A stretch of 64,000 nt of DNA, taken from NCBI GenBank assembly GCA_005881175.1, contig VBEN01000025.1:21548-85547 (forward strand), read 5' to 3'. The DNA comes from Chloroflexota bacterium (GTDB lineage Bacteria; Chloroflexota; Dormibacteria; CF-121). Shown here in pieces: positions 1-64,000 of the stretch (the stretch's first letter is position 1; the number at the start of each line of letters is the position of its first letter). The translations under genes were made by a program, and so were the position numbers. The notes below the pieces were generated by a model that did no database searches, was not told the DNA's origin, and saw only the letters and a list, made by a program, of their open reading frames with translations.

Positions 1-2
1 TC

Positions 3-446
3 TACCAGCCGGAGAGCGGGGCGAAGGACTTCAACGATCCCGACTGGGGCAAGCAGCAAGCGCTGACGTTCTTCGGCCAGCACGCTGACATCGTCTTCGG
101 GGTCGGCGGCAACACCGGAAACGGGGCGCTGGTTGCCGCGAAGGAACAGGGCAAGATGTGCATTGGCGTGGACGTCGACCAGTATCTTTCGTACCCCGAG
201 GTTGACAGCTGCCTGATCACTAGCGCGGAGAAGCACCTCGACGTTGCGGTTAAGGCCGCCATCGCGGACGTTGTGCATGGATCGTTCCAATCGGGCATCA
301 AGACCTTCGACATCAAGAACGATGGCATCGGTCTGGCGCCCTATCATGACTGGGATTCCAAGATTCCGGCCGACGTCAAGGCGAAAGTCACGCAGGCTCA
401 GAGCGGCTTGAAGAACGGCACCATCACCACCGGCGTCACCTCCTAA
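3..446 (+). CDS. BMP-family (PnrA/Med-like) ABC-transporter substrate-binding lipoprotein, C-terminal part (5' end outside window)
   Basis: The frame is open from the window edge to TAA 444-446. The translation '...HADIVFGVGGNTGNGALVAAKEQGKMCIGVDVDQYL...GIGLAPYHDW...' is typical of BMP/PnrA nucleoside-binding lipoproteins. The cognate ATPase and permeases follow directly. Confidence 0.8.
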   Translation, partial: YQPESGAKDFNDPDWGKQQALTFFGQHADIVFGVGGNTGNGALVAAKEQGKMCIGVDVDQYLSYPEVDSCLITSAEKHLDVAVKAAIADVVHGSFQSGIKTFDIKNDGIGLAPYHDWDSKIPADVKAKVTQAQSGLKNGTITTGVTS

Positions 447-495
447 GCAATCGACCGCACTCGAGCTCCGAGGGATTCGAAAGTCCTTCGGACGC

Positions 496-1956
496 TTGAG
501 GGCCGTAGATGGCGTGGACCTCGTCGTCGACTGGGGCCGGGTCCACGCCCTTCTCGGTGAGAACGGCGCCGGCAAATCGACCTTGATGAACGTCGTCTAC
601 GGCATGGTCACCAGCGATGCCGGCGAGATCGAGTTCGATGGCCGCCCCGTGCACATTGCTGGACCTCAGGACGCGATCAAGTTGGGCATCGGGATGGTGC
701 ATCAGCACTTCATGCTGATTCCCCGGCTGTCCGTGGTGGAGAACATCATGCTCGGCCACGAGATCGTTCGGGGCGCTGGCGTGATTGATATGGATAAAGC
801 CGCCGGCATTATCGGCAATCTCTCGGCCAGGTACGGGCTCCAGGTCGATCCCCGAGCCCGTGTTGGGGACCTGACTGTTGGCCTGCAGCAACGGGTCGAG
901 ATCGTCAAGGCCCTCTATCGTGGCGCTCGCGTTCTGATCCTCGACGAGCCGACCGCCGCCCTCACACCACAGGAAACCGAAGGTCTCTTCGACGTGGTCC
1001 GCGGGCTGGTCAGGGAAGGGGCGGCCGTGATTTTTATCACTCACAAGCTCGGCGAGGTCATGGCCGTGGCAGACCGGATCACGGTGATGCGTCGCGGCAA
1101 AGTCGTCGGGACCGCCATACCGAAGGATACGACGCCGGGCGAGCTAGCCCAGATGATGGTGGGGCGGCCCGTGTTGCTGCGGGTGGCAAGGGGACCAGCG
1201 CACCCGACGAAGACGGCGCTGGAAGTCGATAAGCTCGTCGTCCAGGACGATCGCCGGCACACCGTCGTCGACGGCATCAGCCTTACCGTCCGGTCCGGCG
1301 AAATCGTTGGCATCGCCGGCGTCGAGGGCAACGGCCAGAACGAGATGGTCGAGGCGATAATCGGCTTGCGTCCGGCGCGCGCCGGCCGGGTGCTGCTGAG
1401 CGGCCGCGACATCACGCGACGGCCGACGCGATGGCGGCTTCGCTCCGGGCTGAGCGAGGTACCCGCCGACCGGCACCGGATGGGTCTCATCCTCGAGTTC
1501 CCCATCTACGACAACCTGGTGTTGAGCGACTACGACGAGCGCCCGTATGCCAACGGGCTCGTCCGCCGGCTCGGCGTCCTCCGGGAGCATGCCCGCAAGC
1601 TGATGAAAGCGTTCGACATCCGGGCCCAGGCACCGGAGCAGCCGGTCGGATCGCTCAGCGGGGGAAACCAACAAAAAGTCATTCTCGCGCGCGAGCTCGG
1701 CACTCGTCCGCAGGTCCTGATCGCCAGCCAACCGACTCGCGGGCTCGACGTCGGATCGATCGAGTTCGTCCACAGTCGCCTCGTCACCCAGCGAGATGAG
1801 GGCCTCGCGGTACTGCTCGTGTCGTCAGAGCTCGACGAGGTCCTCTCCCTCGCCGATCGCGTGGCGGTGATCTACCGAGGGAAGATCGTAGCCGAGCTCG
1901 AAGGCGAGGCGATTGACCGTGAACGGATCGGCCTGTTGATGGCCGGCGCCGCGTGA
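496..1956 (+). CDS. ABC transporter ATP-binding protein with two nucleotide-binding domains (BMP-family nucleoside/sugar importer)
   Basis: Walker A motifs 'GENGAGKST' and 'GVEGNGQNE', and signature 'LSGGNQQKV'. Coordinates use the first canonical start (TTG 496). The conserved N-terminal strand 'ALELRGIRKSFG' is encoded upstream at 457-492, with no ATG/GTG/TTG after the in-frame stop at 409-411. Confidence 0.9.
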   Translation: MRAVDGVDLVVDWGRVHALLGENGAGKSTLMNVVYGMVTSDAGEIEFDGRPVHIAGPQDAIKLGIGMVHQHFMLIPRLSVVENIMLGHEIVRGAGVIDMDKAAGIIGNLSARYGLQVDPRARVGDLTVGLQQRVEIVKALYRGARVLILDEPTAALTPQETEGLFDVVRGLVREGAAVIFITHKLGEVMAVADRITVMRRGKVVGTAIPKDTTPGELAQMMVGRPVLLRVARGPAHPTKTALEVDKLVVQDDRRHTVVDGISLTVRSGEIVGIAGVEGNGQNEMVEAIIGLRPARAGRVLLSGRDITRRPTRWRLRSGLSEVPADRHRMGLILEFPIYDNLVLSDYDERPYANGLVRRLGVLREHARKLMKAFDIRAQAPEQPVGSLSGGNQQKVILARELGTRPQVLIASQPTRGLDVGSIEFVHSRLVTQRDEGLAVLLVSSELDEVLSLADRVAVIYRGKIVAELEGEAIDRERIGLLMAGAA

Positions 1957-2941
1957 TCAGCCGACGCTTGCCGCCGTGGGCCGTCAACGCGGTCGTCGTA
2001 CCGCTGGCCTCGGTTCTTTGCGGCTTTGTGGTGGCAGGGGTCGTGATTTCCGTGACGGGCTCGGATCCGTTCCAGGCATTGACGGCCCTATCAATATCGG
2101 CGCCGAAGGCCAGTTCTACATCGGCGGTCTGGCCGGCGTCTTCGTCGCGTACAGCATTCACGGCTTGCCAGGGTTGATCGAGATCCCGCTCGCGATTCTT
2201 GCCGGTATGCTCGGCGGCTTCGTCTGGTCGGGCCTCGCCGGCGCGCTCAAGGCTCGCTTCGGAGCGCACGAGGTGATTACGACCATCATGCTCAACTACG
2301 TTGCGTTTCTACTAGCGAACTATCTGATCGACGGCGGTCTGATGCTGGCAAAGAATGTCTCGACTCCGCGTACCCCTGAGATCGATGCGAACGCACAGCT
2401 GCCCATCATCATTCCCGGTACGAGGTTGCATTTCGGCCTGATCCTGGCTGTGCTTGCGGTGCCGGCGGTCTGGTTCCTGATCGAGCGGACGACCATCGGT
2501 TTTCAGCTGCGATCGGTCGGCTTCAATCCCACGGCCGCCCGCGCGAACGGCATGTCCGTCGGCCGGACGCTGGTCCTGAGCATGGGCATTTCGGGGGCGC
2601 TGGCCGGGACGGCAGGTATCGTCCAAATTCTGGGCCTCAGTCATCACATGACGGATACGGTCGCGGCGGGATACGGCTTCGACGCCATTGCCGTCGCCCT
2701 GCTGGCCCGGAGCAATCCGTGGGGTGTGCTGCCAGCGGCGTTTCTCTTTGGCGCCCTGCGAAACGGTGCCAGCTTCATGCAGCTCGAAACACAGGTCTCG
2801 GCAGATCTCGTTTCCATCGTGCAGGCGATGGTGATCATCTTCGTGGCCGCACCTGTCATCGTTCGCTGGCTGCTCCGGCTGCGCGCCCAGCCGCTGCAAG
2901 AGCTCCAGCTTGCCGAGCGCGACGAGGCGACCGTGGTCTGA
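1953..2941 (+). pseudogene. ABC transporter permease (BMP-family system), frameshifted with an internal deletion
   Basis: The N-terminus 'MISRRLPPWAVNAVVVPLASVLCGFVVAGVVISVTGSDPFQAL' starts at GTG 1953 (GTGA overlap with the ATPase stop) in one frame. The rest, 'INIGAEGQFYIGGLAGV...' to TGA 2939-2941, is in another frame, with the switch near 2085-2095. Homologues have about 30 residues (one TM helix) between 'DPFxA' and 'FNIGAEGQ', and these are missing here. Confidence 0.7.
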
Positions 2942-3870
2942 TGGACTTTCTGCAGCGCGAGGACATCGTCGGGCTGCTCGCCCAGACACTGGTGACCGCG
3001 ACGCCACTCACGCTAGCGGCACTCGGTGGGATCCTTTGCGAGCGCTCAGGCGTAGTCAACATCGCGCTCGAAGGCATCATGCTAACGGGGGCGTTCATCG
3101 GGTTCGCGGTCGCCCTTGCCACGCACAATCTGTGGCTGGGCGTACTCGCCGCCATCGTCGCCGGCATGCTGATCGCCAGCCTGCACGCCGCGCTCTCGGT
3201 CAGTCTGCTGGTGGACCAGATCGTGAGCGGCATGGTGATCAATATCCTCGCCGTGGGCATTACTGGCGTGTTTTATCGCACCTTCATCGAGAGCTCGACG
3301 ACGATCGGTCCGGGCACGCTCGCGCATTGGAACATCCCGGGCCTGTCGGCGATCCCCGCGCTTGGCCGGATTTTCTTTCAGAACCAGTTTGTGACGTATG
3401 CCATGCTGCTCGCCGTCGTCGGCGTGTATTTCTTGATCTTCAAGACCAAATGGGGGCTTCGCACCCGTGCCTGCGGCGAGAATCCGGCCGCCGCCGAAAC
3501 CGCCGGGATCAACGTCTACTTCGTCCGATACGCGAACGTCATCGGGAGCGGCGCCCTCGCCGGCCTGGGAGGCGCATACTTCAGCCTGCAACAGATCGGC
3601 AACTTTCTACCGAACATGACCGGTGGCCGGGGCTTCATCGCGCTAGCCGCGATGATATTCGGCAAATGGAACCCGTTCGGCGCCTTCGGGGCTTCGCAAC
3701 TGTTCGCATTCTCGGACGCCGTGGGCAGCCGTCTTCAGATCGCCGGCGTCAAACTGCCCATCCAGTTCCTCGGCATGCTTCCCTACCTGGTGACCATCGT
3801 GGTGCTGGCGGGGGCAATGGGGCGCGCCGTCGCGCCCGCCGCCGTGGGCAAGCCGTACAAGAAGAGTTGA
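2941..3870 (+). CDS. ABC transporter permease (second permease of the BMP-family system)
   Basis: ATG 2941 overlaps the preceding TGA (ATGA). 'MDFLQREDIVGLLAQTLVTATPLTLAALGGILCERSGVVNIALEGIML...' is the typical N-terminus of this permease family. The protein is multi-TM throughout. The longer ORF from 2719 overlaps the previous gene and was discarded. Confidence 0.9.
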   Translation: MDFLQREDIVGLLAQTLVTATPLTLAALGGILCERSGVVNIALEGIMLTGAFIGFAVALATHNLWLGVLAAIVAGMLIASLHAALSVSLLVDQIVSGMVINILAVGITGVFYRTFIESSTTIGPGTLAHWNIPGLSAIPALGRIFFQNQFVTYAMLLAVVGVYFLIFKTKWGLRTRACGENPAAAETAGINVYFVRYANVIGSGALAGLGGAYFSLQQIGNFLPNMTGGRGFIALAAMIFGKWNPFGAFGASQLFAFSDAVGSRLQIAGVKLPIQFLGMLPYLVTIVVLAGAMGRAVAPAAVGKPYKKS

Positions 3871-3931
3871 GCCGAAAACTTCCCAGGAGTCTCGCGTAGT
3901 CCGGCGCCTGCTCTCCCTCGGGCTTGCCGCA

Positions 3932-4903
3932 TTGCTGGCCACGTGCGGCGGCCCGTCGACGCCGTCGCCTTCGTCCGGCGTCCGAGTCTGCATCGCCACC
4001 GATGCTGACGGCCTGGCGCCGCATACGTTCAATCAGCTGGCGGCCGCTGGCGCTCGCAGCGCCGGCGCCCTGGTCCAGGTGATCGCCTCACACACGGCGT
4101 CGGACTATCTGGCCAACATTCAGCGATGTATCGCGAACCATTCCGCGCTGGTGGTGGCGATCTCGCAAGATATGGCGACCGCTGTTGCCAGCGCGGCGAA
4201 GCTACATGCGACGCAACGTTTTGCGCTGGTCGATGGAATACCCGTCGATGAGGGCGGCCAGCGCCTCGATCTCGACAACGTGAGCGACCTGCTCTTCAAG
4301 GCACAGGAGCCGGGCTACCTGGTCGGTGCGCTGGCCGGGCTGCTGGAAAAAAACAAAGTCGGGAGCGCGGCACATAACGTGCTCGGCATTCTCGGATCGA
4401 ACCATGGCCCGGCCGTCGACTCGTACATCGCCGGCTACATCGCCGGCGCGAAGAGTGTCAACCCTGGCCTGACCTGGAAGATCACCTACTCGGACTCGCA
4501 GGACACGGCGTTTTGCAAGCAGCTCGGCATCACCCAGATCTCGGCCGGCGCGGATATCCTCTTTGAAGTCACGGGCCGTTGCGCCTCTGGCTACATCGAC
4601 GCCGCCTACGATGCCTCCGCCTACGCCATCGGATCGGACAACGACGAGGCCTATCTCAGCCCCGCCGTCATCACCAGCGCCCTCAAGCGCGTCGACCGGG
4701 CCGTCGCCATAACCGTCCAGCGATTGCAAAACGGCCAGTTCAAATCCGGCCAGCAGCTCTTCACCACGCAGGATGACGCCACCGGCTTCAGCAGCCCGAG
4801 CAGTGTCGTCCCCCAGGACGTCATCAACCAGGTGCTCGACATCCGCGCCAGGATCCGCAGCGGCGCCCTCACTCCGCCGGATACCATTCCGGCGGGCGTC
4901 TAA
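3932..4903 (+). CDS. BMP-family ABC-transporter substrate-binding lipoprotein (second binding protein of the locus)
   Basis: BMP-like sequence ('FALVDGIP', 'EPGYLVGALAG', 'ILGILGS', 'DSYIAGYIAGAKSVNP', 'ADILFEVTG'). The end coordinate is firm. The start given is the first canonical codon (TTG 3932), but a complete lipoprotein signal 'VVRRLLSLGLAALLATC' is encoded from 3896, behind AGGAG at 3885-3889. Confidence 0.85.
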   Translation: MLATCGGPSTPSPSSGVRVCIATDADGLAPHTFNQLAAAGARSAGALVQVIASHTASDYLANIQRCIANHSALVVAISQDMATAVASAAKLHATQRFALVDGIPVDEGGQRLDLDNVSDLLFKAQEPGYLVGALAGLLEKNKVGSAAHNVLGILGSNHGPAVDSYIAGYIAGAKSVNPGLTWKITYSDSQDTAFCKQLGITQISAGADILFEVTGRCASGYIDAAYDASAYAIGSDNDEAYLSPAVITSALKRVDRAVAITVQRLQNGQFKSGQQLFTTQDDATGFSSPSSVVPQDVINQVLDIRARIRSGALTPPDTIPAGV

Positions 4904-4947
4904 AAAGTACCACCAAACTTTTTCCACCCGGCGACGTCTCTATTACT

Positions 4948-5475
4948 GTGGCGGGCATGGACGAGGGCCTCGCGGCCGGCAGCTCAGCTGACTTCGAGCG
5001 TTTGCTGCGTGCCAACGCCCACTCGATGCTGCGCTTCGCCGACTTCGTCCTGCACGACCGCAGCGCGGCCGAAGATGCCGTACAGGAGGCGTTCATGATT
5101 GCCTGGAATCGCCGGCAGACGTTACGCGAGGATTCTGCATTCGTGCCGTGGCTTCGAACGATTGTGCTCCGCGAGTGCCTGCGCTGGCGCCGGCGCCGCT
5201 TCCTACAGGTGCTCGGCCTCAGCGACCGGGTCATCGCGCCCGCGACATCCGACCCCGCCCTGCAGGTCGACCTGGGACGCGCCGTGCGACGCCTCTCCCC
5301 CGCTCAGCGCGCCGTGGTCTATCTGCACTTCTTCGAGGACCAGACCCTGAACCAGATCGCCACCGAGCTGCGCCTCCCGGAATCGACCGTCAAAAGCCGG
5401 CTCTACGAGGCCCTTCGCCGATTGCAGCGCGCCCTTCCGGGCTATGGACCCTCAAACGCCGGAGAGCAGGCATGA
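4948..5475 (+). CDS. ECF (sigma-70 family, group IV) RNA polymerase sigma factor
   Basis: Region 2 'AAEDAVQEAFMIAWNRRQTL...FVPWLRTIVLRE' and region 4 'LSPAQRAVVYLHFFEDQTLNQIATELRLPESTVKSRLYEALRRL'. Confidence 0.9.
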   Translation: MAGMDEGLAAGSSADFERLLRANAHSMLRFADFVLHDRSAAEDAVQEAFMIAWNRRQTLREDSAFVPWLRTIVLRECLRWRRRRFLQVLGLSDRVIAPATSDPALQVDLGRAVRRLSPAQRAVVYLHFFEDQTLNQIATELRLPESTVKSRLYEALRRLQRALPGYGPSNAGEQA

Positions 5476-6767
5476 CCGTGCTGGAAGATCGGCTGAAGCG
5501 CTACGCCGCCGGTCGCGCTGACGGGGTATCGACCAGCGATGCTGATCGTCTGGTGACGCGCGCGCTGACCCGCCCGAGATCCCAAGCCCGCTGGACCCGA
5601 CACGGCCTCAACGTCGCCGCGGCCGTGGCCTTGAGCCTGCTGCTGATCGCTGGTGGCATCGTGCTGGAAGGGCAGCTGGTTGCGCGCCGAACCGCCGCGC
5701 CACCGCCCGGCGCCGGCCCGCTGCCCCCGGTGCCCAATGAGATCGTGAATCTCGACAATGAGTCGCAGGCAGGCGAATTCGTTACCCCCTTTCGATTGAA
5801 GGACGCGAAAATCCTGCCGCCTGCCTATCGCTGGACACTGTCGCAGGGTCGGGCGCTCGTCCTGGAAACGTCGAGCTTTTGCTCAACCGTCACCATCCAC
5901 GTCGTCGACCGGAGCACGGGTCGCGATGTCCGGCCCGCAGTGACCCTCCCGGATTGCTACGGGAATCCGGTAGTTCTTCCGGGGACGCGGGTGCTGCTGG
6001 CTCACGAGCACGCCACCGACCAGCGGTCGCAAAATCTGGGAGTCGTGTCCTATGACTGGTCTTTAGGACGCGTCGTGCGGAATTACCCGGATGTCTCGAT
6101 GGGTGTCTCAGGAGGCTTGCTGTCAGGCGACGCCACGCTGCTCTATACGATCAACCCCGACGCCAGCAGCACTGGGCTCGAGATCACGGACCTGACGAGC
6201 GGCGCTCGCGTCGCCCATCTGGACGTCGCGATCACGCAGGTCGGCCTCAACGCCGGCGGGATCGCGTTGTCGCCCGATGGGCGAACCCTCTATGTCAATG
6301 AGGGCATTCGGCTGCGGACCTTCGACGCGCGTACGGGTAAGGCCGGTGCCGTCGTGGACTTCACGATGCCGCGACCGAGCCCGGCCGCCTGGTTGCCGAG
6401 CTGGCTCTCGATCACGGCCGACGCGAAGGAGGGCTTCGAGGCCGGCCGCGGCATCGCCGTTGATCCGACCGGACGCTGGGTGGCCGCGCTTTCCATCGAT
6501 GACCCTTCGGTAGCCGGCATCTGGGTCTTCGACACATCGGGTTCGATCCACGTGGCGCGTCATATTCCGGAGCCAACCAGGTCGCGCCAGGCCGGCTTCC
6601 GGGGCGTCGCCTTCAGCCGTGATGGGACTGTGCTCTATGCCCTGTACGTCGAGGCCCAGCAAGGCTCCATCGATGTCATCGCTCCAGAGACCGGTCGGTT
6701 TCGTGCCCTGGCCAATTCGCGCTTCTCGGATTTGCTGGGAATCGCCCGTGTCGACCCAGCGCCCTGA
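5472..6767 (+). CDS. Single-pass membrane protein with extracytoplasmic beta-propeller-like repeats (candidate anti-sigma partner)
   Basis: ATG 5472 overlaps the sigma stop (ATGA). It has a short cytoplasmic N-terminus and a TM helix 'LNVAAAVALSLLLIAGGIVL'. Recurring 'LSPDGRTLYV', 'VDPTGRWVAAL' and 'FSRDGTVLYAL' motifs resemble YVTN/lactonase-type propeller blades. The anti-sigma role is inferred from position only. Confidence 0.6.
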   Translation: MTVLEDRLKRYAAGRADGVSTSDADRLVTRALTRPRSQARWTRHGLNVAAAVALSLLLIAGGIVLEGQLVARRTAAPPPGAGPLPPVPNEIVNLDNESQAGEFVTPFRLKDAKILPPAYRWTLSQGRALVLETSSFCSTVTIHVVDRSTGRDVRPAVTLPDCYGNPVVLPGTRVLLAHEHATDQRSQNLGVVSYDWSLGRVVRNYPDVSMGVSGGLLSGDATLLYTINPDASSTGLEITDLTSGARVAHLDVAITQVGLNAGGIALSPDGRTLYVNEGIRLRTFDARTGKAGAVVDFTMPRPSPAAWLPSWLSITADAKEGFEAGRGIAVDPTGRWVAALSIDDPSVAGIWVFDTSGSIHVARHIPEPTRSRQAGFRGVAFSRDGTVLYALYVEAQQGSIDVIAPETGRFRALANSRFSDLLGIARVDPAP

Positions 6768-6785
6768 GCGCCGGCTGAGCCGCGC

Positions 6786-7829
6786 CTAGCCCGTGACGCG
6801 ACCTCGGCGAAGCATCGCCTCCGCGTCGACGAACTCATGGCGCAGCCGGGCTCGGCCCACCTCGTCACCGAAGCCGCCCTCGAGCGCCTGCAGGTTCATA
6901 GCCCAGACTTGCTCCGGCGAACAACCCAGTGCGGCAACGACGTTTTGAAATTCCCGTGTCAGCGTGATGTGGGAAACGGTCCGCGAGTCCGTGCTGATGG
7001 TGACCTTGATGCCCTGCTCGTAAAAGCGCTTCAGCGGATGATCCTGCAGCCGCCGGACGGCTTTGGTTTGCGCATTGCTGGTCGGCGCCGTGTCCAGCTG
7101 GACACCGTTTTCCCGGATGGTGGCGACGACCTCGGGATCTTCCTGCGCCCTGATCCCGTGGCCCAGTCGCAGGGCTCCCATTGAGATCGCCTGCCGCACG
7201 CTCTCCGGTCCGGCGGCCTCGCCGGCATGGATGGTGATATTCAGGCCCAGGGAACGAGCGAGTCGAAAGGCATCTTCGTGCAGGACCGGGGGGTGTCCCG
7301 CTTCGTCGCCCGCCAGGTCGAAGCCGATCACGCCGTCGCTCACGAAGCGGCCGGCGACCTGGGCCAGCGCCAGGTTCTGCGCCGGTGGCATATCGCGCAG
7401 GGCGGTCACGATGATGCCACCCTCGAGCCGGAAGTCCTTGCGCCCCCTGGTCCATCCGCTCAGGACGGCGCGGATTACGTCCGTCAGCGAGAGACCCTGC
7501 TGCACGTGCAGCCACGGCCCATAACGAATCTCGGCATAACGCACGTTGTCGTGCTTCAAGTCCTCACAGAGCTCGTAGGTTGCGCGCTCCAGCGCCGGGA
7601 CGGTCTGGAGCACCGCAATCGGCAGCTCAAAGAACGTGATGTACTCGACCAGCGAAGCCGTGTTCTCGTTGGCCTCCAGAAAGTCCGACAGCTTTGCCAG
7701 ATCGTCGATCGGCAGCGGAACGCCGTTCTCTTTGGCGAGCTCGAGTACCGTCTTGGGACGCACAGACCCGTCAAGATGCAGATGCAGCTCCGCCTTGGGG
7801 ATCGCCTGAAAATAGGCGGCGTCGTCCAT
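6786..7829 (-). CDS. add: Adenosine deaminase
   Basis: 'PKAELHLHLDGSVRP', 'ITIHAGE' and 'ISTDSRTV' are the metal-binding and catalytic motifs of adenosine deaminase. Length is 347 aa. Confidence 0.9.
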   Translation of the reverse strand: MDDAAYFQAIPKAELHLHLDGSVRPKTVLELAKENGVPLPIDDLAKLSDFLEANENTASLVEYITFFELPIAVLQTVPALERATYELCEDLKHDNVRYAEIRYGPWLHVQQGLSLTDVIRAVLSGWTRGRKDFRLEGGIIVTALRDMPPAQNLALAQVAGRFVSDGVIGFDLAGDEAGHPPVLHEDAFRLARSLGLNITIHAGEAAGPESVRQAISMGALRLGHGIRAQEDPEVVATIRENGVQLDTAPTSNAQTKAVRRLQDHPLKRFYEQGIKVTISTDSRTVSHITLTREFQNVVAALGCSPEQVWAMNLQALEGGFGDEVGRARLRHEFVDAEAMLRRGRVTG

Positions 7830-7895
7830 CGAGTTCGCCCGAATGCTAGCAGCCGGGCGAACTGACCTCAGTAACCCGGCCCGGGGCTGCCGTCG

Positions 7896-8609
7896 CTAGG
7901 CGGCGCGCCGGTGCCCGTTGCCGTTCGGGGGCGTCAACACCATGGCCAGCATCTCCGACGGACGGATCGCCCACAGCCGGTGATGGCGGAACGCGGCGCG
8001 AGCCTCCGGCGTCAGACCCCATGCCGCGAGCACCGTTCGGACCCGGGCCGCGCGACCGGTCTCGAGGTCGACCATGCTGTCACCGACGTAGATCGAATGC
8101 GCCCGCGACAAACCGAGCTGCCCGATGGCCGCCAGCAACGGATCAGGCGCCGGCTTTGGCGGGGTGACATCCTCATAACCGAACACCACGTCGAAGTACC
8201 CACGCAGGCCCGCCGCCTCCAGCTCGGCCTCGACAAGGGCCCGTCGCTTGCAGGAGACCACACCCAGTGGGGCGCCGGCCTGGTGCAGCTTCCGGACGAG
8301 CGTTGGAATCCCGCGGAACACCCGGGCATGGCCCAGGGTCGCGTCGATCGACCGGTAGGTGGCGACGAGGTCTTCCCACATCTGCGGCGCGACCAGCTTC
8401 ATCTGCTCAGGCAGCGGCAGACCGCGGCTCTGGCGGAAGAGCACCCGTGCCGCCTCGTCGAGGCGATGCGTCCGCATGACGTGGGCGAAGGCTTCCTCGA
8501 TCAGCGGGTAGCTGTCAACGAGTGTTCCGTCGAAGTCGAAAACCAGGCCGCGAGTGTGGCCGTTGGAGGGCGTCGGAGGTCGAAGTAGAGACTCTGATTC
8601 GGTTGCCAC
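7896..8609 (-). CDS. HAD-superfamily hydrolase (phosphoglycolate phosphatase-like)
   Basis: HAD motif I 'VFDFDGTLVDS', motif II 'GVVSCK' and motif IV 'YVGDSMVDLETG'. Confidence 0.85.
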   Translation of the reverse strand: MATESESLLRPPTPSNGHTRGLVFDFDGTLVDSYPLIEEAFAHVMRTHRLDEAARVLFRQSRGLPLPEQMKLVAPQMWEDLVATYRSIDATLGHARVFRGIPTLVRKLHQAGAPLGVVSCKRRALVEAELEAAGLRGYFDVVFGYEDVTPPKPAPDPLLAAIGQLGLSRAHSIYVGDSMVDLETGRAARVRTVLAAWGLTPEARAAFRHHRLWAIRPSEMLAMVLTPPNGNGHRRAA

Positions 8610-8826
8610 GTGTGATCAACATCCCCTGGGCAGGCTGGGCGCGCTCTCCGAGGAGCTGCGCTGTCGAGGAATCGACCCTTCCCAGTCAAATAATGCCACT
8701 CGTATAACGGTGTAGTCCACGTTTCCTCTCGGAACCCGCAGCGCGGCTTCCAGAGCTCCAAACACCCGTTCGCTCGGAAAGTCAACCTTGACCGTCTTTC
8801 ATCTGCCGCCTAAACTCGAACTTGCA

Positions 8827-9984
<1,158 letters not shown>

Positions 9985-9987
9985 GAC

Positions 9988-10803
9988 TTGGACCTCGGTC
10001 TTCAAGGCCGGGTCGCCGCCGTCACGGGAGGCAGCCACGGTGTTGGCTATGCCATTGCTGAAGCGCTGCTGGCCGAAGGCTGTCGCGTCGCGATCTGCGC
10101 CCGCGATAAGGCTCGGCTCGATGCCTCCGCGCGAAGCCTCGAGCAGGCTGGAAATCGGGCCCGGCGCCCAGACAACCCCGCCGCGGCCCAGCGCGCGGCC
10201 GACAGGGTCTTCTCCCACCCGGCCGATGTGGGCAAACCCGGCGAAGTCGAAGACTTCGTCCAGGCAACTGCGTCGCACTTTGGCGGCCTGGATATTCTCG
10301 TGCACAACGCCGGTGGCGGTGGCGGCGCCGGCCTCGAGTCGCCCGACGCCGAGTTCGACCAGGCTTTCGAGTTGAACGTTCTCGCGGGCTTGCGTGCCGC
10401 CCGTGTCGCCGTGCCGTTCATGCGCAAGCATGATCACGGCCGAATTATTTTTATATCCTCCATCTATGGCCGCGAAAGTGGCGGCCGTGCCGGCTACAAC
10501 GTCGCGAAGGCTGCTGAGATCAGCCTCGCAAAAGCGCTGTCGCGCGAGCTTGCGAAAGACAAGATCCTGGTCAACACCGTGGCGCCGGGCTCGCTGATGT
10601 TCTCCGGCAGCAGCTGGGAACGCCGCCAGCAAGCCGACCCGGACGGCATCGAGGCATTCACCAGGTCCGACCTGCCCCTGGGCCGTTTTGGCAAGCCCGA
10701 CGAAGTCGCCGCCGTCGTCACGTTCCTCGCGTCAGACCGTGCGAGCCTGGTTACCGGCGCATGCTGGACCGTCGACGGCGGCCAATCGCGCTCACTGATC
10801 TGA
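9988..10803 (+). CDS. SDR-family oxidoreductase
   Basis: 'VTGGSHGVGYAIA' (TGxxxGxG), 'NAGG', and the catalytic 'S...YNVAKAA' (YxxxK). Confidence 0.9.
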   Translation: MDLGLQGRVAAVTGGSHGVGYAIAEALLAEGCRVAICARDKARLDASARSLEQAGNRARRPDNPAAAQRAADRVFSHPADVGKPGEVEDFVQATASHFGGLDILVHNAGGGGGAGLESPDAEFDQAFELNVLAGLRAARVAVPFMRKHDHGRIIFISSIYGRESGGRAGYNVAKAAEISLAKALSRELAKDKILVNTVAPGSLMFSGSSWERRQQADPDGIEAFTRSDLPLGRFGKPDEVAAVVTFLASDRASLVTGACWTVDGGQSRSLI

Positions 10804-10836
10804 CGGCACCGGGGTTGCGCGGCGCCGGCCCCTGCC

Positions 10837-12045
10837 TCAGGCAGATCGAGACCGTGGCGTCGGCCGGATCAGCGCCCAGCGGCCTGTGGCCAAGCGCTGC
10901 AAGTCCCAGCCGCCTTCGTGGACCTTGCGGTGATGCGGCCGGCACAGCAGGATCAGGTTGCTCATCGTCGTCGGTCCCTGGTCGATCCAGTGCTTGACGT
11001 GGTGGCTGTCGGTCCATTGCGCTGGCCGGTTGCAGTGCTCCGCGACGCAGCCACGGTCCCGGGCCGCCAGCGCCCGCCGGGTGGCGGCCGGCGTGGACCG
11101 GCTCGCGCGGGTGATCTCCGCGTCGAGCTCGCCTTTGCCGATGATCCGGCTGATGGCGGCGTCGCAGGCGATCCGCCGCACCGTCTCGGCCGGGACGATG
11201 GTGCCGCCGTCCAGCTCCCCGCCCGGCGCATCGGGCGTGCCCAGCAGGGTCTCGACGCTGGCCCGGATGATCAGGTGCGGCCGCGGCCCGGCGCCATCGG
11301 CCGAGCCGAAAGCGCGCGGCTGGCAGAGCTCGACCAAGCGGTCGGCGCGGCGCTGCCCTGGAGTGCGGTCGTCGTCTTTGGCGGGCGGCAGCGACGCATT
11401 GACGGCGTTGCGGACCAGGGCTCCGGCTTCCGCGTCGAGCAGGCCGTCGATCCGGACGATGCCGTCGAGCGGTTCGCTGATGGTCAGGTAGCGTCGCTGG
11501 TGCGCCCGATTGGCCTCGGCCAGGGCCGCCTGGGCATCGATCCGGTGCTCGAAGTTCTTGGCCACCCCGGTGAACTGTCCGGGATCCATCGTGTCCGCCA
11601 GGGCCAACAGGCTGGCCTCCGCCTTGCGCACCGCGCCAGCCCCAACATGCTCGGCGGTCCGAGCCAGGACGGCCACATGCTGGTAGCCGAGCTCGCCCGT
11701 GGCAAACGCCTTGCTGGTCTGCGGCAGGTGCTGGAGCTGGCGGGCGATCCCGACCCGCTCGGCGGCCGCCCCACCGGAAAGCTTGCACTTCGAGCGCAGC
11801 CAGGCCACCAGGTCGATCGCCCCGTCCGCGGCGTATTCGCCGGACTGATCGAAGCGGCGCAGCCCTTCGGCGAAAACCGCCTCCACCCGGTCTTTCAGGG
11901 CGCGGGTCGCGATCAGGCCCTCGCCCAGCCGGGAGCCCTCCACGTGGCGCATTTCGGCGGCATAGTGGTCGATCGCCGCGATGGCTCGGCTCCGGGCGCT
12001 CTCGAGACGATCGCCGGTCGCGGCCATAGTCGCAGCATGAACCAT
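10837..12045 (-). CDS. HNH endonuclease with an N-terminal DUF222 domain (13E12-repeat-type selfish nuclease)
   Basis: The C-terminal 'CNRPAQWTDSHHVKHWIDQGPTTMSNLILLCRPHHRKVHEGGW' is an HNH motif. The long helical N-terminal region is typical of DUF222 proteins. Confidence 0.85.
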   Translation of the reverse strand: MVHAATMAATGDRLESARSRAIAAIDHYAAEMRHVEGSRLGEGLIATRALKDRVEAVFAEGLRRFDQSGEYAADGAIDLVAWLRSKCKLSGGAAAERVGIARQLQHLPQTSKAFATGELGYQHVAVLARTAEHVGAGAVRKAEASLLALADTMDPGQFTGVAKNFEHRIDAQAALAEANRAHQRRYLTISEPLDGIVRIDGLLDAEAGALVRNAVNASLPPAKDDDRTPGQRRADRLVELCQPRAFGSADGAGPRPHLIIRASVETLLGTPDAPGGELDGGTIVPAETVRRIACDAAISRIIGKGELDAEITRASRSTPAATRRALAARDRGCVAEHCNRPAQWTDSHHVKHWIDQGPTTMSNLILLCRPHHRKVHEGGWDLQRLATGRWALIRPTPRSRSA

Positions 12046-12046
12046 A

Positions 12047-12070
12047 GTTTTGACAGCTGTCTGTCAAAAC
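12047..12070. promoter_or_regulatory. 10-4-10 perfect inverted repeat 'gttttgacag ctgt ctgtcaaaac' abutting the HNH start codon
   Basis: Read directly from the sequence. It lies 2-25 nt upstream of ATG 12045 (minus strand) in a locally AT-richer stretch. It could be an operator or a 5' hairpin. Confidence 0.4.
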
Positions 12071-12111
12071 CGCCCGGGCAATTTGAGACCGGCCATGGCC
12101 CCGTTGAATGC

Positions 12112-12143
12112 AAAAGGCCGGCGGTGGGGGACGACCGCCGGCC
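12112..12143 (-). terminator. Rho-independent terminator after the DUF2330-like gene
   Basis: The minus strand reads GGCCGGCGG-tcgtccccca-CCGCCGGCC-TTTTG, a 9-bp GC stem followed by a T-tract. It starts 15 nt downstream of the TAA at 12158-12160. Confidence 0.6.
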
Positions 12144-12157
12144 TGCACGAGTGAGAG

Positions 12158-13231
12158 TTAGACTTCGCGCGGTTTCAGAATCCAGAGCGCCACGCCGATC
12201 AGGACGGCCAGGGTCAGCAGCATGAACGCCGTGCCCACGGGGGCGGTCGGCAGATCGACCGGTCGTGTGCTGCGGCCGCCGTCGACAATCGCCATCGGCT
12301 TTGTTCCGAAGGGTGCGACCTTGATGACGCCCATCGGGGTCACGCTCATGTCGTAGGTCACCTTGGTGTCGGGCGCATTCAATGTGAGGTAGGTCAGCCA
12401 ACTGTCACGGCGGACCCAGCCCATGTTTTTGTCACTCGACAGGTCCTTGTACAGGCTGTCCGTCATCTTTTCCTGAAATTCCATCGTGAAGCCCTCGGCG
12501 CCCTGCACCGAACTGCCGACGCCGGACTGGCCGATGAACGCGCGCCACTCGCTCGTGTTCACCGGCTTGTCAGACAGCAAGTACAAATCGGCCTGGACCT
12601 GCTGACCAGCGGCCAGCACTTCGAACGGAATCCACGGATGCGCAATCTTGAGCGTGATGAGCACCGGCGCGCCGTCGCCAAACAGCAAGCGCTGCTGCTG
12701 GGCCCGTTCGGCGTTGTATTTGGCCGCCATGAAGACCGGGCTGCCCATGGCGTAGTGCATGACGTGAAGCCGCGTCTCGGCATCGACCGCGAAGCCGTTG
12801 TCGGCGGCCCAGTCGAGCACCGCCTGGCCGCTGCCGCGCAAGACCGTGATATCGAGGGCCCGGACCTTGACCTGCTGCAACACCTCAACCGACTGGGCTG
12901 TCGGAGCCGCCGCGAAGCGCAAATCCAGGATCTCAGGCTGTGGATGCGTCTCCCGGAAGAGCCGCTGAAGCGTCCAACCTCCACCCTCTTCGACCTTCTG
13001 CGGAACCGCCGGTAGTGGCACGATCCAACCGAAGCTGGATGCTTCGCCGTGATAGCTGAAGCTTGTCAGGTAGTGCTCCACGCCGTTGTGCCACTCAACC
13101 AGCGTTGTCGCCCTGGCCAGCCGGATCGCTCCGTTGGGCGCGACCAGCCCGCCACAGGCCGCCACAGGTAGAGCCTGGGTGACAAAGAGCGCCAGCGTCG
13201 CCGCCGCCGCGGGAACGAGTTTGTTGACCAT
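12158..13231 (-). CDS. Secreted, C-terminally membrane-anchored protein, DUF2330-like
   Basis: ATG 13231 is preceded by a perfect AGGAGG 5 nt upstream. It has a signal peptide ending 'ALPVAACGG', a 'FGWIVPLPAVP' motif as I recall for DUF2330, and a C-terminal TM 'FMLLTLAVLIGVALWIL'. The family assignment is tentative. Confidence 0.7.
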   Translation of the reverse strand: MVNKLVPAAAATLALFVTQALPVAACGGLVAPNGAIRLARATTLVEWHNGVEHYLTSFSYHGEASSFGWIVPLPAVPQKVEEGGGWTLQRLFRETHPQPEILDLRFAAAPTAQSVEVLQQVKVRALDITVLRGSGQAVLDWAADNGFAVDAETRLHVMHYAMGSPVFMAAKYNAERAQQQRLLFGDGAPVLITLKIAHPWIPFEVLAAGQQVQADLYLLSDKPVNTSEWRAFIGQSGVGSSVQGAEGFTMEFQEKMTDSLYKDLSSDKNMGWVRRDSWLTYLTLNAPDTKVTYDMSVTPMGVIKVAPFGTKPMAIVDGGRSTRPVDLPTAPVGTAFMLLTLAVLIGVALWILKPREV

Positions 13232-13314
13232 AGGAACCTCCTGTTCCGTCGTAGACGTCACTACTCAGACGCCGACGGCCACAGAAAGTTCCCCAGGCGC
13301 TTCAGTCGGACGTT

Positions 13315-13977
13315 TTAGCGGGCGGCCGCTCCTGTCCGTTCGAATGCGTTGACGGGCTTCAGGACCTGGACTTTGACTGGTGCCGCTTCGCGGGCGAACG
13401 TTTCAGCGTCCGATGCGACCCCGACGACGAATCCGTAGTGGTTCGGGACAGCCAGTTGCGGCTTGATCTTCTTCACGACTCCGGCCGCCTCGGACGCGTT
13501 CATGACGTAGGGGTCGCCGCCGATGCAGATCAGCGCAACGTCCGTTTTGACTTGCTCGATGTCGGGGTTCGGATCCCCGTCCCCTGAGAACCAGTAACGG
13601 TTGCCGTCGAGGCTCAGGATGTACCCGACCCAGTTGTTGCTCTTGGGATGGGTCTCGAGCCGATGCTCGACGGTGCTGTACGCCGGCACCGTCTGAAACT
13701 TGATCCCGGCGACGTCCAACGACTCGCCCGGCTTGACGGCTTTGACGTTGCCTTTGAGCTTTTCGGCAACGTCGCGTGGCGCGATGTACTGTGTCGTGCT
13801 CTTCTTGATCTTTTCGATGTCGGCCGGCTCGTAGTGATCGGAATGGGCGTGGGTGATGAAGATCACGTCGGCTGGCTCCTCCTGAGGCCGGAGCCCCCAG
13901 GGATCGATGTACACCGTGATCCCCTCGCCCTTCCACTTATAGGCGGACTGCTTGTACCAGGTGAACTTCTCGAGCAT
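13315..13977 (-). CDS. MBL-fold metallo-hydrolase
   Basis: 'VIFITHAHSDHY' (HxHxDH motif). A strong RBS (AAGGAGG) precedes ATG 13977. Confidence 0.9.
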   Translation of the reverse strand: MLEKFTWYKQSAYKWKGEGITVYIDPWGLRPQEEPADVIFITHAHSDHYEPADIEKIKKSTTQYIAPRDVAEKLKGNVKAVKPGESLDVAGIKFQTVPAYSTVEHRLETHPKSNNWVGYILSLDGNRYWFSGDGDPNPDIEQVKTDVALICIGGDPYVMNASEAAGVVKKIKPQLAVPNHYGFVVGVASDAETFAREAAPVKVQVLKPVNAFERTGAAAR

Positions 13978-14028
13978 GGCAACCTCCTTCTACGGGCTCC
14001 TGTCGCCCAGAAGTTCTAGGTTAGCGCG

Positions 14029-14556
14029 TCAGGCGCCGAAGACCTGGACGACCAGGTGCCGGTCCCGACCTCGGTCGAGCTCGAGCAAGAAGATCCGCTG
14101 CCACCGTCCGAGATCCAGGCGGCCCTCGGCGACCGGAATGTTCTCGCTACTGCCGAGCAGCAGGTGCTGGCAATGCGCGTGGCCGTTCGCACACTCGTCC
14201 GGGTCCATCTCACCGGTCCGGCGGCTGAGGTCGTTGTGCTGGTAGACGCCGGCGGCGGCTGATAGTCGCTCCAGCAGGCCACTCATGTCCTGCAGCAGTA
14301 GCGGCTCGTTCTCCTGCAAGACGACAGCGGCCGTGGTGTGCTTCGAAAACGCGGAAACCCACCCCTGCGAGATCCGCGAGCGCCGCACGACGGCCGCGAC
14401 CTGGTCGGTCACATCGAGAAATTCGCGGGCCGCCGTGGTTTGGAAGACAAGCGTCTCGGCCCAGAGGGTGAGGCCCCCGATTCGGCGAACCCGTGCGCCG
14501 GGTTGGTCGTCGGGCTCATCGAGCAGGCGGATTGCCGGATTGGACGCGTTTGCCAT
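14029..14556 (-). CDS. YjbQ/UPF0047-family protein (secondary thiamine-phosphate synthase family)
   Basis: 'GWVSAFSKHTTAAVVLQENE' and 'NGHAHCQHLLLGSSENIPV..G.L.LG.WQRIFLLELD' are characteristic of the family. An AAGGAG RBS is present. Confidence 0.85.
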   Translation of the reverse strand: MANASNPAIRLLDEPDDQPGARVRRIGGLTLWAETLVFQTTAAREFLDVTDQVAAVVRRSRISQGWVSAFSKHTTAAVVLQENEPLLLQDMSGLLERLSAAAGVYQHNDLSRRTGEMDPDECANGHAHCQHLLLGSSENIPVAEGRLDLGRWQRIFLLELDRGRDRHLVVQVFGA

Positions 14557-14577
14557 TCCAGCTCAGCTCCTTTGGCG

Positions 14578-14593
14578 CGGCACACGTGTGCCG
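14578..14593. promoter_or_regulatory. 16-nt perfect palindrome CGGCACACGTGTGCCG upstream of yjbQ-like gene
   Basis: Read directly from the sequence. It lies 22-37 nt upstream of ATG 14556 (minus strand). Confidence 0.3.
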
Positions 14594-14658
14594 TCGCATT
14601 GCACTTCCGATGCTGCGCCGACAACGTTGCGGCGGTCGTTACGAACGGCGGCGGCGTG

Positions 14659-14949
14659 TTACCGTCTCGTCGCGCGGACCTTGTCGAAGCAGTCGCTGCA
14701 GTAGACCGGCCGGCCCATCGTGGGCGTGAAGGGCACCTGGGCGGGCTTGCCGCACTCGGCGCAAATCACTTCGTGCAGCTCCTTGGCGCGGCCGGTGCCC
14801 CGAACGTTCCGGTTAATCGATCGGCAGTCGGGACAGCGGGACGGTTCGTGCTGGAAGCCCTTGGCGGAATAGAACTGTTGCTCACCGATGGTGAAGATGA
14901 AGTTGAGACCGCAATCACGGCACGTCAAAGTCTTGTCGCTGAAGCTCAC
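14659..14949 (-). CDS. Small zinc-ribbon protein (four CxxC pairs)
   Basis: GTG 14949 is preceded by AAAGGAG. 'CRDCG...CPDC' and 'CAECG...CSDC' form two zinc-ribbon units. The longer ORF to 15090 has no support. Confidence 0.75.
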   Translation of the reverse strand: MSFSDKTLTCRDCGLNFIFTIGEQQFYSAKGFQHEPSRCPDCRSINRNVRGTGRAKELHEVICAECGKPAQVPFTPTMGRPVYCSDCFDKVRATRR

Positions 14950-15031
14950 GGCGAAATCTCCTTTTGTTTGTCTTTGGATCTCGGAGTTTCGCCGGAGCGA
15001 TCTAGCCTTCGACCCAACTTTCCCGGGCGCG

Positions 15032-15040
15032 ATTATAGCA
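15032..15040 (-). promoter_or_regulatory. Extended -10 promoter element TGCTATAAT (minus strand) for the zinc-ribbon gene
   Basis: The reverse complement of 15032-15040 is TGCTATAAT, about 80 nt upstream of GTG 14949. No convincing -35 element was found. Confidence 0.4.
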
Positions 15041-15107
15041 AGCGCCAAGTAGCTTTTGGTGATGGCCAAAAGGTCGGCTGGTCCGATCAACCGGCTATTC
15101 TGCAGCC

Positions 15108-15491
15108 GTGGCCCGGCGTCTCTACGTCGTCCAAGACGATCTTCTGTTCGCGCAGCGCGTTCGGGCCGCAGCCGGTCGGCTCGGCGTACCGGTGGAGGCG
15201 ATTGCCGCCGGCGATGCGCGCGCCCGCACCTGGGATCGCGACCAGGTGGTCGTCCTGCAGGCCACGCTCAGACCAGAACAACAAACGGCACTGGTCGACC
15301 AGCTGGTCCACCGGCAGCCAGCCCCGGTCGTGGTCGCCGTCACCGGGCACCTGGAGACGGCCCTTCGTCAGCGGCTGAAGGCGCTCGGCGCCACCCTGGC
15401 GGCGCACTCCAGCATGGATCGCGTGCTGGCCCGTGCACTCGGGATTAGTGGTGTTCCTGATGCTGATGCGAGGCCGCATCCCCCGGGGTGA
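15108..15491 (+). CDS. Hypothetical protein, receiver(CheY)-like alternation of strands and helices
   Basis: The 127-aa ORF has protein-like composition ('LYVVQDDLLFAQRV...VVVLQATL...VVVAVTGH...'). The canonical phospho-acceptor Asp is not evident. The 3' end overlaps the convergent permease gene by 47 nt. Confidence 0.4.
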   Translation: MARRLYVVQDDLLFAQRVRAAAGRLGVPVEAIAAGDARARTWDRDQVVVLQATLRPEQQTALVDQLVHRQPAPVVVAVTGHLETALRQRLKALGATLAAHSSMDRVLARALGISGVPDADARPHPPG

Positions 15492-16626
15492 CCGCCGGCC
15501 GCTCCATCATGCGAAGCATGTCGAGCCCACCGGTGCGGAGAAACCACCAGCCGAGCAGCGCCATGATGGCAAGGAAAATCACATTGAGCACGCTGGTGTA
15601 GTTGAGCGCCGGGGCGGTGGTTATCGCCGATACCGGATGATGTACGGGAACGAACCCGAGAAGCTGAAACAGTAGGCCGATCAAAAAGCCGGCCAGCGCC
15701 ATCGCCGCGTACGACACGACCAGGAGATACAGTGCCATTCGGCGGCCATAGTACTTCCGGTAGATATCAACGATCGGCAAGATGATCAGGTCGGCGAAGA
15801 TGAAGGCGATCACGCCGCCGAAACTGATCCCGCCGTTCCAGAGCACGGCGGCGAGGGGGACGTTCCCCACCGAGCAGACGAAGCTCAGCAGGGAAATCAC
15901 TGGCCCGATCAGGGGACCCCAGACCTGGGACAGGACCGGGTGGCTGGTCAAGAAGAAGCCTTGCCAGAACGAGGCCGGCACCCAGGCGGCCAGCGCGCCG
16001 GCGATCAACAGCCCCAGCCCGATGTCCGTCCACACCGAGGTGACGTCCATCCAGAAGTTGTGGCTGATCGCGGTCAACCCCCGTCCCGAAAACAGCCGGC
16101 GCAGAAACGGTCCTTTGGTGACCGACATGTCCATCTCGCCGTGCCCTTCCATCCGTCCATGGCGGCCGTGCTCGGCCTGCCGCCGGGCTTCGTCGATCAT
16201 TCCCGGCTTAAGGGTCCAGCGAAAGAGCAGCGCCAGGATCACGATCATCAGCAGTCCGCCCGCGAACTCGGCACCGACGAACGACCAGCCGAGCAGGATC
16301 AGCAAGATAAGTCCCAACTCGAAGACCAGGTTGGTGGAGGCAAATTCGAAGACGATGGCGGCTGGAAAGCTGGCCCCCTTGCGGAACAGCGACCGGGCGA
16401 TGGCCACGGCTGCGTAGGAGCAGGAGGACGATGCCGCTCCCAGGACGGTGGCGGTGGCCAGGCTGCGCGGCGAATCCGACCCCAGGGCCCGAGCCACCGC
16501 ATTTCGCGATACCAGTGTCTGGACGATCGCGGACAGGATGAAGCCCAGCGCGAGCGGCCAGAGGACCTCCCAGAGCATGTCGAACGCGGCGGCCAGCGCC
16601 TGGCCTGCGGCCTGCACGACGATCAC
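15445..16626 (-). CDS. DUF318/ArsP-type permease with His-rich loop and tail (candidate metal permease)
   Basis: Multi-TM protein with 'GAASSSCSYAAVAIARSLF', a central loop 'EHGRHGRMEGHGEMDMS' and a C-terminus 'ASHQHQEHH'. Confidence 0.8.
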   Translation of the reverse strand: MIVVQAAGQALAAAFDMLWEVLWPLALGFILSAIVQTLVSRNAVARALGSDSPRSLATATVLGAASSSCSYAAVAIARSLFRKGASFPAAIVFEFASTNLVFELGLILLILLGWSFVGAEFAGGLLMIVILALLFRWTLKPGMIDEARRQAEHGRHGRMEGHGEMDMSVTKGPFLRRLFSGRGLTAISHNFWMDVTSVWTDIGLGLLIAGALAAWVPASFWQGFFLTSHPVLSQVWGPLIGPVISLLSFVCSVGNVPLAAVLWNGGISFGGVIAFIFADLIILPIVDIYRKYYGRRMALYLLVVSYAAMALAGFLIGLLFQLLGFVPVHHPVSAITTAPALNYTSVLNVIFLAIMALLGWWFLRTGGLDMLRMMERPAVTPGDAASHQHQEHH

Positions 16627-16653
16627 TCTTTCAGCCTACCGGGCGGTGCCGGA

Positions 16654-17733
16654 CTAGCTTTTCAGCGCCGCCGACCAGCGTTCCTCGATGTGCTGGGTGC
16701 GATAGATCAAATAGGCGCCGGCCCAGGTCACGATGAAGGCCCCCACGATCACGAAACCCATGACGCCAATGTCCATTCCGGCGATCGCGTCCCAGACTCC
16801 ACCTCGAAGGTCCAACTGCGACACGAGAAGCTGGCTCAACTCGAAGAGGCCGACGAACAGCGCGACGAAAACCGACAGGGCTGTCACCGTCAGGTTGTAG
16901 AAGACCTTGCGCACCGGGTTGGAGAAGGCCCAGGCGTATGCCCGTGACATGAATGCACCGTCCGCGGTATCCATCAACGACATGCCGGCGGCGAAGATCA
17001 GCGGCAGCGAGATCAAGGCGTAGAGCGGAATCCGCTGCGCCGCGGCCCCGGCCGAGATCGCGAGGAACGAGATCTCGGACGCGGTATCGAAGCCGAGGCC
17101 GAAGAGGAATCCAACCAGGTACATTTGCCAGCTGTGCGTGATCAGCCGAAAGAGCCGACCGAAGATGCGGGTCAGCAGTCCGCCCGCCACCAGTTCGTGC
17201 TCTAGGGATTCTCGATCGTACTGCCCCGCCCTCATGCGCCGAAAGAGGCGAAGAATGTCGAGCAGAATGATCAAGTTCAGAATGCCAATAAGCAGAAGAA
17301 AGACGCCCGAGACGCCGGTGCCGATCAGCCCGCCCAGGTTCTTGAGCTGGCCGTTCGCCGTCACGACGTTCGTCACGACGAACTGCGTGGCCACACCGAG
17401 GGCCAGGGCGATCAAAAAGACGACCGTCGAATGGCCGAGTGAAAAGAAGAAGCCGACCCCCAGCGGCTTCTTGCCTTCCTGGAGCAGCTTGCGCGTCGTG
17501 TTGTCGATGGCCGAGATATGGTCGGCGTCGAACGCGTGCCGCAGCCCGAAGGCATAGGCCAGGCCACCCAGGCCGAGCATCACCGGGTAGCGGGGCGCGA
17601 CGAGCAGCAGCATGATTCCCCAGCCGACCACGTGGAGCAGCGCCACACCGCCGAACAGGCTGGTCAGACGCAATGAAACCGACGTCATCGAGACCGTCCG
17701 CCAGCTTCGCCATGCCGCTCGCGCCGTCGCCAT
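16654..17733 (-). CDS. HoxN/HupN/NixA-family nickel/cobalt transporter (NiCoT)
   Basis: NiCoT signature 'RHAFDADHISAIDNTTR' plus 'FFFSLGHSTVVF'. The start could instead be the internal ATG at 17688. Confidence 0.9.
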   Translation of the reverse strand: MATARAAWRSWRTVSMTSVSLRLTSLFGGVALLHVVGWGIMLLLVAPRYPVMLGLGGLAYAFGLRHAFDADHISAIDNTTRKLLQEGKKPLGVGFFFSLGHSTVVFLIALALGVATQFVVTNVVTANGQLKNLGGLIGTGVSGVFLLLIGILNLIILLDILRLFRRMRAGQYDRESLEHELVAGGLLTRIFGRLFRLITHSWQMYLVGFLFGLGFDTASEISFLAISAGAAAQRIPLYALISLPLIFAAGMSLMDTADGAFMSRAYAWAFSNPVRKVFYNLTVTALSVFVALFVGLFELSQLLVSQLDLRGGVWDAIAGMDIGVMGFVIVGAFIVTWAGAYLIYRTQHIEERWSAALKS

Positions 17734-17753
17734 CCGAGCATCGAGTATATATT

Positions 17754-17776
17754 TTATTGCGAATCGTTCGCAATAA
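17754..17776. promoter_or_regulatory. 10-3-10 perfect palindrome TTATTGCGAA-TCG-TTCGCAATAA (Fur-family/Nur-like operator candidate)
   Basis: Read directly from the sequence. It sits in the AT-rich 83-nt gap upstream of the NiCoT gene and contains TTGCGA-N5-TCGCAA. Confidence 0.55.
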
Positions 17777-17816
17777 CGAATCGGTTACGACGTGGTTGCC
17801 GCCGGGGCGCGATGCG

Positions 17817-18572
17817 CTAGGTGCCGCTGACGTGCAGCAATCGGCCGATCCCGTAGCCGGCCGCCGCCGAGAGCATGCCGATCAGCGTCATCTGGAGGCC
17901 GCTGATCCGCCAGTCGCCCACCAGCGTCAGCGCTTTATAGGCCCCGACGCCGAACAGCACCGCCGCACAGAGCGGCACGGCCATGATAGTGGCGAGGCCG
18001 ACGGAGATCCCGAACAGCGGCACGAACAGGAACGGGACCAGCGGGATCAGCGAGCCGATCAGCGTGGAAAAGCCGGTGACGAGCGCCCGGCGAACCACCC
18101 CCTTGTCGCTTACGGGCGTGAGATGGAGCTCATCGCGCATCATCACGTCGACCCAGACCTTCTTGTCTGAGGTGATCTCGCCGACGACGCGCTCGAGCAC
18201 GTCGCCGTGGAGACCCTTCTCCCGAAAGATCTGCCGCACCTCCTCGGTCTCGACGTCGGGCATCTCTTCGACCTCTCGCTGCTCTTTCGCAAGCTGGGCC
18301 AGGTAGTAATCACGTTCCGCCAGAGCTGAGGTGTACATCACACCGCCCATGGCAATCGATTCCGAGAACGTCGCCGCCAGGCCGGCGGCCACGATGATGC
18401 GGAGCTGCGCGGTGGCCGCGGCCACGCCCAGCACCAGGCCGAGGACGTTGACCAGACCATCCTGGCCACCAAGAATGATGTCACGCAGCGATCGGCCGAT
18501 GCCCCTCTTCTCCTCGTCTGGCTCGTGCAGCGGCTTCGACGCAGGAGCTGGATGAGGCGCGGGCTCGGCCAT
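17817..18572 (-). CDS. VIT1/CCC1-family iron/manganese transporter
   Basis: 'ILGGQDGLVNVLGLVLGVAAA' and five TM segments with a cytoplasmic acidic helix region, typical of VIT1/CCC1. Confidence 0.85.
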   Translation of the reverse strand: MAEPAPHPAPASKPLHEPDEEKRGIGRSLRDIILGGQDGLVNVLGLVLGVAAATAQLRIIVAAGLAATFSESIAMGGVMYTSALAERDYYLAQLAKEQREVEEMPDVETEEVRQIFREKGLHGDVLERVVGEITSDKKVWVDVMMRDELHLTPVSDKGVVRRALVTGFSTLIGSLIPLVPFLFVPLFGISVGLATIMAVPLCAAVLFGVGAYKALTLVGDWRISGLQMTLIGMLSAAAGYGIGRLLHVSGT

Positions 18573-18591
18573 TCGAGCTATCTTCCCACGC

Positions 18592-19032
18592 CTAGCGAGC
18601 GCCGGCGGCCTTCGCCTGGCAGCGAGCGCAACGTCCGTGCACGACCAGGTCGGCGTTGCTCACCATGAACTGGTGTTCATCCGTGATGTGGTGCAGCACA
18701 GGGACCATGTGATCGCCCTCGATGTGCAGAGTCGAGCCGCACTGGTCGCACACGAGATGGTAGTGATCCGTCCCCTCCTCGGCCAATTCGTAGTAAGCGC
18801 GGTCGCGAATCCGGGTCTCCTTGACGAGGCCCAGCTCCTCCAGCACCTCGAGTGAACGATAGATCGTGGCCAGGTTGAAGCGAGGATACTGGCGGCGGAC
18901 CGAGCCCAGGATGTCGTCGGCACTGATGTGCTTCTTGCTGTGCCGCAGGGTGTCCCAGACGAGCTGGCGCTGCATCGTCAGCCGGTAGCCGGACGTATGC
19001 AGGGCCTCGGTTGCCGACTCCTTTGACGTCAT
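18592..19032 (-). CDS. Fur-family transcriptional regulator
   Basis: Winged-helix 'ATIYRSLEVLEELGLV', metal sites 'HYHLVCDQCG' and 'HGRCARC'. Length is 146 aa. Confidence 0.9.
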   Translation of the reverse strand: MTSKESATEALHTSGYRLTMQRQLVWDTLRHSKKHISADDILGSVRRQYPRFNLATIYRSLEVLEELGLVKETRIRDRAYYELAEEGTDHYHLVCDQCGSTLHIEGDHMVPVLHHITDEHQFMVSNADLVVHGRCARCQAKAAGAR

Positions 19033-19832
19033 CGCCTCATTGTGGCAGGCGAATGCGTCGTGGCCGTGGGTTGGTCCCCGGCCGTGGCACCTTTGTCATC
19101 GAGCCGGAAAAATATCACCCAGATGGCGACGAAATAGATCAGGTTGCCGAGTCCAAACATCACGAGGCCGGCCGCCAGCTGATCGTCGAGCGGCGAGAGC
19201 GGCGTCACCCGAGGAGCCGCGGCGTAGAACGGATAGAGAACGCTCGGCGAAAGGATGAAGGCCAGCCCGAGGATGGTCGGCGGCACCCCGGCAAACCCGA
19301 GATAGGCGATCTTCCCGATCACGCTCATACTCTTTGGCCGTCCGGCCGGCACCAGGATCGGCCACCAAAAGAGGAGGCCCACCGCGATAAAGCTGAGGTG
19401 TTCGAAGACGTGAACCGGCTCATTGCGAAGCGTCGCCTCGTAGAGAAAGGGCAGGTGCCACCCGGCCAGCACGAGATTGAAGATCACGTTCGCCGCCAGC
19501 GGCGACACATGAACGCGATGAAAGGCGCGCCACTGTTCCGGCAGCCCCAGCAACAGGAGCGGCGGAACCACCATCGCCAGCAGCAGATGCTGCAGCATGT
19601 GCAGGCTGAAGAGATAGCGGTCTCCGCCCGTGTCGATCGGCGACGCGAGGGCAAGGAACATCGCGAGCAGGCCGGCGGCGAAGTATGCCCGCGCCAGCGG
19701 CGACCAGGACGCCTCGCGTCCCCGGCTCCGTATCAGCCAGACGTAGGCGGCGGCCATCGCGAGGATGCCGGCCAGCACTGTGGGCTCCCACGTCCACGAC
19801 GTCAGGCTGAGGCTGGCATGCAGGGACGCCAC
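19029..19832 (-). CDS. Cytochrome c oxidase assembly factor CtaG-like membrane protein (Caa3_CtaG family)
   Basis: 'FSLHMLQHLLLAMVVPPLLLLGLP' motif. GTG 19832 directly follows the upstream stop at 19835-19837. The ORF extension to 19925 overlaps that gene. Confidence 0.8.
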   Translation of the reverse strand: MASLHASLSLTSWTWEPTVLAGILAMAAAYVWLIRSRGREASWSPLARAYFAAGLLAMFLALASPIDTGGDRYLFSLHMLQHLLLAMVVPPLLLLGLPEQWRAFHRVHVSPLAANVIFNLVLAGWHLPFLYEATLRNEPVHVFEHLSFIAVGLLFWWPILVPAGRPKSMSVIGKIAYLGFAGVPPTILGLAFILSPSVLYPFYAAAPRVTPLSPLDDQLAAGLVMFGLGNLIYFVAIWVIFFRLDDKGATAGDQPTATTHSPATMRR

Positions 19833-19834
19833 GA

Positions 19835-21172
19835 TCAGCCTTTGACCCCCTCCTGGACGATCGGTTGGGCGAGCAGCCAGAGACTCGTCATCGTGTAGCC
19901 GACCATGGCGGCGATCCACGGCCATTCTGCCCGCCTCCCCTGGGTTTCCGTCCGGGCCACCCGGCCGAGATACCCATGGGCCAGCACGACGGCGGCGATG
20001 TGGACGCCGATGATCAAGAGGATCTCGAAGTACCAGATGAACGCCGTGGGAACGAGATTCCGGTTCGGTTCGTACTGGACCGTCCCGAACAGGTTGAGCG
20101 TCCCACTGCCGAACGGGTCGGAGGCCTGGTGAATGAGCAGCTGTCCGTTGATGGCCAGGTAGCCGAAGTTGTGCGCAAGCAGATACCCGAACGCGATCGG
20201 CACCAGGGACGGGATCAGTCCGGCAATGACGTTGATCAGCGGCTCATCGAGATGGCCGACAGCGCGGACGGCCGCCGCGAAGCCGGTGAACAGCGCCCAG
20301 ATCAGGCCGACCATCCCGACGAACACGATGAGCAGCAGCCCCGTGTACCCGGCGGCACCCGACCTGAGGCTGTTGGGCAATTGGCTGACCACGTCCTTCC
20401 AGGCCGGCGTGGCCAGCAGCCCATCGAAGCTCACCGAGACGAGCAGCAACAAGACGAACGTCAAGCGGCTGATGGAGGCTTCGAACGGTCGCACTAGGCC
20501 ACCGAAGAATCCCCGACGCCCGGGCGCCCCGAATCGGAAGTAGCCCAAGCGGCCCCAGGTGGCGAACAGGACGGAAAACACCTCGCCCCGGCGGAGCCAG
20601 GTTTCCGCGCCAAACAGTGCGACCATGATGGCGTTCACGATCCCGTAGGCGAGAAGGACCTGCGCCGCGCCTGCAGGCGTCGTGGTGACGCCGTTGAAGA
20701 TCAGCTCGCCGCAGGCAAAGAGAAAAAATAAGCTCGTCGCCGGCCAGTAACCCCAGGACCGTGGCCAGTCGAGGCGCGCTTGCCCGCCCACCAACCGGGC
20801 GACGACATTCAATGGACTGATGTAGGGCCAGTAGTTCCCGACGATCGCAACGCTGATCGGCACCGCGATCCAGAAGACGAGCCAGACGGCGGTGACCACC
20901 ACGTTGTCCGGGGTGCTTTGCGATCCGACGAGGCCGCCCAGGATCAGGATCAGCGCGAGGACGACCATCAGCCAGCCCGGCCAGCTCGGCGTCTGCGGCA
21001 CGGGCGGCAGGTCATCACCGGTCGGCTGCATCCGCACCACCGGACGGCGAAGAACCAGCAGGAACGAGATGAACACCACCGCGCCCGCCCCGATAAGGAA
21101 CAGGTAAAGCGGCGCCGGCAGGTCGTAGCGGGTGCCGAAGGCATGCAGGGGCATGGGGATCATGGCGATCAC
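19835..21172 (-). CDS. Polytopic membrane protein of unknown function (445 aa)
   Basis: About ten or more hydrophobic segments by eye, and I recognise no family motif. It is co-directional and nearly contiguous with the CtaG-like gene. Confidence 0.65.
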   Translation of the reverse strand: MIAMIPMPLHAFGTRYDLPAPLYLFLIGAGAVVFISFLLVLRRPVVRMQPTGDDLPPVPQTPSWPGWLMVVLALILILGGLVGSQSTPDNVVVTAVWLVFWIAVPISVAIVGNYWPYISPLNVVARLVGGQARLDWPRSWGYWPATSLFFLFACGELIFNGVTTTPAGAAQVLLAYGIVNAIMVALFGAETWLRRGEVFSVLFATWGRLGYFRFGAPGRRGFFGGLVRPFEASISRLTFVLLLLVSVSFDGLLATPAWKDVVSQLPNSLRSGAAGYTGLLLIVFVGMVGLIWALFTGFAAAVRAVGHLDEPLINVIAGLIPSLVPIAFGYLLAHNFGYLAINGQLLIHQASDPFGSGTLNLFGTVQYEPNRNLVPTAFIWYFEILLIIGVHIAAVVLAHGYLGRVARTETQGRRAEWPWIAAMVGYTMTSLWLLAQPIVQEGVKG

Positions 21173-21189
21173 GATAGCGAATGCCTCGT

Positions 21190-21848
21190 TCAGGTTTTCT
21201 TCCGGGGCGTCGTGGGTTGTTGGTGCCGCCGGCGGCGGATCTCCTGGATGATCGCGATCACGCCGAAGATGATCACGAACGCCAGGATCCCGTAAAACTC
21301 CAGGTACCGTCCGAGGATCGTCACGATGCTGTCCCCCGGGGCGCCGGTCGGCGCCGTGGCCGCGTATTGTACTGGATCTCCTTGAAGGCGCCCGGCGGGA
21401 AGCGCATCGTCAGGTGATACATGGCGGCGATGGTGACCGGGCCATCGCCAGGCTGCCCCACGCAGTTGATGCGATAGACGTTGCCCCGGATGTCGATACC
21501 TGACGGGGCGGCCGGCGGGTTTGCCTCCGGTTCGATCGTGCATTTCACGGCCTGCGCCCCCGCCGGCGCTTTAAAGAAGCCGGGACCGAAAAACATGATC
21601 ACCTGGTTGTCGCCGGTCTGCGGGCCACCGCCCGCGACCTGGCCGTTCTGCACCGGAAGGATTACCTCGCCGGACAGCGGCGGCTTGTTGCCCGCCTTGA
21701 GATTTGGCGGCGGGGATTCCCAGCGATAGGGCTCAGGCGGCACAACGATGCCGTCATACAGCGGCGGCGCGGAGCGAGTGTGCAGCAGCGCCGCGGCCAT
21801 CAGGCCGAGCGCCAGCGCGACCAGGCCGACGCGCCGGGTGGGCATCAT
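21190..21848 (-). pseudogene. Secreted/C-terminally anchored protein of unknown function, apparent frameshift
   Basis: ATG 21848 overlaps the CPBP stop (ATGA). The signal/TM 'MMPTRRVGLVALALGLMAAALL' and the body run to '...FKEIQYN' in one frame (stop at 21321). The C-terminal '...AATAPTGAPGDSIVTILGRYLEFYGILAFVIIFGVIAIIQEIRRRR...' (TM anchor, stop at 21190) is in another frame. The junction is near 21363-21374. Confidence 0.5.
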
Positions 21849-22414
21849 GCCCAGAACCAGGCTCCCCAGTCTGCGACGGTGTGCGCCACGGCGCAGGGCA
21901 GCACCCGCCCGGTCAGCGCGCGCAACCCGCCAAGGGCCAGGCCGACCGCCGCGTCCGGCGGCATCGCACCAAAGCCGTAGCGAGGCAGGTGGATGAGGGC
22001 GAAAACGAGGGCGCCGGCCACGATGGCGACCGCCGGACCGGCCTCCTCGGTCCACCACTGGTAGAGCGCGCCCCGAATCGCGGTTTCCTCGAGAGTGGCG
22101 ATCACCGCCGCGATCGCCGCCCATTCCCAGAAGGCCGAGATGGCACGGCCGCTGAGCGGCATGGCCGCCACCGGCACCAGCAGGACGGCGCCGGTTGCCA
22201 GGCCGGCTGCCAACGCGCGCCCGCGTCCCCAGTGCGGCTCCGACGACGACCGCCCTCGCTCCCTCCAGCTGATCGCCAGCAAGCACGCCCCGAAGGTGGC
22301 GGTGCTGACGAGGTCGCCGGCCGGGAGCAGCAGAGTCCGAAGGACCGCCGCGCCCAGGACCAGGACGGTGATCCGAGCGGCCCGCCGCGGCGCGGCGAGT
22401 CGGACCTGGATCAA
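21845..22414 (-). CDS. CPBP-family intramembrane metalloprotease (CAAX protease-like)
   Basis: 'ATLEETAIRG' (EExxxR), 'FALIHLP' and 'AVAHTVADW' motifs. TTG 22414 overlaps the upstream TGA (TTGA). Confidence 0.75.
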   Translation of the reverse strand: MIQVRLAAPRRAARITVLVLGAAVLRTLLLPAGDLVSTATFGACLLAISWRERGRSSSEPHWGRGRALAAGLATGAVLLVPVAAMPLSGRAISAFWEWAAIAAVIATLEETAIRGALYQWWTEEAGPAVAIVAGALVFALIHLPRYGFGAMPPDAAVGLALGGLRALTGRVLPCAVAHTVADWGAWFWA

Positions 22415-23661
22415 CGGGGCAGCGGGATGAAGCCTACGGTTCCGGTCGCGTAGACCGGCGGATAGACGGTGACACTGTGCCGAATTCCCTGCCACTGCCA
22501 GATGACGGCGGCGGCGCGCGTGTTCTGACCGATCGCCGTGGAAGTCGTCGCGAACTTGAGGCCGGCGCCATTGGCCAGCGTCCCGTTCGGCAGGTCGAGG
22601 CCGCGGGCCGCGACAGCCATGCTCCCCGCGCCGAGGTCGCGCGCCTTCGGCATGACGTAATGGAACAGGGTCCAGGCCGCACTGAAACCGGCGAGTGACT
22701 CCTCCGTGGGATCGGTCCCGAATTCGCGCCGGTACGCGGCGGCGAAGCGCCCGTAGATGGCCTTCCCGGTGTCATTCAGGGCCTCCGGGTTGAAACCGTG
22801 CGGGGGACGGTCCGAGGCAAAGACCCCGATCGCGTCGGCACCCAACATGGCGCCGAAGTCGGGGACGCATTGGGCCATCGTCGAACCGATCAAGGCATCG
22901 ACGTGCAGGCCGCTCTTGAGCATGGCGCGGCGAAAATCGACGCCGTCGACGATATACGAGGCGAGCACGAGGATGTTCGGCTGGGCGGTGCGAACCTGCT
23001 GGAGAACGGACGCCCAGTCGGGGGCGTGCGCGTCGTAGACGACGTTGGCCACGATCTGGATGCCTTCGCGCTCCGCCTGCGCGTCGACGGCCGCCGCCAC
23101 CGATGTCGGATACCCATCAACGTTATGGACGATGGCCATCCGCAATCCCCGGGGCGGCAGGTTCAGCCGCGGCGCCAGCACGTGCGCGGCGAAATGGCTC
23201 GACATTTCTCCAAGGTTGGTCCCCGTTGCCCCTACCCGAAATACGAGCGGATAGCCGCGACCGGTGAGCTGGTCGGCCACCGCCCCCGCTTCCCAGTACA
23301 GCAACCCATTCGTTTGCGCCGCGGCGCTGACCGGCATCGAGAGGCTGCTCGAGTACGAGCCCAGGATGCTGTGCACGCCCTGCGCCTTCAGCTCCTGCAC
23401 CCGGCCGGCCGCATCCGACTCGGCCGTCAGATCCTTCGTGAGCAACGCGATCGGCACGCCATCGACCCCACCGTCCGCGTTCACCAGGTCTTTGGCGATC
23501 TGCACGCCGGCATACTCCTGCTTCGCCAGCGGCGCCTGGCTTCCGGTTAGCGGAAATAGGGCGCCCACTTTGACGGTCGCCGCTGCACTCGTGGTCGGGG
23601 TGGTGGCGCATGCGGTGCACGCGATGACCACCCCGATGGCGGCGAGCTGCCGAAATCGCAC
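22411..23661 (-). CDS. ABC-transporter substrate-binding protein, LivJ/branched-chain amino-acid type (Peripla_BP_6)
   Basis: Lipoprotein-like signal 'AAIGVVIACTAC', then 'VKVGALFPLTGSQAPLAKQEYAGVQIAKDLVNADGGV', typical of the family. Confidence 0.85.
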   Translation of the reverse strand: MRFRQLAAIGVVIACTACATTPTTSAAATVKVGALFPLTGSQAPLAKQEYAGVQIAKDLVNADGGVDGVPIALLTKDLTAESDAAGRVQELKAQGVHSILGSYSSSLSMPVSAAAQTNGLLYWEAGAVADQLTGRGYPLVFRVGATGTNLGEMSSHFAAHVLAPRLNLPPRGLRMAIVHNVDGYPTSVAAAVDAQAEREGIQIVANVVYDAHAPDWASVLQQVRTAQPNILVLASYIVDGVDFRRAMLKSGLHVDALIGSTMAQCVPDFGAMLGADAIGVFASDRPPHGFNPEALNDTGKAIYGRFAAAYRREFGTDPTEESLAGFSAAWTLFHYVMPKARDLGAGSMAVAARGLDLPNGTLANGAGLKFATTSTAIGQNTRAAAVIWQWQGIRHSVTVYPPVYATGTVGFIPLPR

Positions 23662-23722
23662 CTCACGAATTCTAGTTAGCTCCGCGACTGAAACGCGCGG
23701 AATCGCCGGCTCGCTGGCCTGC

Positions 23723-24643
23723 CTAGACCTGCTCGATGCCTTTGAGCAGGATCGTCACGAAAGCCCCCAGGGCCGTGATCCCGACGATGACGTACAGGAT
23801 CGGCCCGATCGTGGTGAATGGCACCTGGAAGAACGTCGCGGCGGCCGCGGCGAAAACAGTCAGCGCAATCGACGCCGAGGACGCTCGACCCCAGGGAGTA
23901 TGGCGAACCTTCAGGGTGCGCCGGCGGACCAGCTGGAACGCGATTCCGCCCACGATGGGGAAGGCATAACGCAACGTCACCAGCGCCGCCAGCCATTGGG
24001 GCAGGATGCCGATCACGGCCAGTGAGATCGCTGCCACGCTGAAGAAGATGCCGTCCATGAACGGGTCGTAGAGGCGGCCCCAGCGGGTCGAGGCGTGACG
24101 ACGCCGGGCCAGCCAGCCGTCCACCAGGTCGGTGAAGGCCGCCAGGCCGAAGACCCCGACGAGCGGCAGATACGACCCCTGGCTCGCCCAGTGCGCTGCC
24201 CACACCACCCAGACGGCGGCGAAGCCACGCACCTCTGTCAGCCGGTTGGGCCAGCCCAGCGACGACTGCAGTTCCCCGGACTCCAGGTTGACCATCAGTC
24301 CGAGGTGGAGGGCGAGATCGAACATCAGCACGCCCCACCACAGCAAGCTCGTCAGGAAAAAGAGGATCGCCTCGGTCGTTCCGTACGTGCGAAGCACCGC
24401 AACCGCCGCCAGCATGATTCCGATCACGCCGACGATGCTGAAGCGGAGCCAGGACGCGCGCAGCTCGTCGTTCAGTTGAAAAATCTGCACCGAGCGGATC
24501 CAGGAGGCGCGCCAGAAAGCCGCCCAGGCGCGCCGGCTGTAGCCGCCCTCCTTGAGATCGTGGAGGAGGCCGATGACGAACAGATTGGGGGGAAGGTCAG
24601 GCTCGTCTTTGTGACCTGGCCCCTCGGTCGGGCGGCGGACCAC
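23723..24643 (-). CDS. CDP-alcohol phosphatidyltransferase family protein with N-terminal membrane extension
   Basis: Complete motif 'DLVDGWLARRRHASTRWGRLYDPFMDG' (D-G-x2-A-R...G-x3-D-x3-D). Confidence 0.8.
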   Translation of the reverse strand: MVRRPTEGPGHKDEPDLPPNLFVIGLLHDLKEGGYSRRAWAAFWRASWIRSVQIFQLNDELRASWLRFSIVGVIGIMLAAVAVLRTYGTTEAILFFLTSLLWWGVLMFDLALHLGLMVNLESGELQSSLGWPNRLTEVRGFAAVWVVWAAHWASQGSYLPLVGVFGLAAFTDLVDGWLARRRHASTRWGRLYDPFMDGIFFSVAAISLAVIGILPQWLAALVTLRYAFPIVGGIAFQLVRRRTLKVRHTPWGRASSASIALTVFAAAAATFFQVPFTTIGPILYVIVGITALGAFVTILLKGIEQV

Positions 24644-24699
24644 GGTCTGAGTAAAGTCGCTTTCGCCTGAACCGTCAAGGACCCTCCGGACGCGCTAAT

Positions 24700-26880
24700 T
24701 CATGGCACGATCGGCGGCGAGATGCCGGGGAGCGGCGGAAGCGACGGCAACAGCCCGGGTAGTCCGGAGCCATCCCCCGACGCGCCCCCGCTCGGGTTGC
24801 CGCCCGGCGCCGAGCCGCAGCCGGCCAGCGGAGCGGCCGGATCCGGGATGACGACCAGGTCGGTGATCGCGAGGTCGGGCGAGAGATCCGCCGGCGCGGG
24901 CTGGCCGGTGAGCTTGCAGAGCGTCATCTTGGAGACATCGGTCGGGCGGGCCCAGTCGGCCGGCTTCTTGCTGCCGTAATAGGCCTTGACGAACTGCCGC
25001 CAGGAGGATGCCGGCCCGATCTCGCCCCACAGTCCGCCGGCCGGCCCCGTCATCGACTCGTTGTGAGGCGCCGGCTTGGTGACGGTGCGGCCCATCCAGG
25101 ACGCCACCGCCAGATCCGAGGTGTAGCCGATATACCAGGCATCCTTGAAGTCGGTCGTTGTGCCGGACTTGGCGGCCACCGGGAAGCCCATCGTCGGGCG
25201 GACCGCGCCCTTGAGGATATCCGTCAGCAGATACGTGGCGGAGGCCGGCAGCACGCGCTCGCCGGCATCGGGCTGCGGCCCGTTAGCCTCCAGCACGGTC
25301 CCGGCGGCGTCGCGGACTTCGAGCACATCCAGGGCGCGAACCCGATGGCCGCCGTTGGCGAAGGCGCTGTAGGCGGAGAGATGGTCGATCATCCGCAGCT
25401 CACTCGCACCGAGCGTCGTCGGCAGGCTCGGATCGAGGGGAGTGCTGATGCCAAGGTTCTTCGCCGTGGTGAAGACCTTCTGGATGCCGACGTCCTTGAA
25501 CAGATGGACCGACGAGATGTTGCGCGATTGCTGCAACGACTGGCGGAGCGTGATCGTGCCGAGCTCTTTGTTGTCCCAGTCATGGACCGGATAGCCAGGG
25601 AAGGCGTGGGCGCCGTTGCTGTCGTCGAGAGGCGAGGCGGGTGTCCAGCCGTTCATGAGCGCCGTGACATACGTGTATGGCTTGAACGAGGAACCCGGCT
25701 GGCGGGGCGCGACCGTGTAGTTGACCTGGCCACCGATACCCTCGTTGTAGTAGTCGGCGCTGCCAACCATGGCAAGGACTTCGCCGGTGTGCGGGTTCAT
25801 CACCAGCATGGCGCCGTTGTTGACCCGATAGCTGCGGGCGTAGCGGCCCACGCCGTCGTGAACGGCCCGCTGCGCCAGCGCCTGCGTTTTCGGATCCAGC
25901 GTGGTCACGATTCGCAGGCCCGCGCGCAGGAGGTAGCCAGGATCGTAGCGCTGCTCGAGCTCCTTCCAGACGTAGTCCACGAAATGCGGCGCCAGCGAGG
26001 CACGGTGACCGAAGGCCGCCTGGTGGGCCGCGGTGAGCGCGGGGCGCAGATCCTCCTGATACGCCTTCTCCGCAACGGCGGCCGGGATGTAGCCATCGCG
26101 CACCATGGCATCCAGCACGTCCCGCTGGCGTCCACGCGCGTGCGTGAACCCGTCGGGAAGGAACGGATTCAGATCGCTGGGCCGCTGCGGTAGGCCGGCC
26201 AACAGGCTGGCCTGGGCGAGGTCCAGCTTGCGGGCCGAGGTCCCAAAGTACGTCTGCGAGGCGGCCTCCACGCCGAACGATTGGTTGCCATAGAAGATGG
26301 TGTTCAGGTACATCTCGAGGATCTGGTCCTTGGTGTACTGGCGCTCCAGCTCGACCGCAAGCACCAGCTCGCGCGCCTTGCGATCGAGGCTGCGACTGCT
26401 GGCGCTATCCCCCAGCAGGTAATTCTTGACCAGCTGCTGGGTGATCGTGCTGCCGCCCTGGGCCGCCCGCTGGTGCAGGATGTCGTAGACACCGGCCGCC
26501 AGCAATCGAACCGGGTTGACGGCGCCGTGGTTGTAGAAATCGCGATCCTCGATCGCGATGGTGGCGTGGCGGAGATCCCAGGACACATCGTTGAGCGCTA
26601 CCACCGTTCGGCGCTGCTGGTAGCGCTCTTCCAGCAGGGTGACGCCGTCCCGGGCGTAAATCCGGGTCGTCTGCGGCAGGCTTTGCGCGCTGAGGTGATC
26701 GAGGGCGGGCAGTTCGCCGGCGTAGGTATAGAGCAAGGTTCCGGTGCCCACCAGGATGGTCAACAGGCCCACCGAGGTGAGGAGCAGGATGCGGCGCAAC
26801 CAGCGATGGCCGCCCGGCCGCCGTTGTCGCCGGCGCCGGACGGGAGCCTCAGCCATGGACCGACCGGTAAACGACGGCAT
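24700..26880 (-). CDS. Class A penicillin-binding protein (PBP1A-type transglycosylase/transpeptidase)
   Basis: GT51 motifs 'AIEDRDFYNHGAVN' and 'GGSTITQQLVKN'. Transpeptidase motifs 'GSSFKP', 'SRN' and 'KSGTT'. The tail is Pro/Gly-rich. Confidence 0.9.
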   Translation of the reverse strand: MPSFTGRSMAEAPVRRRRQRRPGGHRWLRRILLLTSVGLLTILVGTGTLLYTYAGELPALDHLSAQSLPQTTRIYARDGVTLLEERYQQRRTVVALNDVSWDLRHATIAIEDRDFYNHGAVNPVRLLAAGVYDILHQRAAQGGSTITQQLVKNYLLGDSASSRSLDRKARELVLAVELERQYTKDQILEMYLNTIFYGNQSFGVEAASQTYFGTSARKLDLAQASLLAGLPQRPSDLNPFLPDGFTHARGRQRDVLDAMVRDGYIPAAVAEKAYQEDLRPALTAAHQAAFGHRASLAPHFVDYVWKELEQRYDPGYLLRAGLRIVTTLDPKTQALAQRAVHDGVGRYARSYRVNNGAMLVMNPHTGEVLAMVGSADYYNEGIGGQVNYTVAPRQPGSSFKPYTYVTALMNGWTPASPLDDSNGAHAFPGYPVHDWDNKELGTITLRQSLQQSRNISSVHLFKDVGIQKVFTTAKNLGISTPLDPSLPTTLGASELRMIDHLSAYSAFANGGHRVRALDVLEVRDAAGTVLEANGPQPDAGERVLPASATYLLTDILKGAVRPTMGFPVAAKSGTTTDFKDAWYIGYTSDLAVASWMGRTVTKPAPHNESMTGPAGGLWGEIGPASSWRQFVKAYYGSKKPADWARPTDVSKMTLCKLTGQPAPADLSPDLAITDLVVIPDPAAPLAGCGSAPGGNPSGGASGDGSGLPGLLPSLPPLPGISPPIVP

Positions 26881-26916
26881 CGGCCGGAAGGTTACCGTGT
26901 CGGACCGTTTGGACGC

Positions 26917-28347
26917 TTAGTGCAGAAGCGCGGCGCGGCCGTAGCTGGCGGCGGCATAGAGCGGTCCCATCAGCAGCCCCATGAAGACGATGCCGATGGA
27001 GGCCAATCCGACGGTGGTCCGGATGCCACCGTCGAGACGCACCGGCACGACCTCGAATACCGGCGAGTCGAGGAACGCGGTGCGGATGATCCGCAGGTAG
27101 CCGAAGGCCGCCAGGACGATGTTGGCGACGCCGATGACGGCCAGCCAGGCGTAGCCGCCGTCGACCGCGGCCTGTAGGACGAGCAGCTTGCCGAAGAAAC
27201 CCGCCACCGGCGGCAAGCCGGCCAGGGAGAGCAAGGCCACGGCGAGCGCGAGGGCCAGAGCCGGCGACCATCGCGACATGCCGGCAAGGTCGCGGATGGC
27301 ATCGCTGTGCACGGAGCGCGCGTACGCGACCACCGTGCCGAAGGCGCCGAGAGTGGTCAACGCCAGTGCCACAAGGAATACCAGCAAGGCACTGATGCCG
27401 ACCCGCTTCAGGTCGGTAAACGCCATCAACGCGAAGCCGGCCTGCGCGATGCTCGAATACGCCAGTAGGCGACGCAGGCTGGTTTGCGTCAGCGCCAGCA
27501 GGTTGCCGGCGGTCATGGCGACCGCGGCCACGGCGGCGATCACCGCCGGGTACGCGATCCCGGTGCCGCTAAACGTCGCCGTCGCGAACCGGCCGAACAC
27601 GGCAAGGGCTGCGACCACACCAACCGACTCGACGAAGATCAGCACGCGCAAGGGAATGCCGACTTCGAAGCCGCGTGTCCACCACCGGACTGGGAGCAAG
27701 CCCATGCGGAAGGCCAAGCCGCCCAGGAGCAGGCTCAACGCCAGCAACGCCGCCGCCTGGTTCGGGTTGACCGACGCCAGGGCGCGTCCGGCCGCGCTGA
27801 GATTGGTCTCGCCACTGAGCCCGAAGACCAACGCCAAGCCGTAGAGCAACAGGCCGGAGCTGGCGGTGCCCACCACCAGGTAACCGAGGCTGGCGCTGAT
27901 GGCGCCGGCGCCCCGCCGCGCCAGGGCGGTCAACACATATAGGTTGACGGCGAGCAGCTCCAGGGACAGGAACAGCGAGATCATCTCGGCCGCCGAGACG
28001 GCCATCATGGCGCCCAGCGTCGCCAGCAGGAAGAACCCGGGGACGGCGCTGGCCGGTGACTCACCCGGAAGAAGATCAGCCCGGCTGGCCAGCAGGCTCA
28101 GTCCGGCGGCCGCGAGCAGGACGACATCGACGACGATGGCGAAGCCATCGAGGGTAAAGGCGCCGTCCAGGATCGTGATCGTCTGCTTGAATTGCGTCGC
28201 CAGCGCCAGGACAGCACCGGCAACCGCAATCAGCGCGATTGTGCTCGTGGTCCCCGGCGCAAACCTCGCCAGCAGGAAGACGAGGAGCGCTCCGGCAAAC
28301 AGCCACAGCTCCGGAGAGAAGGCGAGAAGATTCCCGAACGTGCTCAC
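26917..28347 (-). CDS. nuoN: NADH-quinone oxidoreductase subunit N
   Basis: ND2/NuoN-like multi-TM antiporter-type subunit and the last gene of the J-K-L-M-N series. It overlaps nuoM by 4 nt. Confidence 0.85.
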   Translation of the reverse strand: MSTFGNLLAFSPELWLFAGALLVFLLARFAPGTTSTIALIAVAGAVLALATQFKQTITILDGAFTLDGFAIVVDVVLLAAAGLSLLASRADLLPGESPASAVPGFFLLATLGAMMAVSAAEMISLFLSLELLAVNLYVLTALARRGAGAISASLGYLVVGTASSGLLLYGLALVFGLSGETNLSAAGRALASVNPNQAAALLALSLLLGGLAFRMGLLPVRWWTRGFEVGIPLRVLIFVESVGVVAALAVFGRFATATFSGTGIAYPAVIAAVAAVAMTAGNLLALTQTSLRRLLAYSSIAQAGFALMAFTDLKRVGISALLVFLVALALTTLGAFGTVVAYARSVHSDAIRDLAGMSRWSPALALALAVALLSLAGLPPVAGFFGKLLVLQAAVDGGYAWLAVIGVANIVLAAFGYLRIIRTAFLDSPVFEVVPVRLDGGIRTTVGLASIGIVFMGLLMGPLYAAASYGRAALLH

Positions 28348-29864
28348 CCGCCGCCTCGCGAGAGCATCGTCAGCACGGAGAAATTGACGCTGTCCATAAG
28401 GATGGCGGGCAACACGCCCAGGAGAACGATCAAGGAGAGCAGGCCCACGCCGTTGGCCAGCTCGAGTGTTCCCAGGTCGCGGACGCGGCTGAGATGCTCG
28501 GCCGCCGGCCCGAAGAAGATGCGTTGAATGCTCCAGATCATGACGCCCGCCACCATCAGCACACCCAGAAGTGCCAGCGGGGTGGCGAGCCGGTGGCCGG
28601 GGTACGCCCCCAGCACGACCAGGAGCTGCCCCACGAAGCCGGCCAGGCCGGGGAATCCGGCGGCGGCGAGCGCGGCCAGGACCCAGAGCATCGTGCTCCG
28701 GCTCATCCGTCCGGCCATCCCGCCCATCGCCCGGATCGAGCTGGTGTTGGCCCGCTCGATGGTGGCGGCCGCCAGCAGCATCAGGAGAGCGGCGCTGAGC
28801 CCGTCGGCGATCATCAGCAGGACGGCTCCGTTGATCGCGAGGGGAACGGCGGCGGCGGCCCCCAGCAGCACCAGCCCCATGTGGCTCATGACCACGTAGC
28901 CGAGCAAGCGGCGCAGATTGTCCTGCGCGAAAGCAGCGACCGCGCTCCAGAGCACAGTCACCACCGCGATCACGATCACGGCGCCGACGATCTTGTGAAA
29001 GGCGTCCTGGAACTCGCCAACATCCACGCGGATGATGCCGTAGCCGCCCAGCTTCACGACAAGGCCGGCCAGGATCATGGCGACGGGCGCCGGAGCTTCG
29101 GCCTGGGCATCGATGAACCAGGTGTGGAACGGAAACACCGGCAGCCTGACCGCAAAGGCGATGAAAGACAGCCAGGCGATCAAGGTCGCCAGCGCCACCG
29201 GCAGCGTGGCGTCGTGCAGCGTCACCATATCGAAGGTCCGTGTCGGCGCCTTGAAATACAGGATCAAGATGGCGAGCAGCAGCAGCGCGCTCCCCGCCAG
29301 GTCAACCGCCAGGAATTTCCAGGCAGCGCGGAGCCGGCGAGCGCCGCCGAAGCGGGCGATCAACAGGAACATCGGGACGCTCTGCAGCTGCCAGAACAGG
29401 AAGAAGAGCAGGTAATCCAGCGAGGCGAAAACTCCGTTGACGCCGGTCTCCAGGATCAGCAGCAGGACGAAATACTCTTTCGTCTGCTCGCGCACCCGGC
29501 TTGAAGCCAGCACTGCGAAGAAGAAGAGGAAGCCGCTGAGCAGGAGCAGCGCCATGCTGATGCCATCGACGCCGAGGTGATAGCTGGCGCCGGCTCCAGG
29601 AAGCCAGGGGCGGGTCTCTTCGTAGGCAAAGCTTCCGCTCTGATCGCGAAAGCCGTACCACATGACCACCGCGAGCCCCAGCACCAGCGCCGATGCTCCG
29701 ATAGCAAAGGACCGGATCCGCTCCCGGTGGGCGTCGGTTCGCGTGGGGAAGAACAGCAACCCGATTGCGGCCAAGGCCGGGACCCAGACCATGCCACTGA
29801 GGAGCAGGGTGGGCAGCGCGACCGCCGTCGTCGTCGCCTGGGGGACCGCCTCGAGCAGGGTCAT
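28344..29864 (-). CDS. nuoM: NADH-quinone oxidoreductase subunit M
   Basis: ND4/NuoM-like protein of 506 aa, overlapping nuoL by 4 nt. Confidence 0.85.
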   Translation of the reverse strand: MTLLEAVPQATTTAVALPTLLLSGMVWVPALAAIGLLFFPTRTDAHRERIRSFAIGASALVLGLAVVMWYGFRDQSGSFAYEETRPWLPGAGASYHLGVDGISMALLLLSGFLFFFAVLASSRVREQTKEYFVLLLILETGVNGVFASLDYLLFFLFWQLQSVPMFLLIARFGGARRLRAAWKFLAVDLAGSALLLLAILILYFKAPTRTFDMVTLHDATLPVALATLIAWLSFIAFAVRLPVFPFHTWFIDAQAEAPAPVAMILAGLVVKLGGYGIIRVDVGEFQDAFHKIVGAVIVIAVVTVLWSAVAAFAQDNLRRLLGYVVMSHMGLVLLGAAAAVPLAINGAVLLMIADGLSAALLMLLAAATIERANTSSIRAMGGMAGRMSRSTMLWVLAALAAAGFPGLAGFVGQLLVVLGAYPGHRLATPLALLGVLMVAGVMIWSIQRIFFGPAAEHLSRVRDLGTLELANGVGLLSLIVLLGVLPAILMDSVNFSVLTMLSRGGG

Positions 29865-31801
29865 CCGACTTTCCCAATCACGCGGCCAGCGAGCATCATG
29901 GTGACCGTCGCCAGCACAACCATGCCCGCCAGCAGGCCGATGACCAGCTGGCGCGGACGAACATCCGGCAGCCAGCGCCGCGGCTGGCCGGCGAATGCCA
30001 CGCTATCGGCGACCAGGTCGACAGTCGCGTCGACGCGCTGCTCGATCCAGCCGGCGGCGCGGCTCGCCGGCATCAGCAGCCCGGCGGCGCCGAAGTGGTA
30101 GGCCCGTTCGACAAACAGTCCCTCTGCCATCGCCCGTCGAACCGGTTCCAGGGCGACGACCGGACGCGGGCGGGCGTAGATGACCCAGGCGATGCCCGCG
30201 CCCAGCACGGCGGCAGCGGCGATGATGCCGGCCGCCACGAAGTGCGAATTCGACACGGTCACGCCCGGGAAGGTGACAAAGGCGATCGGGTCGGTACGCC
30301 CGCGGATGCCGCGGATCCCCGCGGCGGTGCACGGGATTGCCAGGATGACCATCGCGGTCGCGATTCGGCCACCCGCATCGCGGATGCGTTCCGGTTCGAA
30401 GCGGCGCCGGCGCGCCGTCTCCCCGGTGAACGCCAGTCTGAAGATGCGGACCAGGGCCATCGCGCCGAGGAAGGTCACCGCCGTGATCAGGATGATGGCA
30501 ATCGGGCTGCGCAGCGCCAGCGCTTTGGACAGCATGGCGTCTTTGCTCCAGAAGGTGCTGAACGGCGGAATCCCCGCCCCGGCTGCCACCGCGATGAGCA
30601 TCACCCAGCCGGTGAGTGGCATTCGTCGCCAGAGGCCTCCCATTTCCGCCAGCCGCTCGGTGCGCAGCTCGCGGATGATGACCCCGGCGGCGAGAAAGAG
30701 CAGCGCCTTGGGCCAGGCGTGGGCGAAGACCTCGAAGATGCTGGCGCCGTAGGCGCCGATGCCGAGCGCGAGCACCATCAGGCCGAGCTCGCTCATGGTG
30801 GTGTAGGCGATCGCGCGCTTGAGGTTCTCCTGGAAAAGCGCCCAGAGGACGCCGAGCACGGCGGTCAAACCGCCTGCGATGGCCAGCAAGGCCAGCGCCC
30901 GGGGGCTGGCGTGAAACAGGGCGTACGCGCGGGCCAGCAGGTAGACGCCGCACAGCGCGGCGCCGGCCGAGTGCAGCAGCGCGGCAGCCGGCGCCGGCGC
31001 CTGGGCGCTTCCCGGGAGCCAGGCATGCAGCGGGAACTGCGCCGACTTGGCGGCCGCGCCCAGAAAGACCAGGATTGACATGATGAAGAGGCCGTTGGCA
31101 CTGACCTTGCCGCCCGTGTACTGGGTCGCCAGCGTCTGAAAGTTGAGCTCGCCGAATCGGAAAAAGATGTACGCGATTCCGGCCAGCAGGGCGAGATCGC
31201 CCGCCAGCGAGAGGACGAACGCCCTCGCGGCCGCCGCCGCGGCTTCTTCACGCTGCCACCAGTAGCCGACCATCAAGTAGGTCGACAGCGTCACCAACCC
31301 GAAGAAGAGCAGCATCTCGAAGTAGCTCGTCGAAAGCGTCACCCCGGTCATCGCAAAAGTGGCGAAGAGAAGCACGCTGAAAAATCGGACCGGGCCGTCC
31401 TCCCGACGGATGAAGGCGAGGGCGTAGACCTGCACCAGCAGGCTGGTCAGCGTCACCGCGATCAACATCACGGCCGCCAGTGGGTCCGCCAGTACGCCCC
31501 ACTGGAGAAGGAATTCGGAGGCCGATCCGGTCTGTCCGGTCAAAAGCTGGAGGAAGGTCGCGTTGCGCTCCAGGTGAATCGGGTGCGCGATCTCGATGGC
31601 GACCACCAGCAGGGCGCAGACCACCGCCGCCAGCGTGAAGATGACCGAGATCGCCGCGCTCAACCGGCGCGAGTCGACGGTGAAGGCGAGGATGATGAGC
31701 AGCGCGATCAGGGGCAAAAGCAGCGCGAAGAGCGCGAGCAAGGTCGGGCTCCAGGTGTCGAGCGGACCCTTGGGCGCGGCGGCGAGCAGAGTCAGGATCA
31801 C
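29861..31801 (-). CDS. nuoL: NADH-quinone oxidoreductase subunit L
   Basis: ND5/NuoL-like protein of 646 aa with the long C-terminal extension typical of subunit L. Confidence 0.85.
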   Translation of the reverse strand: MILTLLAAAPKGPLDTWSPTLLALFALLLPLIALLIILAFTVDSRRLSAAISVIFTLAAVVCALLVVAIEIAHPIHLERNATFLQLLTGQTGSASEFLLQWGVLADPLAAVMLIAVTLTSLLVQVYALAFIRREDGPVRFFSVLLFATFAMTGVTLSTSYFEMLLFFGLVTLSTYLMVGYWWQREEAAAAAARAFVLSLAGDLALLAGIAYIFFRFGELNFQTLATQYTGGKVSANGLFIMSILVFLGAAAKSAQFPLHAWLPGSAQAPAPAAALLHSAGAALCGVYLLARAYALFHASPRALALLAIAGGLTAVLGVLWALFQENLKRAIAYTTMSELGLMVLALGIGAYGASIFEVFAHAWPKALLFLAAGVIIRELRTERLAEMGGLWRRMPLTGWVMLIAVAAGAGIPPFSTFWSKDAMLSKALALRSPIAIILITAVTFLGAMALVRIFRLAFTGETARRRRFEPERIRDAGGRIATAMVILAIPCTAAGIRGIRGRTDPIAFVTFPGVTVSNSHFVAAGIIAAAAVLGAGIAWVIYARPRPVVALEPVRRAMAEGLFVERAYHFGAAGLLMPASRAAGWIEQRVDATVDLVADSVAFAGQPRRWLPDVRPRQLVIGLLAGMVVLATVTMMLAGRVIGKVG

Positions 31802-31813
31802 GGGCCGGTCGAC

Positions 31814-32122
31814 CTACCCACGATCCGCATCGATGCCGAGGCTATGACCCTCGCGATACAGCAGGACCGCCATGGCGAGCCCAATGGCCAGTTCGGCCAC
31901 AGCGATCGCGCCCGCAAAAAGCGCCACCGCCTGGCCGCCTGCCGCGTGGGATGCGCCAAGTCCGAAGCGGGCGAACGCCACAAACGCGATGCCCCCGGCC
32001 ATGAACATGAATTGCGTGCCGAGCAGCGCGACGAACGCATTGCGCCGGGCAACAAGCGCGAAGGCGCCGACCGCGAGCAGCGCGGCCGACCCCACCAGGA
32101 AGAGATTCAGGCCAGCGCTCAA
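31814..32122 (-). CDS. nuoK: NADH-quinone oxidoreductase subunit K
   Basis: TTG 32122 overlaps the nuoJ TGA (TTGA). 'MSAGLNLFLVGSAALLAVGAFALVARRNAFVALLG...AELAIGLAMAVLLYRE' is NuoK-like, about 102 aa. The longer ORF to 32407 lies inside nuoJ. Confidence 0.8.
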   Translation of the reverse strand: MSAGLNLFLVGSAALLAVGAFALVARRNAFVALLGTQFMFMAGGIAFVAFARFGLGASHAAGGQAVALFAGAIAVAELAIGLAMAVLLYREGHSLGIDADRG

Positions 32123-32631
32123 CGGCGCGTGCCGCGAGAACCGCCACGGCCCCGTTCCGGCAAGGCTGGCGCGCCGCGAGGGCTCCGGCCAGTGAGCCGG
32201 GGCCCCGCGAGCAGCAGCCCGCTGCCCAGCGCGGCGGAGGCGAGCATAACGATGAGCGTCGCAAGTCCGACGATATAGGTGCTGGTCAACGTTCCGGCAA
32301 AGTCTTCCGGCACCGCGCAACAGACACGCACCGGCCAGGCGGTTGCACCGAGCACAACCGCGAGAAGCGCGAACAGGGCCGCTGACACCGCCGCGCCGAT
32401 GATCCATTCGCGGCCGAACGGCCCCACGGCCGACGCCGCGAGGCCCGTGGTTTCTCGCAGCAGAGCTATCAGGAGCGCGGCGCTCACGGTCGTGAAAACC
32501 AGAAGCTGGAGAGCAAAGAGCAGGAACGGAGCGATCGTCAGGTAGAGCAGCGCGACCAGCACCATGCTGCCGGCGAAGGCACCGATGGCGTAGAGGGTGT
32601 TGCGCATGAGCACGCCGCCGATCAACAGCAC
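32119..32631 (-). CDS. nuoJ: NADH-quinone oxidoreductase subunit J, N-terminally short
   Basis: 'VLLIGGVLMRNTLYAIGAFAGSMVLVALLYL...LQLLVFTTVSAALLIALL' is NuoJ-like. Only about 9 residues precede the conserved 'RN', against about 20 in homologues I recall. The upstream in-frame codons are hydrophilic and run into a stop. Confidence 0.75.
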   Translation of the reverse strand: MLLIGGVLMRNTLYAIGAFAGSMVLVALLYLTIAPFLLFALQLLVFTTVSAALLIALLRETTGLAASAVGPFGREWIIGAAVSAALFALLAVVLGATAWPVRVCCAVPEDFAGTLTSTYIVGLATLIVMLASAALGSGLLLAGPRLTGRSPRGAPALPERGRGGSRGTRR

Positions 32632-32661
32632 GGGGTCAGATTCTATCTTGCGAGGCGGGAA

Positions 32662-33450
32662 TCAGTATTCGACCTCGCCTTCACCGGGCGGCCAGTAGGT
32701 CTCCTCTTTGATCGAGGTCTGCTCGAAGCCACCTCGACGTAGAATCCCGCGCGCATTCACGATCATGCCGGCGTTGCCGCACAGGTAGGCAGTCGTCGTC
32801 TCGGCAGTCAACTCGAGCTTGTCGGCGTACTTTCGGATGAGATCGTCCACCCTCCCCCGCTCACCCTTCCATTCCGGATCCTCCCACGGCCGGCTGATGG
32901 TTTGAATGTAGGTGAGCCAGGGATATTCGTCGGCCAGCGCCAGCAGCTCGCGATCGTAACCGAACTCGTCCGAACGCGACACGCCCTGCAGCACGGTAAA
33001 CCGAAACGGCTCGGCCAGGCGGCCTTCCTTGAGGTCCTGCACCAGGGTGCGGACCATGCTGACGTAGGGCGCGATGCCGGTGACGGTCGAGATCAGGAAG
33101 TGCTGCTGGTGCCCGGATTTGACGTCGACGTTGAAGATCCCTTTGGCTTTCTTGCGCATGAACACGCAGTCGCCAATTTTCAGCTCATACAGCTGCGGCG
33201 AGAGGGCGCCTTCGGGCACGCGCTCGATGAAGAACTCAAGTTCGGGCTCGTAGGGGCTGGACACGATCGAGAACGCCCGCTCCAGGACCTTGTCGTGGTT
33301 GTCGACCCCGAAGGCAACGTACTGCCCCGCCTTGAAGGCCAGCGGCTCCGGGGGCTTCATCCAGACCGACCAGAGTGTCGGCGAGTAATCCTCCCGCCGG
33401 GTGATCGGGACCACCATGTACTTTTCAGCGTGATCGACAGCCACGGCCAC
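32662..33450 (-). CDS. Ferredoxin-NADP(+) reductase-type flavoenzyme (FNR/Fpr family)
   Basis: FAD site 'RAFSIVSSP', NADP site 'ISTVTGIAPY', 'YLCGNAGMI' and a C-terminal aromatic residue '...EVEY'. Confidence 0.85.
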   Translation of the reverse strand: MAVAVDHAEKYMVVPITRREDYSPTLWSVWMKPPEPLAFKAGQYVAFGVDNHDKVLERAFSIVSSPYEPELEFFIERVPEGALSPQLYELKIGDCVFMRKKAKGIFNVDVKSGHQQHFLISTVTGIAPYVSMVRTLVQDLKEGRLAEPFRFTVLQGVSRSDEFGYDRELLALADEYPWLTYIQTISRPWEDPEWKGERGRVDDLIRKYADKLELTAETTTAYLCGNAGMIVNARGILRRGGFEQTSIKEETYWPPGEGEVEY

Positions 33451-33454
33451 TATC

Positions 33455-33757
33455 CTATTCGCCGCTGGTTTGACTCAACGCCGGGCCGAAGATCAAGTCC
33501 AGCGCCACGCCGAAGACGGCGAGGACGACCCCAGCGGTCAGGAACGTGAAGGTGGCGCCTCCAGACAGGTAACCGCGACCCCACAAGGCGCCCAGCAGGA
33601 AGCAGAACGCGCCCAGGACCACCAACCAGTACGCCGTCCGACCGCGCCACGCCAGCTGGGCGGCGAGCACAGCACCCAGGCAGGTCAGGTACACCAGAGC
33701 GATAAGCGCGAAGGTCGGCAGCAGCGGATGCTGGGCGGCGGCGTCAAGCAGGCTCAC
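33455..33757 (-). CDS. Small membrane protein (3 predicted TM helices), unknown function
   Basis: GTG 33757 overlaps the mnmA stop. The 100-aa protein has three hydrophobic segments. There are 4 nt to the FNR-like gene. Confidence 0.55.
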
Positions 33758-34839
33758 CCGTCGGCGGCGATCGGGCCACCGCCGATCACCCGGTCGCCGT
33801 CGTAGAAGACCGCGGCCTGGCCGGGGGCGAGCGCCCGCTGCGGAACGTCGAAGTCGATGCGGGCCTGGTCACCCAGGGGCGTTATCAGGGCCGCGGCCTC
33901 GGGCGCGTGCGAGCGAATCTTCACTGTCGCGTTGAACGGTGCTCCGGGCGCGCGCCCTGCGACATACCGAACATCCTCCACCCGGCAAGTGCTCCGCAAC
34001 AACTGCTCGGGATCGCCCACCCGAATCGTGTTGCTCAGCGGATCGATCGCGCTGACGTAGCGAGGCGGGGACGCCGGTCCGTTGGACTGCAGCCGGAGTC
34101 CCGATCGCTGACCAACCGTGTACATCGCGATCCCGTCGTGCTCTCCGACGACGGCACCGCCCTCATCGACGATGGCCCCCGGACGTACGCGGTCGCGGAA
34201 GCGCTCTTTCAACAACGTTCGATAGCTACCGTCGGCTACGAAACAGATCTCCTGGCTTTCCGGCTTCAATGCCGTCTTCAGCTCGAGCGCCGCTGCTTTC
34301 TCGCGCACCTGGGACTTCGACCAGTCCCCGATCGGAAAGCGAAGCACGTGAAGCTCATCCTGGCCAAGCTGATAGAGGACGTACGACTGGTCCTTGCGCT
34401 GGTCGACGGCCTTGAGCAGCCTGTAGTCGTTCTCACCGCGCTCGATACGGGCGTAGTGGCCGGTCGCCAGCGCCTGCGCGCCCAGAGCCAACGCCTTGCG
34501 CAGCAGCAGTCCGAACTTGATCGTCTCGTTGCACCGAATGCACGGATTCGGCGTGCGCCCCTGCAGATAGGCTTCCGTGAACGGATCGATGACCGCCGTT
34601 CGGAAATCGTCTTCGAAGTTCAAGACGTAGTAGGGAATGCCGAGCTTGCTGGCGACCCGCCGCGCATCCTCGACCGCGTCCAGCGAGCAGCAGCCATGGT
34701 GCTTATCGAAGTCGCGGGCGGCCATCTCCTTCGGCCAGAGCTGCAGCGTCACTCCGAAGACGTCGTGACCGTGTTCGCGCATCATCGCGGCGGCGACCGA
34801 CGAGTCGACGCCGCCGCTCATGGCGACGGCGACTTTCAC
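33754..34839 (-). CDS. mnmA: tRNA 2-thiouridine(34) synthase MnmA
   Basis: GTG 34839 overlaps the NIL-gene TGA (GTGA). PP-loop '[10 protein letters not shown]', '[12 protein letters not shown]' and 'SQEICFV'. The ORF extension to 34938 overlaps the upstream gene. Confidence 0.9.
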
Positions 34840-35099
34840 GCTGGCTCCAGCCGTTGGACCCCGATTCCCCGGCTGCGGCAATACTCCAGGGCCCGATCGA
34901 CCTCCGCCTGTTCGCCGTCGAGGTCGAGCTCGACCCACCCGCTGTCTTCGGCCACATCGGCCCGTCTGATGTTGGTCACGACCTTGTACTCCTGGCCAAG
35001 CCGGTAGATGATGGGGTCATTGAGGGTGTCGCCGCGGAATGTCAGGCGCACCGTCGTCCGCGCCACCAGGGCGTTAGCCTCCGGCGACTGCCGGGACAA
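34836..35099 (-). CDS. NIL-domain protein (ferredoxin-like fold, MetN C-terminal type)
   Basis: '[65 protein letters not shown]' matches the NIL-domain pattern. ATG 35099 overlaps the moaD-like gene by 26 nt. GTG 35066 is an alternative start. Confidence 0.7.
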
Positions 35100-35349
35100 T
35101 GGATAGATCGTCGCTGTCCTTCAGCGGCGTCTTGAGCCCCGACCCGAACCGAATGTCCTCATCGTTCCGGTAGATGTTGATGAATTGCCGGAGCTCGCCC
35201 TTGTCGTCATAGAGCCGCTCCCGAAAACCCGGGTATTTCTCGTTCAGCTCGTCGAGCGCCTGCGAGACGTCGTCGGCATCGACCTCGACGATGGCCGCGC
35301 CGCGGGTGAGCTGGCGCAGCGCCCCGGGCACCCGAATTTTGACCGCCAT
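35074..35349 (-). CDS. MoaD/ThiS-family ubiquitin-like sulfur-carrier protein (C-terminal GG)
   Basis: 'MAVKIRVPGALRQLTRG...[31 protein letters not shown]' has a beta-grasp pattern and ends in Gly-Gly. ATG 35349 is chosen over the ORF start at 35400. Confidence 0.8.
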   Translation of the reverse strand: MAVKIRVPGALRQLTRGAAIVEVDADDVSQALDELNEKYPGFRERLYDDKGELRQFINIYRNDEDIRFGSGLKTPLKDSDDLSIVPAVAGG

Positions 35350-35358
35350 GTGGTGGTC

Positions 35359-35364
35359 ATTATA
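35359..35364 (-). promoter_or_regulatory. Perfect TATAAT -10 hexamer 9 nt upstream of the moaD-like ATG (leaderless or near-leaderless transcript)
   Basis: The reverse complement of 35359-35364 is TATAAT. The ATG is at 35349 and there is no Shine-Dalgarno sequence in between. Confidence 0.4.
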
Positions 35365-35372
35365 AGTAGGTA

Positions 35373-35397
35373 AGGCGGCGGGGTCTGCCCGCCGCCT
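35373..35397 (-). terminator. GC-rich hairpin (about 10-bp stem, 5-nt loop) after the APC permease gene
   Basis: AGGCGGCGGG-cagac-CCCGCCGCCT on the minus strand, 16 nt after the stop at 35413. It is followed by the T-rich 'TTACCTACTTATAAT', which is only a weak U-tract. Confidence 0.4.
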
Positions 35398-35412
35398 CAC
35401 GATCGCTCGACG

Positions 35413-36987
35413 TTACGCTGCGCGGGCTACCCGATCCGTCTTGCCTCGCTGCGCCACCAGGTAGTAGATGGCGCCGACGACGAGAATCACGGCAATCGTC
35501 GCCTCGAAGATGGGAACATTGCTGAGGGGACCGAGGTTCGGGATGTTCGGCAGCGCGCTCACTGGCGGATTGCTCGCCGCCCTGGGCCACATGAAGTTGA
35601 GGAGCATACTGCCGCCCCACACCAGTGCCAGGACGTTGACCACCATCCCCCAGCCGCCTAGCTTGAACGGCGCACCCTCGGTGGGCCAGCCTTTGCGGCG
35701 GGCGATCAGGATCGCGATGTTTCCCAGCAGGTAGGAGAAGTAGATCATCCCGGTGGCGGAGATTGCCACCAGCCCGGCGCCGGCGAAGTACAGGAATGGC
35801 ACGGCTGATAGCGCGCCCACGACCACGCAGGTCCAGACCGGCGTGTGCAGGGTGGGGTTGACCTTGTTGTAGAGGCGGGACAGGGGGAGCTTTTCATCCC
35901 GAGCCATGCCGAAGGCCAACCGGATGGTCGAGGTCTGGATTGCCAGGCAGCAGACGTAGATGGCCAGGAGCACGATCAGCAGGTAGAGATCTGACGCCCA
36001 GCTCGGCAAATTGGCGGTGATGATGTCGACCGGCGGCGCCACCTTCGCGGCTGCGGTATCAGCGACGTACTTGTGCACGTCACCGGGGATGGCGATGATC
36101 GTCGAGTAGAGGAAGATCGCCCCGATGATGAATGCGCCGATGACGGCGGCGATCACCGCTCTGGGTGCTTCCCGCCTCGGGTTTTTGGTCTCTTCCGCCA
36201 GCGTACTGGCGGTGTCGAACCCATAGATGACGAAAAGGGACATGAACATGGCGAGCATGAAGGTGCCGAACTGGTTGCCGAAGCCCGTTCCAAGCGCCGA
36301 GGTGTCGAAGACGACCCCCGCCGACTGGTGGTGGAAGAAGACCAGAAGCACCAGAGCGAACACGACCATGCCCAGGATCTCGAAGACAACCCCGGTGTTG
36401 TTGACCAGGGCGACCAGGCGGACGCCGTAGATGTTCAGGACCGTCGTGCTGATCAGGATCAGGGCGGCGATGATGACGTACGCCTGCGGCCCACCAGGCT
36501 CGCTGGCTAATGGAATGTGAAGCCCGAACAGGTTGTTCAGCAACGGTATCAAGACGATGGGGATCGTGAGGTCGACGGCTGAGACCGTCAGGATCCCGGC
36601 GAACAGGTAGACCCAGCCGGTGAACCATGAGTAGGTCCGATTGGACAGATACTTCGTCCACTGATAGACCGAGCCCGCAACCGGGAAGTGTGAACTCACC
36701 TCAGCGAAATTGAGGGCCACGATCAACTGACCGAGGGCAACGATGGGCCAGGTCCAGAAGAAGAACGCCCCACCGGTCGCGAGACCGAGTGCGTACAGCG
36801 TGAAGATGCCGGTGCTCGGCGAAATGTACGAGAAGGCGACGGCGAAGCTCGAGTAAATACCGAGGACCCGTTTCAGTTCCTGCTTGTAGCCGAAGCCGGC
36901 CAGGTCGCGGGCGTCGGCGGCCTCCTGGCCAATGGGTATGGGCTCGACGGGCGATTGCGATGGGCGCGTCAGGACGTCGTCGGGCAT
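35413..36987 (-). CDS. APC-superfamily amino acid permease
   Basis: 524 aa, about 12 TM segments. The N-terminal 'GYKQELKRVLGIYSSFAVAFSYISPSTGIF' is typical of amino acid/polyamine permeases. Confidence 0.85.
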   Translation of the reverse strand: MPDDVLTRPSQSPVEPIPIGQEAADARDLAGFGYKQELKRVLGIYSSFAVAFSYISPSTGIFTLYALGLATGGAFFFWTWPIVALGQLIVALNFAEVSSHFPVAGSVYQWTKYLSNRTYSWFTGWVYLFAGILTVSAVDLTIPIVLIPLLNNLFGLHIPLASEPGGPQAYVIIAALILISTTVLNIYGVRLVALVNNTGVVFEILGMVVFALVLLVFFHHQSAGVVFDTSALGTGFGNQFGTFMLAMFMSLFVIYGFDTASTLAEETKNPRREAPRAVIAAVIGAFIIGAIFLYSTIIAIPGDVHKYVADTAAAKVAPPVDIITANLPSWASDLYLLIVLLAIYVCCLAIQTSTIRLAFGMARDEKLPLSRLYNKVNPTLHTPVWTCVVVGALSAVPFLYFAGAGLVAISATGMIYFSYLLGNIAILIARRKGWPTEGAPFKLGGWGMVVNVLALVWGGSMLLNFMWPRAASNPPVSALPNIPNLGPLSNVPIFEATIAVILVVGAIYYLVAQRGKTDRVARAA

Positions 36988-37110
36988 ATGAGGGTTCCCT
37001 CCTCTCCCTTAGGTTCCGGCCAAACGTAGCAGAGCATCGGGGGTTCGTCAATCAGCTGTTTGGCCGCTCAACGGCCCGATTCTCCGGGCCCCGCCGCTAT
37101 ACTCCGGCGG

Positions 37111-38715
37111 GTGCCGGCCGAATACGACGCGATCATCGTCGGGGGCGGGCACAACGGGCTCGCGACGGCCGCCTATTTGGGGAGGGCAGGACTCAAAACC
37201 CTGGTACTCGAACGGCGAGGCGTCCTGGGCGGGGCCGCCGTCAGTGAGCGTCCCTGGCCCGGCTACACGGTCTCGACCCTGTCGTATGTCCTCTCGCTGA
37301 TGCCTCCCGAAGTGATTCGAGAGCTGGAGCTGCATCGACATGGATTGACGCTGTATCCGCTTGCCGCCGACTACTACGTACCGTTCCCCGACGGATCTCA
37401 CCTGCTGCTGACCAAGGACGCGGCTCAGGCGAAAGCGGAGATCGGCAAATTTTCGAAGGCGGATGCCCAAGCCTGGCCAGTGTTCAGCGAGTACCTGGCG
37501 AAGCTCGCCCGCCTCGTCCGGCCATTGCTCTTGATGACCCCGCCGGCCGTCGGCGCGAAATCGCCGGCGGACCTGCTGGAACTGGCCCGCTTCGCCTGGA
37601 AGCTCAAGGGGCTCGACGTCAAGAGCACGGGAGACTTCGTGAAAGTCATGACGCTGTCCGTCGCCGAGCTGCTCGATGAATGGTTCGAGTCACCGCAGGT
37701 CAAGGCGGCGCGCTGCGTCTCCGGCGCGATCGGGACCTACGGGGGACCCCACACGCCGGGCACGGCCTACGTCCTGCTGCATCACTACATCGGTGAGGTC
37801 GGCGGGCAGATGGCGGAGTGGGCCTTCGTCCGCGGAGGCACCGGCGCCGTCTCAATGGCGATCGCGGATGATGCCCGGGAGCACGGTGCCGAGATTCAGA
37901 CCGGGGCGCGAGTGGCACGCATCCTCGTCGAGAATGGCCGATCGCTTGGCGTCGCGCTCGTCGACGGCACCGAGCTCCGGGCGCGCGCCGTGGTGTCGAA
38001 TGCCCACCCGAAGATCACATTTTGCGAGCTTGTGGAATCGAGCCAGCTGCCGGCCGATTTCGTACGCGCGATCGACCGATATAAGTCGCGCTCCGGCACG
38101 GTCAAGGTCAACCTGGCGCTGGGGGAACTGCCTAGATTTGACGGCCTCGAGCCGGAGGATTCGATGACCGCGGCCCGCTCGTTCATCCAGCTCTGCGACT
38201 CGATGGAGTACCTGGAACGCGCCTTCGACGACGCGAAATATGGTCGGCCCTCAACCGCGCCGTACTCCGACGGCGTGATTCCGACCGTCGTTGACGACTC
38301 GCTTGCTCCCAGCGGAAAGCACCTGATGAGCTGCTTCACGCAGTACGTCCCTGCCAGCTGGTCACAGGCGCCGCATCGCGCCGAGCTCGAAGCGTTCGCC
38401 GATCGCGTGATCGACGGTTACGGGCGCTTCGCGCCCAACCTCAAGATGGCCGTCGAGCACCGCCAGGTTCTCGGGCCCTACGACATGGAGCAGGAGTACG
38501 GGCTGGTGGGCGGCAACATCATGCACGGCGATCTCACGCTCGACCAGTTGTTCTCATGGCGGCCGGTGGCCGGCTACGCCGATTACCGCACGCCCATCAA
38601 AGGGCTCTACCTCTGCGGGTCGGGTACTCATCCCGGCGGCGGCATTAGCGGCATCAACGGTCGTAACGCCTCCAAGGAGATCCTCAAGGACCTGAAGGGG
38701 CTAGCTCGGCGCTGA
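37111..38715 (+). CDS. NAD(P)/FAD-dependent oxidoreductase, phytoene-desaturase (CrtI)-like family
   Basis: Rossmann 'YDAIIVGGGHNGLATAAYLGRAGLKTLVLERR'. The C-terminal 'GLYLCGSGTHPGGGISG' is typical of COG1233 enzymes. GTG 37111 is preferred over TTG 37060. Confidence 0.8.
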   Translation: MPAEYDAIIVGGGHNGLATAAYLGRAGLKTLVLERRGVLGGAAVSERPWPGYTVSTLSYVLSLMPPEVIRELELHRHGLTLYPLAADYYVPFPDGSHLLLTKDAAQAKAEIGKFSKADAQAWPVFSEYLAKLARLVRPLLLMTPPAVGAKSPADLLELARFAWKLKGLDVKSTGDFVKVMTLSVAELLDEWFESPQVKAARCVSGAIGTYGGPHTPGTAYVLLHHYIGEVGGQMAEWAFVRGGTGAVSMAIADDAREHGAEIQTGARVARILVENGRSLGVALVDGTELRARAVVSNAHPKITFCELVESSQLPADFVRAIDRYKSRSGTVKVNLALGELPRFDGLEPEDSMTAARSFIQLCDSMEYLERAFDDAKYGRPSTAPYSDGVIPTVVDDSLAPSGKHLMSCFTQYVPASWSQAPHRAELEAFADRVIDGYGRFAPNLKMAVEHRQVLGPYDMEQEYGLVGGNIMHGDLTLDQLFSWRPVAGYADYRTPIKGLYLCGSGTHPGGGISGINGRNASKEILKDLKGLARR

Positions 38716-38738
38716 AGGCCCAGCGCGCGGGCCCTGGC

Positions 38739-39506
38739 CTAGAGCACGCTCGAGAGAAACGTCCGGGTACGCTCGTGCTGCGGATTCGTCAACACTGCTT
38801 TGGGCTTCCCCTCTTCCACCACGACTCCGCCATCCATGAAAACCAGGCTGTCGCCAACCTCCCGGGCGAAACCCATCTCATGCGTAACCACCACCATCGT
38901 CATGCCGTCCTCAGCTAACCCGCGCATGACATCCAGCACTTCGCCAACCAGCTCCGGATCGAGCGCCGACGTGGGCTCGTCGAAGAGCATCAGCTTGGGC
39001 TGCATGGCCAGCGCGCGGGCGATCGCCACTCGTTGCTGCTGGCCGCCGGAAAGCTGATTTGGATAGGCATTGACCTTTTCCGCTAATCCGACCCGCTCGA
39101 GGAGGCGTCGTCCCTGATCGACGGCGACGGCCCGGCTCTCTCTTTTGACTCGCAGGGGAGCCTCGATGACGTTCTCGAGGGCCGTCATATGGGGAAACAG
39201 ATTGAAGCGCTGAAAGACCATACCGATCTCAGAGCGTTTTCGACACACCTCCGCGTCGCGGAGCTCGTACAACTTGTCGCCCTGCTGACGATAGCCGACC
39301 AGCTCGCCGTCGACCGATAAGCGGCCGGCATCGATCTTCTCCAGGTGATTGATGCAGCGCAGGAAGGTGCTCTTGCCCGAGCCGGAGGGCCCGATCATGC
39401 ACATCACTTCCCTTGGGGCAACCTCGAGGTCGATGCCGCGTAGGACCTCGAGCCGCCCGAAGTTCTTGTGAACGGCTTCCGCCTTCACCATTGGGGTGCC
39501 GGCCAT
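38739..39506 (-). CDS. Polar amino-acid ABC transporter ATP-binding protein (GlnQ-like)
   Basis: 'GPSGSGKST', '[15 protein letters not shown]' and '[13 protein letters not shown]'. ATG 39506 lies just after the permease stop. Confidence 0.9.
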
Positions 39507-39507
39507 T

Positions 39508-40488
39508 TCAGCGATGCTCGCTAGGAAGCACCACCGGGGCCTCCTGGGTAGCCGGCGGCGGAGCATGGAACGTTACGAGCATCCGGCGGAAGCGCTGAAA
39601 CGGCGTCATTGGCAATCCACGCTGAGTGCCCCGACCGAAACGCCGCTCCAGGTAATACTGGCCCACCGTCAGGATCGAGGTCATCACCAGGTACCAGATG
39701 CTGGCGACAATAAGCAGCTCCAGGACAGCATATGTGGCGGTGGCGATTTGCTGCTGCCGAGTGAAGAGCTCAGTGACCGAGGCGGCGAAGGCCAGCGAAC
39801 TTGTCTTCAGCATTGAGATCGTCTCATTCCCAGTCGGCGGGATGATAACCCGCATTGCCTGGGGCAGCACGATGCGCTGCATAACCAGCAGGCGGTCCAT
39901 GCCGAGGGCCTGGGCCGCCTCGGTCTGGCCGTGCTCGACGGAGATGATCCCGGCCCGCACGATCTCGGCCATATACGCCGCTTCGTTCAAGCCCAGCCCG
40001 AGTGTCGCTGCCATGAACGGCGTGATCAGTGTGTTGGTGCTCACCTGCCACCAGATCGAGGTGAACGGAATCCCGATGCCGATGTGTGGAAGGATCAGGT
40101 TGAGGTTGAACCAGAAGAAGATCTGCACCAGCACTGGCGTGCCCCGGAAGAACCACACATAGAACCAGCTGACCGAGGAAACCACCGGGTTGGGTGAGAT
40201 CCGCATCACCGCCAGGATGACGCCCAGGATGATGCCGATCACCATCGCCAGGACGGTCAGCTCCAGCGTGACGACGATGCCTTGCAAGATCAGCCGATGA
40301 AACACGTAGTGGCCCACCGCGGCCCAGCCGGAGCCGAACGACGTGAGGTCGCTCTGGATCGCTGCGGCGATCGTATAAACGATGGCGGCGGCGACCGCGA
40401 GCACGACAACCGCCGCCACCCAGCGTCCCGGGTGCCTGACCGGGACGGCCTTGATCGCCTCGGGCCGCTGCGCTACTGCATCAGCCAC
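39508..40488 (-). CDS. Polar amino-acid ABC transporter permease (His/Glu/Gln/Arg/opine family)
   Basis: '[13 protein letters not shown]' and '[26 protein letters not shown]' (EAA loop). Confidence 0.9.
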
Positions 40489-40508
40489 GCCGGCTCGTGA
40501 CTAGCTCA

Positions 40509-41363
40509 TCAGGACGGAATGCAGCTTGGTCCGATCGAGTTGTTGTCGTTGACCTTGACGTGCATCGGACTGCCCTTGGCCATCGCGATGCCGTACGGGG
40601 CGACGCTGCATCCGCTCCCTGTGGTCTTCAGCTTGCCGCCGGTCACCTTCACTTGATAGGCAGCGATCTGGGAGTCGAGAAAGCCGATGTCGGCCCGCCC
40701 GGACATCAGCGCTGAGTTGGCGTCGGTCTGCTTCTCAAAGCTCGTGACCTTGATGGGCTGCTTGCTAGCTGCGGCGCAGTTGTCCTTGGCACCGGCGGTC
40801 GGCGTGCCGCCAATTTCCTTGCCCATGAACGCCCAGGCGTCGGTTTCCTCGGTGGTTCCCGTTTCGACCGCGACCGTATGACCGCACATGTCTGCGGCGC
40901 TATTGACGGTAAGGTTGCCCGAGGCCTTTACCACCCAGCCTTCTCCCGCCTTGTAGTAGCTGACAAAGTCGATGCCCTTGGCCTCGCGCTCTTGGGTTGG
41001 GGTAAAGCTGGAGATCCCGAGCAGATAGCGCGGCTCGCTGGCGGTGAGCTGCGGAATGATGTTCGAGAAGATGACGTTGTTGAAGGTGCAGGCGACCCCC
41101 ATCACCTTGCAGACGGCTTTGCCGAAATCGATATCCCACCCGACGATGTCACCGGTGTTCTCGTCGACGTACTCATCGGGCGAGTAGGTCGCATCGGTCG
41201 CAATCTGGATCGGCGCCTTTGACTTGATGGAATCCGGCAGCTCCGCGGCAATACTGGCTACCTTGTTCGGCCCGCCCGAGCTCGCTGCAGGGCCCGCCGT
41301 CCCGCCTCCGCAGGCGGCGAGCGTCAAGGCTACCCCAATTAGGACCACTGGCAAACGCTTCAT
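40509..41363 (-). CDS. Polar amino-acid ABC transporter substrate-binding lipoprotein (family 3)
   Basis: Lipoprotein signal 'MKRLPVVLIGVALTLAAC', followed by a family-3 SBP-like body. Confidence 0.85.
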   Translation of the reverse strand: MKRLPVVLIGVALTLAACGGGTAGPAASSGGPNKVASIAAELPDSIKSKAPIQIATDATYSPDEYVDENTGDIVGWDIDFGKAVCKVMGVACTFNNVIFSNIIPQLTASEPRYLLGISSFTPTQEREAKGIDFVSYYKAGEGWVVKASGNLTVNSAADMCGHTVAVETGTTEETDAWAFMGKEIGGTPTAGAKDNCAAASKQPIKVTSFEKQTDANSALMSGRADIGFLDSQIAAYQVKVTGGKLKTTGSGCSVAPYGIAMAKGSPMHVKVNDNNSIGPSCIPS

Positions 41364-41448
41364 GCCTATCCTCCCCTTCCGGTTGGTTGTCAAACTGAGC
41401 CGTTGCGAGAATTGTATGCGAATGCCAAAGACGCCAACCTGGATGCGG

Positions 41449-42051
41449 TCAGGCCACAGGCACGCGCGTGAGGTAGTCGAAGATCAACTGCGACCAGGAC
41501 TCCATGTCCAGGTAGTAGCTCCGCATGGCGTCGAGTGGCAGCAGTGCGCCCGCAAGCTTGTCCACTTCGCGGATCGAGATCTCTGGCCGGTCGCCCTCCA
41601 CCAAAAAGATCAGCCCGACGTGCACCCGGCCAACCGGCGTCGTCTGGTCGTTGATCGCCCCCAGTAGCCGGGTCGAGAAGTGCCCATCGTAGACGACTTC
41701 CTCCTGCCATTCCCGCCGCAGCCCGGCCTCGATCGGGTCGGCAGCCCCGGCGACGTCTTCGGGATTGATGTGCCCGCCAACCCCCAGCGAGTACAGATGC
41801 CGCAGCCGGCGCTCGCTGGAACGGCGTAGCCGGTGGGTCAGGAAATAACGATCTTCGTGACGAAAGACGACGTAGGGAATGATCTGTGGCTCGGACGGGT
41901 CGTCCTCCACCTCGCGCCGCGGCCGGAACCGGTAGCCGGCGCGCACGCGAGTCTGCAGCTCAACCAGATCGGTGTCACGAAAGCCCACCCACTCGTTGCC
42001 CGCGAACAGGGCACCGCGAGGAACGACCAGGACCTCTTCGCGCGCGCCCAC
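41449..42051 (-). CDS. NUDIX-like hydrolase (divergent)
   Basis: Degenerate Nudix box 'GVGGHINPED...IEAGLRREWQEEV'. Length is 200 aa. Confidence 0.55.
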   Translation of the reverse strand: MGAREEVLVVPRGALFAGNEWVGFRDTDLVELQTRVRAGYRFRPRREVEDDPSEPQIIPYVVFRHEDRYFLTHRLRRSSERRLRHLYSLGVGGHINPEDVAGAADPIEAGLRREWQEEVVYDGHFSTRLLGAINDQTTPVGRVHVGLIFLVEGDRPEISIREVDKLAGALLPLDAMRSYYLDMESWSQLIFDYLTRVPVA

Positions 42052-42096
42052 CGGATGAGTCTAATGGGACTTTCGGGGTAGATGGATCGCGAGCCC

Positions 42097-42906
42097 CTAG
42101 TCGCCGTGTTCCTTATCCGTGGGACGCGGCGTCGGCCGAACGGTCGGCTGCGGGGTTGGTCGTGGCGTCGCTTGCTCGCCGATCAGCAGGGTCGGTGTCG
42201 CGATCGCATCCTCTTCTTCGATCCGGTCGAGCTCGTCGTTCGCGGCCGCAACGAGCTGTTTGATGTCCTCATCGTCGTCGCCGCGGCTGGCGTTTTCGCG
42301 CTCGACCGCGTCCAGCTTGACGTGCAGAGTATGCAGCGCTTCCTTGGCGGCCTTGGGGTTGGCCGGATTCTTTAGCGCGGCTGCCGCGTCATCGACAGTC
42401 ACCCGGAAGGCTCGCAGGCTGTTCTCGGCGAGCAGCGGCTTGTGATGGCCGGCCATCACTTGGGCTTCCCGGAGCCGCTCATTCGCCAGCTCCAGCTGAA
42501 TGGCCAGCCGCTCATTCGTCGGCGCGAGCGCCAGGCGCACGCTCTCTTCGAGTTGTTTGACCGGGTAAAGAGGATTGTCCGGGAGCGCGGACGGTGCCGC
42601 AAATGCGCTGCCCCCGGCGGCGAGTGCGGCGGTCGCGGCCATGGCGAAGGCAACGCCGAGGCGCCGATAGGATTGAATCCAAGGAATCCGCAACACACGG
42701 CGCTGCGGCAAGACAGCCTGGAGGTTTAGCCAGAACGGCGCGAAGGCCACCGGCGGAGCGGGCGGGAGCGTGACCAGCAGCAGGTTCAGCTCACGGACCT
42801 CGCGCAGTTCGTGGGCGCAGGTTGGACAGCCGGTGATGTGGCCGTCGATCCGGCGGCGCTCGATTTCATGCCGTATTCGCCTCCTCGGACGGGCCGACGA
42901 GGTCAC
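42097..42906 (-). CDS. Anti-sigma factor (zf-HC2 type) with periplasmic helical domain
   Basis: 'HITGCPTCAHEL' (H-x3-C-x2-C), one TM 'LGVAFAMAATAALAAGG' and a coiled C-terminal domain. It overlaps the upstream ECF sigma gene by 41 nt. Confidence 0.7.
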   Translation of the reverse strand: MTSSARPRRRIRHEIERRRIDGHITGCPTCAHELREVRELNLLLVTLPPAPPVAFAPFWLNLQAVLPQRRVLRIPWIQSYRRLGVAFAMAATAALAAGGSAFAAPSALPDNPLYPVKQLEESVRLALAPTNERLAIQLELANERLREAQVMAGHHKPLLAENSLRAFRVTVDDAAAALKNPANPKAAKEALHTLHVKLDAVERENASRGDDDEDIKQLVAAANDELDRIEEEDAIATPTLLIGEQATPRPTPQPTVRPTPRPTDKEHGD

Positions 42907-43465
42907 CCAGGCGCTCCCGGAGCAGGCGCTTCGCCCCGTTTAGGCGCGACATCACGGTGCCAAGCGGAATGTCGAGGGCTTTGGCGATCTCGTCGTAGCT
43001 GAGCTCGCCAAAGGCCTGGAGGGCGATGGTGTCACGGTAGTGCGGCGGCAGGCTCGCGATCGCGTAACGGACGGCCCGCTGAAGGTCGTGGCGAGCGGCG
43101 ACATCCTGCGGATCGGAGCCAGCGCTGACGAGCGACTGTTCGAGTCCGTCGATCGAGATCACCGGCCGGCGCCGCCGGAGCGCGTCGGTCACGGTATTGG
43201 CCGCCACCCGGTGCAGCCAGTGCTTGAAGGGTTTGTCGTGGCGATACGTCGGCAGGGCTTTGTAGACCTTGATAAAGACGTCCTGGGCGACGTCTTCGGC
43301 CAGCGCGAGCTCCCCCAGGGCTCGGAAGGCAACGTTGATCACCAACCGGTGGTAGCGGAGCACGAGCTGGCGGAAGGCCTCCTGGTCCCCCGCCGCGCTC
43401 CGATCGATTAACCGGCGTTCCTCGGCGTCCCCCTCGGTTGAGGGAATCTCTTCCGACTGGGCCAT
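42866..43465 (-). CDS. ECF RNA polymerase sigma factor
   Basis: 'AFRQLVLRYHRLVINVAFR...AEDVAQDVFIKVYKAL' and 'LPPHYRDTIALQAFGELSYDEIAKALDIPLGTVMSRL'. Confidence 0.9.
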   Translation of the reverse strand: MAQSEEIPSTEGDAEERRLIDRSAAGDQEAFRQLVLRYHRLVINVAFRALGELALAEDVAQDVFIKVYKALPTYRHDKPFKHWLHRVAANTVTDALRRRRPVISIDGLEQSLVSAGSDPQDVAARHDLQRAVRYAIASLPPHYRDTIALQAFGELSYDEIAKALDIPLGTVMSRLNGAKRLLRERLGDLVGPSEEANTA

Positions 43466-44238
43466 CTCCCGACGATGTGACGCGGCCCAGCGGATGGGCT
43501 TGCGACGCGCGGCGCCTGGGCAATGGCATCCAGCAACGCGCTGGCGACGATGGCGCCGTCGGCCTTGCCCTCCAGCGCCGCCAGATGCTCCGGTTTGGAG
43601 ATGCCAAAGCCGACCACGACCGGCAGTGTGGTGTGCCGGCGCACCACCTCGATGAGCGGCAGGACAGCCGGATCCAGCTGCGCCCGCGCCCCAGTGACGC
43701 CGGTGACGGCGACGCAGTAGATGAATCCGGTGGCGGCTCGGCAGGCCGCCTCGATCCCGGTGTCGCTGCTGGTGGGCGCGACGAAGAACACCAGGTCGAT
43801 GCCGGCCGCATCGGCCGCCGGGCGGAGCTCGCCCGATTCGGCCGGCGGCAGGTCCGGCACGATGAGCCCGTCGATGCCGGCCGCCTTCGCCGCCCGGCAG
43901 AAGCGGTCGAGGCCAAAGGCCAGGATGGGATTGAGATAGGTCATGAACAGCAGAGGCACCTGGGTCACCGACCGAGCGGCCTGCGCAGACTCGAGGGCGC
44001 CGGCAACGGTCATACCGGCCTTGAGCGCGAGCTGCGAGGCCGCCTGGATGGTCCGACCGTCGGCCAGCGGATCCGAGAAGGGAATGCCCAGCTCGACCGC
44101 GTCGGCGCCTGCCCCGGCTGCCGCCTCGACCAGTGCGGGGGTGAGCGCCAGCCGAGGATAGCCAACCGTGAGGTACGCGATCAGGGCCAGGCGCCGCTCC
44201 GCGCGGACTCGGGCGAACATCGACCCGATCCGGCTCAC
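43408..44238 (-). CDS. trpA: Tryptophan synthase alpha chain
   Basis: 'LIAYLTVGYP', 'GADAVELGIPFSDPLADG' and 'VVGFGIS'. The basic C-terminal tail overlaps the sigma gene start by 58 nt. Confidence 0.9.
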   Translation of the reverse strand: MSRIGSMFARVRAERRLALIAYLTVGYPRLALTPALVEAAAGAGADAVELGIPFSDPLADGRTIQAASQLALKAGMTVAGALESAQAARSVTQVPLLFMTYLNPILAFGLDRFCRAAKAAGIDGLIVPDLPPAESGELRPAADAAGIDLVFFVAPTSSDTGIEAACRAATGFIYCVAVTGVTGARAQLDPAVLPLIEVVRRHTTLPVVVGFGISKPEHLAALEGKADGAIVASALLDAIAQAPRVASPSAGPRHIVGRWPSRKRFPQPRGTPRNAG

Positions 44239-44248
44239 GCGATCGCGT

Positions 44249-45484
44249 TCACGCGCCGGCGGCGCCCCGGACGATGTCGAGGTCCTTGTCGCCGCGACCC
44301 GAGAGATTGATGAGCACGGTGTTGTCGGCAGCGAGCGTCGGCGCCAGCGTCATCGCGTAGGCGATCGCATGAGAGCTCTCCAGGGCTGGAATGATGCCCT
44401 CCATCCGGGACGTTTCGTGGAACGCCATAAGCGCCTGCTCGTCCGTCACGCTGACGTATTCGGCCCGGTGCACGTCGTGTAAGAAGGCGTGCTCCGGCCC
44501 GACGCCGGGATAGTCAAGGCCGGCGGAGATGGAATGGGTTGCCAGCACCTGGCCGTCGTCATCCTGCAGCAGGTAACTGAATGACCCATGCAACACACCG
44601 GGCCGGCCTGCGAGGATTGACGCGGCGTGCGCGCCACTCGTCAGCCCACGCCCTGCCGCCTCGACGCCGATTAGCCGGACCGGGTCCTCGTAGAACGGCG
44701 CGAAGATCCCAATCGCATTGCTGCCGCCGCCGACGCAGGCGACCACCACCGACGGCAAGCGGCCGGTCTCGGCGAGCATCTGGGCGCGCGCTTCCCTCCC
44801 GATCACCGACTGAAACTCGCGCACCATCAGTGGATATGGATGCGGCCCGACCGCCGACCCGATGACGTAATTGGTCGTCCGCACATTCGTCACCCAGTCA
44901 CGGATCGCCTCGTTGGTGGCATCCTTGAGCGTTTTGCTGCCGCTTTCCACCGGCATCACTGTTCCGCCCAACAGCCGCATCTTGTCGACGTTGGTGGCCT
45001 GGCGCGCCATGTCGTCGACTCCCATATAGACCTCGCAATCCAGGCCGAACTTGGCGCAGACGGTCGCCACCGCGACACCATGCTGACCGGCGCCGGTCTC
45101 GGCGATGATCCTTCGCTTGCCCATCCGTCGGGCCAGCAGCACCTGGCCGAGCGCATTGTTGATCTTGTGCGCCCCGGTGTGGCAGAGGTCTTCCCGCTTC
45201 AGCCAGAGCGGCGCGCCACCGGCTCGCTGGCTGAGCCGATCGGCGCGATAGATTGGCGTCGGCCGCCCGCTGAATGTCCGCGACAGCGATTCGAAGTCAC
45301 GACGAAACTCGTCGTCGCGCTGCGCGGCATCGAACGCGGCCGCCAGTTCGTCGACGGCCGCCATCAAAGTCTCGGGGATGAACCGGCCGCCGTAGCCGCC
45401 AAATCGCCCGCGCGCGTCCGGCCCTTTGACTATCGACTCCTTCCCCCCTTGTGGGGGAGGGTCGGGGTGGGGGGTCGCCGTCAT
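44249..45484 (-). CDS. trpB: Tryptophan synthase beta chain
   Basis: '[16 protein letters not shown]', the PLP lysine in '[11 protein letters not shown]' and 'GGGSNAIG'. The N-terminal '[12 protein letters not shown]' is encoded by a G/C-rich repeat element. Confidence 0.9.
45439..45474 (+). repeat. About 36-nt C-run/TT/G-run element (copy 1), inside the 5' end of trpB
   Basis: 'ccttccccccttgtgggggagggtcggggtgggggg' matches the copy at 48893-48928 at 27 of 36 positions (hand alignment). It can form a hairpin. Confidence 0.35.
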
Positions 45485-46095
45485 GACTCGCTCACCCCGC
45501 GGACGGCTGCGACAAAGGCGCGGAGCTTGGCCGGATCCTTGCGGCCCGGCTCGGCCTCGACGCCGCTGCAGACGTCGACGCCCCAGGGATGCAGGGCGCG
45601 CACCGCGCCGTCGACGTTTGTCGGCGTCAGTCCCCCGGAGACGATCACTGGATAGCGGCGGGCCACCTCCGTCGCCTGGCTCCAGGCCCAGGTTCGTCCG
45701 GTGCCACCGATGGTGTCCGGCGCCCAGGTGTCGAGTAGGGGATGGTCGCCCTCATCGAACCGCATGGTGCTGAGCTCCTCGCCGGCGTGGACTCGAAACG
45801 CGGGCAGCAGCAGCAGGCCGAGCGCGCGATCGGCGGCGCTCAGCGGCCGGTAAACCTGGATTGCGGTCAGGGCGCATGCCTGCGCGACGGCGCCGATCTC
45901 GTCGGGTGTTTCGTCGACAAAGACGCCCACCCGCGCGACCGTGGCCGGCACATCGGCGAGCAGCGCCTGGGCCTGGTCGACGCGAACCTGCCGCTTGCTG
46001 CGGGTGAAGATGAATCCGAGGAGGTCGACGCCCAGCTCGACCGCGAGCTGGACGTCGGCATGTTGCGTGTTCCCGCATACTTTGATCTTTGTCAC
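45481..46095 (-). CDS. trpF: Phosphoribosylanthranilate isomerase
   Basis: 'KIKVCGNT', 'DLLGFIF', 'GGTG' and 'GGL.P.NV' motifs. Both ends have 4-nt overlaps with neighbouring genes. Confidence 0.9.
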
Positions 46096-46836
46096 GGTCC
46101 GCTGAGCTCCCGGACCTTGGCATCCAGGTCCGCCGCGCGCAGCAGCGACTCGCCCACCAGCGCCGCATCGACGCCCAGCCGGTCGAGCTCATCGATGTCG
46201 GCGCGCTTGTCGATGCCGCTCTCGCTGATCACGAGCCAGCCGGGGGGAATCAGCGTTCGCAACCGCGCGGTGATCTCATGGTCAGTCTTCATCGTTGTGA
46301 GATTCCGGTTGTTGATGCCGATGATCTCGGAACGGACCCGAAGCGCGCGCCGCAGCTCCGCTTCCGAATGAACCTCGACGACCACCGACATCCCGAGCCG
46401 GATGGCCACGTCATGGAGGCTCGCCAGCTCGCCGTCCTGAAGAATCGCCGCGATCCGTTCCGAGATCATCGGCATCAACAACCGGGATCTCGACGGCGGC
46501 GTGCACCGCTTGCAGGTGATCGAGATTGCCTCCGAAAAATTCCGGCTCGGTGAGCACCGAAATCGCCGATGCGCCGTTGGCCGCGTATCGGCGCGCCAGC
46601 GCAACCGGGTCATAGTCACGCTGCAAAAGTCCGCCGGACGGCGAGCGTTGCTTGCATTCGGCGATCAGGGCCACACCCCGTCGGCGTAAGGCGCCTCGAA
46701 AATCGCGGACCGGCGGTGCGGCGGTGACCGATCGCGGCAAGCCTTTGGCCGCCCCGGAGGCTTTGAGTCGAGCGATCGAGGCGCGCCGTGCCTCGAGAAT
46801 ACGGTCGAGGATTGGCGCGGTGTGAGTAGCCATCAA
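46092..46836 (-). pseudogene. trpC: Indole-3-glycerol-phosphate synthase, disrupted (frameshift plus replaced catalytic segment)
   Basis: The N-terminal ORF 46836->46411 ('ILDRILEARR...ALIAECKQRSPSGG...SVLTEPEFFGG...AVEIPV') and the C-terminal ORF to 46092 ('...VVVEVHSEAELRRAL...IIGINNRNL...LVISESGI...') are in different frames. The 'LRKDF...' segment between them is replaced by an inverted copy of downstream sequence. Confidence 0.8.
46301..46489. repeat. Inverted repeat: 32-bp perfect arms (46305-46336 and 46454-46485), or 36 bp with one mismatch, with a 117-bp spacer, inside trpC
   Basis: 'ccggttgttgatgccgatgatctcggaacgga' on the plus strand at 46305 equals the reverse complement of 46454-46485. 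Verified base by base. Confidence 0.9.
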
Positions 46837-46851
46837 CAGCCGGAGCCCCGA

Positions 46852-48030
46852 TTACGCCCGGGCTGCCGTCTTCTCCAGGACTCCTTTCATCCGCTTGACC
46901 CCCTCTTCGATCTGGTCGACCGAGTTCGCGTACGACAGCCGCAGATAGCCTTTCCCTGCCTCCCCAAACGAGGTGCCGGCGAGCACCGCGACCCCGCCTT
47001 CATTCAGCATCCGGTCCGCCAGCTCGCGCTCATTCTGACCGGTCCTTGTGATGTTCGGAAACACGTAGAAGGCGCCCAGCGGCTTATGGCAGCTCACGCC
47101 GGGCAACGCGTTGAGCCGATCAACGACGACGTCCCGGCGGCGCTTGAATTCCGCGACCATGCCCTGAACGGCCGCGTCGGATCGGGGCGAAAGCGCCTCG
47201 ATGGCCGCCATCTGGGTGAACGCGGCCGCGCACGAGCTGCTGTTGATCATCAGCGTCTCCATCTTCTGCGCCAGCGGGAGCGGGGCGACCGCGAATCCAA
47301 GCCGCCAGCCGCACATCGCATAAGCCTTGCTCAGCCCGTCCGAGTAGATCGTCCGCTCGAGCATGCCCGGCACGGTCATGATCGACGCGTGGTGGCCGTC
47401 GTAAGTGATCTGGCCGTAGACCTCATCGCTCAGCACATAGAAGTCGTGCTTTTGCGCCAGCTCGCCAATCTGCTCCAGATCACGGGTTGACAGCACGCCG
47501 CCGGTCGGGTTCTGGGGAGAGTTGATCACGAGGAGCTTCGTCCGGGGCGTGATCTTTGATTTGAGCTCCTCGATGTCGAGCCGAAAATCGTTGCGCTCGC
47601 GAAGCGGGATTGCCACCGGCGTGCCTCCGGCAAGCGTCGCCACCGAGGCATAGATCGGATACCCGGGGTCCGGGATGATGACCTCGTCGCCGTTCTCGAC
47701 CAGAGCCAGCATGGTGAACAGTAGGACGTTCTTTGACCCGGGGACCATGACCACCTGCTCGGGCTTGACATCGACTTCGTACCAGCGCCGGATCCACTCA
47801 GCCACGGCCTGCCGGGCCGGCATCAGTCCGCCCGCCGGGGTGTAGTGCGTGTAGCCGTCGCGGAGCGCCCGCTGGGCGGCTTCGACGATGTTCGGGGGCG
47901 TCGGAAAATCGGGTTCGCCAATCTCGAGATGCACGATGTTGCGGCCCTGCGCTTCCAACTTGCGCGCCTTGGCCAACACCTCGAAGGCGGTTTCGGTGCC
48001 GATCTCGTCCATGCGGCGAGCGAATTTCAC
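46852..48030 (-). CDS. Pyridoxal-phosphate-dependent aminotransferase (class I/II, aspartate aminotransferase-like)
   Basis: 'INSPQNPTG', the PLP lysine in 'SDGLSKAYAMCGWRLG', and 'LRLSYA'. Confidence 0.9.
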   Translation of the reverse strand: MKFARRMDEIGTETAFEVLAKARKLEAQGRNIVHLEIGEPDFPTPPNIVEAAQRALRDGYTHYTPAGGLMPARQAVAEWIRRWYEVDVKPEQVVMVPGSKNVLLFTMLALVENGDEVIIPDPGYPIYASVATLAGGTPVAIPLRERNDFRLDIEELKSKITPRTKLLVINSPQNPTGGVLSTRDLEQIGELAQKHDFYVLSDEVYGQITYDGHHASIMTVPGMLERTIYSDGLSKAYAMCGWRLGFAVAPLPLAQKMETLMINSSSCAAAFTQMAAIEALSPRSDAAVQGMVAEFKRRRDVVVDRLNALPGVSCHKPLGAFYVFPNITRTGQNERELADRMLNEGGVAVLAGTSFGEAGKGYLRLSYANSVDQIEEGVKRMKGVLEKTAARA

Positions 48031-48034
48031 GGCG

Positions 48035-48325
48035 TTATCCTCTGACTCCGAAGGGACCGAGGTCGCCCTTGAACGACATCCATCTCACCCGAACGTCTTC
48101 GATGCGCGCCATGCGCGGGCCTTGCCGAAGCAGATCCAGGAAGCGCTCCAGCGCCGCGGTCCCGCCTTCCGCCTCAACCTCCACGGCGCCATCGTAGCGG
48201 TTGCGCACGTAGCCCTGTAACCCGAGCCGGCGGGCGTGCGACTCGGCGAACATCCGAAAGCCAACCCCCTGCACGTCACCGAGGATCTCCGCCTTCAGTC
48301 GACGGCGCTGGGGAGAATCGGGCAA
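48035..48325 (-). CDS. acyP: Acylphosphatase
   Basis: 'ILGDVQGVGFRMFAESHARRLGLQGYVRNRYDGAVEVEAEG' (V-x-G-x-V-Q-G-V-x-F-R motif). TTG 48325 gives about 96 aa. The 185-aa ORF extension upstream was discarded. Confidence 0.8.
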   Translation of the reverse strand: MPDSPQRRRLKAEILGDVQGVGFRMFAESHARRLGLQGYVRNRYDGAVEVEAEGGTAALERFLDLLRQGPRMARIEDVRVRWMSFKGDLGPFGVRG

Positions 48326-48338
48326 GGTGGCTGGGCAA

Positions 48339-48602
48339 TCAGGCGTGAGCCGCAGGTCCGGTCGTAACCACGACCTGGACCCGCTTCGGCGCGTCGGGAA
48401 TCGCCTGCAGGGTCCGGCGCACGACCGGAAGGTACGCCTGGACGAGCTGGCGGGCGGATTGCTCGGTCGGGGCCCCGATGACCAGCCGTTGGTCGTCGCA
48501 ATGGCAACAGGTGGCAGTGCCTTCCCAGACGTAATAGGCAGTGTCGGGCAGGTTGAGGCTGAGCAGGAGCTGGAGCTCCTTCCACACTGCACTCCCCTGC
48601 AT
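48339..48602 (-). CDS. Stand-alone DnaA N-terminal (domain I)-like protein, 87 aa
   Basis: 'AVWKELQLLLSLNLPDTAYYVWEGTATCCHCDDQRLVIGAPTEQSARQLVQAYLPVVRRTLQAI' aligns by eye with B. subtilis DnaA residues about 7-75 (W..L...L....F..W....L.I.AP..F....L...Y...I). Confidence 0.55.
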   Translation of the reverse strand: MQGSAVWKELQLLLSLNLPDTAYYVWEGTATCCHCDDQRLVIGAPTEQSARQLVQAYLPVVRRTLQAIPDAPKRVQVVVTTGPAAHA

Positions 48603-48646
48603 TAACCGTAATCCTACTCCCGCAGCCCGCCCTAAGCTAGGGGCAA

Positions 48647-49843
48647 ATGTCTCTGACGGAGGCGCTCAAGGAACTGGCAAGGGCGCTCGGTTTTTGCGCC
48701 GTTGGCGTGACTGGTGCCGAGCCACTTGTCGAAGCCGAATCGGCCGCCACCACGCGCACGGCGGAGGGCCTGATGGATGGACTCACCTGGTGGAGTCCGA
48801 TGCGCGCTCATGCGAGCGCGGATCCGCGACGGGCGCTGCCCGACGCCCGCAGCGTGATCGCGCTTGCCTACCCCCATCCGGCGCCAGCTTTTCCCTCCCC
48901 CCTTAAGGGCGAGGGGCAGGGCGAGGGCCCTGGAGGCCGGATCGCCGCGTACGCTCTCGGCCGCGACTATCACGAGATCTTGATCGAGCGGATGCAGCCC
49001 TTGCTGGCGATGCTTCGCGAGCGGGGATACGCCGCCAAGACCTACGTCGATCACGGCTGGATGCTCGATCGCGCCGCGGCGGCGCGGGCCGGTCTCGGCT
49101 GGCTGGGCAAGAACACCAACCTGCTCGTCTCCAGCACCGGCTCCTACGTTCTACTTGCCGAAATCGTGACGTCCGCCGCGCTCCAGCCGGATCAACCGCT
49201 GAAGAAGAGCTGCGGCACATGCGACGCCTGCATGCGGGTCTGTCCGACCGGGGCACTGGTAAAGCCGGGCGTGCTCGACAACCAGCGCTGCATTTCCTTC
49301 TGGACGATCGAGCACCGCGGCGTCATCCCGCGCGACATCCGGCCGCTGATCGGCGATTGGATCTTTGGCTGTGATCTCTGCCAGGAGATCTGCCCGGTCA
49401 ACGCCAGGCCGGCCGCGCCCGATGCCGCGGCGCTCACCGCATTCGGCCCGATGATGGAACCACGACCCCGCCTCGATGAACTGCTGACCCTCGATGACGA
49501 GAGCTTCCGCGCTCGATTTCGTCAGAGCGCGGTCTGGCGCACGCGGCGATCGGGTCTGCTTCGCAATGTCTGTATCGCGCTGGGCAACGTCGCGGATCGC
49601 CGCTCCCTGCCCGCTCTCGCGGCGGCGCTGGCCGATGACCAACCCCTTATCCGCGGCCATGCGGCGTGGGCACTCGGTCGACTCGGCGGAGCAGCGGCCC
49701 GGAATGCGCTGGCGCTCGCCCTCAGGCGCGAAGCCGACTCCTGGGTGCGCGACGAGTGCCAGCTGGCGATCGAGGAGTGCGGGCCGCTCGCCGTCCCGTT
49801 AGGGGGCGTACCGCCGTCCCCTCTTCCGCCCGCGCCAGCATGA
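48647..49843 (+). CDS. queG: tRNA epoxyqueuosine(34) reductase
   Basis: 'RIAAYALGRDYH', Fe-S motifs 'CGTCDACMRVCPTGA' and 'FGCDLCQEICPVN', 'CISFWTIE', and C-terminal HEAT-like 'DDQPLIRGHAAWALGRLG'. Confidence 0.9.
   Translation: MSLTEALKELARALGFCAVGVTGAEPLVEAESAATTRTAEGLMDGLTWWSPMRAHASADPRRALPDARSVIALAYPHPAPAFPSPLKGEGQGEGPGGRIAAYALGRDYHEILIERMQPLLAMLRERGYAAKTYVDHGWMLDRAAAARAGLGWLGKNTNLLVSSTGSYVLLAEIVTSAALQPDQPLKKSCGTCDACMRVCPTGALVKPGVLDNQRCISFWTIEHRGVIPRDIRPLIGDWIFGCDLCQEICPVNARPAAPDAAALTAFGPMMEPRPRLDELLTLDDESFRARFRQSAVWRTRRSGLLRNVCIALGNVADRRSLPALAAALADDQPLIRGHAAWALGRLGGAAARNALALALRREADSWVRDECQLAIEECGPLAVPLGGVPPSPLPPAPA
48893..48928 (+). repeat. About 36-nt C-run/TT/G-run element (copy 2), in-frame inside queG
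   Basis: 'ccctccccccttaagggcgaggggcagggcgagggc' encodes 'PSPLKGEGQGEG' in a variable loop of QueG. It is related to the copy at 45439-45474. Confidence 0.35.
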
Positions 49844-50336
49844 ACAGCAGATCGGAAAGGCGGTTGACGTAACGGAGGACTTCCGGGTTGGTCAGGCTCC
49901 CGGACTGCTGCAGGCCGACGATGCGACGCTCGGCGCGCCGCACGACGGAGCGGGCGACGTCGAGCGCGGCCGAAGGATGGGTGCCCCCCGGAATAACGAA
50001 CGCGTCCGGTAGGGTGACCCGCTGCTCGAGGTCGGCGATCTCCGTTTCGCAGCGGCTGGTGAAATCGGCGGTGATGACCTTGAAGTGCTGCCGCAGGGTG
50101 TCGTACTGCGCCGGGTCCGTAGCCAGTTCGGCGCCAACCGTGAAGAGCTCGCTTTGCAGCCGCAGGATGATCGCGTGCCGCCCGCGATCGGTGATGAGCG
50201 CGCGCGCGACGCCGAGGGCCGAGATGGCTTCATCGACGTCGCCGTAAGCCTCCGTACGCGGATCGGTCTTTGGTACCCGGCCGCCGTACAGCAGACCCGT
50301 TTCTCCGCCATCTCCGGTCCTGGTGACGATGCTCTT
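49722..50336 (-). CDS. ATP:cob(I)alamin adenosyltransferase, PduO type (start codon unresolved)
   Basis: A continuous frame encodes 'KSIVTRTGDGGETGLLYGGRVPKTDPRTEAYGDVDEAISALG...VIPGGTHPSAALDVARSVVRRAERRIV...YVNRLSDLLFMLAR'. The first ATG/GTG/TTG in this frame is only at 49943. The 5' coordinate given is the AAG at the position where homologues have Met. Confidence 0.75.
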   Translation of the reverse strand, partial: KSIVTRTGDGGETGLLYGGRVPKTDPRTEAYGDVDEAISALGVARALITDRGRHAIILRLQSELFTVGAELATDPAQYDTLRQHFKVITADFTSRCETEIADLEQRVTLPDAFVIPGGTHPSAALDVARSVVRRAERRIVGLQQSGSLTNPEVLRYVNRLSDLLFMLARAEEGTAVRPLTGRRAARTPRSPAGTRRAPRSRLRA

Positions 50337-50355
50337 GCGGGCGATGGCAGATGTC

Positions 50356-50859
50356 CTACGCAGCGCCGCGGGCTAACACTTCCCGCGACCAGTGCTGCAA
50401 GATCCTGCGATGTGTCGTAAAGGCCAGTGGCGGTAGCCGGTCCGGGCCGAACCAGCCGACATCCTGCACCTCATCGCCGGCGGCCGGCTGACCGGCGACC
50501 AAGCGGGCGCGATAGGGCAAGACGACAATCCCTTCGTCCTCGTGCACGACGTGCTGGATGGCGAGCTGCTCGACCGGTTCCACCGTCACCAGCATCTCCT
50601 CGAGGCACTCGCGCACCATGGCGACCTCGGGATGCTCGTTCCAATCGACAAAGCCTCCCGGCAGGCCCCAGAGCCCGCGCCCGGGCTCGATGTCACGCAG
50701 AACCAGGAGCACACGTCCCTGATCCTCGATCAGGGCGGTGACCACCACCTTGGGGTTTCGGAAAAAGATCCGATCACAACCGGGACACACGCTCAGCGAC
50801 TGGTTGGCGACCAGCCGCGTCGCGGTCCTGGACCCGCAATCGGAGCAGTAGGCGATCAC
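50356..50859 (-). CDS. NUDIX hydrolase with N-terminal zinc ribbon
   Basis: GTG 50859 overlaps the bioY TGA (GTGA). 'CSDCG...CPGC' zinc ribbon and Nudix box 'GGFVDWNEHPEVAMVRECLEEMLV'. Confidence 0.85.
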   Translation of the reverse strand: MIAYCSDCGSRTATRLVANQSLSVCPGCDRIFFRNPKVVVTALIEDQGRVLLVLRDIEPGRGLWGLPGGFVDWNEHPEVAMVRECLEEMLVTVEPVEQLAIQHVVHEDEGIVVLPYRARLVAGQPAAGDEVQDVGWFGPDRLPPLAFTTHRRILQHWSREVLARGAA

Positions 50860-51413
50860 CGCGAACGACTCAGGCGCCACCCGGCCGGCAGCACCGCGGC
50901 CGCGACCGCCAGCTTGATCGCATCCCCGATGAGGAACGGGAAAAGCCCGAGTGCCAGGACGCTCGAGGCGGGCACGAATCGTGCCAGCCACAGCAGGCCA
51001 AACACATAGATCGCGATTTCACCGGCAACCATCGCCACGACGGTGTGCGGCAGATCCTTCGTCCAGCCGCGATCCGCAAACCAGCCGACGACGAAGGCCG
51101 CGACCACGAAGCCGGCAAGATAGCCGTAGGTCGTGGGGCCGCGGGCAGGGGCAAACACGGGCAGTCCGGCGACGCCTTCGGCGATATACGCGAGCATTGA
51201 TGCCGTCCCGAGGCGCGCGCCGAGGAGCGCCCCCGTCAGTAGGACGGCGAAAGTCTGTCCGGTAATCGGCACAGGTGTAAACGGCAGGGGGATACTGATG
51301 TGCGCCATCAGCCCGGTAAAAAGACTGAACGCGATCACCAGACCGGCGTCGCTGAGCAGCGATCGGTCGGGGATCCAGTGGCGCGCCAGCGTGGCCGACG
51401 GCGCTGTTCGCAC
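50856..51413 (-). CDS. bioY: Biotin transporter BioY (ECF S-component family)
   Basis: 'ISIPLPFTPVPITGQTFAVLLTGALLG' is the BioY hallmark. Length is 185 aa. Confidence 0.9.
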   Translation of the reverse strand: MRTAPSATLARHWIPDRSLLSDAGLVIAFSLFTGLMAHISIPLPFTPVPITGQTFAVLLTGALLGARLGTASMLAYIAEGVAGLPVFAPARGPTTYGYLAGFVVAAFVVGWFADRGWTKDLPHTVVAMVAGEIAIYVFGLLWLARFVPASSVLALGLFPFLIGDAIKLAVAAAVLPAGWRLSRSR

Positions 51414-51430
51414 CCAGAAATCCTAGCGCG

Positions 51431-52285
51431 TCAGATCGGGGTCGCCGCGGGGACCCGCTCGAGCTCGGGGCGCGGAGTCAACAGAGCCAGGTCCGCCTCG
51501 GACAGCGGCGTGGATTCCAGGGTGCTCCCAGCTTTTGCCGCCGCCACGATCTCGTCCTTGTGCAGGCGAATTCGGCGGGCGCCCAGTGGGCATTTCAGGT
51601 ACTCGGCCAGGGGCTCGTCACAATAGCCCATCCGCTGATCGCCACACTTCGGCTGCACCGGCTTGGCCAGTTCCGGGAAGCGCGCCTTGAGCGCGTTGCG
51701 AGCCCTGGCCCACATATGCCGGATCTCCCATTGCGCCCGCCAGCAGAGCCGCAGGTCGGCGATGTGCAGGAACTCTTCGAAATTTACGGTGAACGTCAAG
51801 TTCGTCGACGCCGCATTGGGCAACAGGAATCGAGCGTCCTCGGCAGGGACACCTGCCTTGAGCGCCTGGTCGTAGAGTTCGCCAACACGCCGCATGAAGG
51901 CGAGATACTCCTCGCGCAGCCCGGCCCGTTCCCAGGTTTCGGGCACGACGAAGGGAAAGTCCGCTTCCTTGAAGGCGTAGTAGCGCTGCGACTGCTGGTC
52001 AAAGGTGATCCCATTGTTGTGCCGGACCAGCTGGTGGCTGGCGGAGCGCGACAACCCGCTGACGGCGAAGGTGAAGTACACCTGGGTCCGCGGCGAGGAA
52101 TGGCCGCTCTTGAGCTTGTCGAAGATGAACGTCTTCATCTTCTCCTCGGTGATCTTGCCCGACTCGATGTCGGCCCAAATCTGTTGCGGCGTGAACCGGG
52201 AGTAGCAGGTCCGGAATGCGACATACATCACCCGGATCGGATCGGGGGTATGGGTCAGCAGCTGGACGTCGATCGCGGTTTCCAT
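51431..52285 (-). CDS. thyX: FAD-dependent thymidylate synthase ThyX (variant motif, C-terminal extension)
   Basis: 'LSRSASHQLVRHNNGITFDQQSQRY' and 'ARFLLPNAASTNL...NFEEFLHIADLRLCWRAQWEIR'. ATG 52285 is preferred over TTG 52315. There are about 55 extra C-terminal residues with three Cys. Confidence 0.85.
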   Translation of the reverse strand: METAIDVQLLTHTPDPIRVMYVAFRTCYSRFTPQQIWADIESGKITEEKMKTFIFDKLKSGHSSPRTQVYFTFAVSGLSRSASHQLVRHNNGITFDQQSQRYYAFKEADFPFVVPETWERAGLREEYLAFMRRVGELYDQALKAGVPAEDARFLLPNAASTNLTFTVNFEEFLHIADLRLCWRAQWEIRHMWARARNALKARFPELAKPVQPKCGDQRMGYCDEPLAEYLKCPLGARRIRLHKDEIVAAAKAGSTLESTPLSEADLALLTPRPELERVPAATPI

Positions 52286-52299
52286 CCGGGGCCGTCTTA

Positions 52300-52355
52300 T
52301 TGTGCGACTCCACAATATCTTGTGTCAAGGCGACTTTTTATCCACAATCTGTGGA
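52300..52355. promoter_or_regulatory. Divergent promoter/operator region: TTGTG-N6-CACAA (52300-52315), TCCACA-ATC-TGTGGA (52341-52355), CCACAAT twice
   Basis: This is an AT-richer 90-nt gap between thyX and the 52376 gene. Palindromes were read directly. TTGACA (minus strand) and TTGTGT (plus strand) lie 17-18 nt from CACAAT hexamers. Confidence 0.45.
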
Positions 52356-52375
52356 AATCCTGGGGAGAACGTATC

Positions 52376-52759
52376 ATGAGCCGGATGCCCGTTACCGAGG
52401 CGGATTTCCAGCTCCAGGGGCGCGTGGACAACTACCGCGAGCGCCTGTACCAGCTGCTCATCGCCCTCGATCGGCTGGTTCGAGAGGAGCTGGCGGCCGT
52501 CAACCGCGAGAAGCTCGACGGCAAGGGAACCATCAGTTACGAGCCTCGCCCTCCGCGCTGGACGCTGGCCTGGAAAACGAAGCGCAGGAACTACGAGGTC
52601 AACCTGATGGCGTTTGCTCAGGGAGGCGCCTGGGTGATCCACGGTCGCATGGGCCTGGACCGACCGTTCCGCAACCTGAAGAGCGTTCGCGAACGGGATG
52701 AGGCGACGCTTCGCCAGGAGATCCTGGATCAGGTCGCGACCGACGAGAGCATCCTCTAG
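52376..52759 (+). CDS. Hypothetical protein (127 aa), no recognised family
   Basis: ATG 52376 is preceded by GGGGAG 8 nt upstream. The composition is protein-like. The upstream 270 codons of the 399-aa ORF are antisense to thyX and were discarded. Confidence 0.55.
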   Translation: MSRMPVTEADFQLQGRVDNYRERLYQLLIALDRLVREELAAVNREKLDGKGTISYEPRPPRWTLAWKTKRRNYEVNLMAFAQGGAWVIHGRMGLDRPFRNLKSVRERDEATLRQEILDQVATDESIL

Positions 52760-52791
52760 CGCCCCCACGACCGCAGCGAGCGAGGCTTGAT

Positions 52792-54072
52792 TTGGACACG
52801 GCGAGCTCGATCCAGCGAACGTACCTCGTGCTCCTGCTGGGCAACACGCTGGCGGCCTCGCTCATCTGGGGGATCAACACGATCTTCCTGCTTGATGCGG
52901 GGCTCAGCAACCTGGAAGCGTTCGCGGCCAATGCCTTCTTCACCGCCGGCATGGTCCTCTTCGAGGTGCCGACCGGGGTTGTCGCCGACACCGTCGGGCG
53001 GCGCGCTTCCTACCTGCTCGGGACCGTGACGCTGGCAGCATCGACCCTGCTGTATGTGCTGCTCTGGCGAATCCACGCACCGTTCTGGCAGTGGGCGGTC
53101 GTTTCCATGCTGATCGGCCTTGGGTTCACGTTCTTCTCGGGTGCCGTGGAGGCGTGGCTGGTCGACGCGCTCAAGGCGACGGGCTTCACCGGCGCGCTCG
53201 AGTCGGTATTCGGACGTGGCCAGGTGGTCACCGGAGTAGCGATGCTGACCGGCTCGGTCGCCGGCGGGTTGATCGCCCAGGCGACCAATCTTGGCGTGCC
53301 CTTCGTGCTCCGCGGTCTCATTCTCGTCGCCATGTTCGTGCTGGCGTTTCGGCTCATGCACGATGTCGGCTTCAATCCCGAGAAGGGCGGGAGGGTCGTG
53401 ACCGAGATCCGAAAGATCACCTCCGCCTCGATCGACTATGGCCTGCGCGTACCGTCCGTCCGCTGGCTGATGCTCGAGTCCCTGTTCACCGGCGGCGTGG
53501 GCATCTACGGTTTCTACGCGCTGCAGCCGTACCTGCTCAAGCTCTACGGTGACCCACACGCCTATGTGATCGCCGGCCTGGCGGCGGCGATCGTGGCCGG
53601 CGCACAAATCCTCGGTGGGATCGCCGCACCGCGCATCCGGGGACGCTTCCGCCGGCGCACGTCGGCACTGATCGCCACGGCAACGGTCGGGGTCGTCGTC
53701 CTCAGCCTGATGGGGATCCTGCAGAATTTCTGGGTGGTGATCGGCCTCGTCGTCATCTGGTCGCTGATCTTTGCCGCCTCGATGCCCATCCGGCAGACCT
53801 ACATGAATGGCATGATCCCGTCGCGACAGCGCGCAACGATTCTGTCGTTCGACTCGCTGATGGGATCCTCTGGCGGGGTCTGGGCCCAGCCGCTCCTTGG
53901 TCGCGTTGCCGACGTGTGGGGCTATGGGCCTTCCTACGTCGTGGGGGCCGCGATTTCAGCCATCGCCATTCCGTGCCTCGCGCTGTCCCGACGTCAGAAC
54001 GCGCCAGCGGATACGGTGCAGGCGGTTGGGACCCCGAGCGGCGCGGATGCTGCGGAGTCCGGAGTGATTTAA
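52792..54072 (+). CDS. MFS transporter
   Basis: 12 TM segments, and 'GVVADTVGRRASYLLG' is MFS motif A-like. Confidence 0.85.
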   Translation: MDTASSIQRTYLVLLLGNTLAASLIWGINTIFLLDAGLSNLEAFAANAFFTAGMVLFEVPTGVVADTVGRRASYLLGTVTLAASTLLYVLLWRIHAPFWQWAVVSMLIGLGFTFFSGAVEAWLVDALKATGFTGALESVFGRGQVVTGVAMLTGSVAGGLIAQATNLGVPFVLRGLILVAMFVLAFRLMHDVGFNPEKGGRVVTEIRKITSASIDYGLRVPSVRWLMLESLFTGGVGIYGFYALQPYLLKLYGDPHAYVIAGLAAAIVAGAQILGGIAAPRIRGRFRRRTSALIATATVGVVVLSLMGILQNFWVVIGLVVIWSLIFAASMPIRQTYMNGMIPSRQRATILSFDSLMGSSGGVWAQPLLGRVADVWGYGPSYVVGAAISAIAIPCLALSRRQNAPADTVQAVGTPSGADAAESGVI

Positions 54073-54512
54073 CTCGAGAGCTCGCGCTCGACCAAGGCCT
54101 TCAACAGGGCAAGATCCCGCTCGAAAGTTCGGCGGATCAGCGGCTGCCAGACCCACATTCCGAGTTTCCCGACCAATCCCCAGGGCGGGATCAGCGTTTC
54201 GATCCACACAATACGGGTGCCGGATCGCTCGCGAACGCAGCGCATCACGCCTCTCCCCTTCACCCACCCGCGGTGCTCGATCTCCAAGAGATCCGGTGGC
54301 TCCCAGCGGGCGACCCGCATCGGGTCGATGGTCGAAAGCCACCCGATCCGGATCATGGCATCGGCCTCGACCCCGACGCCTTCTCGGTGCGGGGAAGTGA
54401 CGCGGAACCTGGATGCCTCTTTCATCCAGCTCCCAAGGTGTTCCCAATCGACGAGATAGTGCCAGATCACTTCCGGCGGGGCGTCGATAACCTTCGATGT
54501 CTTTACTTCCAT
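54069..54512 (-). CDS. SRPBCC-family protein (polyketide cyclase/dehydrase-like fold)
   Basis: 'MEVKTSKVIDAPPEVIWHYLVDWEHLGSWM...' has the typical SRPBCC N-terminus. Length is 147 aa. Confidence 0.8.
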   Translation of the reverse strand: MEVKTSKVIDAPPEVIWHYLVDWEHLGSWMKEASRFRVTSPHREGVGVEADAMIRIGWLSTIDPMRVARWEPPDLLEIEHRGWVKGRGVMRCVRERSGTRIVWIETLIPPWGLVGKLGMWVWQPLIRRTFERDLALLKALVERELSS

Positions 54513-54555
54513 CAGCTCGATTCCATTCTCCGCCGGGACGCGGCATCATGGGACA

Positions 54556-55719
54556 GTGCGCCGGATCCTGGTTGTCGCCACTGGCGGCGCAGGCGGAGAT
54601 CTGCAGCCCTTGATCGCGGCGGCGCTGGCGCTCCGAGAACAGGGGCACGAAACCCCGTTCGCCGGCGACGGCTCCGTGCAGCGGTCGCTACGCGACCTTG
54701 GCGTGACCGTGGAACTGCTGCCGCCCGAACTGGATCTCGGACCTCGGTTGGCAGGCTCAATCCGGGAGGCGATGGCGACAACCAGCGGGGATCTGGCTGC
54801 GGCCGGCCCGATCGTGCAGCAGCGGATGGCGTCGTGGGCGCGCGAGCTGGCAGCGCCGGTCTCCGAGGCCATCACGAGGCTGCGCCCGGACTGCGTCGTC
54901 ACCTCACTTTTTGGCGTCGAGGTGCTTCAGGTCGCGTCACCACCCTGCCCCTGGGCGGTGATCAATAGCACCTTTTACGTCGGTCCGAATCCACCCCGTC
55001 CGATCGAGCAGGACATCGGCCCGCGCGCGATCCCGCTGCTCTCGCGCTACGCGTCGCTGCTGGAATCCGCGAATCTGGTGCTGCACGCCACCGACCAGGT
55101 CTTCGACTTCTCCTTCGACCGGCTCCCGCCACACCATCACTACGTCGGACCGCTTGGCATCTGGGAGCCGCCCGGCGAGCCGCCACCGTATCTCAATGAG
55201 CCGGGGGATCCCTGGGTGCTCGTATCAATCAGCTCTCAGCTCCAGGACGACCTGCCGCTTGCTGAGGCGGCTTTGGCGGCACTGGCCGACCGGCCGGTCC
55301 GCGTGCTGCTCACGGTTGGTCCCGACCACGATCCGAGTGAGGTATCGGAGCGTCCAGGCAATGCCCGCATCGAACGAACGGTTCCGCATTCCGCCGTGCT
55401 CGAGCGGGCCGAGCTGCTGATCAGCCACGCCGGACACGGCTCGGTGATGAAAGCACTGTGGCACGGAAGGCCGATGGTCCTCATCCCGTGGGGGCGCGAT
55501 CAGCCTGGCGTGGCGGCGCGAGCGCAAGCCCTCGGCGTCGCCGATGTCGTCCCCCGAACGGAGGCCACACGTGAGACCCTGGCTGCGGCGGTGGATCGAG
55601 TATCGGTCAACGCAGAGATGCGCAATACGGCGGCGACCCATTCGGCGCGACTACGTGCCACCGACCCGCCCGCGCGCGCTGCGGCAAGGATCGAGTCACT
55701 CCCGAAATCGCAGGGCTAG
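54556..55719 (+). CDS. GT1-family glycosyltransferase (UDP-glycosyltransferase/MGT-like)
   Basis: 'RILVVATGGAGGDLQPLIAAALALREQGHE' and the donor-binding 'LISHAGHGSVMKALWHGRPMVLIPWGRDQPGVAARAQALG'. Confidence 0.8.
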   Translation: MRRILVVATGGAGGDLQPLIAAALALREQGHETPFAGDGSVQRSLRDLGVTVELLPPELDLGPRLAGSIREAMATTSGDLAAAGPIVQQRMASWARELAAPVSEAITRLRPDCVVTSLFGVEVLQVASPPCPWAVINSTFYVGPNPPRPIEQDIGPRAIPLLSRYASLLESANLVLHATDQVFDFSFDRLPPHHHYVGPLGIWEPPGEPPPYLNEPGDPWVLVSISSQLQDDLPLAEAALAALADRPVRVLLTVGPDHDPSEVSERPGNARIERTVPHSAVLERAELLISHAGHGSVMKALWHGRPMVLIPWGRDQPGVAARAQALGVADVVPRTEATRETLAAAVDRVSVNAEMRNTAATHSARLRATDPPARAAARIESLPKSQG

Positions 55720-55739
55720 CGACAGAAACCTTTAGGTCG

Positions 55740-56324
55740 ATGACGCGTTCTGGAAGCATGGCGAGAACCAGCGCCTGGTGCTCGCGTCATGGCTGGCTGG
55801 TTGGTCTGGTCTGGGGACTCGCCGAATCGACGGTTTTCTTCATCGTCCCTGACGTCGGCGTCGCCTTCATCGCCGCCATGTCGCCACGAGATTGGTGGAA
55901 GGCGGCCGTTGCGTCGATCGTTGGGACGCTGATAGGCGCCGTCATCCTGTTGCTGGCTATTCAACTGTGGCTCGGCCCATATGCGAACCACTTGCTGCTG
56001 TGGGTCCCAGGTATCCATCCAGCGAGCCTGGCGCTGGCCAGCACCCGCGTCTCGGACCACGGTGCTGGGGCGCTGCTCGTTGCCGCCTTCCAGGGCATTC
56101 CCTATAAGGTGTACGCGACCGAATTGACTCTCGCTGGCGTTAGCGTGCCCGTCATCCTCCTCTGGACGATTCCCTCCCGGGCGCTTCGCCTCCTACCGAT
56201 TGCCGCCGCCGCCGGCGTCGGCGGCCGGATTTTGCAAGGCTCCCTCAGGCGTCACTTCCGGCTCTGGGTCGGAGCGTACGTGCTCTTCTGGGGCGGCTTT
56301 TACGCCTGGTACTGGACCCGATGA
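55740..56324 (+). CDS. YqaA/DedA-like (VTT-domain) membrane protein
   Basis: 'GLAESTVFFIVPDVGVAFIAA...W.KAAVASIVGTLIGAVI' resembles the YqaA/DedA core. Its stop overlaps the next start (ATGA). Confidence 0.6.
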   Translation: MTRSGSMARTSAWCSRHGWLVGLVWGLAESTVFFIVPDVGVAFIAAMSPRDWWKAAVASIVGTLIGAVILLLAIQLWLGPYANHLLLWVPGIHPASLALASTRVSDHGAGALLVAAFQGIPYKVYATELTLAGVSVPVILLWTIPSRALRLLPIAAAAGVGGRILQGSLRRHFRLWVGAYVLFWGGFYAWYWTR

Positions 56325-56892
56325 CCGGACGCCGTCCGCTGCGGACTCGCGGCCGCGCTTGGGCGAAGGCGCTCGCCAGTTGGCTCTCGGCGCGTGCCGT
56401 CGAGCCAAACTCGATATCCGTCTTTAGCCTGGTCCCTGCCGCCAGCGCCGGCGCATGCTTTCTGCTCCTCCCGCATGCCACCCGCGGCATCCAGATCCTT
56501 CTCCTGCTGCTCGCGGCTGGCCTCATTCGCCCGACCGCTTTGCCGACGTCTTGATCCTCGCATCGGCTGGCTACGCGCTCTCCTGGCTGGGCACGCTCGG
56601 CATCACGTTCGGGTGGCTCGTCGCGGTGCTTGCTGTGCTCAGCGCCTACGTGCGCGTGTTCGGCGGCTCGCTCGGGTTCCAACAGAGCTTCACTGGTCCG
56701 ATGGCGAAACAGCACCGGATGGCCATCCTCACGCTCGCGTGCCTCGCCTCCATTCTCGAAGTCATCGCCGCCGGTTATCACGGGGGCATCCTGAGCCTCG
56801 GCCTCCTCATCATCGGCCTCGGCACTGTCCTCACCATCATCCGACGCCTGGATCGAATCGCACGCCTGTTGCAGGAGCGGGGGGCCAAATGA
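56321..56892 (+). pseudogene. CDP-alcohol phosphatidyltransferase family gene, frameshifted with loss of the D-G-x2-A-R part of the catalytic motif
   Basis: Frame A (56321-56554) gives '...ILLLLLAAGLI' and then a stop. Another frame continues 'PDRFADVLILASAGYAL...GPMAKQHRMAILTLA...' to 56892. The roughly 27 residues normally between them ('..LR..CN.LDG..A....G...') are absent in all frames. Confidence 0.65.
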
Positions 56893-57512
56893 TCGCCTCC
56901 ATCCTCGCCGCTGCGGCCCAGGTGATAGCCGGCAGCACGGTTCGATGGCTCGGCTGCGCACCAACAGCAGGACAGCGGGTCTACATCGCCAACCACAGCA
57001 GCCACTTCGACTTCATCGTGCTCTGGTCCTACCTTCCCCCGCCACTACGCCGGCTCACCCGGCCGGTCGCGGCGCGCGATTACTGGGAGCGCGACGCGGT
57101 ACGCCGATACCTCGCGACCAGAGTTTTTAACGCCCTCCTGATCGACCGAGTCGCCACTCCCGGCACGGCCGCCGCTGGGCTCGGCCGGCAAGCCGTCGAC
57201 CAGATGGTCCAGTCGCTCGACAACCGCCACTCGCTCATTCTTTTCCCTGAGGGCACCCGTGGGGCCGGCGAAGACCTCGCTCCATTTCGCAGCGGTCTCT
57301 ATCACCTCTGCCGCACCCGGCCGGAGATCGAGGTCATCCCGGTCTACCTCGAGAACCTCAACCGCATCCTCCCAAAGGGACACCTCCTTCCGGTGCCGAT
57401 GCTGAGCCGGATCACGTTCGGCGCGCCGCTGCATCTGCAGCCCGCCGAAGAAAAGGATGCCTTCCTCGAGCGCGCCCGTCAGGCGGTCCGGGCCCTGAAG
57501 GAAGCCGCATGA
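56889..57512 (+). CDS. Lysophospholipid (1-acyl-sn-glycerol-3-phosphate) acyltransferase family protein
   Basis: ATG 56889 overlaps the preceding TGA. 'NHSSHFD' (HX4D) and 'FPEGTRG' motifs. Confidence 0.85.
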   Translation: MIASILAAAAQVIAGSTVRWLGCAPTAGQRVYIANHSSHFDFIVLWSYLPPPLRRLTRPVAARDYWERDAVRRYLATRVFNALLIDRVATPGTAAAGLGRQAVDQMVQSLDNRHSLILFPEGTRGAGEDLAPFRSGLYHLCRTRPEIEVIPVYLENLNRILPKGHLLPVPMLSRITFGAPLHLQPAEEKDAFLERARQAVRALKEAA

Positions 57513-58459
57513 ACCTGCTTCATGACCTCGCGCTCCAGCGCCTGTTTGGCGGCCTGATCGCCTTGCTGGTCGTCGCCACCGTGGTCGGCCGGCTGATCGA
57601 GCGGCGAACCCGCGACGAGTCGGCAATGGCGACTGTCCAGAACCTGAACGCCCGGATCAACGCCTGGTGGGTGATGTCCGTCGTCTTCGCCCTCGCCGTC
57701 GTGGTCGGTCCAATTGGCTCGGTCGTCCTTTTTGCGCTGCTCTCGTTCCTCGCACTGCGGGAGTTCATCACGCTTGTGCCGACCCGGCCCAGTGATCATG
57801 GGGCGCTGCTCTGGAGCTTCTTCCTGATCACGCCGCTCCAGTACCTCCTGGTTGCCGTGCATTGGTACGGGCTCTTCACCATCCTGATCCCCGTCTACGT
57901 GTTCCTGTTCCTGGCACTCCGGATCGCGATCTCCGGCGATACAACCCATTTCCTGGAGCGCGTCTCGGCCATCCAGTGGGCGCTCATGATCTGCGTGTAC
58001 AGTCTGAGCTACGCGCCGGCGTTGCTCGGTCTCAGCATCCGCGGTCACGGTACGCCCGGCCCGACACTCCTTCTGTTTCTGGTCATCGTCGTGCAGGGGA
58101 GCGACGTCCTCCAGTACATCTTTGGCAAGCTATTCGGTCGCCGGAAGATCGCCCCGCTTGTCAGTCCGAGCAAGACCGTTGAAGGATTCCTTGGTGGTAT
58201 TGCCGCCGCTACCGTCCTCGGCGCCCTGATCTGGTGGGCCACGCCGTTTACCTTCTGGCAGGCGGGCCTCCAGGCGCTCGTTGTGGCCTTGACTGGCTTT
58301 GGAGGCGGACTCGTGATGTCAGCGGTGAAGCGCGATCGCGGTGTAAAGGACTTCGGAACCATCATCGCCGGACACGGCGGAATTCTCGACCGGGTGGACT
58401 CCCTCACCTTCGCCGCCCCCATCTTCTTCCACATCACCCGCTTCTTTTTCGGCGGCTGA
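57509..58459 (+). CDS. cdsA: Phosphatidate cytidylyltransferase
   Basis: 'SPSKTVEGFLGG' and 'SAVKRDRGVKDFGTIIAGHGGILDRVDS' signature. ATGA overlap with the acyltransferase gene. Confidence 0.9.
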   Translation: MNLLHDLALQRLFGGLIALLVVATVVGRLIERRTRDESAMATVQNLNARINAWWVMSVVFALAVVVGPIGSVVLFALLSFLALREFITLVPTRPSDHGALLWSFFLITPLQYLLVAVHWYGLFTILIPVYVFLFLALRIAISGDTTHFLERVSAIQWALMICVYSLSYAPALLGLSIRGHGTPGPTLLLFLVIVVQGSDVLQYIFGKLFGRRKIAPLVSPSKTVEGFLGGIAAATVLGALIWWATPFTFWQAGLQALVVALTGFGGGLVMSAVKRDRGVKDFGTIIAGHGGILDRVDSLTFAAPIFFHITRFFFGG

Positions 58460-58550
58460 ATGTAGACCGTTACCTTTGCTTGTCGATGTTGTCGAGAAAC
58501 TTCGAGGGAGCCAATAGCGTCCTCCGATGCTGATATCAAGCGGGCGGCCC

Positions 58551-59183
58551 TCACCTGGCCCAGAGCACGGCGCGGGTTAGCCCGGCGTCGCCATTGACGA
58601 TCCGCAACGGTAGCGCTGCCATCTGCCAGCGGCCGGACCGGACCTTGAAAAGGTCGAGACCCTCGAGGATCGGGATGCCCGCGCCCAGCAGCCGCTTGTG
58701 TGTCGGCGCCCCGCGGATTCCGTACCCCTCGATCGATAGATAGTCGATCCCCACCAGATCGATGCCGCGCTCAACGATCCAATCGGCGCCATCCGGCGCC
58801 AAGTAGACGAAGTCCGTGCGGAAGGCCCGCGCCGGATGCCACCAGCGCGAGTTGCTGGTGCGCAAGAGGACCCGCCGGCTGCCAGCCGGGATGCGCGCCT
58901 TTCTTAGGTCGTCGGCCGTGATGCCGTCCTTCACCCGGCGAAGGTCGGCGACCCACGCCGGCCCGATGAAGCGATCGAGCGCTAACCGGTCAGCGCCCGC
59001 GCCACCCCGGATGAAGTGGCTGGGGGCATCGACGTGCGTCCCGGTGTGCGACCCAAGGCAGAGCTCGCTCAGGTTGACGCCGTCCTTGCTGAGCGTCATG
59101 GCCGGCCGGATGCGGACCGGCGGGTTGCCCCGATAGACCGTCATCGCGTCGCGGATCGGGACGGTGACGTCGACGACGGTCAT
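58551..59183 (-). CDS. Cyclase-family protein (arylformamidase/kynurenine formamidase-like)
   Basis: ATG 59183 overlaps the upstream TGA. 'GSHTGTHVDAPSHF' metal-binding motif. Confidence 0.85.
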   Translation of the reverse strand: MTVVDVTVPIRDAMTVYRGNPPVRIRPAMTLSKDGVNLSELCLGSHTGTHVDAPSHFIRGGAGADRLALDRFIGPAWVADLRRVKDGITADDLRKARIPAGSRRVLLRTSNSRWWHPARAFRTDFVYLAPDGADWIVERGIDLVGIDYLSIEGYGIRGAPTHKRLLGAGIPILEGLDLFKVRSGRWQMAALPLRIVNGDAGLTRAVLWAR

Positions 59184-61198
59184 ATCCGGGCGAGCGCGTG
59201 ACGCAGGATTTCCGCCACGCTCCAGGCCTGCGCGATACACCCCACCGGGCGGTAGGGCGGCTCCGGCTCGAAGATCTCGCTGATGCTGCCGAGTCCAGCC
59301 TCGCCCAGGTGGGCCCGGAATGGTTCGAGCAACCGGCCAACCATCTCGCGATCGCCATAGATGCGGAGGTGGGCATCGAGGTACGGTCCGACGAGCCACG
59401 GCCAGACCAATCCCTGGTGATAAGCGGCGTCGCGGGTGCGCTGGCCGCCACGGTAGGCCGGCTGATAGCGCTCGTCATCGGGGCTCAGGGTGCGAAGCCC
59501 GTATGGGGTCAGGAGCCTGGCGCTGACGGTGTCGAGGGCCGAGCGCGCCTGATCCCCGTCGATGAGCGGGTATGCCAGCGATAGGGCGATCAGCTGGTTT
59601 GGCCGGAGAGTCGGGTCATCCCCCGCTGGTCCGTCCACGACGTCGTAGCAGTAGCCGCCCGGGGCGTACCAGAACCGCAGCCGCGCCGACTCGCGCGCCT
59701 GCGTCGCCATCCGCGAGAAATGCTGGCCTGATCGCGTCGCCCGCTCAGACCAGTCGGCGATCAGCCGCAGCGCGTTGTACCAGAGCGCGTTGATCTCGAT
59801 CGGTTTGCCGCGCCGCGGGGTGACCACCCAGTCCTGGACTCGGGCATCCATCCACGTCAGCGCGTAACCCTCCTCGCCGCCCGCCAGCAATCCATCGTCG
59901 GGATCCATCCGGATGTTGTGCCGTGTTCCGCGGACGTGCCAGTCGATGACCCCCTGCAGCGCGTCGAGCCGGTCGGCCACGAATCGCCAATCACCGCTTA
60001 CCTGAAGGTAGGTCGAGAGCGCCTGAAACATCCAGAGCGTCGCGTCCATGGTGTCGTACTCGGGTGGCTGCCCGCTGTCGGGAAAGCGGTTGGGAATCAG
60101 GCCCTGGTCAAGGTATCGGATGCTGGTGTCGAGCACCGCGCGAGCCTCCCACAGCATCCCCGGTCTCATGGCCAGCCCGGGCAGACTGATCATGGTGTCG
60201 CGCCCCCAGTCGGTGAACCAGTGATAGCCGGCGATCACCGTGCGCTGCGGACTTCGGGGTGACGCAGTCGGCGTCCGGCGCGCCACCCGAAATTGCTCAG
60301 CCGCCAGGGCCAGCTGACACGCGAGTGGGTTGTCCGTCGCGGGATCCTCCGACAGCGACTGCCTTTCGACGGCTGCCTGGAACGAGGCGGCCGCCTCCCA
60401 GCCGGGCGGAGCCGGTTCGGTGCCAGTCACGACGCTGACCTGGGCGTCCTGACTCAGCGGAACCTCGACCACGCCGGGCGTGAACAGGTCCTCCTCGTCG
60501 TCGAGTCCCCGCTCCTGCTCCGCGCGGTGAAGAACGCGCCAGTACCAATCGGGATGGCTGCGGATAACCGGCAGGGGACGGACCTCGAGATAGCTACGCA
60601 CCCCCTCGGCATCGATGATCCATCCGTCGCTGGTCTCGGCCATGTCGAACCCGCCCTGACCGTGCCGCTGCTGGTGATAGTCGCGATGGGCGAAGAGTGG
60701 CCGCAGCTGCAACGTGGTGGAGGCGCCGGCGACCAGCCGGTAACTGATCACGGAGCGGTTGGCCTCGTGTTCCATCCAGATGCGCTTCTCGATGGTGCGA
60801 CCCTCGACCGTCCAGCGGAACACCGGCAGCATGCCGTCCAGCTCGACAGCATCCAGATGCGCGAAGCCTTCGGGATAGACGGTTCCGTCCCAGTACTCTT
60901 GAGCCGCCAGCGACCCGGGCTCATTCGACGTCAGCAGCCATTCCTCCAGGGCCGCGAGCAGGACCATCCGCTGCACCGGCGGGTTCATCGAGGCGACCAG
61001 CAACCCGTGATAGCGCCGGGTGTTAACGCCGGCCACGGTTCCGGATGCGTAGCCGCCCAGCCCGTTGGTCACCAGCCATTCGCGGCTCAGCGCGCTCTCC
61101 AGATTGCGACAGGTTTCAGGACCGAGACGCAACCCCACGATCGTGTTACCCGGCCGCGATGGTGAGAAGGGTCTTGATGTCTTGCGGCCGGCGATCAA
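59180..61198 (-). CDS. Glycogen debranching enzyme (amylo-alpha-1,6-glucosidase, GDE_C family)
   Basis: 'NGLGGYASGTVAGVNTRRYHGLL' and 'GYHWFTDWGRDTMISLPGL'. ATG 61198 overlaps the upstream gene by 53 nt, and GTG 61138 is an alternative start. Confidence 0.85.
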   Translation of the reverse strand: MIAGRKTSRPFSPSRPGNTIVGLRLGPETCRNLESALSREWLVTNGLGGYASGTVAGVNTRRYHGLLVASMNPPVQRMVLLAALEEWLLTSNEPGSLAAQEYWDGTVYPEGFAHLDAVELDGMLPVFRWTVEGRTIEKRIWMEHEANRSVISYRLVAGASTTLQLRPLFAHRDYHQQRHGQGGFDMAETSDGWIIDAEGVRSYLEVRPLPVIRSHPDWYWRVLHRAEQERGLDDEEDLFTPGVVEVPLSQDAQVSVVTGTEPAPPGWEAAASFQAAVERQSLSEDPATDNPLACQLALAAEQFRVARRTPTASPRSPQRTVIAGYHWFTDWGRDTMISLPGLAMRPGMLWEARAVLDTSIRYLDQGLIPNRFPDSGQPPEYDTMDATLWMFQALSTYLQVSGDWRFVADRLDALQGVIDWHVRGTRHNIRMDPDDGLLAGGEEGYALTWMDARVQDWVVTPRRGKPIEINALWYNALRLIADWSERATRSGQHFSRMATQARESARLRFWYAPGGYCYDVVDGPAGDDPTLRPNQLIALSLAYPLIDGDQARSALDTVSARLLTPYGLRTLSPDDERYQPAYRGGQRTRDAAYHQGLVWPWLVGPYLDAHLRIYGDREMVGRLLEPFRAHLGEAGLGSISEIFEPEPPYRPVGCIAQAWSVAEILRHALARI

Positions 61199-62246
61199 GC
61201 GCCGACTTGAAATCGGCGAACGGCACCCGCCTTGTGATCAGCCGGTCAAAGATGCCCGGCCAACGCTGCTCCGCCTGCTGAAAGTGCTGGACACCCGCCT
61301 CGAAGTACCGGCGGTTGGCATTGACCGACCCAAAGGCTACCCGGTTACCAAGGACCATCTGCAAATTGATGACGTCGGCAGGGATCTCGACATTGCGATT
61401 GCCGGCCGACACGCCGGTCAGGCAGATGACGCCGTTGGTTCCGACCTGGGCCATCGCCTGAAAGGCGACGGTGCTGTTGCCCGTCGCTTCAAGAATGAAA
61501 TCAACCTGACCAAGCTCGTCCTTGATTCTCATCACCGGGTGGTCATCGACGCTCTCGTAGACCGCGTCCAGGTCGGCGAGAATACGGCCCTGCTGGCTGT
61601 CGGGGGCGGACTTGGCGTAGACATGGACCTCGAGGCCGCGCAGTCGCAGCAGAATGGTGCACAGAATGCCGATCGGTCCCGCGCCCAGCACGACGGCTCG
61701 CTTCGGCTGCCACAGCATCCGCTCCTGCATTTTCCAGGCTTGAAAAGTGGCCTTCTCGACGATGCTGAGCGGCTCGAGGAGCACGGCGAACCGCCTCAGC
61801 GCCGCTGGGATCTTGACCATGAACTCGGGCTTTTCGCTGTAGTACTCACCCATGTAGCCGTGCGCGCCCTTGATGCCTCGCTCGGTGTAGTTGCCAAACA
61901 GGCACATGTCGCTCTCGCCCGCCCGGCAGTTCGGACAGTCGTCCGGACGTCGCACCGTCGACACGACGAGGTCGCCGGGCGCAAAACCCTGCACTCCCTC
62001 CCCTACCGTCTCGACCACGCTCAGCGCTTCGTGGCCGATCACGAGGACATACGAACCGGGCGGCGCTTCACCGTACTCGCCGTTGTTGATCTCGGTATCC
62101 GTTCCATCGATGCCAACTTCCAGGACTCGCATCAGCGCCAGGCCGCGCGCCGCCTCCGGTTTGGGCAGCTCGACCTGTTGCGCGCTACCCGCTTTTTTCG
62201 GCGTGACGGCGATCGCACGCATGGTCTCAGTCAATGTTCGGGCCAC
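61146..62246 (-). CDS. Zinc-dependent MDR dehydrogenase, glucose 1-dehydrogenase-like
   Basis: 'GHEALSVV', structural-Zn 'DDCPNCRAGESDMC' and NAD(P) 'VLGAGPIG'. ATG 62222 ('MRAIAV') is a likely alternative start. Confidence 0.8.
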   Translation of the reverse strand: MARTLTETMRAIAVTPKKAGSAQQVELPKPEAARGLALMRVLEVGIDGTDTEINNGEYGEAPPGSYVLVIGHEALSVVETVGEGVQGFAPGDLVVSTVRRPDDCPNCRAGESDMCLFGNYTERGIKGAHGYMGEYYSEKPEFMVKIPAALRRFAVLLEPLSIVEKATFQAWKMQERMLWQPKRAVVLGAGPIGILCTILLRLRGLEVHVYAKSAPDSQQGRILADLDAVYESVDDHPVMRIKDELGQVDFILEATGNSTVAFQAMAQVGTNGVICLTGVSAGNRNVEIPADVINLQMVLGNRVAFGSVNANRRYFEAGVQHFQQAEQRWPGIFDRLITRRVPFADFKSALDRRPQDIKTLLTIAAG

Positions 62247-62266
62247 GCTCTAATACTAGGTGCCGA

Positions 62267-63007
62267 TCAGCGGGTTGCCAGGAGCGCGAGGCGCGGAACC
62301 GGCGGCACGATGAAGAATCCCGTGCTTACGCGATGCACTCGCTGAAAGCCCGCCTGGGTGAGCGCCGACCGCAGCGTCGACTCGCTGCGCAACCTGAAGG
62401 GCGGCGGAAGGCCGGTCGCCCTGGCGCTGATGAAGATCGGCGCGGACAGCGGGCTCTTCTTGAACTCCCACATCAAGAATCGCCCGCCAGGGCCCAGGAG
62501 CCGCGCGACTTCGCGGAAGCAAGCCGCGAGCGCCTCGTCGTCCAGGTGCTTGATGACGTGTGAGGTCAGCACGAGGTCGAAGCTCGCGTCAGCAAACGGC
62601 AGGCGGCTGGCTGGCGCAACCCGTAGCTCGATCTTTTGATCAAGCCCGGCCTTGCGAATTTCACCTCGGCCAAGGTCGATCAAGGCCGGTGACACATCGA
62701 CGCCAATGGGGGGTCGAGTAAACGCGATTCGCTCCGCGAGCGCGATCAGGATGTTGCCGATCCCGCATCCGAGGTCGAGGACGCGGTCCTGCGGGCCGAT
62801 GTTCGCTGTCGCGAGAATGCGTCGAAACGGCGTGTTGATGACCCATAACCCACGCCTGGAAAACACATAGCGCATCCCGATCCCGCGCAGCCCGCGGCCA
62901 AACCAGGCGGCGTAGCGCTCGCCCACGGCCGTTTCGTCGATGGGCGGTCCGTTACCGGCCACTTGCTGAAGCCACCAGCGGGAGTGCGGCGAGGAGGGCG
63001 ATGCCAA
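62267..63007 (-). CDS. Class I SAM-dependent methyltransferase
   Basis: 'RVLDLGCGIGNILIALAE' (motif I) and 'FDLVLTSHVIKHL'. Confidence 0.85.
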   Translation of the reverse strand: MASPSSPHSRWWLQQVAGNGPPIDETAVGERYAAWFGRGLRGIGMRYVFSRRGLWVINTPFRRILATANIGPQDRVLDLGCGIGNILIALAERIAFTRPPIGVDVSPALIDLGRGEIRKAGLDQKIELRVAPASRLPFADASFDLVLTSHVIKHLDDEALAACFREVARLLGPGGRFLMWEFKKSPLSAPIFISARATGLPPPFRLRSESTLRSALTQAGFQRVHRVSTGFFIVPPVPRLALLATR

Positions 63008-63779
63008 TCAGTACCCACCTGGCGAGTAGGGACGCCAGCTGTGACGGTGCCGTCCGTGAGCCAAGCGTAAGCACCAGGTAGCCGACGGCTACCGCGACGA
63101 TCGACAGGCCGAAGCTGAGACGGCTCACCTGGCGATCGAACACGGCGATCGATACCAGCATGCCGGCAAGGAGAAGACCCACGGCCGCGATCTCGGCCCC
63201 TGGGCGACCAAGGGCAACCGCAAGCGTGTTCACGCCGGCTGCGCGATCAAGAGCGCGATCTGGGATGGCATCGGCAAGGTGGATCGACACCGACAGCGGA
63301 ATGCCGCCCAGCAAAACGGCGCCGAGGGCGTCCATTGGGCGCCCCGCGATCATGGCCACCCACAGCGGCAGCAAGGGGAACGCGATGGCGAATGGGAGAA
63401 AGCTGAGAGGCGTTCGTTTGAGCTTCAGGTCGTAGCCCCATCCGCAGGCGATGCCGAGCAGGACCATGCAAAACGCCAGGAGCCCGAAGCCGGACAACAC
63501 GCTGAGGACGAGCGCGGCGACGGCCCCCACCACGGCGATGACGACCGCGGTCCGCGGCGACAGGAGCCCGAGAGGAATGGGCCGCCGGCGGTCACTTCGA
63601 GCATCGAGGTCCTGATCGGCCCACTCGTTGAGTGCGCTGATGGAGAACTGGACGAGCAGCATGATGGCCGCGATCCACGACATCCGCCAATCATCGATCC
63701 GCAGGCCGAAAACGAGAGCAAACCCAATGGCCGTCACGGTGGTGACGACCGAGGGGATTGGATGGAGCAGCTCGATCAG
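62952..63779 (-). CDS. UbiA-family prenyltransferase (start codon unresolved)
   Basis: 'NEWADQDLDARSDRRRPIP' (N-x3-D-x3-D) and about 8 TM segments. The ORF's first 60 codons overlap the Hsp20 gene in another frame. The first TM 'LIELLHPIPSVVTTV' precedes the first canonical start (GTG 63737). A CTG lies at 63779. Confidence 0.7.
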   Translation of the reverse strand: MIELLHPIPSVVTTVTAIGFALVFGLRIDDWRMSWIAAIMLLVQFSISALNEWADQDLDARSDRRRPIPLGLLSPRTAVVIAVVGAVAALVLSVLSGFGLLAFCMVLLGIACGWGYDLKLKRTPLSFLPFAIAFPLLPLWVAMIAGRPMDALGAVLLGGIPLSVSIHLADAIPDRALDRAAGVNTLAVALGRPGAEIAAVGLLLAGMLVSIAVFDRQVSRLSFGLSIVAVAVGYLVLTLGSRTAPSQLASLLARWVLIGIALLAALPLVASASGR

Positions 63780-63808
63780 CCTCCACCGCGCCCACCCGGC
63801 GCGCCTCG

Positions 63809-64000
63809 TTAGTGCGGCTGGCCCTGGTGGACCGGCGGCTCGGTGACCGGAATGCGAATCCGTGCGGAGCTTTCCTCGCGGCCGATCGGCAGGGAAATCG
63901 TCAGGATCCCGTGGGTGAGCATCGCTTTCGCGCCACCGGCGCGAACGGCTTTGGGCAGATCGATTACCCGATGCGACGTTCCGACCGTCCATTCGTGCTG
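63809..64000 (-). CDS. Hsp20/alpha-crystallin small heat-shock protein, C-terminal part (5' end outside window)
   Basis: The frame is open from the window edge. '...HRVIDLPKAVRAGGAKAMLTHGILTISLPIGREESSARIRIPV...' matches the Hsp20 C-terminal strands. TAA at 63809-63811. Confidence 0.75.
   Translation of the reverse strand, partial: QHEWTVGTSHRVIDLPKAVRAGGAKAMLTHGILTISLPIGREESSARIRIPVTEPPVHQGQPH

Follow-up and report, generated by a model that had tools for sequence, protein, structure and literature searches.

A CysO/MetO-type sulfur carrier with a putative NIL-domain partner, encoded together with mnmA in Dormibacteria

Among the closest described systems to the locus presented here is the MetM/MetO/MoeZ/Mec route of Streptomyces albulus, a published thiocarboxylate pathway from O-phosphohomoserine to homocysteine (Hasebe 2024, summarised in GapMind 2026, PMC13759103). 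The summary names as its parts a Gly-Gly carrier, a ThrC-like enzyme that is often misannotated as threonine synthase, a rhodanese-domain MoeZ-type E1 and a JAMM hydrolase (PMC13759103); a stand-alone NIL protein is not listed among the pathway components in two published summaries. In TtuB/TtuA (Thermus s2U54), Urm1/Ncs6 and SAMP2/NcsA, a thiocarboxylate carrier is paired with a PP-loop thiolase that has a three-Cys [4Fe–4S] site. A TtuA/Ncs6-like Fe–S site has also been proposed for the C-type class of MnmA (CC-CxxC-C) defined by Shigi 2020, with the observation that TtuA and Ncs6 use thiocarboxylated carriers (PMC7025502). The same study showed that the C-type MnmA of Thermus can receive sulfur from cysteine desulfurases in vitro, and raised the possibility of a still unidentified sulfur-carrier protein for the class (PMC7025502). 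NIL domains, for their part, occur as the C2 domain of MetN, which binds L-methionine for trans-inhibition and in which the N295A substitution abolishes L-Met binding (PMC6233128), and in NIL-ferredoxin, which partners COG1900 (L-aspartate-semialdehyde sulfurtransferase) in the methanogen homocysteine pathway (GapMind 2026, PMC13759103).

The locus described here lies in a 64,000-nucleotide stretch of DNA (the window) and encodes a sulfur carrier, a NIL protein and MnmA. All four parts of the MetM/MetO/MoeZ/Mec route have counterparts in the source genome, but here NIL travels with the carrier, metM is unlinked, the carrier operon runs into mnmA and Rfam gave no SAM riboswitch in window positions 30000-40000 or in 14 related loci. 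CysO of the Mycobacterium tuberculosis CysO-CysM-Mec system is the closest solved relative of the carrier, and CysM-type and JAMM genes are present, although the carrier gene is not beside cysM and has NIL and mnmA as its neighbors. Relative to TtuB/TtuA, Urm1/Ncs6 and SAMP2/NcsA, the thiolase is of the MnmA family, the co-occurrence of carrier and thiolase is inconsistent and a transfer from one to the other is hypothetical. The NIL protein is predicted to have the fold of MetN C2 in the methionine ABC importer MetNI and keeps the equivalent of N295, but it is free-standing, whereas MetN C2 is fused to an ABC ATPase. The COG1900/NIL-ferredoxin system likewise ties a NIL domain to non-canonical homocysteine synthesis; our locus, however, lacks both a ferredoxin domain and a COG1900 enzyme, and the partner would be a ThrC-like enzyme with a thiocarboxylate carrier. 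Our best reading is a MetO/CysO carrier with a hitherto undescribed NIL partner, co-transcribed with mnmA.

The gene array and its signals

The features of the array, all on the minus strand, are as follows.

35374-35396, minus: 9-bp G+C hairpin GGCGGCGGG-cagac-CCCGCCGCC, 3' of the upstream APC permease gene
35359-35364, minus: TATAAT hexamer, 9 nt 5' of the carrier ATG, read directly
35074-35349, minus: carrier gene, 91 aa, ending VPAVAGG
34836-35066, minus: NIL gene, 76 aa, GTG start
33754-34839, minus: mnmA, 361 aa, start overlapping the NIL stop (GTGA)
33455-33757, minus: gene for a predicted membrane protein of 100 aa, start overlapping the mnmA stop (GTGA)
32662-33450, minus: gene for a ferredoxin-NADP reductase (FNR)-like flavoprotein (Pfam NAD_binding_1 and FAD_binding_6)

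Both the carrier/NIL and the NIL/mnmA junctions are spanned by metatranscriptome contigs. The GTGA overlap of NIL and mnmA (34836-34839), on which an earlier note on this DNA had remarked, is read directly from the sequence, but a second, identical overlap joins mnmA to the membrane protein gene (33754-33757) and the arrangement is thus not specific to NIL/MnmA. The membrane protein itself, for which no Pfam or NCBIfam match was found, is also kept downstream of mnmA in relatives; the flavoprotein gene, conserved downstream in Dormibacteria family f1, is next in the co-directional array and is followed by nuoJKLMN. As the junctions by which the array runs on into the downstream genes (membrane protein, FNR and nuo) are just as tight, adjacency here need not mean a common pathway.

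The TATAAT to which the earlier note drew attention is present, and is possibly the −10 element of a transcript with a short leader or none. A consensus scan detected no full sigma-70 promoter, the hexamer having no −35 partner, and no T-tailed terminator upstream of the carrier gene. The hairpin that had been described as closing the previous gene does exist, but it has no T-run and was consequently not called a terminator by the scan. The promoter and terminator readings were dropped, and both elements stand as sequence features only. Riboswitch searches gave no Rfam match in window positions 30000-40000 at E values up to 0.1, and none at the Rfam gathering score in the 14 related loci.

The carrier, the NIL protein and MnmA

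The three gene identities proposed in the earlier note (a ThiS/MoaD-type carrier, a NIL protein and MnmA) were borne out by Pfam and NCBIfam matches. The carrier matches Pfam ThiS (PF02597) across the whole protein (residues 5-91; 3e-15, 56.9 bits against a cut-off of 22.5), as expected of a ThiS/MoaD beta-grasp member, and its Gly-Gly, immediately before the stop codon, is kept in homologues. In NCBIfam it matches SAMP1 and MoaD-family models, with the SAMP1 equivalog scoring 67.2 against a cut-off of 60. The nearest solved structures over the full length are M. tuberculosis CysO (3dwg, 2.7e-18) and the ThiS/MoaD protein 4n6e, whereas MoaD-type structure entries match at 1e-7 or weaker. Of the three ThiS-family genes in the genome, it alone is free-standing; MoaD-MoaE and ThiS-ThiG fusions cover the MoaD and ThiS functions. 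By sequence, the carrier is classed as a CysO/MetO-type Gly-Gly carrier, closer to CysO than to MoaD/ThiS in a comparison made with solved structures. No fusion of carrier and NIL was seen among ∼130 loci.

The NIL protein, the only NIL match in the genome, is recognized by Pfam PF09383 (1e-14, 54.6 bits against a cut-off of 24), and its profile aligns over the full length with MetN C2 structures at 3.6e-6. Its AF2 model (pLDDT 89) superimposes on MetNI 3tui_C with a TM score of 0.88 and an rmsd of 1.1 Å, and the top 11 Foldseek matches of the model are all MetN C2/NIL structures (TM up to 0.88). N32, which aligns with E. coli MetN N295, is invariant in 45 sequences; a VTNIRRAD motif and an invariant GW distinguish the protein from MetN C2. 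Together, the alignment and the model point to methionine or a close analogue as its most likely ligand. Translation would begin at the GTG, 11 nt downstream of a GGAGG formed by the Gly-Gly codons of the carrier, to give 76 aa; an 87-aa form from a TTG start is unsupported by the homologue alignments.

All HMMs identify the thiolase as MnmA (NCBIfam equivalog NF001138, 1e-125, 419 bits against a cut-off of 284; three MnmA Pfam domains, from 1.8e-75); it lies outside the TtuA/Ncs6/NcsA family and matches PDB MnmA structures at 4.5e-73. Its PP-loop reads MSGGVDSS, with the SGGxDS signature, and its cysteine motifs HHGCCS, NPCIRCN and EICF make up the CC-CxxC-C pattern, which recurs in all Dormibacteria MnmAs examined. 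The suggestion in the earlier note that this MnmA belongs to an Fe–S subclass is thereby confirmed at the level of the C-type pattern, and the protein is probably a [4Fe–4S] enzyme. Neither in sister lineages nor at the Dormibacteria loci does a desulfurase gene lie within 1.5 kb of MnmA, which argues against a scenario in which the carrier pair displaced an iscS beside mnmA.

Partner genes and conservation of the neighborhood

As the earlier note had stated, the window contains neither an E1-like activator nor a desulfurase; the genome search that it proposed located both elsewhere. A rhodanese-MoeB E1 is encoded on another contig, several ThiF-type E1s are present, a CysM-type gene is followed by a JAMM peptidase gene on contig C158, and SufS and IscS-like cysteine desulfurases are encoded at further sites. 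A second cysO hidden at the broken end of C158 is unlikely, as each relative has one close carrier gene. The MetM-like gene (C61:5045-6289) sits beside asd, aspartate kinase and thrB. Its product is 55-56% identical to the carrier-adjacent enzymes of two other lineages, with which it has a CxxC...CxxC N-terminus in common, and belongs, within the ThrC family of PLP enzymes, to the type that travels with the carrier and not to the housekeeping ThrC. NCBIfam scores it as threonine synthase and does not separate MetM from ThrC, so that MetM is assigned from synteny in relatives and from the N-terminal zinc ribbon. Every relative has a second, shorter ThrC that is devoid of the zinc ribbon (42-46% identity). 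One ThrC paralogue of the source genome sits on a 1-kb contig.

Conservation of the neighborhood, which the earlier note had asked to be checked, extends well beyond the source genome. The order carrier-(NIL)-mnmA is found in 52 of the 52 carrier-bearing genomes among 61 Dormibacteria (on one contig in 50, split at contig ends in 2), spans four families and ∼20 genera, and is kept down to 46% MnmA identity. The carrier-mnmA adjacency is also kept after relocation of metM and where NIL has been lost. By comparison, metM adjoins the carrier in only ∼15 of the 52; metM-metO-NIL-mnmA is contiguous in families f3 and f4 and in one f2 genome. Three genomes that are 91-98% complete (G037, G043 and G049) are without MetM, carrier and NIL and keep a C-type MnmA. 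All three are small genomes and perhaps atypical.

Outside Dormibacteria, we sampled the best 80 NIL loci in GTDB species genomes, 56 of which fall outside the class. Among these 56, a zinc-ribbon ThrC-like (MetM-type) gene is present at 52 and the carrier is adjacent at 52, ThiF, CysK and JAMM occur at 14, 12 and 9, respectively, and MnmA occurs at none. Conversely, at 29 MnmA loci outside the class neither carrier nor NIL was found within 1.5 kb, and in complete Dehalococcoidia genomes the carrier/NIL and MnmA loci are 26 kb to ∼1.5 Mb apart. The lack of carrier-mnmA linkage in both sets of outside loci points to a single evolutionary origin of the linkage. Carrier and thiolase do not consistently co-occur across genomes, since MnmA is present without a carrier in the three genomes above and the two are unlinked in all sampled non-Dormibacteria. 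An acceptor enzyme, E1 or JAMM gene, as would be expected around a CysO/MetO carrier, neighbors the carrier in families f3 and f4 and at 52/56 of the outside loci (best 80 NIL loci), but not in the window. The earlier note, which had proposed a thiocarboxylate route to MnmA, had held that grouping of the carrier with moaE or cysO partners elsewhere would speak against it. This applies in part: carrier and NIL pairs of Dehalococcoidia and Nitrospirota, within the best 80 NIL loci, adjoin a MetM-type ThrC-like enzyme, ThiF, JAMM and CysK, and never MnmA.

Destination of the sulfur and significance

We take the gene identities, the (predicted) NIL fold, the synteny and the phyletic patterns as established, and infer every chemical step in the following scheme. 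The carrier and NIL protein probably belong to a route in which a protein thiocarboxylate supplies the synthesis of sulfur amino acids, rather than being dedicated to MnmA, with mnmA linked to them by inherited synteny. The rhodanese-MoeB (MoeZ-like) E1 would adenylate and thiocarboxylate the Gly-Gly end of the carrier, and the zinc-ribbon ThrC-like enzyme (MetM type) would use the thiocarboxylate to convert O-phosphohomoserine to homocysteine. The CysM/JAMM pair for cysteine is probably served by the same thiocarboxylate, as with CysO, and the NIL protein would tune the pathway, most likely through binding of methionine or a close analogue. The ancestral Dormibacteria operon would have been metM-metO-NIL-mnmA-(small membrane protein)-nuo, which would explain why mnmA is co-transcribed with carrier and NIL; in the source genus, metM would have moved to the asd/aspartate kinase/thrB operon while the remaining genes stayed together. 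MnmA itself would most likely draw sulfur from the SufS or IscS-type desulfurases, as shown for Thermus MnmA, and thiocarboxylate transfer to MnmA, as suggested by gene order, is unlikely.

Some observations sit uneasily with a methionine-pathway role: the carrier-mnmA adjacency is kept more faithfully than that of metM and the carrier, it outlasts the departure of metM and the loss of NIL, the junctions are translationally coupled, and the site proposed for C-type MnmA resembles that of enzymes that use thiocarboxylated carriers. They would fit a dual use, in which the same CysO/MetO-type thiocarboxylate is also the source of sulfur at the free iron site of the C-type MnmA [4Fe–4S] cluster for s2U34, as in TtuB/TtuA or Urm1/Ncs6, and the conserved gene coupling reflects that use. 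The invariance of the gene order in every carrier-bearing Dormibacteria genome, the overlapping or closely spaced start and stop codons from carrier to NIL to mnmA, the metatranscriptome contigs across both junctions, the CC-CxxC-C signature and the carrier envisaged by Shigi 2020 (PMC7025502) are all consistent with dual use. Against it stand the absence of the linkage from the 56 NIL-anchored (of the best 80) and 29 MnmA-anchored loci outside the class, the C-type MnmA of the three carrier-less genomes, the desulfurases of the source genome and the equally tight joining of mnmA to the membrane protein and nuo genes, and we consider dual use unlikely. Its fuller form, in which the single carrier is also the in vivo donor for MnmA and NIL ties homocysteine synthesis and wobble-uridine thiolation alike to methionine status, is a slightly longer shot.

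Other destinations were weighed in the same way. That the carrier serves cysteine only, as CysO does with CysM and a Mec-type JAMM in M. tuberculosis, with the ThrC-like paralogue an ordinary threonine synthase, would agree with CysO as best solved-structure match, the CysM-JAMM gene order on C158, the NCBIfam threonine synthase score and the single close carrier gene per relative. We nevertheless regard it as improbable: in other phyla carrier and NIL adjoin the ThrC-like gene at 52/56 loci and CysK at only 12/56 (best 80 NIL loci), the shorter, zinc-ribbon-less ThrC of each relative can be the true threonine synthase, and the carrier-adjacent enzyme type fits the published description of MetM, as summarised. 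A SAMP/Urm1-like protein modifier, with MnmA or NIL as conjugation target or cofactor, is very improbable, even with the SAMP1 equivalog above its cut-off and a genome that encodes a JAMM peptidase and several E1s of the ThiF type; nothing resembling an E2 or E3 was seen at the loci, the neighbors are metabolic enzymes in all lineages, and the carrier matches CysO much more strongly than SAMP1 structures.

If the methionine-pathway reading is true, the MetM/MetO homocysteine route would extend to Dormibacteria, which are uncultured and abundant in soil, and many annotations as 'threonine synthase', 'MoaD' or 'SAMP1' would probably be misnomers. The small NIL protein would then be a widespread companion of the MetM/MetO pathway that probably senses methionine. 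The coupling of carrier and mnmA throughout the lineage also provides a concrete test case for whether a protein carrier or desulfurase persulfide feeds C-type MnmA; a carrier-fed enzyme would, if real, be without precedent among bacterial MnmAs, with a wiring like that of Urm1/Ncs6 or TtuB/TtuA.

The carrier–NIL–mnmA array

The earlier note described a head-to-tail array of three minus-strand genes encoding a Gly-Gly sulfur carrier, a stand-alone NIL-domain protein and MnmA; the array is present in the window, and Pfam and NCBIfam bear out all three identities.

35074-35349, minus strand, carrier: 91 aa, C-terminus VPAVAGG; ThiS/MoaD (Pfam, NCBIfam)
34836-35066, minus strand, NIL protein: 76 aa from GTG; NIL (Pfam, NCBIfam)
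33754-34839, minus strand, MnmA: 361 aa; MnmA (Pfam, NCBIfam)

MnmA scores 419 bits against the NCBIfam equivalog cut-off of 284, and its cysteine motifs (HHGCCS, NPCIRCN and EICF) make up the CC-CxxC-C signature that marks the C-type, [4Fe-4S]-dependent class (Shigi et al. 2020, PMC7025502), in agreement with its earlier placement in an Fe-S-type subclass. For the NIL protein, previously given as 76-87 aa, homologues favour the 76-aa GTG start. A GGAGG Shine-Dalgarno-like sequence 11 nt 5' of this GTG coincides with the terminal Gly-Gly codons of the carrier (GGA GGC; 35074-35083), and the NIL and mnmA genes share a GTGA start/stop overlap (34836-34839), an arrangement repeated identically where mnmA ends and its downstream neighbour begins (33754-33757). 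This neighbour encodes a 100-aa membrane protein without a family match and is followed after 4 nt by an FNR-like gene and then nuoJKLMN; the same small protein comes after mnmA in f1, f2 and f4, at least three of the four sampled Dormibacteria families. The TATAAT and the hairpin (9 bp, GC) reported 5' of the carrier are in the sequence, but a consensus scan of the region turned up no complete sigma-70 promoter and no T-tailed terminator, nor was a riboswitch found at the locus.

Soil metatranscriptome contigs, from the study that also produced the window DNA, cover both internal junctions: carrier/NIL by contigs at 34969-35119 (no differences) and 35041-35326, and NIL/mnmA by contigs at 34792-34964 (no differences) and 34685-34964. 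This coverage fits co-transcription of the three genes, at low depth and with DNA carry-over possible.

Gene order within and beyond Dormibacteria

The lineage, named Candidatus Dormibacterota or, in the genome collection used, a class within Chloroflexota, was sampled through 61 relatives from four families and 22 genera, of which 46 encode NIL, 52 the carrier and 56 MnmA. The neighbourhood is conserved, as the earlier note had proposed to check: of the 52 genomes with a carrier, 50 have mnmA 0-4.1 kb downstream on the carrier's contig, and in the other two a contig break falls exactly between the genes. The interval holds NIL in 46 genomes; in five NIL is missing and the carrier directly abuts mnmA, and in one a membrane-protein gene takes its position. 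In families f3 and f4, as in a single f2 genome, a gene for a zinc-ribbon ThrC-like enzyme stands immediately 5' of the carrier gene (order metM-metO-NIL-mnmA); in the window's family it is always elsewhere. In f4 the array is followed by the membrane protein and nuoABCD, running straight into nuoA, B, C and D at L045:6711-10208, whereas the window array leads to the FNR-like gene and only nuoJKLMN.

Some f3 genomes have an MSMEG_0569-like flavoprotein inserted between NIL and mnmA (about 405-430 aa, family match below cut-off; L053:3666-4952, L043:3110-4375 and L054:2760-3974). At L053 the flavoprotein stop and the mnmA start overlap, and at L054 a plus-strand ORF additionally separates the flavoprotein from NIL. 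In the family-level relative G030, the neighbour of the carrier gene is a divergent ThrC-like frame interrupted by a TAG (C32:17226-18395); with 38% identity to the MetM-like protein, it could be a decayed copy.

Three f2 genomes (G037, G043 and G049; 91-98% complete, 1.5-2.0 Mb) have no match to the MetM-type enzyme, the carrier or NIL, and all keep an MnmA in which the C-type cysteine pattern is complete; in G037 its gene still precedes those for the membrane protein and nuoJKL. It is thus the ThrC-like enzyme, rather than MnmA, that the carrier follows. The association of mnmA with nuo genes equals that with the carrier in stability.

With each GTDB species represented by a single genome, a NIL-motif scan returned at least 595 relatives. 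Among the best 80 of these, 56 loci are from outside Dormibacteria (Dehalococcoidia/SAR202, Nitrospirota and one labelled archaeon); a ThrC-like gene occurs in 52 of the 56, an adjacent carrier likewise in 52, and MnmA in none. Dehalococcoidia arrange these genes as ThrC-like, NIL, carrier, and Nitrospirota as CysK, ThiF, ThrC-like, carrier, NIL, ThiF, JAMM. Conversely, at 29 MnmA loci sampled from Chloroflexota outside Dormibacteria and from Nitrospirota, no carrier, NIL or desulfurase gene was found within 1.5 kb, and on complete Dehalococcoidia chromosomes 26 kb to about 1.5 Mb separate the carrier/NIL and mnmA loci. Two Chloroflexota genomes from outside Dormibacteria have a co-directional CysK-type cysteine synthase gene as the immediate 5' neighbour of mnmA (L169:123-1016 and L173:486-1376).

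Candidate sulfur-transfer partners and the probable role of the carrier

The best solved relatives of the carrier, both matched over the full length, are Mycobacterium tuberculosis CysO (3dwg, 2.7e-18) and a ThiS/MoaD protein (4n6e). The ThrC-like enzyme, labelled threonine synthase by NCBIfam, matches the published summary of MetM, the homocysteine synthase that uses a thiocarboxylate in the MetM/MetO/MoeZ/Mec pathway and is there called "often misannotated" as threonine synthase (PMC13759103). The NIL profile can be aligned over its whole length to the MetN C2 domain (3.6e-6), placing its invariant N32 on MetN N295, whose replacement by alanine reduces L-methionine binding to undetectable (PMC6233128). 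Its AF2 model (pLDDT 89, pTM 0.76) superimposes on MetNI 3tui_C with a TM score of 0.88 and an rmsd of 1.1 Å, and the top eleven Foldseek matches are exclusively MetN C2/NIL structures.

The genome itself (a MAG, 89% complete, 2.9 Mb) contains a single NIL gene, that of the window. Its two other ThiS-family genes are fusions, MoaD-MoaE (C44:9849-10520, internal PPVSGG) and ThiS-ThiG (C59:34518-35498, internal VGGG), so the window carrier is its sole free Gly-Gly carrier. The E1 and cysteine desulfurase genes absent from the window occur elsewhere in the genome, along with a JAMM gene: a rhodanese-MoeB E1 (C156, above the NF006444 cut-off), a JAMM peptidase gene following a CysM-type gene at a contig end, and the desulfurases SufS (encoded in a suf operon) and an IscS/NifS-like enzyme. 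The zinc-ribbon ThrC-like gene is part of an operon that also holds asd, aspartate kinase and homoserine kinase genes. C232:6629-8702 additionally carries an Rrf2-family regulator and, after it, a tandem pair of overlapping ThiF/MoeB paralogues (271 and 265 aa).

The earlier suggestion that the thiocarboxylated carrier would feed sulfur to MnmA for s2U34 retains some support because, within Dormibacteria, the carrier-mnmA junction is better conserved than the metM-carrier junction; such a transfer is chemically plausible for an Fe-S MnmA, and an unidentified carrier for the C-type enzyme is explicitly allowed by Shigi et al. (PMC7025502). However, the linkage arose once, MnmA survives where the carrier is lost, and desulfurases are available in the genome, making this route unlikely.

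The MetM/MetO pathway and C-type MnmA are already known; a stand-alone NIL partner of the carrier and the Dormibacteria-wide joining of the carrier operon with mnmA are without description in the literature searched. We favour, with reasonable though not high confidence, a reading in which carrier and NIL would act in making homocysteine by a thiocarboxylate route, and probably cysteine as well via CysM and JAMM, with mnmA sharing their ancient operon.

What the first reader, a model, noticed from the sequence alone, without database searches (positions are those of the whole stretch)
46301..46489. trpC is broken by a perfect 32-bp inverted duplication of its own IIGINNR-coding segment
Seen directly: plus-strand 46305-46336 (ccggttgttgatgccgatgatctcggaacgga) is the exact reverse complement of 46454-46485. 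With 4 flanking nt the repeat is 36 bp with one mismatch, and the spacer is 117 bp. Arm 1 is the genuine minus-strand coding sequence for the conserved IGPS motif 'SEIIGINNRNL'. Arm 2 is an antisense copy of it, sitting exactly where IGPS enzymes normally encode 'PVLRKDFI...EAR..GADA', which includes a catalytic Lys. As a result the N-terminal ORF ('...AVEIPVVDADDLG..', stop at 46411) and the C-terminal ORF ('LLMPMISERIAAILQDGELASL...VVVEVH...') are in different frames, and roughly 16 residues are missing. The arm boundary coincides with a ccggtt/aaccgg microhomology. That is the classic footprint of a strand/template-switch (quasipalindrome) mutation, or of an MDA/phi29 or assembly chimera. 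trpF, trpB and trpA immediately downstream look intact.
Basis: partly seen in the sequence, partly recalled or inferred. Interest (0 to 1): 0.7.

Follow-up and report, generated by a model that had tools for sequence, protein, structure and literature searches.

The report
Assembly dropout breaks trpC in MAG
The broken tryptophan gene with its inverted 32-base copy is really in this deposited sequence, but it is one of seven short dropouts private to this one metagenome-assembled contig, so it is almost certainly an assembly artefact and not a mutation carried by the organism.

Summary
Arms 46299-46336 and 46454-46491 form a 38-nt inverted repeat with one mismatch (32 nt perfect) and a 117-nt spacer; chance expectation is zero. 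trpC (minus strand) is split into two frames. Twelve contigs from twelve independent assemblies of the same soil population (99.7-99.9% identical) all carry an intact 263/264-codon trpC. The left junction has 11 nt of microhomology and the right has 2 nt, which is exact template-switch anatomy. However, the same contig (an NCBI Chloroflexi/Dormibacterota-like MAG from the Angelo meadow; IDBA-UD plus scaffold "error correction") has six more private losses of 65-101 nt. These break trpA, an anti-sigma gene, an SBP gene, a CDP-alcohol transferase-like gene and two others. The window has no private small indels and only 0.07% private SNPs. Independent assemblies end contigs at these sites, and one block bounded by two dropouts switches haplotype. 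The mutant junction occurs in no other assembly searched. Most likely this is a local mis-join with a fold-back chimeric tip (about 0.8); a real in vivo template switch is about 0.1.

The parts
46299..46336 (-). Arm 1: genuine trpC coding sequence (RSEIIGINNRNL). It is the template of the inverted copy.
   Evidence: The 29-nt core of the arm is present in all ten relatives first fetched, and the alignment shows the arm differs among them only at the NRNL/NRDL site. Repeat coordinates.
46454..46491 (-). Arm 2: made of 11 nt of retained upstream trpC (46481-46491), the 25-nt inverted filler (46456-46480) and a 2-nt ambiguous GA (46454-46455).
46456..46480 (-). 25-nt filler TGTTGATGCCGATGATCTCGGAACG (sense strand). 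It is the reverse complement of the SEIIGINN codons and replaces 75 wild-type nt encoding [25 protein letters not shown].
   Evidence: Alignment with 10 wild-type contigs. BLAST breaks in 13 loci, which are 12 distinct contigs. Putting the 75 nt back gives one 264-codon ORF identical to the L001 protein.
46481..46491 (-). Left-junction microhomology GAGATCCCGGT (codons E-I-P-V). It is quasi-complementary to AACCGG[A/G]ATCTC at 46299-46310.
   Evidence: The single mismatch of the 38-nt repeat lies here.
46481..46833 (-). trpC N-terminal half (IGPS columns 1-114). As deposited it reads on out of frame to a stop at 46411. It is annotated in NCBI as hypothetical protein TMF89662.1 (140 aa).
46092..46455 (-). 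trpC C-terminal half (IGPS columns 138-254), in a different frame.
43508..43509 (-). Dropout S4: 67 wild-type nt replaced by 2 nt. It removes the last 20 codons and the stop codon of trpA.
   Evidence: All relatives spanning the site have the wild-type sequence (11 loci).
42861..42861 (-). Dropout S3: clean 98-nt loss that removes the start and the first ~22 codons of the anti-sigma (zf-HC2/DUF5667) gene.
   Evidence: 9 loci carry the wild-type sequence. The contig of L024 starts 4 nt away.
42862..43507 (-). 646-nt block (sigma-70 gene) bounded by S3 and S4. It carries a different strain haplotype: 8 private SNPs (1.24%), against 0-0.04% in the flanks.
40561..40561 (-). Dropout S2: 101-nt loss inside an SBP_bac_3 solute-binding protein gene.
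   Evidence: The contig of L025 ends exactly after the dropped segment.
32615..32616 (-). Dropout S7: 84-nt loss in a 198-aa gene just upstream of nuoK. It has the weakest support: one relative spans it fully and one partly.
   Evidence: The contig of L016 ends at 32615.
21367..21368 (-). Dropout S1: clean 86-nt loss inside a 248-aa hypothetical gene.
   Evidence: 3 loci.
56527..56528 (+). Dropout S6: 90 wild-type nt replaced by 2 nt inside a 219-aa CDP-alcohol phosphatidyltransferase-like gene.
   Evidence: 5 loci.

Best explanation
The broken trpC is a local assembly error in a public metagenome-assembled genome, not a property of the organism. The population's real trpC is an intact 263/264-codon gene. 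In this one contig the assembly lost 75 nt between two graph breakpoints. The left piece ends in a 25-nt 'tip' that is the reverse complement of sequence about 120 nt downstream. Such a tip is what a fold-back (inverted chimeric) molecule or read gives when a 3' end anneals at the 11-nt quasi-palindrome GAGATCCCGGT / ACCGG(A/G)ATCTC and is extended. The right junction, with only 2 nt of shared sequence, is a plain join like the six other 65-101-nt dropouts in the same contig. Shown: the lesion is private to this contig, the series of similar lesions, the junction anatomy, and the coincidence with breakpoints in other assemblies. Inferred: that the tip came from an in vitro chimeric read, and which software step (IDBA-UD scaffolding or the later scaffold 'error correction') made the joins.
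For: (1) Twelve distinct contigs from twelve independent assemblies, 99.7-99.9% identical to the window, all carry the wild-type 75 nt and none carries the inverted copy. (2) The mutant junction, and junction 1 on its own, have no exact match in the JGI metagenome contigs or the GTDB representative genomes. JGI assemblies do contain wild-type alleles of this gene. In the 90%-identity protein cluster, the 15 of 44 members listed are 263/264 aa or 194 aa, apart from this one 140-aa stub, which was seen on a single contig. (3) Six further window-private losses (86, 84, 101, 98, 67->2 and 90->2 nt) were found in 59.2 kb of comparison, and every relative spanning each site has the wild-type sequence. 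The 75 nt lost in trpC falls inside the same narrow 67-101 nt range. (4) The mutation spectrum is not natural. There are 0 private small indels and 31 private SNPs in 42,958 nt (0.07%), against 7 private deletions of 50-101 nt. Six of the seven are out of frame, hit conserved domains, and have 0-1 nt of microhomology. (5) The 646-nt block between dropouts S3 and S4 switches haplotype exactly at the two breakpoints. (6) Five of 46 true contig ends from other assemblers lie within 120 nt of a dropout (random mean 1.27, P about 0.018). One of them lies 13 nt upstream of the trpC junction. (7) The source is an 88.9-kb contig of an Angelo-meadow MAG (TMF89659-63). That project used IDBA-UD with mink 30 and then automatic correction of 'scaffolding errors'. 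The perfect arm of 30-32 nt is about the minimum k used. (8) Sonicated Illumina libraries are documented to give chimeric reads that carry cis-inverted copies of nearby DNA (PMC10908179).
Against: No reads were available, so lack of read support is inferred and not shown. The trpC lesion differs from the other six in having a long templated filler and an 11-nt microhomology, which is also exactly what a genuine in vivo template switch would leave. There is no haplotype switch at the trpC breakpoint itself (0.17% vs 0.28% mismatch to L001 on the two sides). The dropped segments show no unusual composition or strain variability that would explain assembly failure. The software step that produced N-free joins is not identified. 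The contig-end coincidence is only moderately significant.
Confidence: 0.8

Rival explanations
1. A genuine in vivo template-switch (quasipalindrome-type) mutation. During replication or repair a nascent 3' end ending in GAGATCCCGGT left its template and annealed to the complementary ACCGG(A/G)ATCTC about 190 nt away, on the opposite strand or on itself. It copied 25-27 nt and then returned 75 nt downstream of where it left. This knocked out trpC in this lineage, making it a tryptophan auxotroph.
For: The filler is an exact reverse complement of nearby sequence. There is 11-nt microhomology at one junction and 2 nt at the other. The single mismatch is kept on the retained side. The mechanism is well documented in bacteria (PMC7202029).
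Against: The allele is absent from 12 other assemblies of the same population and from the JGI contigs. It sits among six other private out-of-frame dropouts of the same size class. The amount of wild-type sequence lost (75 nt) matches that class, which would be a coincidence for an independent mutation. Classical quasipalindrome events perfect short hairpins and do not delete 75 nt.
Confidence: 0.1
2. All seven lesions are real scars of error-prone double-strand-break repair (NHEJ or alternative end joining) in a stressed soil bacterium. On this reading the trpC scar carries a snap-back templated insertion.
For: The deletions have 0-2 nt of microhomology, three of the seven have filler bases, and one filler is templated in inverted orientation.
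Against: This would mean seven gene-breaking deletions in 59 kb of a lineage only about 0.07% diverged in private SNPs and with no small indels. That rate implies hundreds of such deletions per genome, hitting conserved genes. None is seen in any other assembly. The breakpoints coincide with contig ends of other assemblers and with a haplotype switch.
Confidence: 0.03
3. An MDA (phi29) amplification chimera.
Against: The population's samples were direct PowerMax soil DNA extracts sequenced as standard 2x250 Illumina libraries, and no amplification is described. An MDA chimera has one junction, not two junctions 25 nt apart. It also does not explain the other six dropouts.
Confidence: 0.02
4. 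The window is ancestral and the relatives carry insertions at these seven sites.
For: None beyond the bare length difference.
Against: The extra segments in the relatives encode conserved profile columns: IGPS 115-137 including the xKDF lysine, Trp_syntA 238-250, and, by position in the genes rather than by a column-level check, the zf-HC2 N-terminus, part of CDP-OH_P_transf and part of SBP_bac_3. They also keep the genes in frame.
Confidence: 0

Closest known systems
Quasipalindrome-associated template-switch mutations (Ripley 1982 model; E. coli thyA/lacZ reporters of the Lovett laboratory, PMC7202029)
   Same: An imperfect inverted repeat becomes a longer perfect one. The new bases are the exact reverse complement of nearby sequence. 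There is microhomology at the switch points.
   Different: The arms are 117 nt apart, not a tight hairpin. 75 nt are deleted in the same event. The return junction has only 2 nt of homology. The allele is seen in only one assembly, together with six unrelated dropouts.
Fold-back / cis-inverted chimeric reads from Illumina library preparation (PDSM model, PMC10908179)
   Same: A short inverted copy of neighbouring DNA is joined at a natural inverted-repeat microhomology. These are low-frequency molecules that can seed wrong extensions where coverage or the graph breaks.
   Different: Those artefacts are described at read level in human capture data. That one entered this consensus is inferred here, not shown.
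Scaffolding or gap-closing mis-joins in short-read metagenome assemblies (IDBA-UD scaffolds, ra2.py curation)
   Same: The lesions are private, have a characteristic size and little microhomology, sit at graph breakpoints shared with other assemblers, and in one case flank a haplotype switch.
   Different: I could not find a published description of 65-101-nt N-free dropouts from these tools. The responsible step is not identified.
Indole-3-glycerol phosphate synthase, TrpC (Pfam PF00218; e.g. M. tuberculosis 3qja, S. solfataricus 1a53)
   Same: Both halves are clear IGPS (E 1e-28 and 5e-33). The gene order aminotransferase-trpC-trpF-trpB-trpA is the same as in the relatives.
   Different: As deposited, profile columns 115-137 are missing and the two halves are in different frames.

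Membership tests
Functional IGPS (TrpC, PF00218) | One ORF covering the whole (beta/alpha)8 profile | tested here: not met
   The window gives two ORFs covering columns 1-114 and 138-254 in different frames. The wild-type relatives cover columns 1-254 at 278.8 bits.
   The segment LCKDFIV... is present in all relatives and replaced in the window.
In vivo quasipalindrome template-switch mutation | The new bases are an exact reverse complement of nearby sequence | tested here: met
   25 nt of filler, 32 nt perfect including the microhomologies.
In vivo quasipalindrome template-switch mutation | Pre-existing microhomology at both switch points | tested here: met
   11 nt (10/11 or 11/11 depending on haplotype) at the left junction and 2 nt at the right.
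In vivo quasipalindrome template-switch mutation | The allele exists in real DNA molecules of the organism (read support, or independent recovery) | tested here: not met
   Absent from 12 independent contigs, from the JGI contigs and from the GTDB representatives. Read-level support could not be tested.
In vivo quasipalindrome template-switch mutation | An isolated event on an otherwise colinear background | tested here: not met
   There are six other private 65-101-nt dropouts in the same contig.
Assembly mis-join / dropout | Private to one assembly of a population that has been assembled many times | tested here: met
Assembly mis-join / dropout | Recurs along the contig with a characteristic size and an unnatural indel spectrum | tested here: met
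   Seven losses of 67-101 wild-type nt, 0 private small indels and 0.07% private SNPs.
Assembly mis-join / dropout | Breakpoints coincide with graph breakpoints (contig ends) in other assemblies, or with haplotype switches | tested here: met
   5 of 46 contig ends lie within 120 nt of a dropout, P about 0.018. There is a haplotype switch across the S3-S4 block. No haplotype switch is seen at the trpC site itself.
Assembly mis-join / dropout | No reads span the junction, and reads support the wild-type path | not testable with these tools

The most novel reading that the evidence does not exclude
The inverted segment records a genuine long-range template-switch event in a wild, uncultured Dormibacterota-like soil bacterium. 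A nascent strand jumped about 190 nt to the opposite strand at an 11-nt quasi-palindrome, copied 25 nt and returned 75 nt downstream. This inactivated trpC and created a natural tryptophan auxotroph within an otherwise prototrophic meadow population.
Probability: 0.1. Interest if true: 0.35.

Novelty: not a real feature. Interest (0 to 1): 0.1.

Why it matters
As biology it matters little, because the organism almost certainly has a normal trpC. It matters as quality control. A public MAG contig (proteins TMF89659-TMF89663) carries about one 65-101-nt dropout per 8 kb. These dropouts create false pseudogenes (trpC, trpA and others) and an NCBI 'hypothetical protein' that is really a truncated TrpC. 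Anyone inferring auxotrophy, pseudogenisation or mutational mechanisms from this genome, and possibly from other genomes of the same set, would be misled. It also shows that a textbook template-switch footprint in a single assembly is not enough evidence of a mutation.

Tried and rejected
(1) Searched for the mutant junction in GTDB representative genomes and JGI metagenome contigs, and for junction 1 alone in JGI contigs. There were no hits. The window's own record is evidently not searchable there. (2) Exact look-ups of TrpB, of a 275-aa protein and of the 140-aa stub in the contig index returned nothing. (3) Considered that N-runs had been stripped from a scaffold. The gap sizes at N-runs in related scaffolds are broad (about -5 to 510 nt), unlike the narrow 67-101 nt here, so this is possible but not favoured. 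(4) Considered a pure de Bruijn-graph artefact without any chimeric molecule. The two paths share only 11 nt, far below any k used, so a molecule or read with junction 1 is needed. (5) Looked for a cause in the dropped segments (strain variability, GC, folding) and found nothing unusual. (6) Looked for other fold-back events in the window and found none. (7) Looked for a second trpC in the window and found none. (8) Compared the sister-species MAG CF_152 (L033). Its trpC is intact at 263 aa. It lacks 150 nt in frame in the sigma-factor gene, which is ambiguous. (9) Tried to find a description of how ra2.py patches errors. I found only 'corrected or replaced with Ns'.

Full report
**1. The observation**

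The inverted repeat exists as described. The repeat finder reports arms 46299-46336 and 46454-46491, 38 nt, 97% complementary, with 117 nt between them. The perfect core is 32 nt (46305-46336 on the plus strand, 46454-46485 on the minus strand). It occurs only at those two places, and 100 dinucleotide-preserving shuffles gave zero matches. No other inverted repeat in the 64 kb comes close; the rest are 86% complementary or less.

trpC lies on the minus strand and is split into two ORFs:
- ORF 46411-46836 matches Pfam IGPS columns 1-114 (E 1.3e-28).
- ORF 46092-46619 matches columns 138-254 (E 4.9e-33) in a different frame.
- Comparison with solved IGPS structures gives the same picture: residues up to about 120 and from about 142 onward of the M. 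tuberculosis enzyme are present.

**2. What was there before**

The window's TrpF protein is encoded, letter for letter, on eleven other public metagenome contigs. More contigs of the same population were fetched through other window proteins. They are 99.7-99.9% identical to the window.

- The ten relatives first fetched were searched directly: all contain arm 1 and none contains the inverted copy.
- Twelve distinct contigs from twelve assemblies (metaSPAdes-style scaffolds, MEGAHIT k141 contigs, one NCBI metagenome) carry the wild-type 75 nt at the site.
- The wild-type sequence reads GAGATCCCGGT|CCTCTGTAAGGACTTC...GCCATCCTGCT|GATCGCGGCGATT. This gives a single 263/264-codon trpC encoding ...[36 protein letters not shown]....
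- The wild-type protein covers IGPS columns 1-254 at 278.8 bits.
- In the window the 75 nt between the bars are replaced by 25 nt, TGTTGATGCCGATGATCTCGGAACG. This is the reverse complement of the SEIIGINN codons about 120 nt downstream.
- Putting the 75 nt back restores one ORF identical to the L001 protein.

The loss is therefore 25 codons, including the lysine of the xKDF segment. The net loss is 50 nt, which causes the frame change.

**3. Junction anatomy**

- Left junction: the retained upstream sequence GAGATCCCGGT (codons E-I-P-V) is quasi-complementary to AACCGG(A/G)ATCTC (codons N-R-N/D-L) at the far end of arm 1. The match is 10/11 in the window's haplotype and 11/11 in the NRDL haplotype of L003, L004, L006 and L010. 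The single mismatch of the 38-nt repeat lies in this retained part.
- Right junction: only GA is shared.

This is exactly the footprint of a template switch or fold-back extension. A 3' end ending in ...GAGATCCCGGT anneals to the complementary site, is extended by 25-27 nt, and synthesis then resumes 75 nt downstream of the departure point. The mechanism is well known in vivo at quasipalindromes (PMC7202029). It is also documented in vitro: sonicated Illumina libraries yield chimeric reads carrying cis-inverted copies of nearby DNA (PMC10908179).

**4. The context changes the reading**

BLAST of all fetched relatives against the window covers 59.2 of the 64 kb. It shows that the trpC lesion is one of seven lesions private to the window. 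Every relative that spans each site has the wild-type sequence.

| Site | Window position | Wild-type nt -> window nt | What it breaks |
|---|---|---|---|
| S1 | 21367/21368 | 86 -> 0 | 248-aa hypothetical gene |
| S7 | 32615/32616 | 84 -> 0 | 198-aa gene upstream of nuoK (fewest spanning relatives) |
| S2 | 40561 | 101 -> 0 | SBP_bac_3 gene |
| S3 | 42861 | 98 -> 0 | start of the zf-HC2/DUF5667 anti-sigma gene |
| S4 | 43508-43509 | 67 -> 2 | last 20 codons and stop of trpA |
| S5 | 46456-46480 | 75 -> 25 | trpC |
| S6 | 56527-56528 | 90 -> 2 | CDP-alcohol phosphatidyltransferase-like gene |

- The wild-type lengths removed fall in a narrow band of 67-101 nt.
- Six of the seven net losses are not multiples of three.
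- Microhomology at the clean junctions is 0-1 nt.
- The window has no private small indel at all and only 31 private SNP alleles in 42,958 nt covered by at least three relatives (0.07%).

This is not a natural divergence spectrum. Natural divergence is dominated by SNPs and 1-few-nt indels. At this rate a genome would carry hundreds of gene-breaking deletions.

**5. Signs that the breakpoints are assembly joins**

- The 646-nt block between S3 and S4 carries 8 of the 31 private SNPs (1.24%, against 0-0.04% in the flanks). It differs from nine relatives at 13-33 positions, while eight of those nine differ from each other by 0-7. The haplotype therefore switches exactly at two dropouts, as expected if a separately assembled piece was placed between two joins.
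- Five of 46 true contig ends of the independent assemblies project within 120 nt of a dropout. Random placement gives a mean of 1.27, so P is about 0.018.
- L024 starts 4 nt from S3. L025 ends exactly after the 101-nt S2 segment. L016 ends at S7, and L024 ends 43 nt into S7. L006 starts 13 nt upstream of the trpC left junction.
- Population-level structural variation also sits at S2 (L024 has a longer allele) and beyond S3 (L003 has a 79%-identical anti-sigma allele).
- The dropped segments themselves are not unusual in GC, folding or variability.

**6. The source**

Exact protein look-up identifies the window as part of an 88,901-nt contig of an NCBI MAG labelled Chloroflexi bacterium:
- The 140-aa N-terminal stub is TMF89662.1, 'hypothetical protein E6I07_04255'.
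- The 276-aa read-through TrpA is TMF89659.1.
- TrpF is TMF89660.1, and the aminotransferase is TMF89663.1.

The closest GTDB species are another Angelo-meadow MAG (CF_152, 89% TrpB identity) and Candidatus Dormiibacterota MAGs (81-83%). That project assembled 2x250 reads, trimmed to 200 nt, with IDBA-UD (-mink 30 -maxk 200 -step 10). It then 'corrected scaffolding errors' automatically. I take that step to be the script ra2.py, which 'corrects or replaces with Ns'; the project paper itself does not name the script. No whole-genome amplification is described, so the MDA idea is not supported.

In the 90%-identity protein cluster of 44 members that contains the stub, the 15 members listed are otherwise 263/264 aa or 194 aa (a short start call), and the stub is seen on one contig only. 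Neither the full mutant junction nor junction 1 alone occurs in the JGI metagenome contigs or the GTDB representatives. JGI assemblies do hold wild-type alleles.

**7. Best explanation (about 0.8)**

The consensus-level lesion is a local mis-join in this one assembly. The 25-nt inverted piece is a chimeric tip at the end of the left-hand piece. It most likely derives from a fold-back molecule or read primed at the 11-nt quasi-palindrome. The right junction is a plain join of the same kind as the other six dropouts.

A pure k-mer artefact without such a molecule is excluded, because the two paths share only 11 nt. The perfect arm of 30-32 nt is close to the project's minimum k of 30, which is what a low-k unitig built over one chimeric junction would give. 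I regard this as suggestive only. I could not identify which software step made N-free joins of this size.

**8. Rivals**

- A genuine in vivo template-switch allele (about 0.1) fits the junctions equally well. It does not explain the privacy of the allele, the six sibling dropouts, or the matching size class.
- A series of real end-joining scars (about 0.03) is contradicted by the implied genome-wide load, the haplotype switch and the shared contig ends.
- An MDA chimera (about 0.02) does not fit the library type.
- 'Insertions in the relatives' is refuted, because the extra segments encode conserved profile columns and keep the frames open.

**9. Verdict**

Of its two readings, the artefact one is favoured. 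Its statement that trpA is intact is wrong. The finding is not a biological novelty. Its value is as a warning about this public MAG, and possibly its sister genomes, and about reading mutational mechanisms from a single metagenome assembly. Read mapping of the source sample across the seven junctions would settle it.

Noticed in passing
window 21367/8, 32615/6, 40561, 42861, 43508-9, 56527-8: Six further window-private dropouts of 65-101 nt relative to all independent assemblies. They break a hypothetical gene, a gene upstream of nuoK, an SBP_bac_3 gene, the anti-sigma gene start, the trpA 3' end and a CDP-alcohol phosphatidyltransferase-like gene.
   Followed up: yes
window 42862-43507: The sigma-70 gene block between two dropouts carries a distinct haplotype: 13 positions differ from all nine full-length relatives compared, and 8 are private against every relative covering the site. 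The flanks are nearly identical to the relatives.
   Followed up: yes
L003:7447-8411 vs window 41884-42861: One meadow contig carries an anti-sigma (zf-HC2/DUF5667) allele only 79% identical to the window, beginning right at the S3 breakpoint. The sigma/anti-sigma locus looks hypervariable in this population.
   Followed up: partly
L024 around window 40551-40561: L024 has 189 nt where other relatives have 101 nt and the window 0-9 nt (SBP gene of 344 aa vs 318 aa). This is a natural length polymorphism at the same spot as dropout S2.
   Followed up: no
L001:3420-4004 and equivalents (L002, L003, L005, L008-L010, L021, L022, L025): Gene callers in most independent assemblies call trpC as 194 aa, starting 70 codons inside the 263/264-codon ORF that matches IGPS columns 1-254. 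This is a systematic start miscall, not a truncation.
   Followed up: partly
window 58461-58545: A 50-78-nt length polymorphism among relatives, downstream of the CTP_transf_1 gene. The window shares the long allele with L011, so this one is natural variation and not a dropout.
   Followed up: no
window 59214-59243, 54348-54369, 63469-63498: Tight clusters of window-private SNPs (six in 30 nt at 59214-59243). They may be short recombination tracts from an unsampled strain or local consensus errors.
   Followed up: no
L033:7316/7317 (MAG CF_152, same project): The sister-species MAG lacks 150 nt (in frame) of the sigma-factor gene relative to L021. This could be real or another dropout of the same pipeline. 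Its trpC is intact (263 aa).
   Followed up: partly
window 46852-48030 and 46092-43408: The gene order is class I/II aminotransferase, trpC, trpF, trpB, trpA, followed by an ECF-type sigma/anti-sigma pair. No trpE, trpG or trpD is adjacent on this side.
   Followed up: no
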